Assembly (NCBI GenBank): GCA_963738405.1
Contig: CAVTWJ010000023.1
Location: forward strand, 352,001 to 416,000
DNA from: a candidate division FCPU426 bacterium
Lineage (GTDB): Bacteria; Oederibacteriota; Muellerivitia; Muellerivitales; Muellerivitaceae
Direction: 5' to 3'
DNA: 64,000 nucleotides
Shown here: piece by piece, positions 1 to 64,000 of the stretch
How the letters are laid out: each line of letters begins with the position of its first letter
Position numbering within the stretch: position 1 is the first letter of the stretch
Made by a program: the position numbers and the translations under genes
Notes under the pieces: model-generated
Told to the model about the DNA's origin: nothing
What the model saw: the letters and a program-made list of their open reading frames with translations, nothing else
The model's database searches: none

Positions 1-2
1 TA

Positions 3-461
3 TTGCCTGATTGGGCCTATGCCGACCATTGGAAGCCCGTGGGAAGGCTGGATTTGGATTCCAAGGGCCTGCTTCTTTTCACAAAGAACGACAAGCTGGC
101 AGATAAGATCACGACGCCGGGCGGCTGCTTGAAAACTTATGAAGTCATGGTGCGTGGCATCGTGACCCCCGAGCACCTGAAGATGGCTTTAAAAGGCGTG
201 GAAAATTCGGGCGAAATCCTAAAGGTATTCCAGGTTCGAATCATTGGCGGGGGCGGGGCGAAAACAAAACTGGAAGTGGTGTTGGACGAGGGCAAGAACA
301 GGCACATCCGCAGACTTTTCGGAACCATGAAAGACCCGAAGTTTAAGACCGCCTTGAAGGTTTTGGATTTGAAGCGGGTACAAATTGGTGGATTGCATTT
401 GGATGTGGAATCAGGCAAGTGGCGGTTTCTAACGTCGGATGATGAGTTGTTGTTGGTTTAG
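3..461 (+). CDS. rRNA pseudouridine synthase, RsuA/RluB/E/F family (5' partial)
   Basis: VGRLDLDSKGLLL catalytic motif, EGKNRHIRR motif, C-terminal GKWRFLT; frame open to window edge. Confidence 0.9.
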   Translation: MPDWAYADHWKPVGRLDLDSKGLLLFTKNDKLADKITTPGGCLKTYEVMVRGIVTPEHLKMALKGVENSGEILKVFQVRIIGGGGAKTKLEVVLDEGKNRHIRRLFGTMKDPKFKTALKVLDLKRVQIGGLHLDVESGKWRFLTSDDELLLV

Positions 462-494
462 ATCCTCAAAAAAGATTCTAATAAATATTCCCGT

Positions 495-2219
495 TTAGCT
501 TGGTCCCGACATGAATATTTTGGTATGGGTGTCCTGGCATAGGCTCTTGCCGTTGCCCCGCAGGAATATCCACAGTTCATAATCGCCCCTTTTCACGGAC
601 CCGTTCAAAATAAGAGCGTAAAAACCTGATAGATCTAAATCTCCATGGTAATGCTGGCTGACGTCATGCCTCTTCTCCGGAAAAGAGTTGAATACATAGG
701 TCTCCTGTTTTGATCGCAAGACGACGTATTTTTCCACTGACGGGCCATCTTGTGGCGTCATGAAAGACCATCCTTGAACTTCCAAGAAATCCTTCCCGGC
801 CTTTAACGAACTCAAGGTGAAAAAGCCCCCCCCTTCGTGAGTATCGCCCATCGAAAAGCTTTGGGGCATTGAAAAATAATCCCCCATCCGTTCGTTCTTC
901 ACCGCTTCGCCAAGGTCATAGATTCCAGCCTGTTTGGCCGTTCCCAAAATGTCCGCCTTATTTTTGGGGTAACCGAACTCCAATTCTTCGTCTTTATTTT
1001 CCCCTAGGGATCTGTTTTGCACATAGAGCATCACCGGAACAAGCAGGCTCCTTATCCTCAAGTTCTGTTGAGGCTCCGCGACCTGGAAAGACATCCCATC
1101 CATTAGGGCAAGCAAAACGACCGTCAAGGTTAAAGCCTTTTTATCTTTTAGTATCCCCAGGTCCAAGAGGGACACGTATACGCAAGCCAATAAAACCGCG
1201 GAATTAACGGCGTAACGACTGGTAAGCACATAGGGGAGGCCGTAACTGAATCGGGTCAGGGCAGCCATGATTCCATCGGAAATCATGAAACACATGAAAT
1301 AGTAAATAATCGGGTTGGTCCGATAGTAACTTCGGGCCGTTAGGAAAAGGAAATAGACGAATAGGACCACTCCTACCACGAGACTCAGCGATATCATCAA
1401 GGATGGTGGAATTCTACCGTCGAAAGGAAGAATGGCGTCGTTGCCCAGGAACGCGAAGGTAAATGCGGCCATTTCCAGTGGGTGAAAAATGGCGGATAGG
1501 GCACTGGGATGAAAGGTAGGTTCCACGTAACCCCGGAAATAAAGCAATTCCGTTCCCAAAAAAGCGAGAGACAAAACCCCCAGGGACACCCTTTTCCCCC
1601 GGAGGCCGAAAATTAAAATCGCAATCGGAAATGCCGCCATCCCTCCTCCTAAGGAGAAGGTCGCTGCCACCGAAAACAAGGCCGTTTGGAAAGATTTGTC
1701 TTTCGCCAAAAAATACATAGCTAAAAGGCCAAAAAGGATTACCCAGAGGGTGGTATAAACGGCCGATACCCAATAGATGTCTTCCCAGTAATCGTAGGCA
1801 AAGAAAATTAATGCCAATGGAACCAAGGCAAATGCCGACGGAAAAGGAAACTTCGACTCAGGCCCGGAGGCCTTCCCGGCTTCGGGCCATACAATAGACT
1901 TGGCAAAAAGAAAGAAAAGACCTAAGTAGCCCAAGTCACCAATAAAGGTCAGCATGGTGAAATCCACTTTTTTGCCCAAAAACCAATCGAGCCATGAAAC
2001 GATCCGGATGAAGACCGGTCGATGTTCGTTTTGCTGGGCGAAAAAAAGGTTCCAATCCAGGCGGGATTTCATGAACCGGTTCAAGAAATCTAGTACCAGG
2101 GCATAATCATCCATGTTAGGAATGTTAGGGGTCCAAAGGAAAACTGTTCGATAAAAATAGGCGATGACCAGAATGATGAAAAGTGAAGAAATACCATTCT
2201 CTATTTTTTCAATTTTCAC
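495..2219 (-). CDS. Polytopic membrane protein, putative GT-C-type glycosyltransferase or glycan-modifying protein
   Basis: Many TM segments, N-terminal DDY and QNEHR loop motifs, SRY motif, soluble C-terminal domain; AT-richer than neighbours. Confidence 0.5.
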   Translation of the reverse strand: MKIEKIENGISSLFIILVIAYFYRTVFLWTPNIPNMDDYALVLDFLNRFMKSRLDWNLFFAQQNEHRPVFIRIVSWLDWFLGKKVDFTMLTFIGDLGYLGLFFLFAKSIVWPEAGKASGPESKFPFPSAFALVPLALIFFAYDYWEDIYWVSAVYTTLWVILFGLLAMYFLAKDKSFQTALFSVAATFSLGGGMAAFPIAILIFGLRGKRVSLGVLSLAFLGTELLYFRGYVEPTFHPSALSAIFHPLEMAAFTFAFLGNDAILPFDGRIPPSLMISLSLVVGVVLFVYFLFLTARSYYRTNPIIYYFMCFMISDGIMAALTRFSYGLPYVLTSRYAVNSAVLLACVYVSLLDLGILKDKKALTLTVVLLALMDGMSFQVAEPQQNLRIRSLLVPVMLYVQNRSLGENKDEELEFGYPKNKADILGTAKQAGIYDLGEAVKNERMGDYFSMPQSFSMGDTHEGGGFFTLSSLKAGKDFLEVQGWSFMTPQDGPSVEKYVVLRSKQETYVFNSFPEKRHDVSQHYHGDLDLSGFYALILNGSVKRGDYELWIFLRGNGKSLCQDTHTKIFMSGPS

Positions 2220-2400
2220 CTTGGCACATTCCCAAATGTTTTATTTCGATTTTCATAACACTTTAACTATCACGCCTCATCCATCGAACAACAAACTACG
2301 GGCTCGAGAATCCAATAAAAACTAGAATTGAAGAACATTGGCATCGACGGTTTGAATTTGGATCTACAGATAACAAATTGTTTTGGGTCCAACTGAAGGC

Positions 2401-3444
2401 TTAGTGACTTTCTTCCATTAACCGTTTCACTTCCTCCACTACTTCATCTACCTTGATATCGGCCATGCAAAAATACCCATCCGTCCTGGTGCATTCGTAG
2501 GCCTTGCAGGGGGAACAATCGGGATGGCGGGTTAGGACCTTCACATGGGGCCCCCAGGGCCGCCACACGGCTGATTCGTTGGCGGCCGAGAAGAGGCTCA
2601 CAATCGGAACACCCATAGCGGCCGCCACGTGGGTGGCGCCCGAGTCGCATCCTATAAAAACCTTGCAGTGCTGAACCAGGGCCGCCATTTGGTTTAAATC
2701 CAGCTTGCCCGTCAGGTTGACCACCGGGCATTCCAGGCCGTCCACGACCTCATGGGCGGAAGACTGGTCCTGTTCCCCGCCTAGAACGAGGATGTCTGCC
2801 TGGGTGGCGGCGTGCAGTTCAAAAATCAAAGCCGAAAAGCTTTCTTCCGGCCAGCGTTTGGAAGGCATGGCCGCCCCCAGGTGAATGGCGATTCGTGCGA
2901 TACCCGGCAAAAGTTCCTGGGCAGGCAGGTGGTTTTCGGCGGTCTTTTTGTCCCTTTCGGTTACCCACATCTCCAGACGTCGCTCTTGAAGAGGAACCCC
3001 CATGTGCTGAAGCACCAAAAGATTGCGGTCCACCTGATGCGTATCAGGAGCGGGTTGGGGAACCTTTTCGGTCAGGAACATGCTTTCCATTCCCATTTGA
3101 AAACCCACACGGCGCTTGGCGCCGGATAAGCCGGTCACCAGAACGTCGAAGCGGCTTTGGTAGCGGAAATTTATGATCAAATCGATTTGAAGGTTCCGTA
3201 AGAAGAGGATGAGTTGAAGTGCGGATTTCCAACGGGCCATGGGTTGGGCCCCAGGCTTGAGCCAGAGAGCGTCATAGATGATGACCTCATCAAAATAGGG
3301 GCAGGCTTTGGCCAGAGAGGCCACCTCGGAGGAAACGATGACTGAAATTCGGTCCTTGGAATAGTTTTGGCGGATGGCCCGATAGGAGGGCGTGCCAAGA
3401 ACAAAATCACCAATACGGTCGAGCCTTAATAGGACAATTTCCAT
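2401..3444 (-). CDS. Glycosyltransferase family 9 (ADP-heptose:LPS heptosyltransferase-like)
   Basis: RLDRIGDFVL, KRWP, CDSGATHVAAA motifs. Confidence 0.88.
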   Translation of the reverse strand: MEIVLLRLDRIGDFVLGTPSYRAIRQNYSKDRISVIVSSEVASLAKACPYFDEVIIYDALWLKPGAQPMARWKSALQLILFLRNLQIDLIINFRYQSRFDVLVTGLSGAKRRVGFQMGMESMFLTEKVPQPAPDTHQVDRNLLVLQHMGVPLQERRLEMWVTERDKKTAENHLPAQELLPGIARIAIHLGAAMPSKRWPEESFSALIFELHAATQADILVLGGEQDQSSAHEVVDGLECPVVNLTGKLDLNQMAALVQHCKVFIGCDSGATHVAAAMGVPIVSLFSAANESAVWRPWGPHVKVLTRHPDCSPCKAYECTRTDGYFCMADIKVDEVVEEVKRLMEESH

Positions 3445-3486
3445 GATTCGTTATCTTACCAGAAGGTTTTTGATAGAAAGAAAGTT

Positions 3487-6387
3487 CTACTTAAGTACCA
3501 GCACCTTCACTGTTCTATGGATTTTGGAGCCCGAAAGGCCGTCCGTAGCCTCTTCCACCGCCAAATAAAGGCCCGAAGCCACCGATTGGCCGGGCAAATT
3601 GGTTAAATCCCAAGTGGTTTGGCTGTTTTGCCAGGGCAGGGTTTTAACCAGTTCGCCGGTGATCGTAAAGATTCTCAAGGGATCGTCTCCGGGCCCGGCG
3701 GGCGCATTTTGAATTTGGGACCGGAAAGTCACTAAGGTTCCATCCACCGCGATATTGGGCGAGGCCGAAAGCTGAATCGGAGTTTGGTAGTGGGTGGGGT
3801 TGATATAGACATCTTTCGAAACCATCGAGGCGTTGAGCGGAGCAGGGTTTTGGATCACCTCAATCTGGTAGAGGCCATTGGTGACGAGCTTGCCTTGCTG
3901 ATCGTTGGAATCCCAAACCACCACCACCTCTCCATTCACCAAGATGGGGAGCAACCCGCCTGATCCATTGGAAACCGGCTGGTAGGCGCCAAATGACAGT
4001 TCGAGAGACTTGTTCGCAGGGAAGGCACCGGTTCCACACAATTGGCGGACCAATTCCCCACGGTCGTCAAAGATGTTGACGGTTTCCCTGGAACAATCGG
4101 GAAGAGGGGTGGAAGTAACCGCAGGTGAGCCGGTGGGCGTGGGGCTTGGGGTGTTAGTGGGGCTGGGAGTAAGTGTGGGGATTTGAGTAACCGTCGGCGT
4201 GGATGATGGGGTCATCGTCCAAGTGGGTGTGCCTGGAATATTAGTTGAGGTCTGGGTGGGCGTTGGTGTGTTTGTCCCGGACGAGGTGGGTGTTTGCGTT
4301 GCGGTGGATGTGGTCGTATTCGTGTTGGTCGCTGTCGGGGTTGCGCTATTCACAAAAGTGGCCGTCGAGGTAGGCGAAGAGGTGGTGGTGGCCGTGGAAG
4401 TGACAGTCGACGTTTGGGTCGGAGTGGCCGTGAGGGTATCGGTTCCGGTGACCGTAGCGGTTGCGGTTGGAGAAAAGGTCTGTGACGAAGTCATGGTTTG
4501 AGTCGGTGTGAAAGTTTGCGAAAAGGTCGAGGTTGAAGTCGGCGTGAAAGTTAAAGTTTGCGTTTGGGAAGCGGTCGGGGTTTGGGTCGGCGTGAAGGTC
4601 ATGGTCTCCGTGGAAGTAATGGTGAAGGTGTCGATTGGTGTTTGAGTCACAGTGGAAGTCTGGGTTTGAGTGAAAGTTTCAATCGAAGTCGGGGTACGGG
4701 TAGGTGTTTGGGTTTGGGTGAAAGTCAGCGTGGAAGTGGAGGTGAATGTTGGGGTTGGGGTTTGCGTTTGCGTAAAGGTTGTTGTTTCGGTGGGGCTATC
4801 GGTTTGCGTATCCGTGAGCGTCTGAGTCTGGGTAAAGGTCGCAGTCGATGAAGGCGAAGAGGTGGGGGAAACCGTAGGCGTCGTCGAATCCGTTGATGTT
4901 TCCGTAAAGGTTGTAGTTACAGTAGGCGTATCGGTAGGTGTTGGAGTTGCGGTCAAGGTCGAGGTTTGCGTGGCGGTGGGTGTTTGGGTTGGGCTGAAAG
5001 TAGGCGTCTGCGTTTGGGTAAAAGTGAGCGTAGAGGTCGTTGTGGATGTTTGGGTAGGGGTTTGAGTAAAAGTTAATGTGGCCGTAGGTGTTTGGGTCTG
5101 GGTAAAAGTTTGTGTAATAGTCGCAGTGGCGGTTGGGGTGAAGGTTAGGGTTTGGGTCTGCGTAATGGTTGGGGAGAAAGTCCAAGTGGGGGTGGAGGTC
5201 GCCGCCGTTGTATAGGCAGGCGTGGGTGAAAGAGTGGGAGTGTGAGAAGGGGTCAGCGAGGGAGTAACCGTTAGAGTGTTGGTACTGGTCGGTGTGGGAC
5301 TGCAGGCCGCGAGGATCACGGAAACCGCGTTGGAGATAACGCTGTTTAAGGGCGTGCCGCCGTCCAACTCGCCTGTATTAACCAGCGTCAAACCGCAATT
5401 GTTGATGGTGCCCACCACCGTCATGGCGCCTGCGGCCCCGGAGGCCAGGTTGCCCAGCGGCCAAACGACCTGTTGGCCCGTCACCGTGGGCGCCCCGCTG
5501 GCGGAAGCATAGGCCAGCCCGGCAGGCAGGGTATCCGTAAGGGTGACGTTATAGGCCTGGGGATATTTCACAATATAAACATTGTCAAAATCGATCGTAC
5601 TGCCGTTGTTGGATTGAAGCCCTCCCTGCCCGGTCGTAATCACAAAAGGTGTCGTTCCCGAAACGGCCAGGGTTCCGTTGATCCACAATTTCATGGTTAC
5701 CGAGACGGGGTTGGTGCTGGTGGTGGTCACCTCGAACTTCGCGGTGAACCAACTACTGGCGGTAATGACGGCGCTTCCGGTCGCCACCGTAGTAAAAGTG
5801 GAGGTGGTGTTATTCCAATAATTCACCGACACATTATTGGTGGTGCCGGTTCCGATCAGGGCCTGGTAGTTGGAGCCGTTCACCACACCGGTGCCGTTGA
5901 AACGGAAAAGAAGAACCCCCTGGGTTCCGCCCGTGATGTCCATGTCGGTTTGGAGAAAGCCGTCCCCCACCTGGGTCCCGCAATTGTTAAGGAGATGGGG
6001 GAAATTTCCAGCTGCGGAGATGCCTTGAAGGGCCTGGGTTCCCGCAGCGGTGGGGCCGTTGCCCGTCACCACGCTCCAGGTCCCGCCCGAACTGACCCAG
6101 CCGGAAGGAAAGGCCCCCAGGGTGTCCGCCTCAAAGGTATCCGAACAGGTCACGCTGGAACTGGTGTTGGTATAGGAAAGAACATAGGTCACGGGGTTTC
6201 CGGGGGACACACTGCCAACGAGGGACGACTTGGTGAGGGAGATTTGGGCACAAAGGATTACCGGGCACAAAAAAGAAACCCATAAAGCTAGGACCATCAC
6301 CCGGTTTAAGCGGACGGCTCTCATGTGTAGGAATTGGAAGGGCATTTGTAAATAAACCAGCAAGGGTCTCTTCAAAGACCCCCTCAT
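3487..6387 (-). CDS. Secreted protein: DUF11-like and ConA/lectin-like domains, long Thr/Pro stalk, FlgD-Ig/T9SS-like C-terminal domain
   Basis: Signal-like N-terminus, LTKS...VTYVL and VTLTDTLPAG (DUF11-like), ~400-aa T/P tract, WD...VASGLY...KVLVLK end; true start may be a few codons downstream. Confidence 0.7.
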   Translation of the reverse strand: MRGSLKRPLLVYLQMPFQFLHMRAVRLNRVMVLALWVSFLCPVILCAQISLTKSSLVGSVSPGNPVTYVLSYTNTSSSVTCSDTFEADTLGAFPSGWVSSGGTWSVVTGNGPTAAGTQALQGISAAGNFPHLLNNCGTQVGDGFLQTDMDITGGTQGVLLFRFNGTGVVNGSNYQALIGTGTTNNVSVNYWNNTTSTFTTVATGSAVITASSWFTAKFEVTTTSTNPVSVTMKLWINGTLAVSGTTPFVITTGQGGLQSNNGSTIDFDNVYIVKYPQAYNVTLTDTLPAGLAYASASGAPTVTGQQVVWPLGNLASGAAGAMTVVGTINNCGLTLVNTGELDGGTPLNSVISNAVSVILAACSPTPTSTNTLTVTPSLTPSHTPTLSPTPAYTTAATSTPTWTFSPTITQTQTLTFTPTATATITQTFTQTQTPTATLTFTQTPTQTSTTTSTLTFTQTQTPTFSPTQTPTATQTSTLTATPTPTDTPTVTTTFTETSTDSTTPTVSPTSSPSSTATFTQTQTLTDTQTDSPTETTTFTQTQTPTPTFTSTSTLTFTQTQTPTRTPTSIETFTQTQTSTVTQTPIDTFTITSTETMTFTPTQTPTASQTQTLTFTPTSTSTFSQTFTPTQTMTSSQTFSPTATATVTGTDTLTATPTQTSTVTSTATTTSSPTSTATFVNSATPTATNTNTTTSTATQTPTSSGTNTPTPTQTSTNIPGTPTWTMTPSSTPTVTQIPTLTPSPTNTPSPTPTGSPAVTSTPLPDCSRETVNIFDDRGELVRQLCGTGAFPANKSLELSFGAYQPVSNGSGGLLPILVNGEVVVVWDSNDQQGKLVTNGLYQIEVIQNPAPLNASMVSKDVYINPTHYQTPIQLSASPNIAVDGTLVTFRSQIQNAPAGPGDDPLRIFTITGELVKTLPWQNSQTTWDLTNLPGQSVASGLYLAVEEATDGLSGSKIHRTVKVLVLK

Positions 6388-6584
6388 CGCTCCGATCCAA
6401 ATTCTCCTTTCGGTTCAAAATAAATAGAGTGGCGAAATTATACCCTTTATTGGATATCAAATTAAAAGGTGGGGCTGTTATGTGCTGGAGAACACAATAT
6501 ATGGTGGGCTAGAAGGCGCTTACGGCCATAAAGGGCTCTTGGTCTTTTCAAACTTGAAAACCAAGGGCCCCCGGGAAAAACTGG

Positions 6585-7154
6585 TCAGAATTTAACTTGG
6601 GGAACTTCCTTTTCGGCTTCTGCGGTCTTCAAGAACTCACGGGACGTGAACCCGAAAGGACCCGCCACCAGGTTGGAGGGAAACTGTTGGATCAAGGCGT
6701 TGAAATTTGCCACCGCGTCGTTGTAACGGCCGCGCACGACGGCGATTTGGTTTTCGGTTGAAGAAAGCTCCTGCTGGAGGTTCATGGCGTTCTCGTTGGA
6801 TTTCAGGGCGGGATAATTTTCCCAAACGGCCATCAGGCGGCCGAGCCCCGATGTGAGGTCATTTTCCGCCTTGAGGCGGTCTGCCATGTTGGAAGCCCCC
6901 ATGGCGCCGGCCCGGGCCTGTACGATCTGGGTGAGGGTGTTTTTCTCGAAATCCATGATGCCCTTCACCGTTTCCACCAGATTGGGAATCAGGTCGTGCC
7001 GTCTTTTAAGTTGGACGTCGATCTGGGCCCAGGAATTGTCCACTTCCACCCGGGACCGAACCATCGTGTTATAGAGGGAAACGAGATAAAGGGTGAACCC
7101 GCCCAGAACCACAATCAACCCGACCAATAAAATCAAAGCCAGCGAGGCGATCAT
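6585..7154 (-). CDS. lemA: LemA family protein
   Basis: IDVQLKRRHDLIPNLVETVKG, YPALKSNE, FPSNLVA; ATG 7154 preceded by GGGAGG. Confidence 0.93.
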   Translation of the reverse strand: MIASLALILLVGLIVVLGGFTLYLVSLYNTMVRSRVEVDNSWAQIDVQLKRRHDLIPNLVETVKGIMDFEKNTLTQIVQARAGAMGASNMADRLKAENDLTSGLGRLMAVWENYPALKSNENAMNLQQELSSTENQIAVVRGRYNDAVANFNALIQQFPSNLVAGPFGFTSREFLKTAEAEKEVPQVKF

Positions 7155-7281
7155 AAAATCCTCCCGAATCCGGATGACGTCTGGAACAAGTACAAGTATA
7201 GGATCGCCGGGGGTGTTGGGACAGCCGGTATTTATCGGGAGATTCAAGGTTTACGGCCCTGTTACCCAATCCCCTTTATTC

Positions 7282-7310
7282 TTGACATGGTTAATGGCCT
7301 TGGTTACTCT
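7282..7310 (+). promoter_or_regulatory. Sigma70-type promoter for dksA/traR gene
   Basis: TTGACA (7282-7287), 17 nt, TACTCT (7305-7310). Confidence 0.6.
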
Positions 7311-7372
7311 TTGGCCCTTAAATTCAACGCCCTGCCGCCCGCCGAACTAATGACCAGCCTTGGAGGAACCCG

Positions 7373-7861
7373 ATGGCCTCTAAAAAGAAAAAAGACAAAC
7401 ACAAAAAAGCCCCCAAAAAATCCGCCGCCAAGAAACCCAAGCCTAAGGCCGTGAAGGCCTCCAAAAAAGTCGTGGTGAAGGCCGTGCCCGTCCGGAAGAA
7501 AATCCGGATCAGCCCGGTTTTCCAGCCCCTGCTCAAGAAACTTCAGGAACGTCGCAACGAAATCACCGGCCAGGTCAACCACCTGGAAATGGACCTGCGC
7601 GAGGAAATCGCCGACAACCAAAACATGCCGGGCGACATGGCTGATCATGGATCGGGCGAGTTGAACCAGCACCTCTCGGTCACCTTGATGGAAAACGACC
7701 GTATTGAGCTAGAGCGCATCGAAAAGGCCATCCACCACATGCAGGAAGGCATCTACGGCAAATGTGAAGTCTGCGAAAAGGTGATCCCCATGCCCCGCTT
7801 GAAGGCCATTCCCTGGGCCACCCGGTGCATCAATTGCCAAAGCCGTTTCGAGGGCGCCTAA
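7373..7861 (+). CDS. TraR/DksA C4 zinc-finger protein with Lys-rich N-terminus
   Basis: GDMAD coiled-coil tip, YGKCEVC...RLKAIPWATRCINC; GGAGG RBS. Confidence 0.9.
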   Translation: MASKKKKDKHKKAPKKSAAKKPKPKAVKASKKVVVKAVPVRKKIRISPVFQPLLKKLQERRNEITGQVNHLEMDLREEIADNQNMPGDMADHGSGELNQHLSVTLMENDRIELERIEKAIHHMQEGIYGKCEVCEKVIPMPRLKAIPWATRCINCQSRFEGA

Positions 7862-7938
7862 ATCCGCTTTCGTTTTAAAAAAAGTTTTTTCCCGCTAAAA
7901 TCCCTTTTTATTCCCCTCACCTTGCCTAAGGGGCGTCA

Positions 7939-7967
7939 TTGACGCCCCCCATTCAGGCCGATAGCAT
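7939..7967 (+). promoter_or_regulatory. Sigma70-type promoter, probably leaderless, for NHL gene
   Basis: TTGACG, 17 nt, TAGCAT, then 6 nt to ATG 7974; no SD. Confidence 0.5.
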
Positions 7968-7973
7968 GGATTC

Positions 7974-9179
7974 ATGAGATCGCGCCTCCTCCTGATGATT
8001 TTCTTGATGGCCCCCTCTTTATTTTTTTCTTTTTTCTCTCCCGGCCCCCTTTGGGCCAAGCGACATTCGGGAAAAACCAGCCTGACCCCCACGCTGGTGG
8101 ATTCACCCACAATTACCTGCACCCCCTCCGCCACCCCCGTTCCACTGCCCTCCTCCTGGACCGGCAAAAAGCTCTACACCTTTGACGCCCTGTGGGGTTC
8201 CAAGGGCACGGGCTTGGGCGAACTGAACGCGCCGGAAGGAATCGCCATGGGACCTTCGGACAACCTTTACATCTGCGATACCGCCAACAACCGCATGGTC
8301 ATTTGGAACAGCGATGGAATTCCCCAGCGCGCGGTGGGGTCCTTCGGCACCTCGGCGACCTGGCGCAACGCCCCCGAATTCAACCACCCTGCGGGCATCC
8401 TGGTTCTTCCCAACGGCCAATATTACGTGGCCGACACCCTCAACCACCGCATCGTGGTGGTGGACGGCAACGACCAGGTTTTGTCCAGCTGGGGAAGCCA
8501 GGGAAACGCCAACGGGCAGTTCGATCAGCCCCGGGACATCGAAAGGGATCATTTCGGAAATATTTGGGTCTTGGATTCGGGGAACTCCCGCTTCGAGAAT
8601 TTCAGCAACGCGGGCGTTTTTAATTTTGCCTGGGCCTCCTACGGCACCCAGAACGGCCAATTGAACCTTCCCCTGGCCTTCGCTTTAAACAACATCGACC
8701 AGGCCATCGTGGCCGATACAGGCAATTTCCGCATCCAGGTCTTCAACGATCAATCCGCCGCGGCCACCAACCTGGCCCCTGTGACTGTGGAAGGCTGGTT
8801 CGGCGACGGTCCCTTCCAGTTCAAGGAGCCCGCGGGGGTTTGCATCAACAAGGAAGGCAAGATCGCCGTGGTGGACGGGCTGACGGGGAGGGTGGAGTTT
8901 TTCAACAACCGGTTTGAATTTCTGGGCGAATGGCGGGCCAAGGACGATATCTTAACCCCCGGTTATGCTCCCCGTTACCGTGGCATCGCCTGCGACTCGC
9001 AGGACCGCCTCTATATTACCGATATGCAGGGAAACAGCGTGGTGCGTTTGAAACCCATCAAAGCTCCCTCCGTGGAAAGCCTGACCCCCACCCCCTCGCA
9101 CAGCGAACAGGACCTGGTCACTCCCACACCGACCCCGGATGATTCCCAACCCTACGGCGGGGGCTATCCCATCCGTTAA
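7974..9179 (+). CDS. Secreted NHL-repeat beta-propeller protein
   Basis: Signal peptide; repeated G.G.F..P.GI....YVADT.N.RI units; short PT linkers. Confidence 0.85.
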   Translation: MRSRLLLMIFLMAPSLFFSFFSPGPLWAKRHSGKTSLTPTLVDSPTITCTPSATPVPLPSSWTGKKLYTFDALWGSKGTGLGELNAPEGIAMGPSDNLYICDTANNRMVIWNSDGIPQRAVGSFGTSATWRNAPEFNHPAGILVLPNGQYYVADTLNHRIVVVDGNDQVLSSWGSQGNANGQFDQPRDIERDHFGNIWVLDSGNSRFENFSNAGVFNFAWASYGTQNGQLNLPLAFALNNIDQAIVADTGNFRIQVFNDQSAAATNLAPVTVEGWFGDGPFQFKEPAGVCINKEGKIAVVDGLTGRVEFFNNRFEFLGEWRAKDDILTPGYAPRYRGIACDSQDRLYITDMQGNSVVRLKPIKAPSVESLTPTPSHSEQDLVTPTPTPDDSQPYGGGYPIR

Positions 9180-9269
9180 GTTTCCGGACCTTTTTCAAGT
9201 GGAGGGCCCTCCTCCCCTGTGTTAAACTCCCTCTCCGTTGGTCCAAATCCACTCTGAAAAAATAAGGGC

Positions 9270-10253
9270 ATGAACAAAACCATTTCCATCGTCACCGGCG
9301 GGGCCGGGTTTGTCGGGTCCCACCTTTGCGACTTCCTCATCGCCCAGGGCCACCACGTGGTTTGCGTGGACAACCTGATTACCGGCAAGATGGAAAACAT
9401 CGCCCACCTGAAGCGCCATCCGCAGTTCCGCTTCGTCAAGCGCGACGTCATCAAGCGTCTTCCACGTTTCCTCAGCAACATCACCCGGGGCTTTCCTCGG
9501 TTCTTCCCTAAGGCCGACTACGTGTTCCACCTGGCCTCCCCCGCTTCCCCGGTGGGCTACATGAAAAACTCCATCCAGACCATCCTGGTTAATTCCATGG
9601 GCAGCCTCCAGCTTCTGGAATACTGCCGCAAGCGAAAGACCAAGTTCTTGTTCGCCTCTACTTCGGAAGTTTACGGAAACCCCAGCGTCCATCCCCAGGT
9701 GGAAACCTACTGGGGCAACGTCAATTCTTTCGGCCCGCGTTCCTGCTACGACGAAAGCAAGCGCCTCGGCGAGGCCATCATTTATGAGTACATCCACAAG
9801 TTCGACGTAGACGCCCGCATCATCCGCATCTTCAACACCTACGGCCCCCGGCTGAACGAAAACGACGGGCGGGTGGTTTCCAACATGATCACCCAGGCCC
9901 TGGCCGGGGAGTCCTTGACCCTCTATGGGGATGGGTCCCAAACCCGCAGTTTCTGCTACGTCTCCGATTTGGTGCGGGGCATTTGGGCCGCAATTTCCAC
10001 GCCCGGAACCAAGGGTGAAATTTTCAATCTAGGAAATCCCCAAGAAACCAGCATTAAGGAATTCGCCCATACGGTCCTTGGCCTTTGCGGGTCCAAGGGG
10101 GCGAAATTGGTGCAAAAACCCCTGCCCCAGGACGACCCTATTCGGCGTAAACCCAATATCGCCAAAGCCTTAAAGACACTTAAATGGAAACCCGTGGTTT
10201 CCTTAAAAGAAGGCCTGGGTTACACCATTGATTATTACCGCGGTAGAATATAG
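9270..10253 (+). CDS. UDP-glucuronate decarboxylase-like extended SDR
   Basis: GGAGFVGSHL, HLASPASP, STSEVYG, RSCYDESKR, RIFNTYGP, QTRSFCYV. Confidence 0.9.
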   Translation: MNKTISIVTGGAGFVGSHLCDFLIAQGHHVVCVDNLITGKMENIAHLKRHPQFRFVKRDVIKRLPRFLSNITRGFPRFFPKADYVFHLASPASPVGYMKNSIQTILVNSMGSLQLLEYCRKRKTKFLFASTSEVYGNPSVHPQVETYWGNVNSFGPRSCYDESKRLGEAIIYEYIHKFDVDARIIRIFNTYGPRLNENDGRVVSNMITQALAGESLTLYGDGSQTRSFCYVSDLVRGIWAAISTPGTKGEIFNLGNPQETSIKEFAHTVLGLCGSKGAKLVQKPLPQDDPIRRKPNIAKALKTLKWKPVVSLKEGLGYTIDYYRGRI

Positions 10254-10373
10254 TCTTAGCAGGCTTCACCCATTGAAAAATGTAATAACAGAAGCGCGCT
10301 AACCCCAATATCGGTTTTTGATCTTGGGGTAAAACAATAGACCAAATAGGCCAATTCCCAACCTGAGGTTTAC

Positions 10374-11909
10374 ATGAAAACCGCCGTTCTCTACCCCCCC
10401 TTCCGCAAAGACGGGGAGCTTCCCCTCTTAACCCAAAACCGCCATTTAAAGTTCTCCAAGACCCTCGAAGTTCGCATTTTTCCCTTGGTGCCCGGCCACT
10501 TGGCCACCAACTTGAAGCACTTAGGCCACGAGGTTCTTTGGCTAGACGGCATCAACCGTCGCATGTCGGACGAAGAATTCGAGAAGTATCTGGACGATTT
10601 CAAACCCGAGATCGTCTTTTTGGAAACCAAAGCTCCTGTGGTCAAGCGCCATTGGGCTTATATCGCCGAACTCAAGACCCGCTACCCCGAAATGAAAATC
10701 GTGCTCATGGGCGACCATGTCACCTATTTCCCCGCTGAATCCATCGAGAATTCAAAAGTCGATTACGTTATCACCGGCGGGGATTACGACATCGTGGGCC
10801 GAAACCTGGTCCAGCATCTTTCCGGCAAGGAACCCCTGGGGCCCGGCCTCTGGTTTAGGGACACCGAAGGCAAACCCGCCACCACTGGTCCCCACAAGCT
10901 CATGGACGCCCTGGATACACTACCTTTCATCGACCGCGTTTTGACCCGCTACCGGGACTACGGCGAGGCCTATCTGCTCCGTCCCACCGCCTATATCCTC
11001 ACCGGCCGAGGCTGTGGAGCCTCCGAACATTCGCCCGGCGGTGTCGGCCTCTGCACCTTCTGCATCTGGCAGCACGCCCTCTGGGGCAAAACCGCGCGCC
11101 TTCGTTCGCCCAAAAACGTGGCGGAAGAAATGGAAATCTGTATCAACGAGCACGGGGTTTGGGAATTTTTCGACGACAACGAATCGGGCCCCATCTACAA
11201 CATCGAATGGCTGAAGGAATTTTATAAAGAACTCACCGCCCGCAAACTCTTGGGCCGGTTCCAGTTCTCCTCCAACTGCCGGGCCGACACTTTGAATGAA
11301 GAAGTGGTGGATCTCTTGGTCAAATGCGGCTGGCGCCTTTTGAAGATCGGCCTGGAATCGGGCTCCGACTACACCATCAAGCACTTGGCCAAATGCGAAA
11401 CCGTGGATCTCATCAGCAACGGGGTCAAGATGGCCAAGGACCGCGGCTTGAAAGTGCTCCTGACCACCATGATGGGCTACCCCTGGGAAACCGAAGAAGA
11501 CGTACGCAAGACCTACGAAGTCACGAGGGAGCTTTTATATTACAAAGTCCGCGCCGGAGATTGCATGCAAGCCTCGGTCGTGGTGGCTTACCCGGGCTCG
11601 CCGCTTTGGCGGGAATCGGTCAACAAGGGCTGGCTCTTGATAGGGGAGAAGGATTACGAAAAGTACGACATGAGCCATCCAATATTAAAGTCGCCGGTGA
11701 ACGCGAGCGAATGGGCGACCAAGACGTGGAATCTGATGAAGCACCCTAAATTTGTATTTGGCCAGTTATTAACGGTTCGTTCCTTCAGGGAACTAAATCT
11801 ATTATGGCGGGGATTGCAGTCCTTGCTGGGACACGTTCAAGATTATGGTGATCCCTTGCCGGAAAGCGCAGATCCTTATGCCACGCCCCAAGCCGCAGCG
11901 TCCCACTGA
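10374..11909 (+). CDS. B12-binding-domain radical SAM protein with atypical CX12CX2C motif
   Basis: N-terminal cobalamin-binding-like region, GRGC...CTFC, RLRSP, FFDD, IGLESG, MMGYPWET, YPGSPL. Confidence 0.82.
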   Translation: MKTAVLYPPFRKDGELPLLTQNRHLKFSKTLEVRIFPLVPGHLATNLKHLGHEVLWLDGINRRMSDEEFEKYLDDFKPEIVFLETKAPVVKRHWAYIAELKTRYPEMKIVLMGDHVTYFPAESIENSKVDYVITGGDYDIVGRNLVQHLSGKEPLGPGLWFRDTEGKPATTGPHKLMDALDTLPFIDRVLTRYRDYGEAYLLRPTAYILTGRGCGASEHSPGGVGLCTFCIWQHALWGKTARLRSPKNVAEEMEICINEHGVWEFFDDNESGPIYNIEWLKEFYKELTARKLLGRFQFSSNCRADTLNEEVVDLLVKCGWRLLKIGLESGSDYTIKHLAKCETVDLISNGVKMAKDRGLKVLLTTMMGYPWETEEDVRKTYEVTRELLYYKVRAGDCMQASVVVAYPGSPLWRESVNKGWLLIGEKDYEKYDMSHPILKSPVNASEWATKTWNLMKHPKFVFGQLLTVRSFRELNLLWRGLQSLLGHVQDYGDPLPESADPYATPQAAASH

Positions 11910-12534
11910 AGTCAAAGCCGCCCCGGCAGTTCCCCCTAAGGACGCCACCCCCACCTGGAAGGTTGCGACCGCCCTGGGACTTTTGGGCTTCTGCCTGCTG
12001 GTTTTGTTCCTCTTTTCAAGCGGCATCCTGAGGGACCTCTTTGCCGGCCCCAAGGTTCCCCTTCCACGCCAGGTGGCGCAGGTTTCCCTGGGCCAGACCC
12101 TGGACGAGCTCCAACCTCATTTCACCGGCTTGAAGAAACTGCTTCGGCCCTACAACAACGATCCCGATTTCCAGATCGCCACCCTCACTTCCCAAAACGG
12201 CCTCACAGGGGCCACCAAGGCTGACTTTATCTTTTTTCATAATCAGCTTTACTTCATTTCCGCCGAATGGGACGGGGCCACCCCCAAGACCCTTCCCATC
12301 GAGGATTGGGCCCATCAATTCCGTCGCTGGAACAAGGCCGGCAACACCCAAAACGAGAAATTGAACAACCAGGTGAACCTAAAGGAATGGCATTTCGCCG
12401 ACGGCGCCACCGAGATGACCTTGATGGACCTCGACTACCCCGGCAATATTCAAATGCTCCAACAGCTTCGCGACGCCTCCAATTCACCCGCCCAGGCGGC
12501 CTTTGCCAAATACCGCTTAGAGACCGACGGCTGA
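11845..12534 (+). CDS. Hypothetical membrane-anchored protein
   Basis: Single N-terminal TM then soluble domain; host-like codon style; start probably ATG 11878. Confidence 0.6.
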   Translation: MVIPCRKAQILMPRPKPQRPTEVKAAPAVPPKDATPTWKVATALGLLGFCLLVLFLFSSGILRDLFAGPKVPLPRQVAQVSLGQTLDELQPHFTGLKKLLRPYNNDPDFQIATLTSQNGLTGATKADFIFFHNQLYFISAEWDGATPKTLPIEDWAHQFRRWNKAGNTQNEKLNNQVNLKEWHFADGATEMTLMDLDYPGNIQMLQQLRDASNSPAQAAFAKYRLETDG

Positions 12535-12602
12535 CCATTATTTACAGGTCTTGAGATTCCAGGTACCGCAACGTAAGCTTTATCCACTAGGGGAGAAACC
12601 AC

Positions 12603-14081
12603 ATGGCTGAAAATTTAAAGGTCCTTTTGGTCAATCCCCCCCGCGTCAAGGGCATGCCGGTTGTACGCGAGGAACGCTACGAGCACCGCGACGTGGGCTC
12701 GGTATATCCTCCCCTTTCCATCCTTCAAGGCGCCGCATCCCTCAGACAAGCCGGATACGACGTTCAGGTTTTGGATTGCAACGGTTTTGACCTGCGGCTG
12801 GAAGAAGTAGGCCGGGCCCTTAGCTCTTGGCAGCCCCATCTGGTCGCGGCCCGCATGGCCTTTGACTGCCAGGAAGAAGACTTGAAAGTTCTCCAGATCG
12901 CCAAGGCCGCCGTCCCCAATTGCGTCACCGCCATCCGCAACAAAATGATTTCCGAGGTTCCCTGGCTGTTGGAAGAAATAGTCAAGCGGCCTGAGGTGGA
13001 CTTGTACATCATGTCCGAATTGGACGTGGTTCTTCCCGCCCTGGCCCAAGTGATGCAATCGGCCCTTTCCGAAAAGGGCGAGTTGCCCGCCTATTCTTCC
13101 GAATGGTTCTCAGGCGTGTCCGGGCTGGCCTACCGGGGCAAGAACGGCTTTTCCAAAACCCTCCAAGCTCCTCTGATGCAGGTAGAGGACGCTCCCTTCC
13201 CGGCTTACGACCTTCTGCCTTCGGTCGAGCCCTATCACACGGGCGTCTTTGCCGATCACTTCGCCATGATCCAAACTTCCCGGGGTTGTCCCTTCGGCTG
13301 TACCTTTTGCGCCTACGCCCTGGAAAAATACCGCCCCCGCCCCCATCAGCACGTGGCTGACGAGTTGAAGTGGCTGAAAAAACAGTTCGGGGTTAAGAAC
13401 GTTCTTTTCTTCGACGATCTCTTAGCCCTTAATTCGGACCGCACCGCCGACCTGGCCGAGCAGTTGATTAAGGATGAAGTGAACATGCAGTGGGTTTGCT
13501 GTACCCGCGCCAACCTGACGGATGTGCCATCCCTCAAAAAAATGCGGCAGTCCGGATGCAAGGAACTGGCTGTGGGAATTGAGAGCGGGTCCGATGTGAT
13601 TCTCAACAACATCAACAAGGGCGTTTCAAAGGACGACATCCGCGCCTGCGCCAGCGCCTGCAAGGAAGCGGACATTCTCTTTTACGGCATGACCATCTGC
13701 GGGCTTCCCGGCGAGACCGAGGAAACCTGGCGTGAAACCATCAACTTCATCAAGGAAATCGATCCCTTCTATACCCAGTTCTGCTTCTCGACTCCCTTCC
13801 CCAACACCGAGATGTACACTTGGTACGAGGAAAAGAAATGCCTCAACCATAAGGATTGGAGCCAATATTCACCTCTCGCGCCCCAGCCTGTCGTGCGGAC
13901 CGAAGCCCTGACCTCGCAGGATTTGATCCGCCTGCGCCAGCAAGCCTACCGGGAAGTGCTTTTCCGCCCCAAGTACCTGCTCTCCAAAATCCGTTTAAAC
14001 GACCCCCTTTGGACCCTCAAGGGTGGTTGGGAAGTCGCCAAACGCGGCGCAGCCGTCTTGGCCGGCCACGACGTCCGTTAA
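12603..14081 (+). CDS. B12-binding-domain radical SAM protein
   Basis: LLVNPP, YPPLSI, SRGCPFGCTFC, FFDD, VGIESGS, GLPGET, PFPNT. Confidence 0.88.
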   Translation: MAENLKVLLVNPPRVKGMPVVREERYEHRDVGSVYPPLSILQGAASLRQAGYDVQVLDCNGFDLRLEEVGRALSSWQPHLVAARMAFDCQEEDLKVLQIAKAAVPNCVTAIRNKMISEVPWLLEEIVKRPEVDLYIMSELDVVLPALAQVMQSALSEKGELPAYSSEWFSGVSGLAYRGKNGFSKTLQAPLMQVEDAPFPAYDLLPSVEPYHTGVFADHFAMIQTSRGCPFGCTFCAYALEKYRPRPHQHVADELKWLKKQFGVKNVLFFDDLLALNSDRTADLAEQLIKDEVNMQWVCCTRANLTDVPSLKKMRQSGCKELAVGIESGSDVILNNINKGVSKDDIRACASACKEADILFYGMTICGLPGETEETWRETINFIKEIDPFYTQFCFSTPFPNTEMYTWYEEKKCLNHKDWSQYSPLAPQPVVRTEALTSQDLIRLRQQAYREVLFRPKYLLSKIRLNDPLWTLKGGWEVAKRGAAVLAGHDVR

Positions 14082-14192
14082 AAACACACCCGCCGAAATA
14101 AATCCAATTCACTCAGACCCAAAGGTCTAAAATAGTCCTGTCGCTGAAGTTACCTTTCCCACCCTCTCCTAAATCCCACCAGGAGGCTTTTC

Positions 14193-14477
14193 ATGGCAAC
14201 CTTTTTCATGTTCGGAAAATACACCCCTGAATCTTTAAAACAAGTCAGCGAAGTCCGCACCACCAAGGTCTTGCACCAAATTAAAAAACTGGGGGGCCGG
14301 GTGAAGGATGTTTACGCCCTGCTTGGAAGATTTGACTTGGTTCTGATTGTGGATTTGCCAAGCGTTGAATCGGCCATGAAAGCTTCTTTAATCTTGAGCC
14401 GCCTAACGGGGATTGGGTTCACCTCTTCGCCCGCCATCAAGGTCGAGGAATTCGACAAGCTGGCCACGGCACTGTAG
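14193..14477 (+). CDS. GYD domain protein
   Basis: MATFFMFGKYT, LLGRFDLVLIVD; 94 aa; AGGAGG RBS. Confidence 0.85.
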   Translation: MATFFMFGKYTPESLKQVSEVRTTKVLHQIKKLGGRVKDVYALLGRFDLVLIVDLPSVESAMKASLILSRLTGIGFTSSPAIKVEEFDKLATAL

Positions 14478-14480
14478 AGG

Positions 14481-14548
14481 TCCGCCGGCACTTTACGACT
14501 TCACCGACTATTAAGTGTTAAATGTTGGCTTGGTCCTGTTTTTATTTC
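14481..14548. repeat. Cassette-like direct repeat, copy 1
   Basis: 50/60 identical to 15344-15412 over the core; lies 12 nt 3' of the stop of CDS 14561-15304. Confidence 0.8.
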
Positions 14549-14560
14549 GCCTTAATTTCT

Positions 14561-15304
14561 TTACCTTTGCCAGGGCCTTTTGAGCCGATGGATTGGTTTG
14601 CAGGTCAATGTTTGCAGTACGACACTTCCACCGTTTCTCATTGTGAGTCTGAATCCTTGAATACCATTCAGTACCGGGTGACTCTGGACGACGATATGGA
14701 ATTCATATCCAGCGCCACGAAACGTAATTAGATTATTTCCGGTTGATCTCTGTCGATATGGTTGGGAAACGACCGCACGAAAGCGGTCATTTGGATTGAT
14801 TTTATAAATAAGGATGGGGTAAGTCGCTTCGTCCAGAAGAGCATCATCAAAATACATTCCCCGTAATTTCCGGTAATGTTTTTCGCCCAACAACGATGAT
14901 TCTTCACCGGTTTCCGCCAAATGACCACGAAGCATGACGCTGAAAACAAAATTTTGCATTTTCTTGAAATCTATCAACGTTAGGACAATGCCTGGCTGGT
15001 CGCCGTGCTGGGTCATAACCATACCTATTTTTTCATCTGCGATATTTTTCACTGTGGAATCAGCGGGCTTTTTTCCTAAAACAAGACTTGCAAACCGATC
15101 ATCTTTCGCAAAACGTTCCTCACAAGTCCAACAAATGATCGATTTCTTGTAACCACTTTGAGTTATTTTTAGGCTTTGTTGTTTGGGGTCGTAGGTGTAA
15201 TGCGCCTTATTTTTCCCAAATGCAATCTTATGCATCCACTCAGGAATGACGTGGCTATTCGGATGGAATTTCGGTACATCCTGTTCGCAAAACGGACACC
15301 TCAT
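14561..15304 (-). CDS. HNH-like, zinc-binding putative endonuclease
   Basis: CPFC...SHVIPEW...IICWTCEERF pattern resembles the HNH Zn-finger layout; AT-rich. Confidence 0.55.
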   Translation of the reverse strand: MRCPFCEQDVPKFHPNSHVIPEWMHKIAFGKNKAHYTYDPKQQSLKITQSGYKKSIICWTCEERFAKDDRFASLVLGKKPADSTVKNIADEKIGMVMTQHGDQPGIVLTLIDFKKMQNFVFSVMLRGHLAETGEESSLLGEKHYRKLRGMYFDDALLDEATYPILIYKINPNDRFRAVVSQPYRQRSTGNNLITFRGAGYEFHIVVQSHPVLNGIQGFRLTMRNGGSVVLQTLTCKPIHRLKRPWQR

Positions 15305-15343
15305 TACTAACTCCAGAAAACAAATGAATCATTTAACATTCAA

Positions 15344-15412
15344 TCCGCCCCACACTCTACGACTTCAGCAACTTTTAAGTGTTATATGTTGGCCGGGCCC
15401 TGTTTCTATGTC
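15344..15412. repeat. Cassette-like direct repeat, copy 2
   Basis: Matches 14481-14548; lies 8 nt 3' of the stop of ORF ending 15421. Confidence 0.8.
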
Positions 15413-15420
15413 ATTTATTT

Positions 15421-15669
15421 TCATTTCATTTGATCTATCTCAGCTTGAATACCTGCTCTATCTACATGTTCCAGGTGTTGAATAAATTTCTCAAGGGACG
15501 CTAAGTCTTTTTTCACAAGCTTGAAAGTCGGCTTGGGTTCTTCCATTTTTTTGCCAAAGGTTAGAAAGCCGCCTGAACTGGCAGCCCCTGCCACCTGTGT
15601 AATGATTCCCTCTTTTAATAATTCTCCTGGATCGTTGACGTGATACGACATATCCAAAAACGAACTCAT
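15421..15669 (-). CDS. Small hypothetical protein or gene remnant
   Basis: ATG 15669 with purine-rich AGGAGAAGGAAG upstream; longer TTG start at 15765 and an overlapping frame also possible. Confidence 0.35.
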   Translation of the reverse strand: MSSFLDMSYHVNDPGELLKEGIITQVAGAASSGGFLTFGKKMEEPKPTFKLVKKDLASLEKFIQHLEHVDRAGIQAEIDQMK

Positions 15670-15849
15670 CTTCCTTCTCCTTCTGCGCGCAAGAATGAAC
15701 AACAAACAAAAAGTAAGGTGCTTCGTCCATCCCTTCAATACTTCGGGGGATAAAACACCTGTCAAAAGAAGGAAAAATTTTACTTAGTTTTCACCTAGAA
15801 ACGCCAAAAGACAGAATATCTACCCAATTGTATGTATTGTAGAGGCGGT

Positions 15850-16869
15850 TTATGGAATTCTTGACCGAATATAACTCTCTGAAAGAGGTTCTGTATATTT
15901 TATCTTTACCAGCTTTACTTTATTCCTTTTACATAACTTTTCTTTTCGCTTGTCACGGTCCTTCAATTTAATAAATGCTTTCTCGCCGCCCCAGATAGAT
16001 ATTGGATGATAGTGTTGTTGTCCTTGATACTCAAAAGCCAAGTGTTGATGCGGCACATAAACGTCAAGTTCCAATCTCTCAAGCCATTCAGGGCGATAAT
16101 GAAAAATTACATCTTCTCCTTTGAAGATTTGTCTGATTATCTGAAAAAGCAATGTTTCGGAAACCCAGGCCTCCCCTACGCGTTTAAACCCAAACTCTGT
16201 CCGAACTTCATTTTCAATGAGCCTTGTAAGATTTCGGGTTGCACGTGTGTTATTGCGGCTTAGCTGTTTTTGTTCTTTCAGCAATTCTTCACGTTCACTT
16301 GGAGGTTTTAAGGCATACCCCCTCATCTTTACAGTGTGCTCAAACAATGGTTCGCGGTGTTTTTTCAATTCTGCTATCAATTTTTGGTATTCGGGAGGAC
16401 AAACGTCTGGAAGAAAATTGTATGTCGTGCGTTTTATTCCGAAGCGAAAAAAAGTTTGGTTAATGTACCATCCGAAATTTTGAACGAAATCACCGCCGTA
16501 CATGGGATGGCAATAAATCAATGTCGGTGGCTGTAAATTGCAACGGTGACACAAACCCTCTTTGAAATTAAATAGTGAGATTGGATCTTTTGGATTTTTC
16601 ATGGAAAGCTCAGCTAATTTGGTAGGAAAGTCATAGCTGTCAAGGGGTGCCATTCGCAACGGATAAGCATTTAAGGTTTTTTTCACGGAACGCAGGCGAA
16701 CGTAATGGTCAATCGGCGACTTGGAACACGAGCAAAGAAATATATTTCCGTCATGTGAATTTGAAAAAGCAAAAAAAGTGCCGTAATGGTTCGGATAGTG
16801 AACCATTGGGAGTGGGAGCGATTCTTGGTAAATTCCGCCTAGTGAAACTGCTCGTTTCAGTTTTCGCAT
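15850..16869 (-). CDS. Cys/His-rich protein with C-terminal Vsr/DUF559-like PD-(D/E)xK nuclease domain
   Basis: SETLL...ELDVYVP...AFEYQGQQHY...RDKRKEKLC...LVKIKY; N-terminal CSC, CHRC, CH motifs; AT-rich. Confidence 0.7.
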   Translation of the reverse strand: MRKLKRAVSLGGIYQESLPLPMVHYPNHYGTFFAFSNSHDGNIFLCSCSKSPIDHYVRLRSVKKTLNAYPLRMAPLDSYDFPTKLAELSMKNPKDPISLFNFKEGLCHRCNLQPPTLIYCHPMYGGDFVQNFGWYINQTFFRFGIKRTTYNFLPDVCPPEYQKLIAELKKHREPLFEHTVKMRGYALKPPSEREELLKEQKQLSRNNTRATRNLTRLIENEVRTEFGFKRVGEAWVSETLLFQIIRQIFKGEDVIFHYRPEWLERLELDVYVPHQHLAFEYQGQQHYHPISIWGGEKAFIKLKDRDKRKEKLCKRNKVKLVKIKYTEPLSESYIRSRIP

Positions 16870-16976
16870 GTTAGATATGGCTTTCCACCATTCAATTTAT
16901 CCAGCCAGCCCTGGGGGGCTTCAGGATTGAATTTAGCCAAGATTTCCCCCTTAGTTGATGAGCGAGAAAGGGTCTT

Positions 16977-17370
16977 GTTCACCGGAAATCGGGTTTAGTT
17001 TACTTAAATGGGGAAAAATTTCACCGGAAACACCGTATCCTTCACCGGAAATTCTGGCTGTTTACCAGGCAGTGCGTAGTTCTTCACCGGAAAACCGGTC
17101 TTGTTCACTAGAAATACCTTACTTTCACCGGGTAAGGGGTGCTGTGGTTCACTGGAAAACGCATGCGTTCAACGGAAATAGGGCGGCCGTTCAATGGAAA
17201 TTCCATGGGTGTTCAACGGAAAATGGAACTCGTTCAATGGAAACTTCGGCCTGTTCAACGGAAATTTTGGCTTGTTCAATGGAAATGGTGTAGGCGTTCA
17301 ATGGGAAATCGCCCGTGTTCAATGGAAATACCGTAACCTTCAATGGAAAATCGGGCCTGTTGACTGGAAA
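16977..17370. repeat. Array of 19 copies of a 12-bp motif (consensus GTTCAMYGGAAA) at ~21-bp period with unique 8-12-bp spacers
   Basis: Copies start at 16977, 16998, 17019, 17040, 17060, 17082, 17103, 17123, 17147, 17167, 17189, 17211, 17232, 17253, 17274, 17296, 17317, 17338, 17359; a few are degenerate. Confidence 0.9.
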
Positions 17371-17499
17371 CGGGGATATGCCATTCGCCTATATCCACTC
17401 AAGCGGAGAAGGGGAAAATCCACTTAAATCCCACCCCAAAGAACCTCTTTCCCATGTGGCCCGGAAGCCCCTTCTTTAATACAATCATCCCGCTAAACC

Positions 17500-18591
17500 A
17501 TGAAACCACCCAAATCCACCCCCCCACGCCGGTACTTGATCCTTTCCGCCAAGGGCTGGGGCACAGGTAGTGCCCTAAGGGCCTACTACATCGCCGAAGC
17601 CTTGAGGCAAAAGGGCCATACCGTCCACTTTCCCCCGCCGCTCCCCACCCTGCCCGGCTGGATCGACATGGCCCTTTCGAGCCTTTATTACCTCCTCTAT
17701 TCCCTTTTCGTCAAAACCGACCTGGCTTTCTGTGTCAAACCCTACCCCATGGCGGTGCCCGCCCTTTGGGTTCAACGCCTCAAGGGTGCAAAGGTAATCT
17801 TCGACGTGGATGACCTGGATTACGCTTATAGCCGCGGCGTCTTTTTAACCTTCCACTGGTGGCTTCAAAGGCCCTGGCCCGATTGGGCCGATGGGGTGAC
17901 CTACCACAACCCCAAGCTAAAAGACGCGATCATGAGCGACTTCAAGGTTTCCTCTTCCAAAATCCGCCAGGTCCCCCAGGGCGTGGATGAATCCATCTTC
18001 AACACGCTTCCCATAAAGGAAGCCGACATACCGCCCGGCGTGGCGGATTGGGTAGCAAAACAAAAGGGACCCCTGCTTTGCTTCACGGCTCACCTAAACG
18101 TGGCTTGCGATTTGGGCCCGGCGCTCGAAGCTTTCAAACTTATATTGGAATCTTCACCCAAAGCCAGCCTCTTGATCGCAGGCGGTGGGCCGGATGAAAA
18201 CAAATTCCGTGACCAGGCCCATAGCCTGGGCATAGCGGGTTCCCTTTATTTCACCGGGCTCATCACGCCCCAACAGGTTGCGGCCTGTTTGAAACTTTCG
18301 GACGAAGTGCTGGTTTACTACGCCGACACCCCCGCCAACCGGCACCGTTCTTCCATGAAGCTTCGGGAAGCCCTGGCCTGTGGTGCTAAGGTGGTGGCCA
18401 CCCGGGTCGGCGAGGCTGCGGCCTTTAAAAAGGCGCTCTTTTTATCCCCGGCGGAACCCAAAGGCTTCGCTAAGGCCCTTTTGGGGGCCCTGAAGGCCAA
18501 AAAAACTTCCCGGCCAGGGGCTATACTGGTAAAAAAGTGGGGTTGGAAAACCTGTGTGGAACCCCTTGAAAAGGAATGGAATTCCCTCTAA
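17500..18591 (+). CDS. Glycosyltransferase family 4
   Basis: FDVDD, VPQGVD, LLIAGGGP, MKLREALACG.KVVATRVG. Confidence 0.8.
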   Translation: MKPPKSTPPRRYLILSAKGWGTGSALRAYYIAEALRQKGHTVHFPPPLPTLPGWIDMALSSLYYLLYSLFVKTDLAFCVKPYPMAVPALWVQRLKGAKVIFDVDDLDYAYSRGVFLTFHWWLQRPWPDWADGVTYHNPKLKDAIMSDFKVSSSKIRQVPQGVDESIFNTLPIKEADIPPGVADWVAKQKGPLLCFTAHLNVACDLGPALEAFKLILESSPKASLLIAGGGPDENKFRDQAHSLGIAGSLYFTGLITPQQVAACLKLSDEVLVYYADTPANRHRSSMKLREALACGAKVVATRVGEAAAFKKALFLSPAEPKGFAKALLGALKAKKTSRPGAILVKKWGWKTCVEPLEKEWNSL

Positions 18592-19553
18592 TGCGACGCC
18601 TCAGTTCCTTCGCCTTCCTCTTAGGCCTGCTTCTTTTCGCCCTTCTCCTCAAAATGGTGGACCTGCCCGCCACCCTTCGCATTTTGGAATCGGCCAGCCC
18701 CTTTTGGGTGGGCATGTCTTTTCTTTTTATATTGCCCGAGATCATCTTCAAGGCCTTCCGCATTTCAGGGTTAGCCCGTGTTTTTCATTCGCACCTGACG
18801 GTGAAGGATTCGGTGCGCATCTACCTGGCGGGCCAACCCCTGGCATCCGTCACCCCCGCCAAGCTGGGAGACATTGTGAGGGTGCTGGGTATCAGCCGCT
18901 GGGGAAATTTGAGGTCCTATTCGGCCTTTGCCGTGCACGCGGCGGATAAGGTTTATGACCTGCTGGCCCTGGGGCTTCTGGCGGCCATTGGGTTGATTTC
19001 GCTGATCCTTCAAAACCAGCACCAGGCCCCCGCCGAGGCGGCCCTTTTAGGCATCGGCATCGGCATCCTTTTAATGGCGCTTGTCTTAAACCCCCAATGG
19101 ATGAGGCTGGTTCTAAAACCCCTATTGCTGATTTTGGCCCCGAAAAAGCTGGCCGAGCAGTTTTCCGCCCACGGCAAAGAATTTTATAAAGACCTGCACA
19201 GTCTCTTCATGCCCGCGAAACTGATCCTGCCCTCCAGCCTGTCATTGCTGGCTTGGGGCACCGTGCTGGTCCGGGCTTATTTTTGCGCCCTGGCCTTGGG
19301 GATTAACCTTTCCTTCTCCTCCATCGCCCTGCTGTTGCCCGTGGTGATCGTGATAGAATTCATCCCCGTCACCATTTTAGGCTTCGGAACCCGGGAGGCC
19401 GCCTTGTTCGTCTTTTTCACCTCGACCCAGGTGGATCGGTCGGGCCTTCTTTCTTTCTCGCTCATGATGGTTTTGGCCGGCCCCCTCTTTACATCGCTGG
19501 CGGGCATTCCCTTCGCCATGAAACTTTCCGCCCAGGTGAAGGACAAGCCATGA
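18576..19553 (+). CDS. Flippase-like (lysylphosphatidylglycerol synthase TM/AglD-like) membrane protein
   Basis: TPAKLGDIVR, DKVYDL, PVTILGFGTRE motifs; multiple TMs. Confidence 0.8.
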   Translation: MEFPLMRRLSSFAFLLGLLLFALLLKMVDLPATLRILESASPFWVGMSFLFILPEIIFKAFRISGLARVFHSHLTVKDSVRIYLAGQPLASVTPAKLGDIVRVLGISRWGNLRSYSAFAVHAADKVYDLLALGLLAAIGLISLILQNQHQAPAEAALLGIGIGILLMALVLNPQWMRLVLKPLLLILAPKKLAEQFSAHGKEFYKDLHSLFMPAKLILPSSLSLLAWGTVLVRAYFCALALGINLSFSSIALLLPVVIVIEFIPVTILGFGTREAALFVFFTSTQVDRSGLLSFSLMMVLAGPLFTSLAGIPFAMKLSAQVKDKP

Positions 19554-20584
19554 AACTGCCCCCCTATAGCGTGGTGATCGCGGTAGACCGCACAGATAAA
19601 GAACTTCCGGTGTTGAAGGGCCTCAAGTCCCTGCCCAAGGCCGAACAGCCCAAGGAAATTTTCGCGAGCGTTGGCAAAAACCCCTCCCTTCAGCGCAACC
19701 TGGGGGTAGGCCAATGCCGCACCCCTTTCGTATACTTTTTAGATGACGACAGCGTGGTGGCCCCCGGCACCCCCACCCACCTTCTTTCGCATTTTGAGGA
19801 CCCTCGTACCGCAGTCGTTGGCGGGCCCAACCTGGTTCCTGCCGAGGCCTCTTCCTTTGAGCGCACGGTCAACTCAGTTCTCGCTTCCTGGATGGGCAGT
19901 TTTAAGGTACGGTTCCGCTATGCCGCCATAGGGTCTGTGAAAGAAGCTACCGAAAGCGACTTGATCCTCTGCAACATGATGGTTCGGCGCGGAATATTTA
20001 TGGAACAAAAGGGCTTTCGCACCGACCTTTACCCCAACGAAGAAAATGAATTCTTAAACCGGCTCATGCACCACTCCAGCCGTTTGGTTTACGACCCCCG
20101 TGGCGCGGTGTACCGTTCCCGCCGTAAGAGCTTGAATGCCTACTGCTTCCAGGCCTTTCGCTATGGCCGGGGAAGAGCGAGGCAGATTAAGGTTTATCCT
20201 TGTCTTTCGGATTTGATCCACCTGGCTCCCCTATTTTTCGTGTTCTACGTTTTTACCCTGCCCTTCCCTTTTCTTTCCCAAACCGAAAACTTGCCCTTAG
20301 TCTCATGGCTTAATCCTTGGTTTTGGTGGTCGCCCTTTTTGCTATTCGCTGCCCTTTCATTAGGCACAGGTATATCCGCCGCTTCCTGGCACCGAAGGGT
20401 TTTGGACGCTATCAAGGTTCCTATCCTCATCTTTTTAAGGCACTTCTTTTACGGATGGGGCCTGATAGCGGGGTTTCTAACTTCTTCGCCTAAACCTACG
20501 CAAGATGTGGCCCTTTTCCAGGTTCGGCGGGCCAAGGATTCTTATAAGATAGTCCCCGTTAAAAAGGCTTCCGCCAAGCGCTAA
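19550..20584 (+). CDS. Glycosyltransferase family 2 with C-terminal TM segments
   Basis: QRNLG, FLDDD, GGP, EENE, YGRGR. Confidence 0.85.
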   Translation: MKLPPYSVVIAVDRTDKELPVLKGLKSLPKAEQPKEIFASVGKNPSLQRNLGVGQCRTPFVYFLDDDSVVAPGTPTHLLSHFEDPRTAVVGGPNLVPAEASSFERTVNSVLASWMGSFKVRFRYAAIGSVKEATESDLILCNMMVRRGIFMEQKGFRTDLYPNEENEFLNRLMHHSSRLVYDPRGAVYRSRRKSLNAYCFQAFRYGRGRARQIKVYPCLSDLIHLAPLFFVFYVFTLPFPFLSQTENLPLVSWLNPWFWWSPFLLFAALSLGTGISAASWHRRVLDAIKVPILIFLRHFFYGWGLIAGFLTSSPKPTQDVALFQVRRAKDSYKIVPVKKASAKR

Positions 20585-20610
20585 GCACCCTTCTTTCCTT
20601 AAGGAACCCT

Positions 20611-22923
20611 ATGGAAGAACAAACTCGCCGAAAATCCTGGTCTTCGCCCCTGCTTTACGCTTTGGCGGGGTTGACCGCCTATTTCCATTGCCTGATCCTG
20701 AACCAGGCTTATTTCGCAAATGATCTTTTAAACCAATACAGTCATTTCCGGGCCGTTGTGCGGGACCAAATTTTTTCCGGCCACTTTCCCCTCTGGAACC
20801 CTTATTTTTACGGGGGCCAGCCCTTTTTCGCCGATCCCAACGTGATGATGTGCTACCCCCTGAATTACCTGACCCTGCTCTTTCCCATCCCCTATGGTCT
20901 GGGCGTCTTTTACTTTCTCCATTTCTTTCTCGCCGCCTGTGGGATGCACTTTTGGCTGAAGGGCCTGAGGCTGTCCGAAAACGCCTGTCGCCTAGGTGCG
21001 TTGCTTTTCTCCCTTTCAGGTTTCTTTTGGTGGGAATTGATCCATCCCCCCATCCTGGCGGCCTTCGCTTGGCTTCCCTGGTGGTTGGGTGCTTTGGAGA
21101 GGCTGAGCCATGACTGGGCCCCCAAGAAGGCCTTCGGAGCCGGGCTGGCCTTCGCCATGATTTTCGTGAGCGGCAACTTCCAAATGACCAGCTATTTCCT
21201 TTACTTAGGATTGGCTTATTTTCTGCTTCGTCTCTTTTTCCCAGCCGATCGGGAGTCCGTTGCCGGGAACTCTTCAGGGTTCCAATCTATTCCATGGAAA
21301 AAAGTACCCTTGGTCCTTCTGTTCGGAATATGGGGAGGGTTGATCCTCTTGACCCACATGATTCCCGCCTATGAATTTTCAAAATACACCAACCGCGAAA
21401 GCGCCAACCAGACCTACGACAGCTTCAACGCCCAATTTTCGATGAAACCCGAAACCTCCTATACCCTGCTCTTTCCCGGCCTGGGTTTGAAACAGGGCCA
21501 AACCCCTGAGCAGGCCATTCAATATTTCGACCCCACCAATATTGATAACGACTATTACGGCATGTTTGGCTACCTGGGCATCTGGGCGCCCTTTTTGATC
21601 TTTATGGCCTTCCGCCGGAAGGATAAAAAATTTCTTTTAGGGGTACTGGGGCTGGCGGTTCTTTGCCTGATGGCAGCCTGGGGAAAAAACTTTTTCCTGC
21701 ACCGGCTTCTTTGCAACCTCTTACCCGGCATCAACTTAAGCCGGGCTCCCTTCCGGGCGATCGGCGGGACGGTGGCCTGTTTCGCGGCCCTTTCGGCCTT
21801 CGGATTCCAGGCGCTTGAAAAAGCTTTAAACGCTGGTGAAAAGATTCAAACCCAGCTCACGGCGGGACTCGCAGGAGCGGGACTTTTATTTTTGGTGGGA
21901 TGCCTGAACCCCTCCTTCGATTGGCGGGAACTGTTGGCTTTGGGCCTCGGTGCCCTGGGGCTTTTTCTTTGGGGCATGACGGCCGCCTGGAAAAAACTGG
22001 GCCGGTGGTTTTTTGTAACGGCTTTGATTTTGCCCCTTTACCTTTCAGGCTGGGGCGATTTTGCCTGGGGCCCAGCTTCCAACTACGACCTGACAGCCAA
22101 CTTCCCCGCCTTTACCGACCTTGAGGTTAATCAGACGAAAGGGCGCTATTTCTTCGACGGTCAGAGCCTTCCCTACCCGGTGCGTGTGGGTTCTCAAACC
22201 TACCGGTGGATCTTTCCCCAGGACGCGCCGATGGAATTGGGCATTCGGGACAGCGGGGGCTATAACCCCATTTACCTCCTGGAGCCCTACGCCCTGCGCT
22301 CCCTTCCTTTGCCCCTCTATCTCAACCTGATGGCGGTGAATGGCTTATTGCTGGGCAAGGACGCCGGGGAGATGAAGGGTTTCAACCGGCAGATGCTGGG
22401 CAATGTGCTTTATTACGGCTCGGAGAAGCCTCCCGCTTACCTGACCGCCGTGACCCGCTTCCAAAGCGCCCTGGACCCCAAGGCGAACCTGGATTTGATG
22501 AAAGACCCCTCTTTCGACCCATCCCAAACCGTAGTGCTTTCCTCCGACTTGCCGGAGGCGGTGAAGAGCCAGCTTTCGGGAAAACCCTCTACCTTGAAAT
22601 ATGACTGGGCCAAGGACGAAATGAACTCCCAGGCGTTTCATGTGACGCTGGACCAGAACAGCCTAGTGACCTTTTCAGAAGTACTGTTCTCCGGCTGGAA
22701 AGCCTGGGTGGACGGCAGCCCGGTTGAGATTTACAAAGGCAACCACGCCTTTCGGACTCTTTTTATCCCCGCAGGAAACCATTCGGTCGAATTTCGCTAT
22801 GAACCCTCCTGGGCCCAGCCCCTGCTAGGGTTGGCCATCGCTTGGTATCTTTCGCTGGTGATCTACGCTGGCTGGCTATGGTTGAGGAGGAAAAGCCCTT
22901 CCGCCTCCTCCCACCCCGCTTGA
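20611..22923 (+). CDS. YfhO-family (GT-C-like) membrane protein
   Basis: PLWNPYFYGGQPF, many TMs, C-terminal GWKAWVDG...PAGNHSVEFRYEP. Confidence 0.8.
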   Translation: MEEQTRRKSWSSPLLYALAGLTAYFHCLILNQAYFANDLLNQYSHFRAVVRDQIFSGHFPLWNPYFYGGQPFFADPNVMMCYPLNYLTLLFPIPYGLGVFYFLHFFLAACGMHFWLKGLRLSENACRLGALLFSLSGFFWWELIHPPILAAFAWLPWWLGALERLSHDWAPKKAFGAGLAFAMIFVSGNFQMTSYFLYLGLAYFLLRLFFPADRESVAGNSSGFQSIPWKKVPLVLLFGIWGGLILLTHMIPAYEFSKYTNRESANQTYDSFNAQFSMKPETSYTLLFPGLGLKQGQTPEQAIQYFDPTNIDNDYYGMFGYLGIWAPFLIFMAFRRKDKKFLLGVLGLAVLCLMAAWGKNFFLHRLLCNLLPGINLSRAPFRAIGGTVACFAALSAFGFQALEKALNAGEKIQTQLTAGLAGAGLLFLVGCLNPSFDWRELLALGLGALGLFLWGMTAAWKKLGRWFFVTALILPLYLSGWGDFAWGPASNYDLTANFPAFTDLEVNQTKGRYFFDGQSLPYPVRVGSQTYRWIFPQDAPMELGIRDSGGYNPIYLLEPYALRSLPLPLYLNLMAVNGLLLGKDAGEMKGFNRQMLGNVLYYGSEKPPAYLTAVTRFQSALDPKANLDLMKDPSFDPSQTVVLSSDLPEAVKSQLSGKPSTLKYDWAKDEMNSQAFHVTLDQNSLVTFSEVLFSGWKAWVDGSPVEIYKGNHAFRTLFIPAGNHSVEFRYEPSWAQPLLGLAIAWYLSLVIYAGWLWLRRKSPSASSHPA

Positions 22924-22933
22924 AAGACCGAAC

Positions 22934-25177
22934 CTGAAAAGGGTCAGCCAAACCCCGGATTTCCTGCCCTGGGTCTATGGAGTCCTGGCCCTGGCCGCCT
23001 TTTCCCGCTGCCTTTTCCTGGGCCAGGCCTATTTTGATAACGACCTCTTGGCCCAATTCGGCCCCTGGCGGGCCTTTTTAAGGGACCAGCTCCTCCAGGG
23101 CCACTTTCCCCTCTGGAACCCCTATCTCTTAGGGGGCTGCCCCTTCCTCGCCGACCTGCAAAACATGGTTTTTTACCCACTTAATTGGCTCACCATTCCC
23201 TTTTCGGTTCCCACGGGATTAAGTCTCTTTTTCTGCCTGCATTTATTTTTGGCGTTGCTCGGCATGGACCTTTTATTGAAAAGTTTCGGCCTGGATTCCC
23301 AATCCCGCCTGGCGGGAGCGTTGGTTTACAGCTTCTCGAATTTTTTCTGGCTGGAAATCATCCACCCCCCCGTGCTGGCGGCATTTACGCTATTGCCCTG
23401 GTTGTTCGGGTGCCTTCGGCACTGGGCCGAAACCCTCTCCGTGAAATGGGGATTCTTGAGCGGGTTTTGTTTCGCGCTTCTTTTTTTATGCGGAAGCATT
23501 CAAATGTCGATCGGCGCTTTTTACGGGGGATTGATATTCTTCGGCTATGAGCTTTGGGTAAGGCAAAAAAATGAAAAGCCCCTTTCACTGGCGCCTCTTC
23601 TTTTCCCCTTCTTGGCGGCGGTTTGGGGAGCCCTGCCCCTCTTCGCCCAGCTGATTCCTTCCCTAGAATTTTCCAAACTCACGGACCGGGGAGAGGGAAT
23701 ACCCTGGGCTCAATTGAAACATTCCCTTTCCCTTGACCCTTCGGTTTTATATCAATTGTTCCTTCCCCGCCTTCAACTGCCTGAACACACCACCCTGGGC
23801 GAGGCTGTTCAAATCAGGGATGGGGCTGAAAAATGGGCCACGAACTTCCAAGGCCTTTGGGCCTTTATGGGAATTTGGACGCCGCTTTTAGCCTTAGCCG
23901 CAGTGAAGAAAAAAACGCGTGAGCTTTCGGCTTTTTGGTTTTGGTTCGCCTTAGGGGGTTTGATTTTATCCCTGGGCCAATTCACGCCCCTCTATCACGC
24001 GTTGTTTTCCGCCCTGCCCGGTCTCTCCTTGATTCGGGTGGCCTACCGCTATGTTTTCCTGTGGGTGCTGGCCCTAGGAGTCTTGACCGCTTTCGGCTGG
24101 AAAGACATCTTTTCCGAAACGGAGGATCGGCTTGGGAAATATCTACCGTGGATTTATGGTTTGCTTTTATTTCTCGCCGCTTTTCTGCGTCCCGCTTTTA
24201 ATTGGCGGGAAATTCTGGCCTTGGGGTTTGGATTTTTAGCCTTGGCCTGGAAGGTTCGAAAACCCTCTGACCTCCAGGCAAAAAAATGGCTGGCGCTTTA
24301 TGCCCTCGGAATCCCGTTGTTCCTCAACGTTTGGGGCAACTTTGAGCCAGGGCCCTCATCGAATTTCGATTTCGAGAAAAATTCATCCACCTTGGTGGCC
24401 TGGGGCCGGTCCCTTTCCCCCGGCCGTGTCTTTTTCGACAATACCCGCATGTATTACCCCATCCAAGTGGGGGGAACAAAATACATCCTCAATTACCCGC
24501 AAAACGCCGCGGCGCCCTTAGGGATCAAGGATATCGGGGGCTATAACCCCCTGGTCTTACAGGCCAAAACAGACCTGGGCACCCTGCCTTTACCCCTTGT
24601 CACGAAACTTGGAGCGATCGCCGGGTTTGTCACCGGCTCGGATCAGGGAAAACATCCAGGGTTTGTGTTGAATAGGACACTTCCCTATTATTTTTATACC
24701 TCGACCCAGCCTCCCCATTTTGTGTTCGCTCCACGGCAAGTAGTTTCGGCGGCGGATTCCCAATCCTCCCTCGCCCTCCTTCGGCAGGAGGGGTTTGATC
24801 CCGACCAAACGGCCGTCCTTCTGACGGCCGACCCCGTCAACCTCAACTTGGGCGGAAAACCCCCAGCCCTGACCTATAAGGTACTGGCGGATGAACCCGA
24901 GGCCCAAGCCTTCGAGGTCACCTTGTCCCGATTCGGCCTGGTGGTTTTTTGCGAGACCCAGTACCCCGGCTGGAAAGCATGGGTGGACGGGAATCCGGCC
25001 TCGATTTTGACCGCCGACCATCTCCTCCGGGCGCTGGTTCTGAACTCCGGAACGCACCGGGTCGATTTCCGATTCGAGCCCTATTGGTGGCCGGGAATCG
25101 CTTGGGGACTGGCGGGCTGGGTTTTCCTTACCCTCCTGGGGGCTTTTCTGTTTCGGCCCATGCCTCGAAAGGTTTAA
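22934..25177 (+). CDS. YfhO-family membrane protein (paralog of upstream gene; start uncertain)
   Basis: PLWNPYLLGGCPF, YPGWKAWVDG, GTHRVDFRFEP; homology continues in frame upstream of TTG 23048 toward CTG 22934. Confidence 0.78.
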   Translation: MKRVSQTPDFLPWVYGVLALAAFSRCLFLGQAYFDNDLLAQFGPWRAFLRDQLLQGHFPLWNPYLLGGCPFLADLQNMVFYPLNWLTIPFSVPTGLSLFFCLHLFLALLGMDLLLKSFGLDSQSRLAGALVYSFSNFFWLEIIHPPVLAAFTLLPWLFGCLRHWAETLSVKWGFLSGFCFALLFLCGSIQMSIGAFYGGLIFFGYELWVRQKNEKPLSLAPLLFPFLAAVWGALPLFAQLIPSLEFSKLTDRGEGIPWAQLKHSLSLDPSVLYQLFLPRLQLPEHTTLGEAVQIRDGAEKWATNFQGLWAFMGIWTPLLALAAVKKKTRELSAFWFWFALGGLILSLGQFTPLYHALFSALPGLSLIRVAYRYVFLWVLALGVLTAFGWKDIFSETEDRLGKYLPWIYGLLLFLAAFLRPAFNWREILALGFGFLALAWKVRKPSDLQAKKWLALYALGIPLFLNVWGNFEPGPSSNFDFEKNSSTLVAWGRSLSPGRVFFDNTRMYYPIQVGGTKYILNYPQNAAAPLGIKDIGGYNPLVLQAKTDLGTLPLPLVTKLGAIAGFVTGSDQGKHPGFVLNRTLPYYFYTSTQPPHFVFAPRQVVSAADSQSSLALLRQEGFDPDQTAVLLTADPVNLNLGGKPPALTYKVLADEPEAQAFEVTLSRFGLVVFCETQYPGWKAWVDGNPASILTADHLLRALVLNSGTHRVDFRFEPYWWPGIAWGLAGWVFLTLLGAFLFRPMPRKV

Positions 25178-25232
25178 CTCGTAGTTTTCTTTCATTACAA
25201 TGACTTTATTCCATCCACAGAGGAACCCATCC

Positions 25233-26105
25233 ATGCTCACTCAAAACCAATTTGTCCGTTCCCACGGCCTAGGCAACGACTACATCGTGATGGACCCGGC
25301 CAAGCTTTCCTTTAAGCTGACCCCCGAAAACATCATCCGCGTCTGCAACCGTAACACGGGCGTGGGCTCGGACGGCATCCTGGCCCTGGAACCATCCAGC
25401 AGTTCCCTTTTCAAACTAAGAATCTATAACCCAGACGGGAGTGAGGCCGAGAAGAGCGGCAACGGCTTGCGCATCTTCTGTAAATTTCTTTTCGAGCACG
25501 GCTATACCGAAAAAAGCCTTTTCCAGATCGAAACCGCTGGCGGGAAGGTTCAGGCCCAGCTTCACCTGGTGGTGGGCAAGGCCGTAGCGGTGACGGTTGA
25601 AATGGGCAAGGCCACTTTTGATTCGAAGGTTATTCCCGTGAAAGGTTTTGAGGGCGATGTGGTGGAAAAGCCATTACAGGTCGGGGGCCAGGAATTAAAG
25701 GTCACCTGCGTTTCGGTCGGCAACCCCCACTGCGTGGTCTTTTTTGACAAGCTGGAGGAAGCCGAAAAAGAAATTCACCGCCTCGGTACCCTTTTAGAAC
25801 ATCATCCGGCGTTCCCTAACCGAAGCAACGTGCAGTTTGTGAAGGTGGACAACGAAAAGGAAATCTCCATCCGCATCTGGGAAAGGGGCGCGGGCTATAC
25901 CCTGGCTTCCGGCTCCTCCTCCTGCGCGGCGGTTTCCGCCTGCGTCAAGACGGGCCGTACGGGCCGGGACCTGACGGTGCATATGCCCGGCGGGGACCTT
26001 TCGATCAAAGTAAGTGAACAATTTGATCTAACCATGCGGGGGCCTGTTGAGGAAATTTGTTATGGATTCATCAGCGGCGAATTACTCAAAAGCCTTGAAT
26101 CCTAA
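25233..26105 (+). CDS. dapF: Diaminopimelate epimerase
   Basis: HGLGNDY, GVGSDG, NPDGSEAEKSGNGLR, VGNPHCV, WERGAGYTLASGS; both usual catalytic Cys positions read Ser. Confidence 0.85.
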   Translation: MLTQNQFVRSHGLGNDYIVMDPAKLSFKLTPENIIRVCNRNTGVGSDGILALEPSSSSLFKLRIYNPDGSEAEKSGNGLRIFCKFLFEHGYTEKSLFQIETAGGKVQAQLHLVVGKAVAVTVEMGKATFDSKVIPVKGFEGDVVEKPLQVGGQELKVTCVSVGNPHCVVFFDKLEEAEKEIHRLGTLLEHHPAFPNRSNVQFVKVDNEKEISIRIWERGAGYTLASGSSSCAAVSACVKTGRTGRDLTVHMPGGDLSIKVSEQFDLTMRGPVEEICYGFISGELLKSLES

Positions 26106-28494
26106 CCCCACGCCCCGTTCCCCCATCCCAAGCACCTTTTTAAAATCCGATGGTTATTCCCTGCTCATTTTGCTTTTTTCATTCTTTTTATTCTTCGGGA
26201 ATTGGTTCCTTCATCCATCGCAGGTTTTTCTTTCGCTCGATACGAACGACATTTACTACCCTTTTTATCACTGGGTCCACGAATGTTTTCAGGATGGGCG
26301 TCTCCCCCTCATTTCAGATTTTTCATATCACGGGGCTCCGATGCCCGCAGTCGTGATTGTGGGGTTCCTATCGCCCGTACTAGCCCTTTGCCAGGGTTTC
26401 AAAAACTACGATCTGACCTTCAACGTGATTTTCCTGGTTCCCTGGATGATCTTCCTGTTGGGGTCTTATGCCCTTGGACGAATCCTTCGGTTCTCGACCA
26501 CCGCTTCCCTTCTCCTGGCTTTTCTTTGGACTTATAACGGGCAACGAATGGCCCACCTGGACCATCTCAACATCACTTGGGCCTGCGCCTTTTTCCCGTG
26601 GGTGTTCGCCTTTTTGGCCCTGTTCCGGCAAAAAAAAGGCCGTGCCATCTGCCTCTGGACGGCGGGCTTGCTGTGGGGCCTGGGACTTTTATCGGGCCAC
26701 CCCCAAATTATTTTTGAGCAGGGCCTCTTTTTTGTTTTTTGGGCCCTGTGGGCCCCCGACCAAACCGAAGGCCGCCCCCGCTGGCTTGATGTAGTCCTCC
26801 TGACAGTTCTGGCCCTTTGGGTGGCAGCACCCTGGATTCTCAACAGCGCCGAATGCCTGGCGTTCGACGGGCTTCATTTTCAATGGAATGAGGTCAATCG
26901 TTTCTACCATTCATGGACCCCCTTGAATTTCATCACACTGGTCTTTCCCTGGTTTTTTGGAAAATATCAATTTGACCGGCAAGGCTTCGATTATTGGTGG
27001 CAATATCAATTTACAGAGATGCAGGTGGCTTTTTCCGTCGTCGGTCTTTTTTTCATTCTTCTTTTTTTCATGAAAAAAAACCCTTGGCGGAAATTTGTCG
27101 CCATTACGGCTATTTTCAGTGTGCTGCTTGCGATGGGGCGTTTCACGCCTTTTTATTCCATGATTCAGGCCTTGCCGGGCTTTTCGTGGTTCCGGGACCC
27201 GGCACGTTACTGGTTCCTGGCATCCTGGGCCCTAGGACTGGGAGCGGCTCAAGCCTGGGATCGTTGGTGGACCGATTTGTCCGACTTGGAATCGAGGGGT
27301 CGAAAACTCGCTGCCGGGATTGGGTTACTGGCCCTTGGATTTATCGGCTTCGGGTGGATGCTTCTGACCCAGGGTAGGGCCCTTCTCACGCTGGCCGGAT
27401 CCTGGATGATTCAGCGGTACCTTTTGGAAAGTTCCCCCCCGCATTCCCTTAGCGGCTACCTTGATCGGATTCCCGAAAAGCTCAATCATGTCGCGGCCAA
27501 CTTGAATCCCATCGAACCCCGGGTTTATCTCCCCCTACTATTTCTGGTGTTGTTGAATTGGGTGATTTGGAATCGCCGGGGTATTTCACCGGCATGGGGC
27601 CGTGGGATTTTGCTCGCGTTGGTGCTCCTGGATTTAGCAGTATTCCGCACACCTCTAGGACGGGTTTTTTACAACCCGGGGGACTTGCCCGCGCCACAAA
27701 TCCCCGCCGTTCAAAGCAGGTTGTTGTGTTTTCTATCCGGATCGGTTTCGCCCCTTCCCTATCAATATGCCCTTATGGCCTACGCGAACGTGAATTACCT
27801 GGAGCATATTCCCACTCTTCCGATGGAGGCGAACCCCCAGATGAACCGATATGCGGATACAGCTGAAAAATTGGGGTGGTTCTCCTGGGTTTATAAGGAT
27901 CGGGACCCCCGGGGGTTCACCCATCACGTGGGAATGATGCGCGCGTTTGGATTGGATTTGTTCGTTTCCGACCTGCCCATGACACTCCCCTCGGTATTTA
28001 AACCCGTTCAAACCCGTTTTCCCTACTCCTGGAAGCTAAGCCCGGTCCTTCCGAAGGCCAGCCTAGTTCAAACCTACCGGGTTGTCCCCTATCCCCAATG
28101 CCTGGACGTGATGGAATATCCCGGGTTTGATCCCCTGCACGAGGTAACTCTGGACGCTTTTCCCGGCTTTCAACTGGCCGACAAAAAATCAAACCTTTCA
28201 CCTCCCCAGATTCTCCATTGGGCCGAAACCCGCCTCTCGCTTTTCAACTCCTCGCCCGATTCCGCCCTCTTGGTGCTTCAAAAAACTTTTTTACCGGGCT
28301 GGAAAGCCTGGATCGACGGGAACCCGGTCCGACCCTTACGCTGTGACGCGGTGTTGACCGCCCTTTGGTTGCCTGCCGGACCCCATCATATTGAGCTTCA
28401 ATATGATCCAACGGGTCTCAAACTTGGTTTTTTCTTTTTTTTAGTCTTCATGGGGATATTTTCTTTTTTGGCGATTCGTTCCGTTCTTGCTTGA
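26047..28494 (+). CDS. YfhO-like membrane protein
   Basis: GRLPL...GAP, SGHPQ, FRDPARY, PGWKAWIDG...PAGPHHIELQYDP; start uncertain. Confidence 0.75.
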   Translation: MRKFVMDSSAANYSKALNPNPTPRSPIPSTFLKSDGYSLLILLFSFFLFFGNWFLHPSQVFLSLDTNDIYYPFYHWVHECFQDGRLPLISDFSYHGAPMPAVVIVGFLSPVLALCQGFKNYDLTFNVIFLVPWMIFLLGSYALGRILRFSTTASLLLAFLWTYNGQRMAHLDHLNITWACAFFPWVFAFLALFRQKKGRAICLWTAGLLWGLGLLSGHPQIIFEQGLFFVFWALWAPDQTEGRPRWLDVVLLTVLALWVAAPWILNSAECLAFDGLHFQWNEVNRFYHSWTPLNFITLVFPWFFGKYQFDRQGFDYWWQYQFTEMQVAFSVVGLFFILLFFMKKNPWRKFVAITAIFSVLLAMGRFTPFYSMIQALPGFSWFRDPARYWFLASWALGLGAAQAWDRWWTDLSDLESRGRKLAAGIGLLALGFIGFGWMLLTQGRALLTLAGSWMIQRYLLESSPPHSLSGYLDRIPEKLNHVAANLNPIEPRVYLPLLFLVLLNWVIWNRRGISPAWGRGILLALVLLDLAVFRTPLGRVFYNPGDLPAPQIPAVQSRLLCFLSGSVSPLPYQYALMAYANVNYLEHIPTLPMEANPQMNRYADTAEKLGWFSWVYKDRDPRGFTHHVGMMRAFGLDLFVSDLPMTLPSVFKPVQTRFPYSWKLSPVLPKASLVQTYRVVPYPQCLDVMEYPGFDPLHEVTLDAFPGFQLADKKSNLSPPQILHWAETRLSLFNSSPDSALLVLQKTFLPGWKAWIDGNPVRPLRCDAVLTALWLPAGPHHIELQYDPTGLKLGFFFFLVFMGIFSFLAIRSVLA

Positions 28495-28554
28495 GACGTT
28501 TTTTCCAAGGGCCTAAAATGCCTTTCCTCATCCCATATTCGAAGGGAGCATTCT

Positions 28555-30240
28555 GTGAAAAAGATCAGCCTCAAACACCGTTCCGGCATCATGACCGAGG
28601 GGGACAAAAGGGCGCCCAACCGCGCCATGCTGCGCGCCGTTGGCTTTAGCGACGCCGACTTCAAGAAACCCATTGTGGGCGTTTCCTCCTCCTGGAGCGA
28701 AGTGACCCCCTGCAATATCCATTTGAACGAATTGGCCGAAAGGGCCAAGCGGGGCGTGACCTCCGCAGGCGGAGTGGGCCAAATGTTCGGCACCATCACG
28801 GTGGCCGATGGCATCGCCATGGGACACGAGGGCATGAAATTTTCTCTCGTTTCCCGCGAAGTGATCGCCGATTCCATCGAGGTGGTGGCTTCCGCCGAGC
28901 GCATGGACGCTTTGGTCACTATCGGCGGATGCGACAAGAATATGCCGGGGTGCCTGATGGCCATTGGGCGCCTGAACATCCCCGCGGTTTTCGTGTACGG
29001 TGGAACCATTTTGCCTGGCCGTTGCGACGGCAAGGATATCGACATCGTCTCGGTATTTGAGGCGGTCGGCAAACATTCCACCGGCCAAATCAACCGGGCC
29101 AAACTGACTGAAATCGAAAAAAATGCCTGCCCGGGACCCGGCTCCTGCGGCGGCATGTACACCGCCAACACCATGGCCTCCGCCATTGAGGCCATGGGGA
29201 TGGCCTTGCCCCACGATTCCTGCCAGCCCGCAGTGGGCGAACCCAAGCGCTTGATTTGCGAAAGGGCCGGCCAAGCGGCCGTGGAGTTGCTGAAGCAGGG
29301 CATCCGCCCCAGCGACATCATGACAAAGAAGGCCTTTGAGAACGCAATCACGGTGGTCATGGCTCTTGGTGGATCCACCAACGCCGTGTTGCACCTGATC
29401 GCCATCGCCAAGAGTATTGGGGTGAAATTGACCATTGACGATTTCGGCCGCATCAGCGGCAAGGTTCCCCACCTGGCAGACCTGAAGCCCAGCGGAAAAT
29501 ACGTGGCGGCAGACCTGGACCGCATCGGCGGCATCCCGGCGGTCATGAAACTGCTGATGGAAGCCAAGATGCTACACGGCGACTGCCTGACGGTGACCGG
29601 AAAGACGGTGAAAGAAAACTTAAAGCTGGCCCAGCCCCTTTCCAAGAACCAGCCCATCATCCACAGCCTGAAGGAACCGCTTTATCCCACAGGCCCCATG
29701 GTGATTTTGCGGGGCAACCTGGCGCCCGAGGGCGGCGTGGCCAAGATATCCGGCCTTAAAGTCATCACCCACACAGGCCCGGCCAAGGTTTACGACGGTG
29801 AAGAAGCCGCCTTCGCGGCCATTGAGAAGCGCCAGATCAAGGCGGGGGATGTGGTGGTCATCCGCTACGAGGGCCCCAAAGGAGGTCCCGGTATGAGGGA
29901 AATGCTGGCTATTACCTCGGCCTTGGTGGGCCAGGGGTTGGGCGAAAAGGTGGGGCTAATTACCGACGGTCGGTTCTCCGGCGGCACCCATGGGTTGGTG
30001 GTGGGGCATATCGCCCCCGAAGCCCAGGTAGGCGGCCCCATCGGATTGATCAAAACAGGGGATAAAATCACCATTGACGCCGAGAAGAAAAAGCTGGAAC
30101 TGCATATCAGCGCGGCGGAAATGAAAAAGCGACGTAAAACCTGGAAACCCAAGGTGAATCCCTACCCCAAGGGAGTCTTGGCGAAGTACGCCTATTTAGT
30201 TTCTTCGGCGAGCCAGGGAGCGGTAACAGACGAATTTTAA
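28555..30240 (+). CDS. ilvD: Dihydroxy-acid dehydratase
   Basis: [48 protein letters not shown]. Confidence 0.97.
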
Positions 30241-30256
30241 AGGGTTAAAAAGTGCA

Positions 30257-30300
30257 AATAAAAAGCCGCTTAAGGCAACCCTTAGGCGGCTTTTTTTATT
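30257..30300. terminator. Intrinsic terminator after ilvD, possibly bidirectional
   Basis: AAAAAGCCGCTTAAGG-CAAC-CCTTAGGCGGCTTTTTTT. Confidence 0.85.
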
Positions 30301-30311
30301 GGCTTTCGGGC

Positions 30312-30345
30312 AAAAAAAACGGGTGGACCCCGAAGGATCCACCCG
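30312..30345 (-). terminator. Intrinsic terminator of small secreted protein gene
   Basis: Minus strand CGGGTGGATCC-TTCG-GGGTCCACCCG followed by T8. Confidence 0.85.
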
Positions 30346-30400
30346 ATCATGAAAGTTTCAAGACAAAGTCCTGAAACCTTAAACCGGCTTGAGGCTAAAC

Positions 30401-30622
30401 TTACTTGGCGACCGGAGTAGTGGCAGCAGCCGGAGCAGCAGCGGCAGGAGCAGCCATGGCCTTCTTGCCCTTTTTGTGCTTCTTCTTCATGGCCTTGGCA
30501 GGCATAGCAGCCGGAGCAGAAGCAACGGGAGTAGCGGAAGTGGTGGCGGCATCATCAGCCAACACAACGCCAGTGGCACCCATGAACAACACAGCCATCA
30601 AAACGGCAAATAAACGCTTCAT
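30401..30622 (-). CDS. Small secreted Ala/Lys-rich low-complexity protein (Asr-like composition)
   Basis: Signal peptide ending VLA, KKKHKKGKK patch, AGGAGG RBS, own terminator. Confidence 0.75.
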   Translation of the reverse strand: MKRLFAVLMAVLFMGATGVVLADDAATTSATPVASAPAAMPAKAMKKKHKKGKKAMAAPAAAAPAAATTPVAK

Positions 30623-30770
30623 TAAAACCCTCCTTGAATTAAACAGCGGATTCACCGCTGTTTTGCGACTCACCTCACGGCCTGCCAACCCATAGAATTG
30701 ACCGGCCGATTAAAGGCGGTATTTTAGGGGCGGAATTTCATTTGTTCAATGATTTTGGTGGTATTTAGGC

Positions 30771-31700
30771 CTATACGAGGGACTGCCAAGCCAGGCGCGC
30801 GGCACCCACAACCCCCATATTGTCGCCTAATTTAGCCATTCGAAACTTGAGGCCCTTTAAATGTGAGGCAAAACAGCGTGTTTTGAGCTCTTTCATCATG
30901 GGTTTGAGCAACAGATCGCCCGCTCCCGCCACCCCTCCGCTAAAAATGATCATGTTGGGATTGATCAAATGGATGGCTGTCGTCAGGCCTACCCCCAGCA
31001 TTTTTCCAGCGAAATCATAAACCTTACGTGTCTTGGCATCTCCCTTTTCGGCCATTTTTTGGAAGGTATAGGCCTCAAGGGGGGCTCCGGCTGGCCTATG
31101 AACTCCCATTTCTTTCGCCAACCTTACTATCCCAGTGGCGGAAACATATTGTTCCAGGATACCGCTGTTGCCATAGGGCGCTTTGGGGCCGTTGGGGTCC
31201 ACCACGATATGCCCGATATGGTTGCTGACGCCCCAGGCGCCCTCAAATATCTTGCCGTCCAAAATCAATCCGCCACCCACGCCCGTTCCCAGGGTCAGGC
31301 AGAGCACCACCCCTTCCCCCTTCCCAGCGCCGATCCAGGATTCACCCAAAGCGGCCAAATTGGCGTCATTTTCGAGAAACACTTTCTTCTTCAATTTCTG
31401 ATGGAGAAGTGCTGTCAAAGGCACATTTTTCCAGTTTAAATTGGGGGTATAGATAATGATGCCCCTCTTGGGATCCAGAGGCCCCGGGGAACCGATGCCC
31501 ACACCCATATGAGAGGACCAGGGCAACCTGCTGGAATGGCTTGCCGCACGCGCGCTTTGCGCGATGCGCTCGATGACCCCCAAAGGCCCTAGGGAAGACT
31601 GGGTGGGGCGCTTGTCCTTGCCCAAGACCTTACCCTTCGCGTCCACGACCGCTGAAACAATATTGGTACCGCCTAGATCAATGCCGATAACCGTCTTCAA
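30771..31700 (-). CDS. ROK family sugar kinase (glucokinase-like)
   Basis: GIDLGGT, GIGSPGP, ENDANLAALGE, TLGTGVGGG; lacks the usual CxCGxxGC. Confidence 0.88.
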   Translation of the reverse strand: MKTVIGIDLGGTNIVSAVVDAKGKVLGKDKRPTQSSLGPLGVIERIAQSARAASHSSRLPWSSHMGVGIGSPGPLDPKRGIIIYTPNLNWKNVPLTALLHQKLKKKVFLENDANLAALGESWIGAGKGEGVVLCLTLGTGVGGGLILDGKIFEGAWGVSNHIGHIVVDPNGPKAPYGNSGILEQYVSATGIVRLAKEMGVHRPAGAPLEAYTFQKMAEKGDAKTRKVYDFAGKMLGVGLTTAIHLINPNMIIFSGGVAGAGDLLLKPMMKELKTRCFASHLKGLKFRMAKLGDNMGVVGAARLAWQSLV

Positions 31701-31787
31701 GAAATAGCCTCCAAGAAAAATTAACCCGTCACTGCGGGGGGGTATTATCTAAAAAAAGGCAGGAAAGGGAAAAGAAATTTGATGCGA

Positions 31788-33428
31788 TTAAATATCCGAT
31801 AAACAACGGTAATCTAATGTGGGAAACAAGGGGTAAAGCCTTTCCATTTCAGCCAATTCCTTTGTTTTGAGCCTTCCTTTTTCAGCCTTTATTAAGATGG
31901 AGTGAAACCGTTCCAAGTGGGTTTGGACCCTTCCCTTCGCATATTCCCCATGGTGCCCGGTTTTCATCATAAAAGCCCAGTCGCTAGCTTGGGCCAACAA
32001 CAGTTCCCGGAGGGCCTGGTTGAAGGCCCGTCGCAGGGATCGGCCCGCCTGGGGATGGTCTTGGATGGACTGGGTCAACCGGTCGCAGGCCTTCACCAGC
32101 AGGGGATAAACCCAGTCGTTGGCGCTATTGAGCCAGAATTCCGAATAGCCCCCATAACCCCAGGAGGAAGGCCTGGGCTGGACCGTTTGGAGGGGATAGG
32201 GCTGGGACAGAATTTGGGAAGGGGTGGCGAAAGCCAGGGGCATTCCCTGAAGATGGGCTTCCTCGAAGAGGCAGGAAATAAAATCAGGCCCCTCGAACCA
32301 CCAATGGCCGAAAAGCTCCGCATCGTACATGCAGGCCATCACCGGCGGGCGTTTCATGTAACGCCCGATATCCATCGACTGCTGCATACGCTTGAAAAGA
32401 AAATCCCTCGCGTGGACGCGGGCCCTTTCCAGACCTTGGAGGGGGTCGTAAGGCTCCTTTTCCCCGCCTTCCCCAGTGACACGGTAATACTTGAGCCCGG
32501 TAAACCGGCGAAGGCCTTCGGGTTTCATCTGGGGGCTTAATTGATCCAGGGGCAGGTCGAACCCGATGTCCCGGTAAAAATCGCGGTAGAGGGGATCGCC
32601 CGGGTAGCCTTCCTTGGAGCTCCAAACCTCTTTCGAGCTCTCGGTGTCCCGGGCCAGCACCGCCACGCCCGAGGAGGTGACAACAGGGGCGAAACTGCCG
32701 TAGGCGGAAACCGGGGAGGATTGAACCAGGGCATGGGTATCGGTGAAAAAATATTTCACCCCGCAATCGGCCAGGATGCGTTCCAATCCAAGCTGGTACC
32801 CGCATTCGGGAAGCCAAAAGCCCCGGCTCTTTATCCCTAATCGCCTTTCATGCTCCTCCATGGCGGTTTGAACCTGAGCCCGAACCGCGGAAGGCCTGAC
32901 CCCCAGAAGGGGCAGATAGCCATGGGTCGCGGCGCAGGTGATGAGTTCCAGGTTTCCCTTTTGGGCCAAGGCTTTAAAACCCTTAGCGGCGTCCTTTTGA
33001 TATTTTTTTTCCCAACGGTCCAACCCTTCCCGAATCCGGGACCGGTACATTCTCGCCAGATTAAGAAAAGGGGGTTGGTTTTTGAGGCGGAGAATTTCCC
33101 GATCCGTCAGGGCTAATAGATCAAGGGCATATTTTTTGAATCTTTTTTGGAGGAGAGTATCTTCCCACATGGCCAGGAGGGTGGGGGAAAGGATGACCGC
33201 CATCCGGAAGGGAATTTTTCTTTCCGATAGGGATTCCAGTTTTCCCAAGAGCGGAAGGTAGGTTTCCAACATGGCTTCATACAGCCAAATTTCCTCCAGA
33301 AAGTTTTCGTGTTCGGGATGGCGGACATAGGGCAGGTGGGCGTGCAACACGAGGGAAATAAATCCCAGGGGCTTCTTGTCTTGTGTCTTTATGGAATGCG
33401 GGATTCGGGTGGGAGGCCCGGGAGGCAA
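31788..33428 (-). CDS. GH57 1,4-alpha-glucan branching enzyme (DUF1957 domain)
   Basis: LHAHLPYVRHP, ATHGYLPL, WLPECGY, YDAELFGHWWFEG, LLLAQASDW. Confidence 0.92.
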   Translation of the reverse strand: MPPGPPTRIPHSIKTQDKKPLGFISLVLHAHLPYVRHPEHENFLEEIWLYEAMLETYLPLLGKLESLSERKIPFRMAVILSPTLLAMWEDTLLQKRFKKYALDLLALTDREILRLKNQPPFLNLARMYRSRIREGLDRWEKKYQKDAAKGFKALAQKGNLELITCAATHGYLPLLGVRPSAVRAQVQTAMEEHERRLGIKSRGFWLPECGYQLGLERILADCGVKYFFTDTHALVQSSPVSAYGSFAPVVTSSGVAVLARDTESSKEVWSSKEGYPGDPLYRDFYRDIGFDLPLDQLSPQMKPEGLRRFTGLKYYRVTGEGGEKEPYDPLQGLERARVHARDFLFKRMQQSMDIGRYMKRPPVMACMYDAELFGHWWFEGPDFISCLFEEAHLQGMPLAFATPSQILSQPYPLQTVQPRPSSWGYGGYSEFWLNSANDWVYPLLVKACDRLTQSIQDHPQAGRSLRRAFNQALRELLLAQASDWAFMMKTGHHGEYAKGRVQTHLERFHSILIKAEKGRLKTKELAEMERLYPLFPTLDYRCLSDI

Positions 33429-33431
33429 AAA

Positions 33432-34193
33432 TTAAAACCGGGAGGCGGCGTGCCGGTCCTGGGGGCCGAGCCTCCGGCGGTGAAGGGCCCCTTGGCCCGC
33501 CAAGTCGGCGGAAAATAGTTTTTTTCCGGGTTCGAAGGATTGCTCGATAATTTCGTCGCTGAAATATTCCTTCATTTCTTCCGGCATCGACCAATCGGAC
33601 CCTTTGGATTCGGCACCCGCAAACGCCTGTTCCGGCTGGGGACCGGTATGGATCGTCTGGGTCCGGGCTAAAGCCACAAATTTACCAGAAACAGCCTTAT
33701 GGCCGATCTCGAGAATATAGCTTCCGCCCGGGGTCTCCAGGTTGACGTATCGGTTCATTTCCCCCCGGTTGACGACGATTTCTTCCACCAGTTCGGAAGT
33801 TCCGTCCCGCTTGGTTCTCAAAACGCGCAACACTAGGGAGCTTCCCTCGTATTCATCCATCAATTGTCGGCGCACTTCCTCCACCGTGTCGGGAGTGACT
33901 TCCCAATAAGTGAAGATGCAATTGGGATCACGCACAAAAGCCACCAGTTGGGTTTGACCCAAGCGGGGCAAACGGGCAGAACGGCCTATTTTTTTATTAG
34001 TCGGTGACGATTCTCCGACCAAGGATTTTTTAGAGCTACGGGGGGCTTTCGGGGCCGGGGCCTTTTCTTTTTTCACGGAGGCCTTGGACTTTTTCTCGGC
34101 CTTCGGTTTGGATTCGGTTTTCAATTTCACGCGCGGCTTGGAGACCTTGCGGATGAAGGTTTCAGATGTTGCTTCTTTCTTTTTTCGGGGCAT
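33432..34193 (-). CDS. DUF4912 domain protein
   Basis: LVAFVRDP...YWE, Y.LEIG motifs; typical neighbour of GH57 branching enzyme; GGGAGG RBS. Confidence 0.8.
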   Translation of the reverse strand: MPRKKKEATSETFIRKVSKPRVKLKTESKPKAEKKSKASVKKEKAPAPKAPRSSKKSLVGESSPTNKKIGRSARLPRLGQTQLVAFVRDPNCIFTYWEVTPDTVEEVRRQLMDEYEGSSLVLRVLRTKRDGTSELVEEIVVNRGEMNRYVNLETPGGSYILEIGHKAVSGKFVALARTQTIHTGPQPEQAFAGAESKGSDWSMPEEMKEYFSDEIIEQSFEPGKKLFSADLAGQGALHRRRLGPQDRHAASRF

Positions 34194-34358
34194 AACAACC
34201 TCCCAGGCGATTAGGTTCAAAACCGTTTTAACTTTTATCGCACCAATTGGCAAGAAGGGATTTGGAAGCGGTCACAGGCAGGTAAATTCAAAGGAAATCG
34301 GTTTCAGAACCTGTCGATAGGCCCTGGAAATCAGCAAAATCAGTCAAAAGAAAAGGCT

Positions 34359-37300
34359 TCACTGAAAGACGACCACTTTGAGTGTCGTCTTGGAAACGAG
34401 TCCGCCCTGGGCGTTCAAGGATTCCACGACCGCCAGGTAAAGCCCGCTCGCAACGCCTGAGGCGTCCCATTGAACGGAATTTTGTCCATCCCCACCCAGT
34501 TTGGATTTTTGGACCAGTTCACCGGCGGTGTCATAAACCTTCAACCGCAGGGTCAGGTTCATGGAAGAGTTGCTAACGAAGGTGGTCGTATAGTTGGGCG
34601 AGGCCCGATTGAGGATATTGGGCCGGGCGTCGACGATACCCACCCCGTTTTGTGCGTTGGTATCGACCACCATGACCTTCAAAGTCACGTTTGTTTCCCC
34701 GCCCTGGCCGCCGATAGTATGAACGTCGATGAAATATTGTCCGCTGGATACATAGGCCCCGTTGTCGGCCGTCCCATCCCAAGCCACCGAGGCTCCCCCG
34801 CCCAGGCTGATGGTGACCTTTGAGTTGTTTCCCGTGGACCCATTGGCGCTGGCGGAAAGGACCGAAGATGATATTTGTACACTGCTCAATCCCGCCGGCC
34901 CCTTGTCGTCCATATAAGTCAGAAGATGACGCACCGCTTCTCCCGCCTCGTTGTAGATGACCAGGGAAACCTGGTAAATGGACCGGTTGACCGTTACCTG
35001 CTGAGTCGTACTTTGATCGACCCCCAGGGGATTGATGTTGTCCACCTTAACGTAATAGTTACCGTTGTCGACCGGGGCACCCGACTGGTTTTGTCCGTTC
35101 CAGACCCCAATGATCACACCGTCGTAAACAATGGAAACCGCGTTGTTGGCGCCGTTGAGGCTGTTGATGACATTGCCAGGATTCAAGGTGTAGTTGTCTA
35201 CAGACTGGGAGAAGTGTTCAACGGGAAGCGCATAGATCAATTCTCCGGCCTCGTTGTAAACGCCGATCTTCACCGTGTAGTTCCCCGTGACCACCACGAC
35301 CGCGCTGGCGGTGAGCGGTACGGCCTGTCCGGTATAAACCGCCTGGGCGTTATTCACCAGGCTGACGCCACTGGCGGTGAAATTATTCACCCCGGCAGTA
35401 TAGGTGAGCTGGTAATTCCCAACCGGAAGGGGCGAAGGCAGGTTCCAGGTCAGCTGGGAAACCGAGGCGTTATAGGAAGTAGATGAACCCGAAGGAAACG
35501 AGGTAACGGTATTGAAGGTTTCCTGGGGCGGCATCAGGTCGGTCACCACCAGGTTCTGCATACTGTCGCCGGTGACAGCCAGATTGAGGGTGTAGGTGAT
35601 GGATGATCCAGATGGAGCGGAAGAACTTGAGGCCTGTTTGGATAAGGTCACGTTAGAAGGCGGAGTGGGTGTCGGGGTCGAGGTGGGAGTTGAGGTGGGG
35701 GTAGGCGTGAAAGTCGAGGTCCAGGTGGGGGTGGAAGTCGGGGTGTTGCTGGGGGTGTAGGAGTGCGTAGGTGTGAAGGTGGGACTGGGGGTAAAAGTAT
35801 TGGAGGGGGTCCAGGTCGGGGTCGGCGTGAAAGAGGGAGTGGGTGAATAGGTGGCCGTCGGGGTATTGCTGGCGGTAGGTGTGGGGCTGGGCGTGAAACT
35901 ATTCGTCGGAGTGGAGGTCCAAGTCGAGGTAAAGCTTTGGGTCGGAGTCATGGTTTGCGTGAAAGTAAACTGCGGAGTAAAGGTGGAAGTGGGGGTGTTG
36001 GAAGGTGTGTAGGTATTGGAGGTGGTCGGGGTATTGCTGGGCGTAAAGGTCATCGTCGGGGTATCAAGGGTCGTGATCGTATGGGTCGGAGTCTGCGTCA
36101 GGGTTGTCGTGGCGGTGGGGGTGAAAGTGTTCGTCGAGGTAAAGGTCGCAGTGAAGGTTCCGGTTACGGTGGCCGTTACAGAGGGGGTGAATGTCATGGT
36201 GGGAGTATTGAGGGTTGTAACGGTATTCGTCGGCGTCTGGGTGGGGCTAAAGGTCGCTGTAAAGGTATAGGTCAGGGTGGGGGTCGAGGTGGGGGTAAAG
36301 GTACGTGTCACCGTAGGGGTGACGGTGGGTGTGAAGGTCATGGTGGGGGTATTGAGGGTTGTGATGGTATTGGTCGCCGTCTGGGTGGGGCTAAAGGTGG
36401 GTGTGCGGGTGTTCGTAACCGTAAAGGTAAAGGTCGGCGTAACCGTCTGGGTATAGGTGGATGTCACGGTCGGAGTGTTCGTGCGGGTAACCGTTGGAGT
36501 GACCGTCGGGGTAAAGGTCATCGTGGGCGTGTTAATGGTGGTGATGGTAAAGGTAGGCGTCAGGGTGGGTGTGTGGGTACGGGTGACCGTCGGAGTCACG
36601 GTAGAGGTAAAGGTCATGGTGGGAGTGTTAAGGGTCGTTATGGTAAAGGTGGGTGTATTGGTTCGAGTGAGAGTCGGCGTGGCCGTATTGGTCACCGTGG
36701 GGGTTATCGTGGGCGTATTGGTGCGGGTAATAGTAAAAGTTGGAGTTGGAGTAAAAGTGAAGGTGGGTGAAATGGTGTAGGTGTTAGTGGGGGTGACAGT
36801 CTTAGTGGGGGTAGGTGTTGGGGTAAAGGTGTAGGTAGGAGTAACCGTAAAGGTAAAGGTGGGGGTTATGGTATTGGTTGGGGTTGGGGTGTTTGTCTTG
36901 GTAGGTGTTGGCGAAGGAGTATAGGTGTTGGTGGGGGTAGGCGTCCGGGTCGGGGTGTTGCTGGGAGTCCAGGTGGGAGTATTGGTGGGCGTGTTGGTTT
37001 TCGTCCAAGTGGGAGTAAAGGTGGGGGTGGAGTTGGGGGTGGGGGATCGGGTCGGTGTCCACGTAGGGGTGAGCGTAAAAGTGAAGGTAGGGGTCCAAGT
37101 GGGCGTAAGACATTTCATGTTCCAGGTAATAGCGTTCGACGGCCCGTAAGCGGGACTGATCATGGTGAACTGGTTGGTTCGCGTCACGCAGTCATAGGGG
37201 GCGTTGGTAGTGTTATCCGTTCCCGTAAGGGTCACGGACCAGCAGGCCTGTACCCAACTGGTACCGTTCCAGGAGGCTCCCGGAAAACCGGTTTTATTCA

Positions 37301-38339
37301 CGAAGGTCAAGGGCTCACTGTCTCCCGACCAATCGTAATACCAACCATTGGCATCGGGGGATCCGAACCCTTTGTTGACCCCTGATGGCCGGAATTCCTC
37401 GCTTCCCCAGAATGGGGTTCCGGTCGTGGAGCCGGTATCCAAAATCGTCACCGGTCCTTGATATCCGCCCCCGGTATTACAAACCTCGTAAACCACCGTG
37501 ACTATTTGGTTCCCGATAGGATAGGGATTCGCGGTGACACTGACGGCATCCTGTAGGGTGCCGCCCACCAAAAAATGTTTTTGAAGAGTGATGTTGGTCG
37601 GAGGAGGCGGGGGGATGGGTTGCAACTTGACCGTTTGGCGGAAATAGAGGTCATCACAAATCGCTCCCGAGGCGGCAGTGGATGTGTAAGACAAGACGGG
37701 AATAAACTTGCCCGTTTGGGGGTCAAGAACCTGCTTACTGTAAAGGGTAAATCCGGTTGCCTGCACGGGGGTGGTCCATCCGGTGGTGGTCGCGGCAGGA
37801 TCATACCAAGTCGTGCCGCCGGAATAAGGTGGGGATCCCGCACAATTGGGTGCCGTGCCCGTATCCGTTTCGCGATACATTTGGGTGTTGGTGCCGTCGC
37901 TTTGGATATAGGCGTGACTGACCCCGCCGGAACAGCTGATATCCACATACCAGCTTCCCCAAACTTCGTTTGCCGCGGCGTTTTGAACCTTGGCCGCGAT
38001 GACCACATTATTGGGGTTGCTCGTGATGAGAGCGAGGGCCGCAGCGGGCACTGGTACACAGATGGGACTACAAACGCCCCAACTCTGTCCGTTATTGCAG
38101 GATGAAACAACGCATCCGGAATTGGCGCAATTGACATGGGCGAACTGGAAGTCGTTCCCCACCCCAACTTGAATTCCATCGATCCAAACAGTCATGTAAT
38201 CGTCGGCCACACCGCAAACCTGCGCTGAAGTGGCATTGCATTGGGCTAAAAGGAATTGGGGCAGAAACATAAAAACGGAAATAATAAAAATCGTTTTTAT
38301 TCGAAATGGCTTTGTTTTGATTATTAATTTAGCTTCCAT
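34359..38339 (-). CDS. Giant secreted protein: Cys-rich N-terminal domain, ~480-aa Thr/Pro stalk, DUF11-like domain, FlgD-Ig repeats and T9SS-like CTD
   Basis: Signal peptide (LLA-Q), Cys-rich head, TxT tract, WNG..GNYY / WDG..GQY / WD..VASGLY..KVVVFQ. Confidence 0.78.
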
Positions 38340-38629
38340 AGCAAACGCCTAATCAATCCATCGGTTCATAGATACTTTAAAAACATATAACCGATACCTG
38401 GTTTTACCTAAATTATCCCTCTTGTCTTCGTTTAAAAATACTTTGACAACAACACATTTTGTTTAGGGTTGGGCATTCTTGGGACACGTGAAAACAATCT
38501 GATTTGTTAGTTCAATCCAATTTTAATCAGGTGGGAAACAAAGGATGAGCATTAAAAATCAAAAGAGCGGTTGAAAGGTCCCTTTATTGAGAATTTAAAG
38601 AGAAAGGAAGAGTAGCAGAAGGTGAACCT

Positions 38630-41600
38630 TTAATGGATGACGACCACCTTGAGGGTAGTCTTGGAAACGAGCCCGCCCTGGGCGTTCAAAGATTCCACGA
38701 CGGCCAGGTAAAGCCCGCTCGCAACGCCTGAGGCGTCCCATTGGACGGAATTTTGTCCATCTAATCCCAATTTGGATTTCTGGACCAGTTCACCGGCGGT
38801 GTCATAAACCGTCAAGCGCAGGGTTAGGCTCATGGAGGAGTTGCTGACAAAGGTGGTCGTATAGCTGGGCGAGGCACGGTTAAGGATATTAGGCCGGGCG
38901 TCGACGATACCCACCCCGTTCTGGGCGTTGGTATCGATGACCATGACCTTCAGGCTCACGTTGGTTTCCCCGCCCTGGCCGCCGATGGTATGGACATCGA
39001 TGAAATATTGGCCACTGGAAACATAAGAACCGTTGTCGCCGGTGCCATCCCAAGATATCGAAGCTCCCCCGCCCAAACTGATCGTGACCTTAGAATTGTT
39101 TCCGGTAGAACCATTGGCGCTAGTGGAAAGAACCGAAGAGGATATTTGAACCGTACTCAATCCTGCGGGCCCCTTGTCGTCCATGTAGGCCAGCAGGTGG
39201 CGCACCGCCTCGCCCGCCTCGTTGTAGATGACCAGGGAAACCTGGTAGATGGAACGGTTGACCGTTACCTGCTGAGTCGTGCTTTGATCGACTCCCAGGG
39301 GATTGATGTTGTCCACCTTGACGTAATAGTTGCCGTTGTCGACCGGGGCTCCTCCCTGGTTTTGTCCGTTCCAAACCCCAATCACGACCCCGTCATAAAC
39401 GATGGAAACCGCGTTGTTGGCGCCGTTGAGGCTGGTGATGGTATTCCCCGGGTTCAAGCTGTAGTTGTCCACCGACTGGGAGAACTGTTCAACGGGAAGC
39501 GCATAGATCAATTCTCCGGCTTCGTTGTAAACGCCTATCTTCACCGTGTAGTTCCCGGTAACAACCACCACCGCGCTGGCGTTGAGGGGTACGGCTTGCC
39601 CCGTGTAGACCGCCTGGGCGTTATTCACCAGGCTGACGCCGCTGGCGGTGAAGTTATTGACCCCCGCCGTGTAAGTAAGCTGGTAATTACCAATCGCCAG
39701 GGGCGAAGGCAGGGTCCAGGTCAGCTGGGAAACGGCGGCATTATAAGAAGTAGATGAACCCGAAGGAAACGAGGTAACGGTATTGAAGGTTTCCTGGGGC
39801 GGAAGCAGATCGGTCACCACCAAGTTCAGGACGCTGTCGCCCGTGACGGCCAGATTGAGGGTGTAGGTTATCGAAGAGCCCGAGGGAGCGGAAGAACTGG
39901 AGGCCTGTTTGGAAAGGGTCACGTTGGAGGGCGGGGTTGGAGTCGGGGTTGAGGTCGGGGTCGAGGTGTTGGTGGGGGTGAATGTCGGGGTCCAGGTGGG
40001 GGTGGAAGTGGGTGTGTAGCTGGGGGTGTAGGAATGTGTGGGTGTGAAAGTTGCGCTGGGCGTAAAGGTGTTCGATGGCGTCCAGGTCGGGGTCGGCGTG
40101 AAAGACGCGGTCGGTGAATAGGTTGCCGTCGGGGTGTTGCTGGCGGTGGGTGTAGGGCTGGATGTATAGGTGTTCGTCCTAGTGTAGGTCGCAGTGGAAG
40201 TGAAGCTTTGGGTTGGGGTCATGGTTTGGGTAAAGGTGAACTGCGGGGTAAAGGTGGATGTGGGGGTCGAGGTCGAGGTCGGCGTGTTGCTCGGAGTGAG
40301 GGTCAGGGTCTGAGTATAGGTGTTACTGGGGGTCTGAGTCGGGGTGGAGGTGTTGGTGTTCGTGGGCGTGTTGGAGGGCGTAAAGGTATTGGACGCAGTC
40401 GAGGTATTACTGGGGGTAAAGGTGGAGGTTGGAGTATTGAGGGTCGTGATGGTGTAAGTCGGGGTTTGGGTCATGGTGGCTGTGGTAGTGGGGGTAAATT
40501 GAGGCGTGAAGGTTGAGGTCGGTGTCACAGATGGGGTCAATGTATTGGTGACGGTAAGGGTGAGAGTCGGTGTGCTGCTGGGCGTATTGGTACGTGTAGC
40601 CGTAAATGTTTGGGTTGGAGTGACAGTGGAAGTGACTGTGGGGGTATTGGTGACTGTGGGCGTGAATTGGAAGGTGTGGGTAAAGGTGGCGGAAACCGTG
40701 GGGGTCTGGGTGACGGTGACGGTAGGAGTCGCCGAGGGGGTATTGGTGGAAGTGGGGGTGTAAGTGTTGGTCGAGGTATTCGTGGGGGTGTAGGTTCGGG
40801 TCACGGTCGGGGTGACGGTAAGGGTGAATGTCATGGTGGGAGTATTGAGGGTCGTGATGGTATTGGTCGCCGTCTGGGTGGGGCTAAAGGTTGGCGTGCG
40901 GGTACTCGTAACCGTAAAGGTAAAGGTCGGCGTCACGGTCTGGGTATAGGTGGATGTCACAGTTGGGGTGTTCGTGCGGGTAACCGTTGGGGTGACCGTC
41001 GGGGTAAAGGTCATCGTGGGCGTGTTAATGGTGGTAATGGTAAAGGTGGGCGTCAGGGTGGGTGTGTTGGTACGGGTGACCGTCGGGGTCACCGTGGGGG
41101 TAAAGGTCATCGTCGGAGTGTTGACGGTCGTGATGGTATTGGTAGGCGTTTGGGTTCGGGTGACGGTCGGCGTCGCCGTATTGGTAACCGTGGGGGTCAC
41201 CGTGGGAGTGTTCGTTCGGGTAATGGTAAAGGTTGGAGTCGGAGTAAAAGTGAAGGTGGGTGAAATGGTATAGGTATTGGTGGAGGTGACGGTTTTTGTG
41301 GAGGTTGGGGTTGGGGTATAGGTGTGGGTAGGGGTAACCGTAAAGGTAAAAGTGGGTGTAATGGTGTAGGTGTTGGTGGAGGTGTTTGTCTTGGTGGGAG
41401 TCGGGGAAGGCGTATAGGTATTGGTGGGGGTAGGCGTCCGAGTCGGGGTGTTGCTGGGAGTCCAGGTGGGGGTGTTGGTAGGGGTGTTCGTTTTCGTCCA
41501 AGTGGGAGTAAAGGTGGGGGTGGAGTTGGGAGTGGGCGTTCGGGTCCAGGTGGGGGTCCAGGTGGGCGTATAGGTCCAAGTCGGCGTGGGGGTGGGCGTT

Positions 41601-42793
41601 TTGGTGTAGGTCCAGGTAAAGGTCGCTGTGGGCATCAACTGGATATAGGTCAATATTCCCGAGGTCTTGTTTCCGGTGGGGAAATTGACAGAAGCCTGGT
41701 CCGTTAGAGTCAGGCCGCAAGCCGAGACGGGATCGTAATAATCGATCAATTGCGCCGTCGCCGTGATACATCCGGTTCCAAAGCTGGGGAATACCAATGA
41801 GGTTCCATTGACTGTGGGTTCGTTCGCATCTCCCAAGGAATCGTTGTAACACAACTGGTAGGGTTGGATGGAATCCCCATAACCCCAGCACGCGAATTGA
41901 AATTGATTACATGAAGAAACATTTTGCGGTTGGTTATCGGTCACCGTTGTTCCCCCATTGGTCACTGGACCGCCGGTATTGCAAACCGTGATGGTGTAAT
42001 TAAGGGTAACGGTATTGTTGCTGACATTGGTAACTGCGCTGGCAAAAGCTTTGGTGATATTGAAAGCGGGCGGGCCGATGGTGGGCGCGGGAGTTGGGAT
42101 GGTGACGCATTGCCTAAAAAAAAGCGCGCCCGCCGAATTGCCCGTTGAGTAATCGCCCGAGCAATTGTTGGCGATGAAGGGAAGCTTGGCCCCTGACACC
42201 GGGTTGTAAATAGCCGTGGCCCAAGTGGCCGCCGTCACACCGCCATTGCAATAGGAAGTGCTGAAAGCTCCGGTACTGTTATTGAAGCCGGTGCTGTACC
42301 AGGGGTTGCTACCCGAGTCGGGGCTAGGAGTCGCGGCCGGATTTCCCGTAGCAACGTAATTCACCGAAATTCCGGTTCCTGAACTGGTGATTTCAGAGTG
42401 GCCGCCGCCCGAGCAGGTGATGTCCAAATCCCAAGAACTGAAGTTATCCTCGGGGTTGGTGTTTTGGGTCTCTACCGCCAAGCAAACCGTTCCGCCGGTC
42501 AGGAGGGTGGGGGATACGCTCATGCAAGGCGCAGGGCCCGCTCCGTTCGTTCCCGGAGCTCCAGCATAGTTAAAGGTGCCGATGAGGGACCCGGCGACAT
42601 AAATAGTGGTCACGTCGTCGCCTGAAGCGCAAAGGTTGGCGGCGGTGGGGACGCATTGAGCGAAAAGGTTTGTGACAGATGGAAATAAAAGAAACAAGAA
42701 AACCCAAAAACAAGTTTGGGTCCTTTTCATTTCATGAAATCGGTTGAATGAATTTTTAAAAAAAGTACTTTTCATGATCTCCGGCAATCTCAT
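38630..42793 (-). CDS. Giant secreted Thr/Pro-stalk protein, tandem paralog of 34359-38339 with a different head
   Basis: Nearly identical C-terminal ~430 aa and long shared stalk segments; divergent Cys-rich N-terminus. Confidence 0.78.
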
Positions 42794-43224
42794 GTCTTGG
42801 TGTTTAGGAGTGTCGAAATAAAGCTAAAATCGTTATAACTGAAAACGATGCAAAGCCCTTTTGACAATTTTCGCATTTAAGCAGGCAAAATCAAGCAAAG
42901 TTCATTCTTTTCATCACCAAAGACATGGCTCAATCACTTTTGTTTTTCGTTAAAGCTTATCGTCATTCTATTTTTCATAAAGCCAATGGGAATTAATAAA
43001 ACACACCCTATGAAATCAACTTGTCGAGAACCTTTAGATGTAACCGGTACCAAAATTAAGTTCGTCCACCCCGTACCTATAGAACCTTAAGCGACCTTGA
43101 ATAAAACCCATTTTCATTTCTAACTAAATCTCTTTTGTCCTTCACCCTGCTACAAATTTTTAGGAACCAGTTCCCCATTTCACCTCGGGGACTCGAGGGA
43201 AGGTCCGCTTGTTATAATTTCAAA

Positions 43225-45135
43225 ATGGATTCCATCCCCGCCTCCCTTCCTCCTGATCCCATAAAGAAAATTCCCCGCCCGCTCTTTTTAAGTTCCTGGT
43301 TTTATCCCCTGATCCTTTCCTTTGTCCTCGTCGTCCTCTTTGGGGCGCGCCTGGTGAACGACTCCGATTTGGGGTTTCATCTTCGAACCGGCCAATGGAT
43401 CTATCAAAACCACCGTCTCCCCGCCCAGGACGCCTTCACCTACACCGCCTCCAGCCGGGAATATCTGGATATGGAATGGCTTTATCAGGGTGCGGTCTAC
43501 CTCATTTGGCGGCTGGGGGACTACGCCCTTCTTTCCATCTCCCATACCCTCCTGGCCCTGGCGGCCTTTGGCCTGCTCTGGTTCAGGTTAAGGGAAACCG
43601 GCGCCTCTCCCTGGTCCGGGGTTCTTTTATTTCTGACCGCCGTCCTCGCCTGTGAACCCCGTTTTCGGGTCCGGCCCGAAATCCTCACCTGGGTTTTCCT
43701 GAGCCTGGATCTTTGGATTTTGGAATCCCGCCTTCAGCGCAAGCGCGACCTGCTTTACCTGCTCCCGGTCATACAATTATTTTGGGTGAACACCGAGGGT
43801 CTTTTCTTTTTAGGCCCGGCGGTGATAGCCATCTACTTGATCGCGAGTTTTTCATCTTCCCCCAAGGCCGACCCCAAGCTGATCCGCTATGGCGTGCTCT
43901 CGGCCGCGGCCTGTCTAGCCAACCCCTATTTGATCCGCGGCGCCCTCTTTCCCTTTTCCCTGCTTTCCACCCTCAGTTCCTCCAACATCTTCAAATACAC
44001 GGTCCAGGAATTCCAACCACCCTGGTCCTTCACGCCTTCCCCCTGGACGCCCGCGCCTTCCTTTCTCTGGGCCTATAAGTTCTTTTGTTTTTTTCTCATC
44101 TTTTTTCTTCTCGGCACGTCTAAAAACCGCAAAATCCACGAATGGCTCATCGCCGTCTTTTTTTTCCTGATCTCCGCCATGGCGGTGCGGAACATTCCCC
44201 TGTTTCTCATCGCCTGCGCGCCCCTGGCCGCCGCCGCATGGAAGGACTGGAAAGGCCCCAGGCTTCAAAAATTCCAGGAAACCTTGCTCTTCAAACCCTG
44301 GACCTCCGTGATCCTGGTGTTGTTTCTCTTAGTGTTCTCGGCCGGCATCGTCACCAACGCCCATTACGTTTCCAACCGGCTCACGGACCGTTTTGGATGG
44401 GGCCTGGACGCCCATTCCCAGCCCGTCCAAGCCTGCCGATTCCTGACCGAAAACCATTTGGACGGGAAAATCTTGAATGACTTGGACGACGGGGACTGGA
44501 TCGAGTGGCTCACTCCCCAAAAAACCTTTATCGATGGGAGGCTTGAATTGATGGGCCGGGACTTCCTGACCCAATATTTCCAGGCCCAGGCGCCGGGAGG
44601 ATTAGCGCCTCTATTGGGCCAATACCAGCCCGACATCCTTTTCTTCAATCCCCTTCTGGTTCCGCAATGGTCCACCCTTCTGCAAAATCGTCCGGACTGG
44701 CGGCTGGTTTATATGGATTCCTTGAACGCCATCTATCTGAAAAGGGGATACGGGGATCAAATTCCGGGGTTGGATTTCGGGAAGTTATTGGAAGCGAACG
44801 GTATTTCCCCAACTCTCATCAACCAAGCGCCGCTTCTGCTTCAAGCCGGCCCTCCCCCGAACCCGGGGTGGATCGATCTCATCCGGCCCGTGACCTATCC
44901 CAACGACCTGTTGAATCTCGGTATTTTTTCAAGCTATGTGGGCCAACCCCAGGCATCGGAACTCTTTTTTTTGGAGGCGATCCGGCTTTCCCATGGACGC
45001 TACACGGATTTTTACTATGACTTAGGGCTGGTTTTCGCGAACGCCAACCTGAGGGACGCGGCGGCGCTTTGCATGAAAAGGGTCCTGCGGGAAAAGCCTT
45101 GGGACCCGGTGGCCCGTCAAATCGCGGGAATGTGA
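43225..45135 (+). CDS. Polytopic membrane protein (GT-C-like) with C-terminal TPR-like region
   Basis: DSDLGFHLRTG, EWL, RPE, WVNTEG, FIDGR motifs; TGTTATAAT 6 nt before ATG 43225. Confidence 0.6.
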   Translation: MDSIPASLPPDPIKKIPRPLFLSSWFYPLILSFVLVVLFGARLVNDSDLGFHLRTGQWIYQNHRLPAQDAFTYTASSREYLDMEWLYQGAVYLIWRLGDYALLSISHTLLALAAFGLLWFRLRETGASPWSGVLLFLTAVLACEPRFRVRPEILTWVFLSLDLWILESRLQRKRDLLYLLPVIQLFWVNTEGLFFLGPAVIAIYLIASFSSSPKADPKLIRYGVLSAAACLANPYLIRGALFPFSLLSTLSSSNIFKYTVQEFQPPWSFTPSPWTPAPSFLWAYKFFCFFLIFFLLGTSKNRKIHEWLIAVFFFLISAMAVRNIPLFLIACAPLAAAAWKDWKGPRLQKFQETLLFKPWTSVILVLFLLVFSAGIVTNAHYVSNRLTDRFGWGLDAHSQPVQACRFLTENHLDGKILNDLDDGDWIEWLTPQKTFIDGRLELMGRDFLTQYFQAQAPGGLAPLLGQYQPDILFFNPLLVPQWSTLLQNRPDWRLVYMDSLNAIYLKRGYGDQIPGLDFGKLLEANGISPTLINQAPLLLQAGPPPNPGWIDLIRPVTYPNDLLNLGIFSSYVGQPQASELFFLEAIRLSHGRYTDFYYDLGLVFANANLRDAAALCMKRVLREKPWDPVARQIAGM

Positions 45136-45138
45136 CTT

Positions 45139-47238
45139 TTAGGGGGTGGGGACGCGGGACTGCGTCTTTTTCCAAGCCATCCCCGCCATCAGCAGCCACC
45201 AACAAAGAAGCGACACAAAAAATCCAACCCGAACGGAAACAGGTTCATACCGAAACTCGATCGAATGATTCCCTCTCGGGACCGCCGGTACGGCCATGAA
45301 AAAACCGAAGGCCCTGGCGATAGGCGCGGGATTTCCATTAACCCAGGCCCGCCAGCCCGGAGTGTAAGCTTCGTTCCAAACCAGCCAAGGGTTCGCTCCT
45401 GTAACATTTCCTGAAAATACAGCCCTTGTAGCCCCTTGCCTTTCCCATCCCTGGATCGAAACTTCGGGCGGGCGGAGATTCCTTTCCGGCGGAGGAAGCT
45501 TCTCGGTTTTTTCCAAATAGACAATCGTTGGCGGAGTCGAGAGGGAGGCTTCCCCCTCCAATTGGGAGAGGAGGCTGTCCCGATCCTCAAAGGTTTTGGA
45601 GTCTCCCGCGATCCAGGCGTCCGGCAGGCAATGCTCGTTGGACATCAAATAATCATCGCCGTCTTTTTCCAACACCCGGTAATGGGGAGCCTCCAATTCA
45701 ATGGGGAAATAGAGGGCCTTCACCCCCGCCAGGTCCGCCAAACGGCCGGCGTAGCTGGCGCTTTGGTTAAAGTTTTTCCAGAGCAGTTCCATGCCCTTGG
45801 TCCAGGTGGAAAGATAGGCGTGGGAGGACCGGATGCCCCAGACATTGTTGGAATTGGTTAAAAAATCCCTCACCCAAAGTCCGGAAGCGTCGGCGAAGGC
45901 CTCTTGTTGGTTTCCCTCTCCCTTGGCCACGGTCTGGCTCTTCACGTGGAGGCTCACGATCCTTTGCCCCCCCACGGCCCCCGCCACCCTTTGGGCCCAG
46001 GCTTGGATTTCCGGTTTGAGGAAAGGATCAGGGACCGGATAAACGGTCCTTGCCGGTATCAAAAGAACATCCAAAAGCCAAAGGCAGGCGGCGGCCCAGC
46101 AAACCTTATCCCGAAGAATTCCCGTTAATCTAGCCTGAAAAAACCGGGTCAATCCCAAACACGCTCCCGTTAAGGCGGCAAAAAGAAATACCCCCACCGC
46201 CTTGGATGGGTCCAGAGCTTCCAGAACTCTTTCCGGAATCACCCGCCAAAGGGGAAAGGCCCCGCCCATCATCCATAGGAGCCAGATCAAAGCGGACCAG
46301 GTCCAAAACCTTGGGGTGAAAGTTTTCGGGAAAAGGAATCCCGTAATCCAGGCCAATAGGGGAATCAAACCAAAATAAAGCATGAAATTGGAATTGGGGC
46401 TCTGGCCCTGATAGCCGGCCGCGCCCGGAATCCCCAAGGCCGTGGGAGAGAACAGTGTGAGCAATTCCCCGCCTCTTAAGAAATAGGGGTAGCGGTCCGG
46501 GGATCCCCATCCGCCCCTTCCGGCGTTGGAAAGAAAATCGAGAAAGGGTAAAACCTGCGCCGAGGTGAGTGCCAGCGCCATCCCCGCTGCCGCCCCCATC
46601 TGCCATCTTTTGAAGGCAGGCAGGGGCTTAAGAAAAATCCAGGCCGCCAAAAAAATACCCGTATAGAAACTAAAGAAGGGATAGCCCGCCAGGATTTGCA
46701 GGGCCAACGCGCCCGCCAGGGCCAGCCACCAGCGCCGCTTCCCCGCCTCCAAAAACCGCCCGGCGGTGAAAAAGACCCAGGGGGTCCAGCATTGGGCCGC
46801 CGAAAACATGGGGTAGGCCCAGATCCTCGTCATGTGGAGGGAGCCCGCGAAAGACACAGCGCCCAATACCGCCCAGGGGTTCTGGATTTTTTGATTTCGC
46901 GCCCAAAGATAAAATCCCAAAAAAGCCAGGGCCGTATGGAGGAGCGACATCCAAACCAGCCATTGGGAAAGCCCGGTAAAGTGAAAAAGCCAAAAGGGCG
47001 GATAAAGGCAGGCCGAAAGATCGTTTCCCAACTGGGGCATGCCGCAGCCCGTAGTGGGATCCCAAAGGGGAACCAACCCCTTTTCCCACGCCGCCAGGTT
47101 CACGGCCTGGCTGGGGTAAGAAAAAAGAATCTCATCCGTCACGGCGGGAAGTTTTCCCCGGAAAAGGAAAGCCCAAACGAGGAGTGAAAATAAAAAGACG
47201 GCGCCGGCGAAAAAGCCGGGATGGAGGATTTTTCTCAT
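45139..47238 (-). CDS. YfhO-like membrane protein
   Basis: PLWDPTTGCGMP, LAGYP, YTPGWRAWVNG...GNHSIEFRYEP. Confidence 0.75.
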   Translation of the reverse strand: MRKILHPGFFAGAVFLFSLLVWAFLFRGKLPAVTDEILFSYPSQAVNLAAWEKGLVPLWDPTTGCGMPQLGNDLSACLYPPFWLFHFTGLSQWLVWMSLLHTALAFLGFYLWARNQKIQNPWAVLGAVSFAGSLHMTRIWAYPMFSAAQCWTPWVFFTAGRFLEAGKRRWWLALAGALALQILAGYPFFSFYTGIFLAAWIFLKPLPAFKRWQMGAAAGMALALTSAQVLPFLDFLSNAGRGGWGSPDRYPYFLRGGELLTLFSPTALGIPGAAGYQGQSPNSNFMLYFGLIPLLAWITGFLFPKTFTPRFWTWSALIWLLWMMGGAFPLWRVIPERVLEALDPSKAVGVFLFAALTGACLGLTRFFQARLTGILRDKVCWAAACLWLLDVLLIPARTVYPVPDPFLKPEIQAWAQRVAGAVGGQRIVSLHVKSQTVAKGEGNQQEAFADASGLWVRDFLTNSNNVWGIRSSHAYLSTWTKGMELLWKNFNQSASYAGRLADLAGVKALYFPIELEAPHYRVLEKDGDDYLMSNEHCLPDAWIAGDSKTFEDRDSLLSQLEGEASLSTPPTIVYLEKTEKLPPPERNLRPPEVSIQGWERQGATRAVFSGNVTGANPWLVWNEAYTPGWRAWVNGNPAPIARAFGFFMAVPAVPRGNHSIEFRYEPVSVRVGFFVSLLCWWLLMAGMAWKKTQSRVPTP

Positions 47239-47259
47239 CGTCCGCGAAACCTTTCTTAA

Positions 47260-47625
47260 CTACAAGGTCTTGGCGGGGCCGTGTTTTCCCTGGGGGGCGT
47301 GGTAATGGAGCACCTGAATATCCTGAACCGTCACCAGGCAGTGGGTGGGAAGCATGGGTTCAATTTCCCGAAGGGCCTTGCGGATCTGGGCGGGCCGATC
47401 CACCACCTCAATGAGCATGGGAAGGTTCTCGCTTAATTCCAAAACGCCCGAATCATGAATATGGGCTTTGGAGCCAAACCCCTCCACCGCCTTAAACACC
47501 GTGGCCCCGGCTATTTTTAGATCGAGAAGTTTCTGGACGATGGCCCGGTATAAAAGCTGATTTTTCCATTTCAAGTTCTCATCCAGGAAAATTCTTAACA
47601 CTTTGCATTTGCCAACCAGTTTCAT
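47260..47625 (-). CDS. DUF190 family (PII-like) protein
   Basis: LRIFLDE, GATVFKAVEGFG, LSENLPMLIEVVD; adjacent to crcB. Confidence 0.9.
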   Translation of the reverse strand: MKLVGKCKVLRIFLDENLKWKNQLLYRAIVQKLLDLKIAGATVFKAVEGFGSKAHIHDSGVLELSENLPMLIEVVDRPAQIRKALREIEPMLPTHCLVTVQDIQVLHYHAPQGKHGPAKTL

Positions 47626-47729
47626 ACCCGCCTCCTGAATGGCTGCCAAAATTTCAAAAAACTTCCAAGCAGCCTTTCACCCCAAAAATCCCGGAGGAAT
47701 CGTGGGGTTACCTTATGTTTTGACCAAAT

Positions 47730-48110
47730 CTACAAAACCTTCGCCAGGGTGATCCCGCCCCAGGTACCGAAAAGACATCCTCCCACGCTTAAGAGGATGT
47801 TTCCCGCCGCAAGCTTCCAATTGCCCTCTGAAATATAGCGGAAGGTATCCCAACTAAAGGTGGAGAAGGTGGTATAGGAGGCGCAAAAGCCCACGGTCAG
47901 GAAGAGCCGGATATTGGGTGAAAAGACGCCCCTCTGCATATTCAAGGTCAAAACCCAGGCCATCACCAGGGAGCCGGTGATATTGATGAGGAGCGTCCCC
48001 CAGGCGAAGGTAGTTCCCCATTTTTCGGCGGACCAAAGGCCCAGGGCGTATCGGCTCCAGGCGCCCAAAATTCCCCCCGCCGCGATCCAAAGGTATCGAT
48101 CCAAGTTCAT
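47730..48110 (-). CDS. crcB: Fluoride efflux channel FluC/CrcB
   Basis: GGILGAWSRY, WGTLLINITGS, GFCASYTTFSTF. Confidence 0.93.
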   Translation of the reverse strand: MNLDRYLWIAAGGILGAWSRYALGLWSAEKWGTTFAWGTLLINITGSLVMAWVLTLNMQRGVFSPNIRLFLTVGFCASYTTFSTFSWDTFRYISEGNWKLAAGNILLSVGGCLFGTWGGITLAKVL

Positions 48111-48218
48111 CCTCCCAAAACAGTTTACAGGGCGGGGGCCGGTCCTTGCCATCTCTTCGCCCATGATTTTTCCCCCGCCAGCCAATAGAATGGGCGCACT
48201 TTTCGTAAAGGATCGACC

Positions 48219-48917
48219 ATGGCCACCGTCACTTGTTTTCAACACATCGACTGTGAGGGTCCCGGAACGCTGGAGGAATTTCTCCGCTCCAAGGGAATCA
48301 AATTACAAATCCTCAAACCCTTTAAGGGCGATGCCATCCCCGAACAGCTGGGAGAGGGCCTGGTGATTTTGGGCGGGCCCATGGGCGTATATGAGGAAAG
48401 CCGGTACCCCTGGATGTCGGAAGAGCTTAACGCCATACGCGCCTGCTTACGAACCGGCAGGCCCATCCTTGGCATTTGCCTGGGCTCTCAAATGCTGGCC
48501 GCGGCCTCGGGCGGCCAGGTCTACAAGGGCGCCCTGCCGGAAGTGGGCTGGTATCCCCTTTCCCTTACCTACGATGGCAGGATGGACCCTCTTTTCCTGG
48601 GGCTGGACGAATCCCCCATGGCCTTCCATTGGCACGGCGACACCTTTTCTCTTCCCCCCGGCTCATTGAGGCTTGCCGAAAGCGCGCTCACACGAAACCA
48701 GGCCTTCCGCGTCGGGGTGAACGCCTACGGTTTTCAATTCCATCTGGAAACCACCGAGGAAATGGTTCGGAGCTGGGAAAAACTTTACGCCGCCGAGCTG
48801 TCCCCCCAAGGCGGGCCCAACCGTCCCGAACGGATCTCGGAAAATCTTTCCACCAACGCCAAGGCCCTGCGCCACACGTCCGAAAAGGTCTTCAGCCGTT
48901 GGGCCGCCCTCTTATAA
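48219..48917 (+). CDS. Type 1 glutamine amidotransferase (GMP-synthase-like)
   Basis: LGGPMGVY, GICLGSQ, WHGDTF, QFHLE. Confidence 0.9.
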   Translation: MATVTCFQHIDCEGPGTLEEFLRSKGIKLQILKPFKGDAIPEQLGEGLVILGGPMGVYEESRYPWMSEELNAIRACLRTGRPILGICLGSQMLAAASGGQVYKGALPEVGWYPLSLTYDGRMDPLFLGLDESPMAFHWHGDTFSLPPGSLRLAESALTRNQAFRVGVNAYGFQFHLETTEEMVRSWEKLYAAELSPQGGPNRPERISENLSTNAKALRHTSEKVFSRWAALL

Positions 48918-48948
48918 CTTAAACTAAAGTTAAGACCCTCATCCTCTT

Positions 48949-49572
48949 TTACTTCCGCCCCTGGATTTGCCTGATCTCAACCGAAACCTTGGCTTGTTTA
49001 ACCGATTCCGGGCCTCCCTCCTCCAATTCTGCGGGTCCCGCAACTTTCTTTTGAATCTCCTTCAATTCCTCCAGGTTCCCCATCAAGGTCCGGCAGAGGG
49101 GCTCACTGGAACCGCTGTCCTGGGAATCCTTGTAGGCTTGGTTCAAGGGATTTTGGGTGTCCAAGGCCTGGAATAATTTCCTTGATTCCTCCGGCCCCAA
49201 GCCGATGGCGATGCCCTGCACGGCCTTTCGCTGCCAGTTGCCGATCCTCAAATGAAAGTCCTTATCCTCCGCGCGGTTGAATAAGTTATGACCTTCGAGA
49301 ATCAAGTGATCCAGATAGGCCTTAAAAAAGGCCTCCGAGGTCTGGTCGAAGACTTCTTTTCTTTTGAGGGAATATTCAATCGAGGTGAACCAAAGAAAAA
49401 CAAGCCAGACCAGCCCCCAAACCGTCCAGGGAATCGAAGAACTAAAGGGCGGGGGAAAAAGCCATTTCAGAATCAGGGGGGCCATAAGCAGGAGGCTGAA
49501 GAAAACCGCCAGCGCGGGAATTTGAAAGGTGAGCCGGATGATTTCAAACCGGTCTTGGAGCCATTTCTTCAT
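48949..49572 (-). CDS. Hypothetical membrane protein
   Basis: Two N-terminal TMs then helical soluble region. Confidence 0.55.
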   Translation of the reverse strand: MKKWLQDRFEIIRLTFQIPALAVFFSLLLMAPLILKWLFPPPFSSSIPWTVWGLVWLVFLWFTSIEYSLKRKEVFDQTSEAFFKAYLDHLILEGHNLFNRAEDKDFHLRIGNWQRKAVQGIAIGLGPEESRKLFQALDTQNPLNQAYKDSQDSGSSEPLCRTLMGNLEELKEIQKKVAGPAELEEGGPESVKQAKVSVEIRQIQGRK

Positions 49573-49662
49573 GCCAGAATCCTAGCGGATTAGAAGCCGA
49601 ATTGGGAGTTCTATGCCTCCCTCTCCTGAGCCATAATGGGCCATCTTGAGGAGGGGGTGCCC

Positions 49663-50034
49663 ATGGCCGACAAACCGAAAATTCAATGGCTTTCCGAACC
49701 CGAGGACAAGGACTACCCGGCGGCCCAATCCTACCTGGGCCTTTTTCATAACGACACGGAGGCAAACACCTTGGTCGCGAAACTCAAGACCGCCAAAATC
49801 ACCCAGTTCAAGGCCAAGGATATCTTTCGGGCTTCGGGTTTGTCCCTTCTGGGCGTCAGCAATTCGCATGTGACCAAGGACCAGCAAAAAATCAAGGACG
49901 GCAAATCAATGTCGCCTCTCCTGCTCGTTCGGGACCCTCAAAACGGCAAGGTCATCATCGCCGACGGCTACCATCGCCTCTGCGCGGTCTATAGCTTTGA
50001 CGAGGATGAGCTGATCCCCTGCAAAATCGTCTAA
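49663..50034 (+). CDS. Small ParB/Srx-like hypothetical protein
   Basis: PLLLVR...VIIADGYHRL motif; GAGGAGG RBS. Confidence 0.6.
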   Translation: MADKPKIQWLSEPEDKDYPAAQSYLGLFHNDTEANTLVAKLKTAKITQFKAKDIFRASGLSLLGVSNSHVTKDQQKIKDGKSMSPLLLVRDPQNGKVIIADGYHRLCAVYSFDEDELIPCKIV

Positions 50035-50058
50035 AAAACATGTGGTATGTTTAAGGCC

Positions 50059-51489
50059 ATGAACTCAACCCGGCCTTTTTTGAAACAGCTTCAGCCGATG
50101 GTGGTAGGCCTCTTAGCGGTCTTCCTGAGCCTGACAGCCCCGGCCGAGGCGCAAACCTACTTTGGCAACCAGTCCCTCATCACCACCACCTCCAGTTTCC
50201 CCCTTGATTCTGATACCGCCCGGGCTGATATCCGGTTCACCGCACAGCAATCGTCGCCCATCACCGAGGTTCAACTCTTCTTTTCGAATATCCAGGGCAC
50301 GCCCGAATACACTGTAAGCCTCCAGTCCGACTCCGGCGGCCTTCCCAGCGGGACTCCCCTGGCGGGAACCACTTCCTTCACCCCCACCCTTTCAGCCAAT
50401 GGGACTTGGACTGATATTCCGCTTAGTTCGCCGGTAAACGTGTCGGCGGGTACCGTCTATCACCTGGTGGTGGTCTGGGACAGCGGTTTTCCGGCCATCA
50501 GCCCGACGAATCGGGCGGTACTGGTCATTTCCACAACACCGGATAATTATTTTTATCCTGTGAACGGCGCCCCGGACGCCCAATTGGCCGTAGCGACAGA
50601 TTCCGGCAACGGAACCTGGAACCCTCTGGCTCAAGAACCAATTTTTTTATTGAATTACTCGGGCACTTGGAGCGGAAATTCTTACATCAACACAGCCCCT
50701 CTTTTAGCAACGCTCGTGAACATGGCCACAGTAACAGCCGGGGAATATTTTTCAGTGGGCTCACCCCTCACCATCTCTTCGGTGGGGGCCTATGCCTCGG
50801 AGGCAAGCCCTGCCGACAATCTCTATTGGACTCTCATCAATACTGCGGGGCCGGCCACCTTGGGCACCGGAACCCTGGCCACCCCCGCGCAGTTAGTCTC
50901 GGGTTCCGCCTGGGTAGATGCTCCCATCGCGCCCCTGGTTCTTCCGACAGGAAATTATCTGTTGGAATTTACGTCGCCCTCAAGCGCCGCGGGCACCGGT
51001 TATTACCCCATGGCCTTGATGACTTCCGGGCTGCTCATGGGAGGGTTTCCGTGGGATCAAGTGACTTATGGTGGGGATAACTCCCATGGGGTATTCAGCA
51101 CGAAAGTCGGCCTCTTCACCGTCTTTCTCGGGGGTGATTTCGACCTGGACTTCCGTTTCCAACTCGCCGTCCCCCCTACCCCCACGCCGGTGCCCCAAGC
51201 CAGCAATACCCTTTTTGTTTCATTAAACCTTTTTCAACCCTCACAGGGCCCGGTTTCCATTTTCCTTTCCACCAACCAATATCCAGGTGATCTGAGACTG
51301 AAGATTTACAATTCGGCAGGGGAATATATCCAAACTTTGGAGGACCGGCATATCACCTCGGCCTATCAAAATTCCTATTCGTGGAATGGAACCAACACGA
51401 AGGGGGATAAGGTGGCGGACGGGGTTTACTTTTTTCTTCTGACCGATCCCGCCGGTATCAAAAGAGCCAATTTGCTTGTGGTGAAATAA
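50059..51489 (+). CDS. Secreted beta-sandwich protein with FlgD-Ig/T9SS-like CTD
   Basis: Signal peptide (AEA-Q), GGLPSGT..G.VY.L motifs, LKIYNSAGEYI...WNG..G..VADGVY...LLVVK. Confidence 0.7.
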   Translation: MNSTRPFLKQLQPMVVGLLAVFLSLTAPAEAQTYFGNQSLITTTSSFPLDSDTARADIRFTAQQSSPITEVQLFFSNIQGTPEYTVSLQSDSGGLPSGTPLAGTTSFTPTLSANGTWTDIPLSSPVNVSAGTVYHLVVVWDSGFPAISPTNRAVLVISTTPDNYFYPVNGAPDAQLAVATDSGNGTWNPLAQEPIFLLNYSGTWSGNSYINTAPLLATLVNMATVTAGEYFSVGSPLTISSVGAYASEASPADNLYWTLINTAGPATLGTGTLATPAQLVSGSAWVDAPIAPLVLPTGNYLLEFTSPSSAAGTGYYPMALMTSGLLMGGFPWDQVTYGGDNSHGVFSTKVGLFTVFLGGDFDLDFRFQLAVPPTPTPVPQASNTLFVSLNLFQPSQGPVSIFLSTNQYPGDLRLKIYNSAGEYIQTLEDRHITSAYQNSYSWNGTNTKGDKVADGVYFFLLTDPAGIKRANLLVVK

Positions 51490-51631
51490 GCCTCTGACCT
51501 CTTCTTTTGGGCCTTTATTCGGCCTTTCGCCCCTTTGCTTTCCTTTGAACTGTTCCTGGGAACCTTTTTCCACGACCTGTGTCCAATAAGACAAATGGCC
51601 TGCTAGGCCAATAAACTTAAGGAGACAGGTC

Positions 51632-52528
51632 ATGCGATTAAACAAAAAGCTGTTGGTTGCGCTGTTAGTCCTCGCGGCCTCGAAGGCCCCCGCCGCGACC
51701 GTGGATCATGAAGTCAAATACCGCCTCGCCATCATGCAAGACGACCAGCTCATCCACCGGATCAGGCATCAAGCCTTTAACTTCCGGATGGAGATCGTGA
51801 ACGACACCGACGGGGTGAAGTCCGAAACCGTCAAGAACGGGCACCCCTTCGTCACCGCCGTGAAGGGAGAGCGCTACTCGGTGAGGCTTTACAACCCCTT
51901 ACCCGTCCGTGTGGCGGTGAACCTGACCGTGGATGGGCTTAATTCCATCACCGGAAAGCCCAGCGGCATCGCCGACGGGGAAAAATGGATGATCGATCCT
52001 TATAGCTCCATCACCATTCCCGGCTGGCAGGTGAGCGACGGAGAGGCCCGGCGCTTCTTTTTCACCGACAAGCCCAAGTCTTACGCCAAGTGGCGGGAGG
52101 ATGTGACGGGCCAAAATCTCTCGGCCAACTGCGGGGTCATCGGGGCGGCCTTCTTTTGGAGCCAGGCGGAACTGAACGAGTACTATGACGAAAACCCCCT
52201 CTACCGCTATTCGGACTCCCGCCCCAGGGCGGAAAAGAAAAGCCTGTTCGACATGCCTTCCAACTCCGTGGGGGGCGCCGTCCCCGCGCCGGAAGCGGAG
52301 GGTGCCATGCAAAAGGATGTTGAGGCGGACACTTCCGCGGCCGCTCCCGCCGAACAGGCCGGTACCGGCATGGGCGAAGGCGAATCCCACCCCACCATTC
52401 AGGTAGCCTTTAACTACGACACCGGGATGTATTCCCTGGATCAGGCGCTGGTGGTCTATTACGACTTCGATCAAACCCCAAGCCCCAACCCCTTTCCATC
52501 CCTGGGGTACGCACCGCAGATTCCGTAA
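51632..52528 (+). CDS. Conserved secreted hypothetical protein
   Basis: Signal peptide; GERYSVRL, VDGLN, IPGW, GVIGAAFF, GTGMG motifs; AAGGAG RBS. Confidence 0.7.
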   Translation: MRLNKKLLVALLVLAASKAPAATVDHEVKYRLAIMQDDQLIHRIRHQAFNFRMEIVNDTDGVKSETVKNGHPFVTAVKGERYSVRLYNPLPVRVAVNLTVDGLNSITGKPSGIADGEKWMIDPYSSITIPGWQVSDGEARRFFFTDKPKSYAKWREDVTGQNLSANCGVIGAAFFWSQAELNEYYDENPLYRYSDSRPRAEKKSLFDMPSNSVGGAVPAPEAEGAMQKDVEADTSAAAPAEQAGTGMGEGESHPTIQVAFNYDTGMYSLDQALVVYYDFDQTPSPNPFPSLGYAPQIP

Positions 52529-52582
52529 CACAGTTGGAAAAAGTCTGATTGAAACCATGACGGTTTCCGGTTTACTATTCGA

Positions 52583-52611
52583 GGGGCCCCAGGAGTCTGG
52601 GGCCCCTTTTT
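52583..52611 (+). terminator. Intrinsic terminator
   Basis: GGGGCCCCAG-GAGT-CTGGGGCCCC-TTTTT. Confidence 0.8.
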
Positions 52612-52654
52612 CATTTAACCGATAGGGCCGAATTCCAGATTCAAGGGGATCAAC

Positions 52655-53317
52655 ATGAATGCCATGTCACGGGTGGATGTTTTCGTAAACGTGCACAAGG
52701 GGCTTCGCCGGGGGCTGTTGGGGCTGGCGCTCCAGATCGGCCAGGTGGATTGGAAAGAAAAGGAAGAGGTCAGGGCCCTGGCCGAGGAAATGGCTAAGAT
52801 CTTTCATTTTTTGAAGGAACACGCGGCCAACGAGGACGACATCCAATTTCCTCTGTTGGAACAAAGGGCGCCCGCCGCCGTTTCCCGGGAAAAGGCGGTC
52901 CACCGGATTCTGGAAGAAGAGTTGAAGCAATTGGAAGCGGAATGGAAAAAGGTTCAGGAAAGCCCGGACCCGGAAGAATCGGGTTACGAGTTTTACTTGG
53001 CCTACAACCGGTTCCTTTCCGGCTACCTGGCCCATATGGACCGCGAAGAGACCGACATGACTTGGGATTTCTACAAGCTCTTTTCGGATGAGGAAATCAA
53101 AACGGGTTTTCAAAAGATCATCGCCCGCACCCCGCCCAAGGACATGGAGATGATGCTGGGCTACATGATCCCGGCCATGAACGGCTCGGAACGATTCGGT
53201 TTTCTTTCCAATTTAAAACAAGCGGCCCCGGCCGATGTTTTCGAACGGGTGAAGGACCTGGCCCAAAAGGTTTTGACGCCCAAGGATTGGGAAAAACTTT
53301 TAGCCCGGCTGGGATAG
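52655..53317 (+). CDS. Hemerythrin-like (HHE) domain protein
   Basis: VHKGLR, HAANED..FPLL, HMDREE. Confidence 0.8.
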   Translation: MNAMSRVDVFVNVHKGLRRGLLGLALQIGQVDWKEKEEVRALAEEMAKIFHFLKEHAANEDDIQFPLLEQRAPAAVSREKAVHRILEEELKQLEAEWKKVQESPDPEESGYEFYLAYNRFLSGYLAHMDREETDMTWDFYKLFSDEEIKTGFQKIIARTPPKDMEMMLGYMIPAMNGSERFGFLSNLKQAAPADVFERVKDLAQKVLTPKDWEKLLARLG

Positions 53318-53341
53318 TTCAGAGGCAAAACCTTTTTCCCG

Positions 53342-54250
53342 CTAAAAGAAAAGCATCCCCCCAATGTTGACTGAGCCAAAATAGAGGGGCTCCTCCGTGA
53401 AGACATACTCAAAACGGCAATCCAGAAGCAGCTTGGAATAGGGCGTAAAAGCGATGGGCAGGCCCAAGCCCCATTGGAGGGAGGCCGCGGTATCAAGTTC
53501 CTCCGGGGTTTGAATTTCGGTGTTCGTCTGGGTACTGGTATCCCAAATCCAAACTTTCGCGCTTCCCAGGTGGTCGGCGTAAATTCCCCCGCCGCCTATC
53601 AAGTACAGGGGAACGTCCCCCTTCGCGGAAAAAGGATAAACCTTTCCAACCACCGCGAAGTTTCCAGCGTAAAAATTGGAGTTCCCGTTGGGCGTTTGGG
53701 TCGGTGTCAGGGGAGGTAAAGGTAGAACGGGATTATTAGTCGGCTCCAAAAAATCCACCTGGATGCCCGCGGCCCATTCAGGAGAAACCTGCAAGCCGCA
53801 ATAGATGCTTTCCTGGATACCCTGGGTCCAGTTTCGAAGGATGTGATCGGTACGGATAGGAAAGTTCATCCCGGCTGAAATGGATAATTCCAGTGTCCGC
53901 AGATTGGGATAAGGAAGGGGTGTCGTCAGGGGAGGAACAGGGTTCAAGGGCGGTTGGGTGAGAAAATATTCCAGGGTTGGATTGTCCGGATGGGCGTCCA
54001 GGGCCTGCTCGTAATAGGGGATCGCGTCCACTTTACGCCCCAGGCTTATATAGACATCGCCGATGGCCTCCAGCACCACCCAATTTTTCTTGTCCTGTTT
54101 GAGGGCCTTTTGATAAAGGGCGAGGGCTTCCGAGTATTGGCCTTTAAGATACAGTTCCCTGCCGCGCTGGTAGGGGTCCGGGGTTTTCGCCACCGCCAGG
54201 GATGCCTGACCTATCGTCAGCGCTATAAGAATCCAAAACCTTTTCTTCAT
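53342..54250 (-). CDS. Secreted TPR + outer-membrane beta-barrel protein
   Basis: Signal peptide, TPR repeats (A..LY.KAL..D), PLYLIGGGG, amphipathic strands, C-terminal Phe. Confidence 0.7.
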   Translation of the reverse strand: MKKRFWILIALTIGQASLAVAKTPDPYQRGRELYLKGQYSEALALYQKALKQDKKNWVVLEAIGDVYISLGRKVDAIPYYEQALDAHPDNPTLEYFLTQPPLNPVPPLTTPLPYPNLRTLELSISAGMNFPIRTDHILRNWTQGIQESIYCGLQVSPEWAAGIQVDFLEPTNNPVLPLPPLTPTQTPNGNSNFYAGNFAVVGKVYPFSAKGDVPLYLIGGGGIYADHLGSAKVWIWDTSTQTNTEIQTPEELDTAASLQWGLGLPIAFTPYSKLLLDCRFEYVFTEEPLYFGSVNIGGMLFF

Positions 54251-54252
54251 CT

Positions 54253-54597
54253 TCAATTCACCAGAGTTCGATAACTGAAATAACTCAACCCCGCCGCTGC
54301 GATTCCGTGAAACAAGACACGGAAATCCAACAGATTCCCGATGGACAGGCCGAACAAAACCACGATTCCGACCCAGCACAAACTGCCGGCTAAGGCGATC
54401 GCGGCCAGTGTTTTATCCTTTGGCCGGGCATTGCGGAGGAAATTAAGTGCGGCCAAAAGGCTCGCCGCCAGAACGCCGGAAAGGGACCACACAAAAAGCC
54501 CCGTTCCGAATGCGGTCAGCTTGAGGGTTCCAAACAAATGGCCCAGGGCCGCGAAGGCCATGAGAGCGCAAAAAAACCGATCCATGATTTTGTTCAT
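54253..54597 (-). CDS. Small four-TM membrane protein
   Basis: Four hydrophobic segments; overlaps cyclase stop. Confidence 0.65.
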   Translation of the reverse strand: MNKIMDRFFCALMAFAALGHLFGTLKLTAFGTGLFVWSLSGVLAASLLAALNFLRNARPKDKTLAAIALAGSLCWVGIVVLFGLSIGNLLDFRVLFHGIAAAGLSYFSYRTLVN

Positions 54598-55979
54598 TTG
54601 TACTCCCCGTATTGGGCCTGGATCTCAACCTGGGCGCTCACGCCCGAAAGAATGTAGTTCAGCACATACTTGTGCCGCTCATCCCCCCAAAGATCCTTCT
54701 TCACTTGCGTTTCGTCAGGGGAAAGCGGGTCATGCTCCACAATGACTTTATCAGCCGAAATATCTTTACCATCCAAATTGACCGTCCAGTTGATGGTCCA
54801 AAAGAGGGTTCGGTGTTTCTTGACCCCCTTGGATGCGAGAACCACATTCCCCTGTGCTGACTTAACAGTGAAAGAAATAGCCGCCTTGTGGTCGTGTTTC
54901 ACGCCCGCGTCGTCGTAGGTGGCGTAGTCATTGGAATCGGAAAAAGTCTCTTCATTTTTCCCGTGAGCCTCGTAGCTGGTATTTCTCTCCAGTCCGGGCA
55001 GGCCGTAGTATTCAAATTGAGGGCGCAGGATGTTTCTTCCACGGGTAACGGTGATGGGGGAATAGTAGCGCGTGATGTAGCTGACGTCGTAATAGATCAA
55101 GTGACTGCCGGGCTCGATCTTGGTGATGCACTTGCGCAGATGGTCTTCCGGCTGCCCTTCCAGTTGTAGCCGGGTCCCGTGATCAAGCATTACATCCGTT
55201 GTGTCGGTGCGGACCCCCAGATCCTCAAAGGTTACCGAGGTGAATTTGAAAGCTAGAAACGCCAAAACCGCCAAGGCTCCGGCCAACACCAGCGCCAGGG
55301 CTGGCATGAAACGGGGCAAATGGGTTTGCTTATGAGCGCCCTGGGGCGCTTGGGGCTTTACGGCGGCGGGTTGGTAGGCCTCGTAAATTTCCAAGGGCTC
55401 GTCGATGCCCTTCACTTGGTACTTCCCGTGCGAAACCCAAGCCGCTTCTTGGGCCCGGCCCGAAAGCCAGCCCTTGGCGGAGTCAAAAACGCTGTAGGTC
55501 AAGTAAACATGACCGCCACCGGCCAAACCCTCCACCCGCGAGGCCCGGTTCACGTGCCGGCCGAAGACATCCATGTTCATCTTGTCTTCCACGGTCACCT
55601 GGCCCATGTGGAGACCGATGCGGACCAAAATCGGGGGCAATTCGGGGCGGGAGGCGTTGAGCTTGCGGAGTCCTTCTTGAATTTCCAGGGCCCTCGCTAC
55701 CGCCGTGGAAGGTTCGGAAAACACGGCCATCACCGCGTCGCCGATGTGCTTGATGACCCGCCCGGCGCCGTCCCGCTCGATGATGGGAACCAGCAGGGAG
55801 TCGTGGCTTTGGCGGACCTCGTTGGAAAAAGCGTCCCCCCGCTCTTCGGTCAGCCGGGTGAAGCCTTGGATGTCCGTAAACATGATGGTGAGGACGGAGG
55901 TGTTCCGGCTCTGCCGGAACCGGTCAACGAGCGTAAGTTCGGTTTCGTTGATCCGAAGGTCGTTGGTGGGGTCGTTCAT
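54594..55979 (-). CDS. Class III adenylate cyclase with TM anchor and C-terminal extracytoplasmic domain
   Basis: FTDIQGFT, KHIGDAVM, RIGLHMG, DVFGRHVNRASRVE, VKGI. Confidence 0.88.
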   Translation of the reverse strand: MNDPTNDLRINETELTLVDRFRQSRNTSVLTIMFTDIQGFTRLTEERGDAFSNEVRQSHDSLLVPIIERDGAGRVIKHIGDAVMAVFSEPSTAVARALEIQEGLRKLNASRPELPPILVRIGLHMGQVTVEDKMNMDVFGRHVNRASRVEGLAGGGHVYLTYSVFDSAKGWLSGRAQEAAWVSHGKYQVKGIDEPLEIYEAYQPAAVKPQAPQGAHKQTHLPRFMPALALVLAGALAVLAFLAFKFTSVTFEDLGVRTDTTDVMLDHGTRLQLEGQPEDHLRKCITKIEPGSHLIYYDVSYITRYYSPITVTRGRNILRPQFEYYGLPGLERNTSYEAHGKNEETFSDSNDYATYDDAGVKHDHKAAISFTVKSAQGNVVLASKGVKKHRTLFWTINWTVNLDGKDISADKVIVEHDPLSPDETQVKKDLWGDERHKYVLNYILSGVSAQVEIQAQYGEYK

Positions 55980-56092
55980 GCCGCTAATAATCTCACGGGA
56001 GGCAAACCAGGACTAGAAAAAATGAAGTTCTAATCTTCACTCACTGAAATTCCAAAAATCCCTTTGTTTCAACCAGCTTTAAGCCCCTTTTA

Positions 56093-58435
56093 CTACCTCA
56101 ACACCAGTACTTTGCAGATATGTTTTTCGATCCTTGCCCCCGCTTGAGCCTCGATCACCGCGTAATAGACCCCATTGGAAGCCGTGCCGGTGGTTCCCGT
56201 CCTCAAGTCCCAGTCCAAATCTTCCTCTTCCAAACCGTGACAGGCGTGAGTTTCGGAGCAAACTTCCCGGAAACTCGTCGTGAAAATCTTCAGATGGATG
56301 ACGTTATAGGGTCCGCCCCCGCAATGGAAATGCACCCGCCGTCCGTCGGTGGGGTTGGGGAATGGCACAGGGTTGCAGACCTTCTCCGGCGTGGCCGTCA
56401 CGGTCCAGGTGGGGGTGCCCGGAATGGGCGTCAGGGTATGTGTGGAGGTGGGCGTAAAGGTCGAGGTAATCGTCGCAGTAGGGGTCGATGTTTGAGTCGA
56501 CGTGCAGGTGGGGGTCGTTGTTGGGGTGGAAGAAGATGTCAGGGTAGGGGTCGAGGTAAGCGTTGCGGTATTCGACTGGGTCGGGGTGCCGGTGGGCGTC
56601 TGCGTGGGGGTGGAAGTGGGCGTTTGGGTTGAGGTCGCAGTCGAGGTCGAGGTCGCCGTGAAGGTTGCGGTGAAAGTGCACGTGGAAGTCGGAGTAGAGG
56701 TGACAGTGGATGTGTAGGTCGGCGTAAATTCGGGGAGGAGAGAGGCGGACGAGCTATTTACTTCACCCATCACGAGGGTCCAGGTGGTCCCATAAAGCTC
56801 GCAGATTTGATCCCAGGTCAAGGTTTCCCGAAGAACCATCAGGTCGTGGGGATGGCAGCCGCAATGCCTCGTGATGACGATAATCACGTAAGTCGTCGTA
56901 GGATCCAGTCCCAAGGCACGGGCCTCATCCACAATGGAAACGGGAACGTTAAAGGCCGTGGCCACCGCCGTATCGGTGTTCGCGTAGGTTTGGGTGGGGA
57001 CGGACACGGGGGTATCCGTCGGCTGGGGAGTGAAGGTTCCGGTCGGGGTAAAGGTCCCGGTGGGAGTCGAGGTGGCCGTGGGAGTGTAGGACTGGGTGGG
57101 AACGAGCGTCAGGGTCGGCGTCAGGCTGATGGTGGGGGTCATGGTCCAGGTGGGCGGGTTGATGCAATTGGACAGGACATACTGGATCGCCGTCGGGACG
57201 GGGGAAGGCAGGTAGTTGGGGTCGGGTGTGGCCTTCAAGTTGCACTGGCAGTTGGCCGGGTTGCCGGGGGTGACGGAGGTGAAGCAAAGCATCACGCCCG
57301 ATCGGTTGCTCACGAAAAGCTGTCCGTCGGCCTCGGACCATCCCACGAAGGTCAGTTCAACCCCATGGTGGAGCCTCCACTCGATCTGGCCCGTCTGGCC
57401 GTCCAGACTGTAATAATCCCCGTGGCAGGCCGAGATATAAACCTTTCCGCAGGCTGTAAAAGCGCAGTTACGGGCGAAATTGCCGGTCAACTGGGTGCAC
57501 CAAATCTTCGCGCCCGTGAAACGGTTGAGACCCCAGACCCTCCAAGAATCCCCGGGAACAATCAGCACATCCCCGCATAGGGACATATTCCCGTCCGTCT
57601 CCCCGATGACCGTATGGGTATCCGCGGTCCAGACCAGGGACCCGTCCACCCGGCTTCGGCATTCCACTTGGCTCAAGCACCCTAGGCTGTAGATGTACTC
57701 GTCCGAAAGAAGCGGGCAGCTGTAGTGGATCATGTTTTGTTTGACGTGCCATTCAACCGCGCCGTTAGAGGCATTGAGGCAGAACAGGTCCCCGTTGTAG
57801 GTGGCCAGGTAGAGGGAGCCATTGTCATAGGCCGGGGTGCAGGTGCCGTCCTGGTGGGCGGCGCCGAAATAGGCGCTGAAGTCGAAATGCCAGACGACGC
57901 TCTGGGTATCCGGGTCCAGGCAGATAAATCCCGCCCCGCCGTTCCCCACGAAGATCTTTCCGTTCACGTAAAGGGGCGATGAATATTGCATGGGGTTCCC
58001 GTTGGGCTGGTGGTCGAAAGTCCAGACCACGTTTCCGGTCTGCGGGTCCAGGGCCACCGTGTCGCCGTTGGTACAGCAGACATAAAGCCGGTTCCGGTCC
58101 GGATCGTAACAAGGGGCGTTCCAGAGACTGGTGGTGTCGTTGCAAACCCATGTCCAGAGGATCTTCCCCGTCGCCCGGTCGTAACAGCGGACCCCCTTGA
58201 AGTAGGTTTGAACCACCCGGTCGCTCAAGATGACGGGATTGCTGACGGGATCGCTGATGTTCATGGAAGAGGGCATCATCCATTGAACCTGCAGCGGATT
58301 GTGCAGGGGCGTGGGGTTCAAGTTGTGGGCATCGCGGCGCGGATCGCCGCATTCCATGGGATAGAGATTCCCCGCCATCGCGGGAAGGGTGGCGGCCCAA
58401 AGGCCGATGAGAAGAAGGGTTTGTTTTAGTGACAT
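56093..58435 (-). CDS. Secreted PQQ-like (BamB-type) beta-propeller + Thr/Pro stalk + Cys-containing helical module + T9SS-like CTD
   Basis: Repeated ALD..TG...W blades; PFPNP...KIFT...WD...SNGVY...KVLVLR. Confidence 0.78.
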   Translation of the reverse strand: MSLKQTLLLIGLWAATLPAMAGNLYPMECGDPRRDAHNLNPTPLHNPLQVQWMMPSSMNISDPVSNPVILSDRVVQTYFKGVRCYDRATGKILWTWVCNDTTSLWNAPCYDPDRNRLYVCCTNGDTVALDPQTGNVVWTFDHQPNGNPMQYSSPLYVNGKIFVGNGGAGFICLDPDTQSVVWHFDFSAYFGAAHQDGTCTPAYDNGSLYLATYNGDLFCLNASNGAVEWHVKQNMIHYSCPLLSDEYIYSLGCLSQVECRSRVDGSLVWTADTHTVIGETDGNMSLCGDVLIVPGDSWRVWGLNRFTGAKIWCTQLTGNFARNCAFTACGKVYISACHGDYYSLDGQTGQIEWRLHHGVELTFVGWSEADGQLFVSNRSGVMLCFTSVTPGNPANCQCNLKATPDPNYLPSPVPTAIQYVLSNCINPPTWTMTPTISLTPTLTLVPTQSYTPTATSTPTGTFTPTGTFTPQPTDTPVSVPTQTYANTDTAVATAFNVPVSIVDEARALGLDPTTTYVIIVITRHCGCHPHDLMVLRETLTWDQICELYGTTWTLVMGEVNSSSASLLPEFTPTYTSTVTSTPTSTCTFTATFTATSTSTATSTQTPTSTPTQTPTGTPTQSNTATLTSTPTLTSSSTPTTTPTCTSTQTSTPTATITSTFTPTSTHTLTPIPGTPTWTVTATPEKVCNPVPFPNPTDGRRVHFHCGGGPYNVIHLKIFTTSFREVCSETHACHGLEEEDLDWDLRTGTTGTASNGVYYAVIEAQAGARIEKHICKVLVLR

Positions 58436-59541
58436 ACCGGCACCACCTCCGTCACAGCCTGGGCATAGATCAAGTGGTCCGGCATGGGGACCGGCTGTGT
58501 CATCGGATACTGGGACGGGTCATTGGCGTCCGCACGCATGATCATGATGGGGGTGTCAACCTCCGGCGCCAGGGTGGCGATGCGGGTTTGAAGATCCGTC
58601 ACGAAGGTCGACCAATCCAGCCCGTAATGGGCGCAGATCTCATCCCAGCTCATGGTCAGCCGCAATTGCATGATGTCGGAAGGCTGACAGCCGCAGGTGG
58701 CGCCTAAGCGCATGATGATGTAGGAGGTCTGGCTATCCAGGTAAAGCAGGCGGCAGGCATTGACGAACTGGACGGTGCATCCGAAGGCCGCAGAACAGGT
58801 ACTCGACCCATTGGTGTAGATCAGGGTAATAGGACCGGAAGGAGTGGGCGTATCGGTGGGTGTTTGGGTCATCCAGGGAGTGGGAGTCGGTGTGGGTGTA
58901 TAGGTCGGCGTATCGGACAAAACCACGGTCATGGTGTAGACCGGGGTATTGATGAAAGTCGCCGTGGGGGTGGGGGTCGGCGTATTGGGCGTCGGGGTGA
59001 TGGAGATCGTGGGGCTGATGGTTTTCGTGAAGGTAGGGGTAGAGGTCGGCAAGGCCGAGCAAACCGTTACCGGAAGGGCGATCTGGCTGTCAGGAGGGGT
59101 GGAACAATCCAGGCCGCCCGTTCGGCCCGCCATAACAAACATATATCGGGTACCTAAAACGGCGTTGGACGGAATATTGAAAACCCAGGTAATGGGCCTG
59201 CAAAAAGTAACCGGTAATGCGTCGAGAGAATTCCATCCCGCGGAGGGAGTCGTGTCGGCCACATTGATCCCGTTTGAGTCCACTACAAAAAACTGGCTGG
59301 CATCCCCGCAGGGGAGAAGAGTCGCGCTATCGGAAGTATTGAGGGCGGCAAAAAAATAGGAGTTGCTGTTGGTTAAGTTTTGACAATAGTTTACGGTGAC
59401 CGTAACCGGTTGGCCCGGACAGGTCCCATTGGAATTGTAAGAGTAGTTATAAATATTGGTGGCGGCAGAGGTACTAGACGCCGCCACCAAAAAAGCCGCC
59501 ATCCAGAAAAATAGGAACAACCTCTTCATAGCGATACCCAT
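58426..59541 (-). CDS. Secreted Thr/Pro-linker protein with Cys-containing C-terminal module
   Basis: Signal peptide MKRLFL..., PT linker, CGCQPSDIMQLR...WDEIC..YG..W. Confidence 0.7.
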   Translation of the reverse strand: MGIAMKRLFLFFWMAAFLVAASSTSAATNIYNYSYNSNGTCPGQPVTVTVNYCQNLTNSNSYFFAALNTSDSATLLPCGDASQFFVVDSNGINVADTTPSAGWNSLDALPVTFCRPITWVFNIPSNAVLGTRYMFVMAGRTGGLDCSTPPDSQIALPVTVCSALPTSTPTFTKTISPTISITPTPNTPTPTPTATFINTPVYTMTVVLSDTPTYTPTPTPTPWMTQTPTDTPTPSGPITLIYTNGSSTCSAAFGCTVQFVNACRLLYLDSQTSYIIMRLGATCGCQPSDIMQLRLTMSWDEICAHYGLDWSTFVTDLQTRIATLAPEVDTPIMIMRADANDPSQYPMTQPVPMPDHLIYAQAVTEVVPVCH

Positions 59542-59699
59542 ATTTCTTCAAATGACTTCAAAGATCGGGACGGACCGCGGGAAAAAACTTTCCAGGAGTC
59601 CATCCGAAGCGCCAAAAAATTTAGAGACCTTCTCTTTCGCCCAAGCCGGTGGATATTTCCCCGGTCTTTAAGCTTTACGAACAACGACTTTTCTAAAAG

Positions 59700-59715
59700 G
59701 CACTATCCGTGCCAA
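59700..59715 (-). promoter_or_regulatory. Putative sigma-54 (-24/-12) promoter
   Basis: Minus strand TTGGCACGGATAGTGC with exact GG-N10-GC spacing. Confidence 0.5.
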
Positions 59716-59966
59716 TTCAAAAAAATATTGTTTTCAATCAGGTTTATCGATGCTTTATTTTTTTACTTAGGGAATACGCCCGGATTTCCGCGTTTATTTT
59801 TTGTCGATTGAAGAAGATTTGAACACCCCGGGAACTTTTTTGAATTTGCCGGGTTGATGAGAAAGAAAGGGATGCCAACCGCATCAACACTTCAAGAAAC
59901 AGGCATGCCTCAAACTGCAAGGCGCGAACTATTCAAACTCAATAGTCGAAACAGGGAAAAGAAATT

Positions 59967-60950
59967 TTAAGGCCCGTATATTTTCACGGCGGGAAAGTCC
60001 ACCACATAGGCTTTTCCGGAAGCGCTCATACACATGTAATCGATGTTGCCCAAGGCATTCGCGCCCGTGGTTCCCCATTGGCAGAGGTAAGTGCCATTGA
60101 CGTTAAAATCCTGCACCCGGTGGTAGCCGTAATCGGTGACATAAACGACGCCATTTTTATCCACGCAGATGCCGCAAGAGAGGGTTCCAAACTGGCCGGG
60201 TCCGGCGCCCGGGCCTCCGAATTTGCACTGATAGGTCCCCGTATTGTTGTATTTGTAAACGCAGGAAGTGGAATAGTCCGGGGTATAAATACCGCCCCAG
60301 TTGTCGGAACAGATTCCGTCCGGATCGCTGGAGTTGTTGTCCCAAGCGCCGTTCGTGCTCCAACTGGTGATAAAGGCCCCGGTATTGTTGAATTTTTGAA
60401 CGTTTTGATTGGTCGCATCTACCACGTAAATATTGTTGGCTGAATCCGCGCAAATGCCCCGCGGGGCGTTGAATTTGCCCTGACCTGAGCCGTAGGTTCC
60501 CCACGTGGTGATGACAGTTCCCATATTCGTGAATTTTTGAACGCTTTCGTCGCCCTCATCCACTTCATAAATATTGTTGGAGGCATCGGAACAAATGCCG
60601 GACATGATGTTGAATTGGCCGCTCCATTGGCTGAGATAATTTCCGGCGCTGTCGAATTTTTGAATGCGGTAATTGTTCCGATCCAAGACATAGACGTTTC
60701 CAGAGGAGTCATTACAAACGCCGTAGGGCCTACCGTTAAACTGCCCGTTCCCGGAGCCCGAACCGCCGAACTGGGAAATGTAATTGAGGGGCTGGGCCGA
60801 AGTGACGATAGGCGGGCCCGACGGTGTGGGGGAAGCTTGAGGCGTTGGGGTGATCCCGGGCGATAGGGGTAGGCGGGATTTGATGGTGCAACCGGAGAAG
60901 ATGAAGTCCCCGGCCAAGACTAAACAAAGGAAAACCAAAGTTTTTTTCAT
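59967..60950 (-). CDS. NHL-repeat lipoprotein
   Basis: Lipobox FSGC; repeated GIC.D..N.YV.D..N.R.QKF units; GAGG RBS. Confidence 0.82.
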   Translation of the reverse strand: MKKTLVFLCLVLAGDFIFSGCTIKSRLPLSPGITPTPQASPTPSGPPIVTSAQPLNYISQFGGSGSGNGQFNGRPYGVCNDSSGNVYVLDRNNYRIQKFDSAGNYLSQWSGQFNIMSGICSDASNNIYEVDEGDESVQKFTNMGTVITTWGTYGSGQGKFNAPRGICADSANNIYVVDATNQNVQKFNNTGAFITSWSTNGAWDNNSSDPDGICSDNWGGIYTPDYSTSCVYKYNNTGTYQCKFGGPGAGPGQFGTLSCGICVDKNGVVYVTDYGYHRVQDFNVNGTYLCQWGTTGANALGNIDYMCMSASGKAYVVDFPAVKIYGP

Positions 60951-61183
60951 ATCTAGCCTCTTTAAAAACAACCTCTGTGAATGATGTGAGAAATTTTCTT
61001 CCTCAAGGTCTCTAACCTATAGACGGAAATACCCGACTTTTATTCCATCAAAATTCAGTCTTAAGAATTGCGCCCGGAATAAGGCTGGCCTTTTAATTTT
61101 TAAATGAAATTCTTTGGAATAAATGTCTGTTTAGCCCCTCCATAAGGTAGGAGCCAAGTTCAGGGTTCCGAGGGAGTTTCGAT

Positions 61184-62281
61184 ATGAATAGGACAAAGAT
61201 AATAGTGTTGAGTATTGGGTTTTCGTCCTTTTTAATATCTTTAATCCTTGTGACTAGTTGTTCCCAAAGGGTGACTCTCCCGACCGCTCCCCCTTCACCG
61301 GGCAGCGTTCAAAGTAATACTCCTACCCACACCTCTACCGGGACGCCGACGGCCATTGCTTCATCCACTTCAACAATGACCTCCACCAGTACCGGAACCC
61401 CGATCCCCGACCCGGGAACCTTCACTCGGACTCCCACTGTGGATGGAACCCCTACCGCCACCATCACTTTTACAATGACTGCCACGACCTCTTTTACACC
61501 ACCACTTTTCTATACCGCCACTTTGAAGCCCTCCGGCACCCCCACCCAAACCCCTACGCCGACCATGACCTTTCCCCCGGGCACCCACACCCCCACACCC
61601 GTTTTTACGGCAACTTATACCATCAGTTACACCAATACGGTCACGATGACACCCACCACCACCTTCACGCCCACCTGGACCGGCACCCTGCCGACCTCCA
61701 CCTTCACCCTGACCCAAACCTCCACCCCAACTTTCCTTTGCACCACGCCCCTGGGAAATCTGGGCGACAGTACCGCCGGTTCGACCATGACCTATGACAT
61801 CTATAAAATTCATTTCGTCCAGGCGGTCCTGTCCCAGGACGGGGTGGTGGACCACTTGATGGTTTACTTGCAAAATTGCGACGCCATGGTGGCGATCTAC
61901 ACCGATAACAACGGCCAACCGGGGGCCCTGCTGGTCCAATCCAACTCCACACGCGGAAATGGGCTCACCCCCGTCCTAGTGCCGCCCACCGTATTATCCG
62001 CAGGCACCTATTGGCTGGCGCTCCAAGCGGACGGTTACTTCAGGGAAAAATATAGCGCGACCTACACCGGATGGCTTGAAAACCCCTGGGCCTATGGGCC
62101 TTTCCCACCGACCGTGACATTTGGAAACCAGGTCACGACGGGCGAGCCGGATCTGTACGCGCCCTATTGCCCGCTCAATGGCACCCCCACTGTCACCGCC
62201 ACGCCCACCCCGGTGGGAACCTGGTTCACCCCCACCCCCATCTTCACCATCACACAAACCGTAACGCCCACGCCTACCTGA
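61184..62281 (+). CDS. Thr/Pro-rich lipoprotein with beta-sandwich domain
   Basis: Lipobox VTSC; T/P tract; IYTDNNGQPG..LSAGTYWLA. Confidence 0.7.
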   Translation: MNRTKIIVLSIGFSSFLISLILVTSCSQRVTLPTAPPSPGSVQSNTPTHTSTGTPTAIASSTSTMTSTSTGTPIPDPGTFTRTPTVDGTPTATITFTMTATTSFTPPLFYTATLKPSGTPTQTPTPTMTFPPGTHTPTPVFTATYTISYTNTVTMTPTTTFTPTWTGTLPTSTFTLTQTSTPTFLCTTPLGNLGDSTAGSTMTYDIYKIHFVQAVLSQDGVVDHLMVYLQNCDAMVAIYTDNNGQPGALLVQSNSTRGNGLTPVLVPPTVLSAGTYWLALQADGYFREKYSATYTGWLENPWAYGPFPPTVTFGNQVTTGEPDLYAPYCPLNGTPTVTATPTPVGTWFTPTPIFTITQTVTPTPT

Positions 62282-62477
62282 AGGTTTGGTGGCGCGGGAA
62301 GAACTATCCTCTTTGGTGCCAACCGCTATTAATTTTTGAATGCCCTAAAAGGCGACGTTTAGAAAAAACAAAAGTTTCGCCCCCGGGAATCTTTTAAAAC
62401 TTTCTTTCCAGTCCCTTCCCAAAAACCCTTTCGTCAGAATGGATGAAGGTTTAAACCCGGCTCTGTGGGAGGCTTTT

Positions 62478-63149
62478 ATGCGGAAACTTATGGCTTTGAT
62501 CTTCTCGTTATTGGCGGTTTTGCCGCGCATGGCCTTGGCCCAAACCCAGCCAGGAAATAACCCTATCCCCGCCGTTTCACACGCAAGAAGTAAGACAAAA
62601 AGGAAAAAGCAGGCTATTCCCAACCCCGAATTCACGCCGATTGACGTGAATCAGCAATCTTTTGAATATTACGACGCCGACTCCGGATGGTCTTTGGCCA
62701 CCTCGACCAGCTATTCCTATAAGGGGTCGCCCCTTACGGACACGAAGGATTTCGAGCGGGTTATTTCCCCCTTGAAGGACCCGGAGGCGGATAGCCTTCT
62801 TCAATCGGCGGCGGATGAGGACGGCTGGGGCCAGGGCTTTTTATGGGGCGGGATCGCCCTGGAAGCGGCGGGCTGGACCGACTTTACGGTAGAAATGCTC
62901 GGCATGGAATCGACCGATGCTTCAGGCCATATCACCGACCATGTTCCCAATATGGTGCCTTCCACCCTCATGATCCTGGGAGGGGTGGGGGCCATTCTGA
63001 AGGGGGTCTTTACCCAGATCGACGCCACAACCGACCGGGCCAGCGCCGTAGAGCGCTATAACGCGGTGGTTCAAACCGACAATAACCTGTCGATGATGGT
63101 TCTGCCGGGTACCCAGGCGGTTGGATTAAGCCTCACCCAGGCCTTTTGA
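62478..63149 (+). CDS. Secreted or membrane hypothetical protein
   Basis: GGAGG RBS, signal peptide, glycine-rich hydrophobic hairpin, AVERYN, terminal F. Confidence 0.65.
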   Translation: MRKLMALIFSLLAVLPRMALAQTQPGNNPIPAVSHARSKTKRKKQAIPNPEFTPIDVNQQSFEYYDADSGWSLATSTSYSYKGSPLTDTKDFERVISPLKDPEADSLLQSAADEDGWGQGFLWGGIALEAAGWTDFTVEMLGMESTDASGHITDHVPNMVPSTLMILGGVGAILKGVFTQIDATTDRASAVERYNAVVQTDNNLSMMVLPGTQAVGLSLTQAF

Positions 63150-63180
63150 GAGGGGATTAGGCGGATACCCCAAAATTCCG

Positions 63181-63485
63181 TTATTTTGCTTGTCGGATAC
63201 TCCGACAAGCAAAACCCTTGTTTTATGGCCTATGGGGTTGAGCCAACCCGGTTTGTCCAGAGTCTGGACAAAATAATTGGCCGCAAGATCAAAAGTCCTA
63301 AATTCCTTTATTTTGCGTGTCCGAGTATCGGACACTGAAAATAAGGGTTTCCGTGATTTTTTGGGAAATTCCCAAAATATTCAAAAACCCCTTATTTTTA
63401 GGTGCGGATACTCCGCACAGCAAAATCCTTATTTTATGGCCTATGAGGGTTGAATCCATTTGATTTGACCGAAGTCCGGGCAAAA
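63181..63485. repeat. REP/BIME-like mosaic of hairpins containing a ~93-bp diverged direct repeat
   Basis: Stems at 63184-63214, 63252-63272, 63317-63335, 63359-63377, 63402-63418; 63181-63273 resembles 63392-63485. Confidence 0.75.
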
Positions 63486-63513
63486 GTGCCACTTTCCCTA
63501 TTGGGATCGGGGG

Positions 63514-63999
63514 CTAAAACCTCTGGATGAATACCAATCCCGGCAGGTTCATTTGAGGCATAAGCATCATCGATAGGTTCTTATCAGGTGCCACCAGATG
63601 GTTATAGCGAATAACGGCCCCATGAAGGTTTTGGCTGGCGTTGCCCTCTAAAATTAAACCGATGATCGCCAAAGCTCCACCGGCCCCTCCCATCACCCAG
63701 GCCAAGGTCGTATCGGGCGGGGTATAGGTAGTCGTCGTAAGGGGCACCGGGAATGGCGCGTTGTTCGCAGTCGTCTTGCTTGTGCCAGAAGCGGTCGCAT
63801 AGTAAACAACTCCCCCAACGACCAGGAGGCCGCCCGCTATATCGAAAACATCACTTAAGGATTTTTGGCCAGCAGCAGTCTTTAACAAACGGCTCGCTTC
63901 CGGATCATTGAGAGGGTCTATCACAGCCTTTATTTGTTCATAATTCTGCAATTGACGCCCTTGATAATAAAGATCCTCGGAAGGTTTCTTGTCCGTTCC
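63514..63999 (-). CDS. Hypothetical protein, paralog of 62478-63149 (5' partial)
   Basis: VIDPLNDPEA, RYN...NLSMM..P, terminal F; frame open to window edge. Confidence 0.65.
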   Translation of the reverse strand, partial: GTDKKPSEDLYYQGRQLQNYEQIKAVIDPLNDPEASRLLKTAAGQKSLSDVFDIAGGLLVVGGVVYYATASGTSKTTANNAPFPVPLTTTTYTPPDTTLAWVMGGAGGALAIIGLILEGNASQNLHGAVIRYNHLVAPDKNLSMMLMPQMNLPGLVFIQRF

Positions 64000-64000
64000 G

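Follow-up and report, generated by a model that had tools for sequence, protein, structure and literature searches.

What purpose does a long row of short, regularly spaced DNA repeats serve beside a gene that looks foreign to its genome? The question is raised by one locus of the window, by which we mean the whole stretch of 64,000 nucleotides analyzed here, originating from a candidate division FCPU426 bacterium. A first-pass annotation had offered two readings of this row: a helically phased platform for the binding of a protein, or a guide or antitoxin RNA array tied to a neighboring nuclease gene. The comparisons presented below support the former and contradict the latter. We consider it likely that the array is the orphaned remainder of a two-part module, composed of phased sites and of the gene encoding their binder, and that its adjacency to the 'nuclease' is accidental. 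The following features of the window are involved.

16978..17370, forward strand: phased array, 19 units repeated every 21.2 bp on average (contig C23, 368978-369372)
16978..17158, forward strand: gene-proximal half of the array, 9 TTCACYGGAAA-type units, 5 perfect and 4 decayed, with irregular spacing
17168..17370, forward strand: distal half of the array, 10 TTCAAYGGAAA-type units, 8 perfect and 2 with one mismatch
16894..16977, reverse strand: family-gene remnant, comprising a conserved leader, a Shine-Dalgarno-like AGGGGG (~16951-16945), a TTG start (16940-16938) and ~15 codons to W-L-D-K-L
15850..16869, reverse strand: 339-aa ORF, the 'nuclease' of the first-pass annotation, whose ATG lies ~70 nt downstream of the start of the family gene, in the same direction
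15421..15765, reverse strand: 114-aa ORF, AT-rich, in the same insert
14561..15304, reverse strand: 247-aa ORF, AT-rich, in the same insert
14480..17440, no strand: genome-specific segment, delimited by comparison with two same-genus genomes
17500..18591, forward strand: glycosyltransferase gene, outside the module; relatives conserve both the gene and the region upstream of it (~17443-17499)

The core of the array, GTTCAMYGGAAA on the forward strand, points away from the truncated family gene. With at most one mismatch, TTCAMYGGAAA matches 16 times in 16978-17370, always on the forward strand, and 28 times in the whole window, as compared with 8.05 +/- 2.98 matches in 100 dinucleotide-preserving shuffles of the window, none of which reached 28 (0/100). 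Another unit, at 17124 (TTCACCGGGTA), is gained when 3 substitutions are tolerated, and two decayed units that lie in register at 16999 and 17061 were found by direct reading, which restores the 19 copies initially counted. The 382 bp separating the first unit from the last correspond to 18 intervals and reproduce the mean period of 21.2 bp; besides a period of 21, Tandem Repeats Finder detects higher-order ones of 42/43 and 64 bp. Individual spacings include 20, 21, 22 and 24 bp, and those of 20, 22 and 24 bp break the reading frame, as had been pointed out. The left-to-right gradient described earlier is genuine, the units from 16978 to 17148 being of the more degenerate TTCACY type (decayed at 16999, 17061, 17104 and 17124) and those from 17168 to 17360 of the TTCAAY type, and the alternation of C and T is equally present across 17168-17275. 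The spacers are constrained in length and unconstrained in sequence, while the cores are conserved.

Between the ATG (16869) of the ORF at 15850-16869 and the beginning of the array there are 109 bp, in agreement with the distance of ~110 bp reported at first, and this ORF belongs to an AT-rich island whose G+C content (~14480-16890) is 37-44% versus 55-58% in the flanks. Such proximity to a foreign island and the layout of repeats and unique spacers would be expected of a CRISPR- or TIGR-like guide, antitoxin or small-RNA array serving the 339-aa 'nuclease', a reading to which we nevertheless assign hardly any probability. No nuclease family is detectable in the ORF, which matched nothing in Pfam (E <= 1), NCBIfam, PADLOC or the PDB sequences; the proposed label of Vsr/DUF559-like nuclease could not be confirmed, its sole lead being a weak Atlas feature score of 0.87 to a viral cluster with DUF559 in 51% of its members. 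Relatives of the ORF were found in 0/98 other genomes of the phylum, where arrays are common. Elsewhere it has 366 homologues with at most 50% identity, the few named records being bacterial and archaeal (Halobacteriota, Psychromonas, Kiritimatiellae, Opitutaceae, Bacteriovoracaceae, Pontibacter and others), and 0/7 homologue loci examined carried an array of at least 5 copies within 1.5 kb. At the RNA level, a scan of 14000-19000 against Rfam (E <= 1) gave no family match, and both strands of 17140-17375 fold worse than shuffles (z +1.06 and +1.76). Arrays of the same class pair instead with the gene of a DNA-binding protein, as described below. The 339-aa ORF is a foreign gene and not the partner of the array; for the window, this means that there is no 'array plus nuclease' system of the kind suspected and that the link is spurious.

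Some observations on the insert itself can be added. None of the 366 homologues has a Pfam domain, and they constitute a widespread unnamed family; the C-terminal third of the 339-aa ORF may be DUF559-like. The three ORFs of the insert gave no match in PADLOC. In two same-genus genomes (L125 and L127), a T/P-rich lipoprotein gene instead separates the GYD-domain gene from the glycosyltransferase gene, encoding a secreted protein of ~340-510 aa with a lipoprotein-like signal, and the array is absent; their similarity to the window resumes only at ~17443. The interval 14480-17440, which borders a polysaccharide gene cluster, is a hot spot of replacement.

The same core is not confined to the window. 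Over the 3.18 Mb of the genome, distributed in 23 contigs (C), the exact window motif clusters at 5 loci: C12:80217-80400, C14:240918-241100, C18:7544-7790, C2:116400-116645 and the window array itself. Core and period are thus repeated at four other loci with no such ORF nearby, the very situation in which the first-pass annotation would have given up its nuclease link. In blastn comparisons between the window array and these four, matches were driven by the core and no spacers were held in common; the window array is therefore not a recent copy of the others, and nothing suggests recent gene conversion. Intact paralogues of 700 and 671 aa, on the opposite strand, have their start at most ~100 bp from the arrays on C12 and C14, respectively, and the core of these two arrays is that of the distal half of the window array. 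Four further paralogues (C14:126984, C9, C4 and C5) keep the N-terminus and possess upstream arrays of their own, with the same period and the cores TTCTGCCGGTRG, TGTTTACCCGGTT, GTTTAACAG and TGTTTACCGAAGA.

A profile HMM of the N-terminal domain identified 17 ORFs in the genome, which can be ranked into short forms, where the domain begins within the first 51 residues (n=6), and long forms, where it begins after residue 115 (n=11). The distribution of arrays follows this division: they accompany 6/6 short forms, with 7-14 copies, and 0/11 long forms exceed 3 copies. Small K/R-rich ORFs located beyond the array at C12 and C4 were considered as a third part of the module and discarded, since the remaining four modules lack them and no paralogue of them exists. 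Two long-form ORFs, C22:114983-116695 and C14:60067-61728, each contain two tandem ParB-type DNA-binding domains.

Where, then, is the partner of the window array? By tblastn and HMM searches, no intact adjacent gene with a ParB-type head and hydrophobic segments, nor any family sequence beyond a short remnant, was found within 2.5 kb. The minus strand of 16894-16977, on the other hand, aligns with the leader, the ribosome-binding site, the TTG start and the first codons of the C12 and C14 genes; the homology lies within an ORF at 16857-16982 and stops near 16894, just past W-L-D-K-L. The domain HMM missed this remnant because it is too short. The array begins 38 bp upstream of its TTG, in the orientation found in the C12 and C14 modules. 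Judging from this alignment, the array's own partner is the truncated gene located between the array and the 339-aa ORF, which had escaped the first-pass annotation. Either AT-rich foreign DNA replaced the body of the family gene, or the island arrived with the module already broken. The 339-aa ORF stands directly behind the leader of the destroyed gene and may for this reason use its promoter. A promoter scan gave no match in the leader of the window remnant; in the C14 module, the first repeat provides a -35-like TTGAAC, 18 nt ahead of TAAAAT. With its partner gene cut off and replaced, the window array is to be regarded as a probable relic.

The nature of the partner emerged from profile comparisons. 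Single-sequence searches had returned 6 proteins (word-indexed) and no Pfam family, and the 671-aa paralogue had no usable match in the ESM Atlas. A profile search retrieved 212 proteins (E <= 0.001) among 1.84 billion representatives, many of them long forms with ~110-140 extra N-terminal residues. In the long forms tested, Pfam ParB_N was recognized in 15/16 at E <= 0.01 and in 9/16 above the curated cut-off. Against PDB sequences, a 32-member profile matched Noc (7ng0, E 2.1e-19), Spo0J (1vz0, 5.8e-16) and ParB (4umk, 9.1e-16) in an alignment spanning the ParB N-domain and the helix-turn-helix DNA-binding domain, where the short forms begin, at a W-L-D motif. ParB_N, the CTPase domain, has no match in the array-linked short forms, which start directly at the DNA-binding domain. 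According to a hydropathy count, a charged linker of ~100 residues follows and precedes four hydrophobic segments that probably span the membrane; the conserved C-terminal domain gave sub-threshold PDZ-like matches only.

Companions usual for ParB were sought as well. A ParA-type gene (PF13614 model) was found within 5 kb of none of the six modules nor of the window array, the 5 matches in the genome being located at C14:34255, C1:179946, C22:26572, C14:90091 and C1:179249. No parS-like palindrome (2 mismatches allowed) occurs in or near the window array, whose units are direct repeats. The modules with a GTTTAMC core have a common recognition-helix motif, [LV]S[FK][LY], though they are not each other's closest kin, and the two modules with a TTCAAC core have a different common motif; it is suggestive that recognition-helix motifs track core types. 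DNA binding by the family protein, as well as its function, are proposals that we draw from sequence comparison.

The association of short forms with arrays extends beyond this genome. The family is present in 16/41 related genomes, the window's own included; within the taxonomic family of the window, 14/24 other genomes carry it, often with 10-16 matches each. Among short-form loci from the other genomes of this taxonomic family, 21/25 display 5-22 copies at 21/22 or 42/43 bp, at most ~205 bp upstream, and among long-form loci of the same genomes, which are weak matches, arrays were found in 0/5. The four exceptions among the short forms are L024 with 4 copies, L027 with none, L034 with 3 and L033 with 6 copies located 555 bp away. 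For comparison, the same detector reached 5 copies in 5/300 random 730-bp windows of the present genome, some of which may themselves contain genuine arrays or repeats within coding sequence. The cores vary greatly from one array to another, yet the period averages 21.36 +/- 0.23 bp (25 arrays). The occurrence of arrays at ParB-head genes, in 6/6 cases here and in 21/25 in related genomes, supports the reading of the array as a helically phased protein-binding platform. A pattern search of genome contigs with the family alignment produced 122 matches, 0 of them confirmed.

These related arrays also permit an assessment of whether the repeats could be a decayed heptad-repeat coding sequence or a functionless satellite. 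A unit of 21 bp amounts to 7 codons, a 112-aa ORF overlaps the window array, and one look-alike discussed further below (L201) does appear by eye to be a coding heptad repeat. In the window, however, no frame survives the spacings of 20, 22 and 24 bp, and none does in the 25 related arrays, where spacings of 21 and 22 bp alternate, which led us to reject the decayed heptad sequence that had been kept as an alternative. Unconstrained spacers between conserved cores, and a position and orientation fixed relative to one gene family, render either version of this explanation exceedingly improbable.

Mobile DNA offers another conceivable origin, with the repeats acting as iterons of a replication origin or as multi-site ends of an integrated mobile element. 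Direct repeats of ~21-22 bp beside the gene of a putative binder do resemble plasmid iterons, and the modules sit in variable regions, the one on C14 beside an IS3 transposase and the one on C12 among ORFs that, from their sequence, we take to be toxin-antitoxin-like; the window segment is genome-specific, and a look-alike in Gallionella lies between integrase genes. The partner, however, has a ParB/Noc head and not a Rep fold, 6 intact modules coexist with orphans in one 3.2-Mb genome, and no Rep, transposase or integrase is consistently adjacent. The array on C14 is moreover G+C-rich, with no obvious AT-rich unwinding element. We hold an origin of this kind to be very unlikely.

The module that we favor would operate as follows. 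Its protein consists of an N-terminal ParB/Noc-type head, a charged linker, four predicted membrane segments and a conserved C-terminal domain, and one head would occupy each core of 11-13 bp. Cores placed about every 21.4 bp, roughly two helical turns, would align 5-22 membrane-held proteins along one side of the DNA, and the resulting fixed, multi-site nucleoprotein patch would pin the locus to the membrane and probably control the promoter of its own gene. Because a clamp-less head cannot spread from one site and the multi-site array was gained in exactly those forms, fixed sites may have replaced spreading, a row of hard-wired sites substituting for the CTP-driven process that starts from a single parS. 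In the window, the partner gene would have been severed after ~15 codons and AT-rich DNA carrying the 339-aa ORF would have taken over the rest; the array could still serve in trans as a binding site for the two intact paralogues whose arrays have its distal core.

Phasing at about two turns would place the heads on one side of the DNA, which suits membrane-held proteins, and is the reason for which we read the module as a putative tether between locus and membrane. The geometry calls for two qualifications. A period of 21.36 bp corresponds to 10.7 bp per turn and not 10.5, so that strict same-face alignment over 19 units requires slightly underwound DNA or a gentle superhelix, and with a linker of ~100 residues geometry alone does not force phasing. 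A broader version of the proposal would have arrays and CTPase-less membrane ParB heads fix chosen loci to the membrane, with private specificities marking different loci and orphans acting as trans docking sites that place or switch envelope-polysaccharide genes; we put it forward as a speculation that is more probably wrong than right.

Orphans are not restricted to the window: array-bearing loci without a family gene are found at C18, at C2:116400 and at a pair with a different core, C2:197735 and C1:41829. Around orphan arrays, an HMM search for family remnants was empty, as was the reading by eye of the C18 and C2 left flanks. The C2:116400-116645 orphan (L004 6401-6646) consists of 12-13 TTCACCGGAAA units arranged as 42-bp dimers whose spacers are near-identical, which indicates recent tandem expansion. 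A GH31 glycosidase gene flanks it on one side and a sialate-esterase-like gene on the other.

The position of such orphans invites the idea that the window array is, or has become, an upstream control element of the glycosyltransferase/exopolysaccharide operon, or of the captured 339-aa ORF, to which a paralogue or an unrelated regulator would bind in trans. A gap of 130 bp separates the end of the array from the start of the glycosyltransferase gene, and one of ~60 bp the end of the C2:116400 orphan from the esterase gene; the distal half of the window array is nearly perfect (8/10 units), with the core of two intact paralogues, and the leader of the family gene is immediately followed by the 339-aa ORF. 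In same-genus genomes, however, the glycosyltransferase and esterase genes are array-free, and the upstream region proper to the glycosyltransferase gene is conserved to the right of the array. In particular, the esterase orthologue of the same-genus genome G001 has no counterpart of the C2:116400 array upstream. Neither of the two orphans tested, the window array and C2:116400, is conserved at its syntenic site in same-genus genomes, which argues against a conserved role in trans. A control element of this sort is in our opinion unlikely, and the window array is better viewed as the probable relic of a module.

How does the proposed module compare with known systems? ParB proteins are CTP-operated clamps that load at one palindromic site and then slide. 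The module differs by the absence of the clamp, by the four-segment anchor and by the phased array, present in 6/6 and 21/25 cases as against 0/11 and 0/5 for the clamp-bearing relatives. If binding is confirmed, it would constitute a natural experiment in which many fixed sites stand in place of spreading, and a simple, specific DNA-to-membrane tether with interchangeable specificities. It has in common with chromosomal ParB-parS a homologous DNA-binding domain, and several cores (GTTTCAC, GTTCCAC and TGTTTAC) resemble a parS half-site; unlike that system, the module arrays have no 16-bp palindrome, no CTPase domain and no adjacent ParA.

Noc is a ParB relative that brings DNA sites to the membrane, to which it attaches by an amphipathic helix, and its sites are scattered. 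It is also the best match of the family among sequences of solved structures (7ng0, E 2e-19). The anchor of the module differs in being made of four hydrophobic segments, its array-linked forms are CTPase-less and its sites are grouped locally in a single phased array. In ParR-parC, TubR-tubC and plasmid iterons, helically phased direct repeats likewise bring together numerous copies of a single small DNA-binding protein; the binders there are soluble proteins of ribbon-helix-helix or winged-helix folds, and the systems are plasmid-borne, with motor or Rep partners. As for CRISPR and TIGR-Tas, the resemblance is limited to the look of repeats and variable spacers; unlike these systems, the arrays show neither a hairpin-forming repeat nor a signal of RNA structure, Cas and Tas genes are missing, and some arrays contain near-identical duplicated spacers. 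In Bacillus subtilis, Noc is described as nucleating on 16-bp NBS sites, with a CTP switch controlling membrane binding (PMC8429893).

The sopC centromere of the F plasmid is described as 12 direct repeats of 43 bp, and SopB as a type Ia ParB (PMC3177203). In sopC/SopB as in the module, the gene of a ParB-family DNA-binding protein lies next to a long tandem row of the sites of that protein, and the period of 43 bp of sopC can be set against ~21.4 bp in the module, where units often form 42-43-bp dimers. The sopC unit contains a 16-bp inverted repeat for a SopB dimer; the cores of the module are direct repeats with at most a TTC/GAA mini-dyad. Unlike sopC/SopB, the module has no ParA-type gene within 5 kb and no CTPase domain, possesses four hydrophobic segments and, in place of one plasmid locus, exists as many chromosomal paralogues. 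No description of the module was found in the literature on membrane-anchored or transmembrane ParB, or on ParB with direct repeats at two helical turns; in a 2025 survey of ParB-CTPase fusions, the passages of the main text that were searched contain 0 occurrences of 'transmembrane' (PMC12704722). We take the window array, which is real, to be an orphan belonging to a variant of ParB-type site arrays that has apparently not been described.

The core sequence itself has a wider distribution than the family. A whole-collection scan for the core pair of the window yielded 71 stretches, mostly single pairs, with 0 from the phylum of the window, 0/71 with a family head within 2.5 kb and no intact partner gene of the TTCACCGGAAA type. 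With at most one mismatch and a period of 20-22 bp, the window's core also occurs in six unrelated lineages (L170, L158, L189, L142, L148 and L143): Gallionella (11 copies at 22 bp), a Bacteroidota MAG (12), Chthoniobacterales (13 at 20 bp), Verrucomicrobiales (7), Ruminiclostridium (6) and Prevotella (6). The genes flanking these look-alikes are unrelated, integrase genes enclosing the Gallionella array, and no family head lies within 2.5 kb; the core is consequently not exclusive to this family. The look-alike L201, with exact 21-bp units and identical spacers inside long ORFs, was classified by eye as apparently coding.

Two minor observations concern other loci of the genome. Perfect canonical parS palindromes (TGTTCCACGTGGAACA) are present at C18:19140 and C18:21906, 11-14 kb from the orphan array of that contig (7544-7790). 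The arrays at C2:197735-197885 and C1:41829-41949 have 7 copies each, with a period of 21-22 bp and the core ATTAAGCGARGATTT and its reverse complement; they have no ParB-head gene nearby, are oppositely oriented, have one ~60-bp hairpin-bearing flank in common and may represent the termini of a mobile element.
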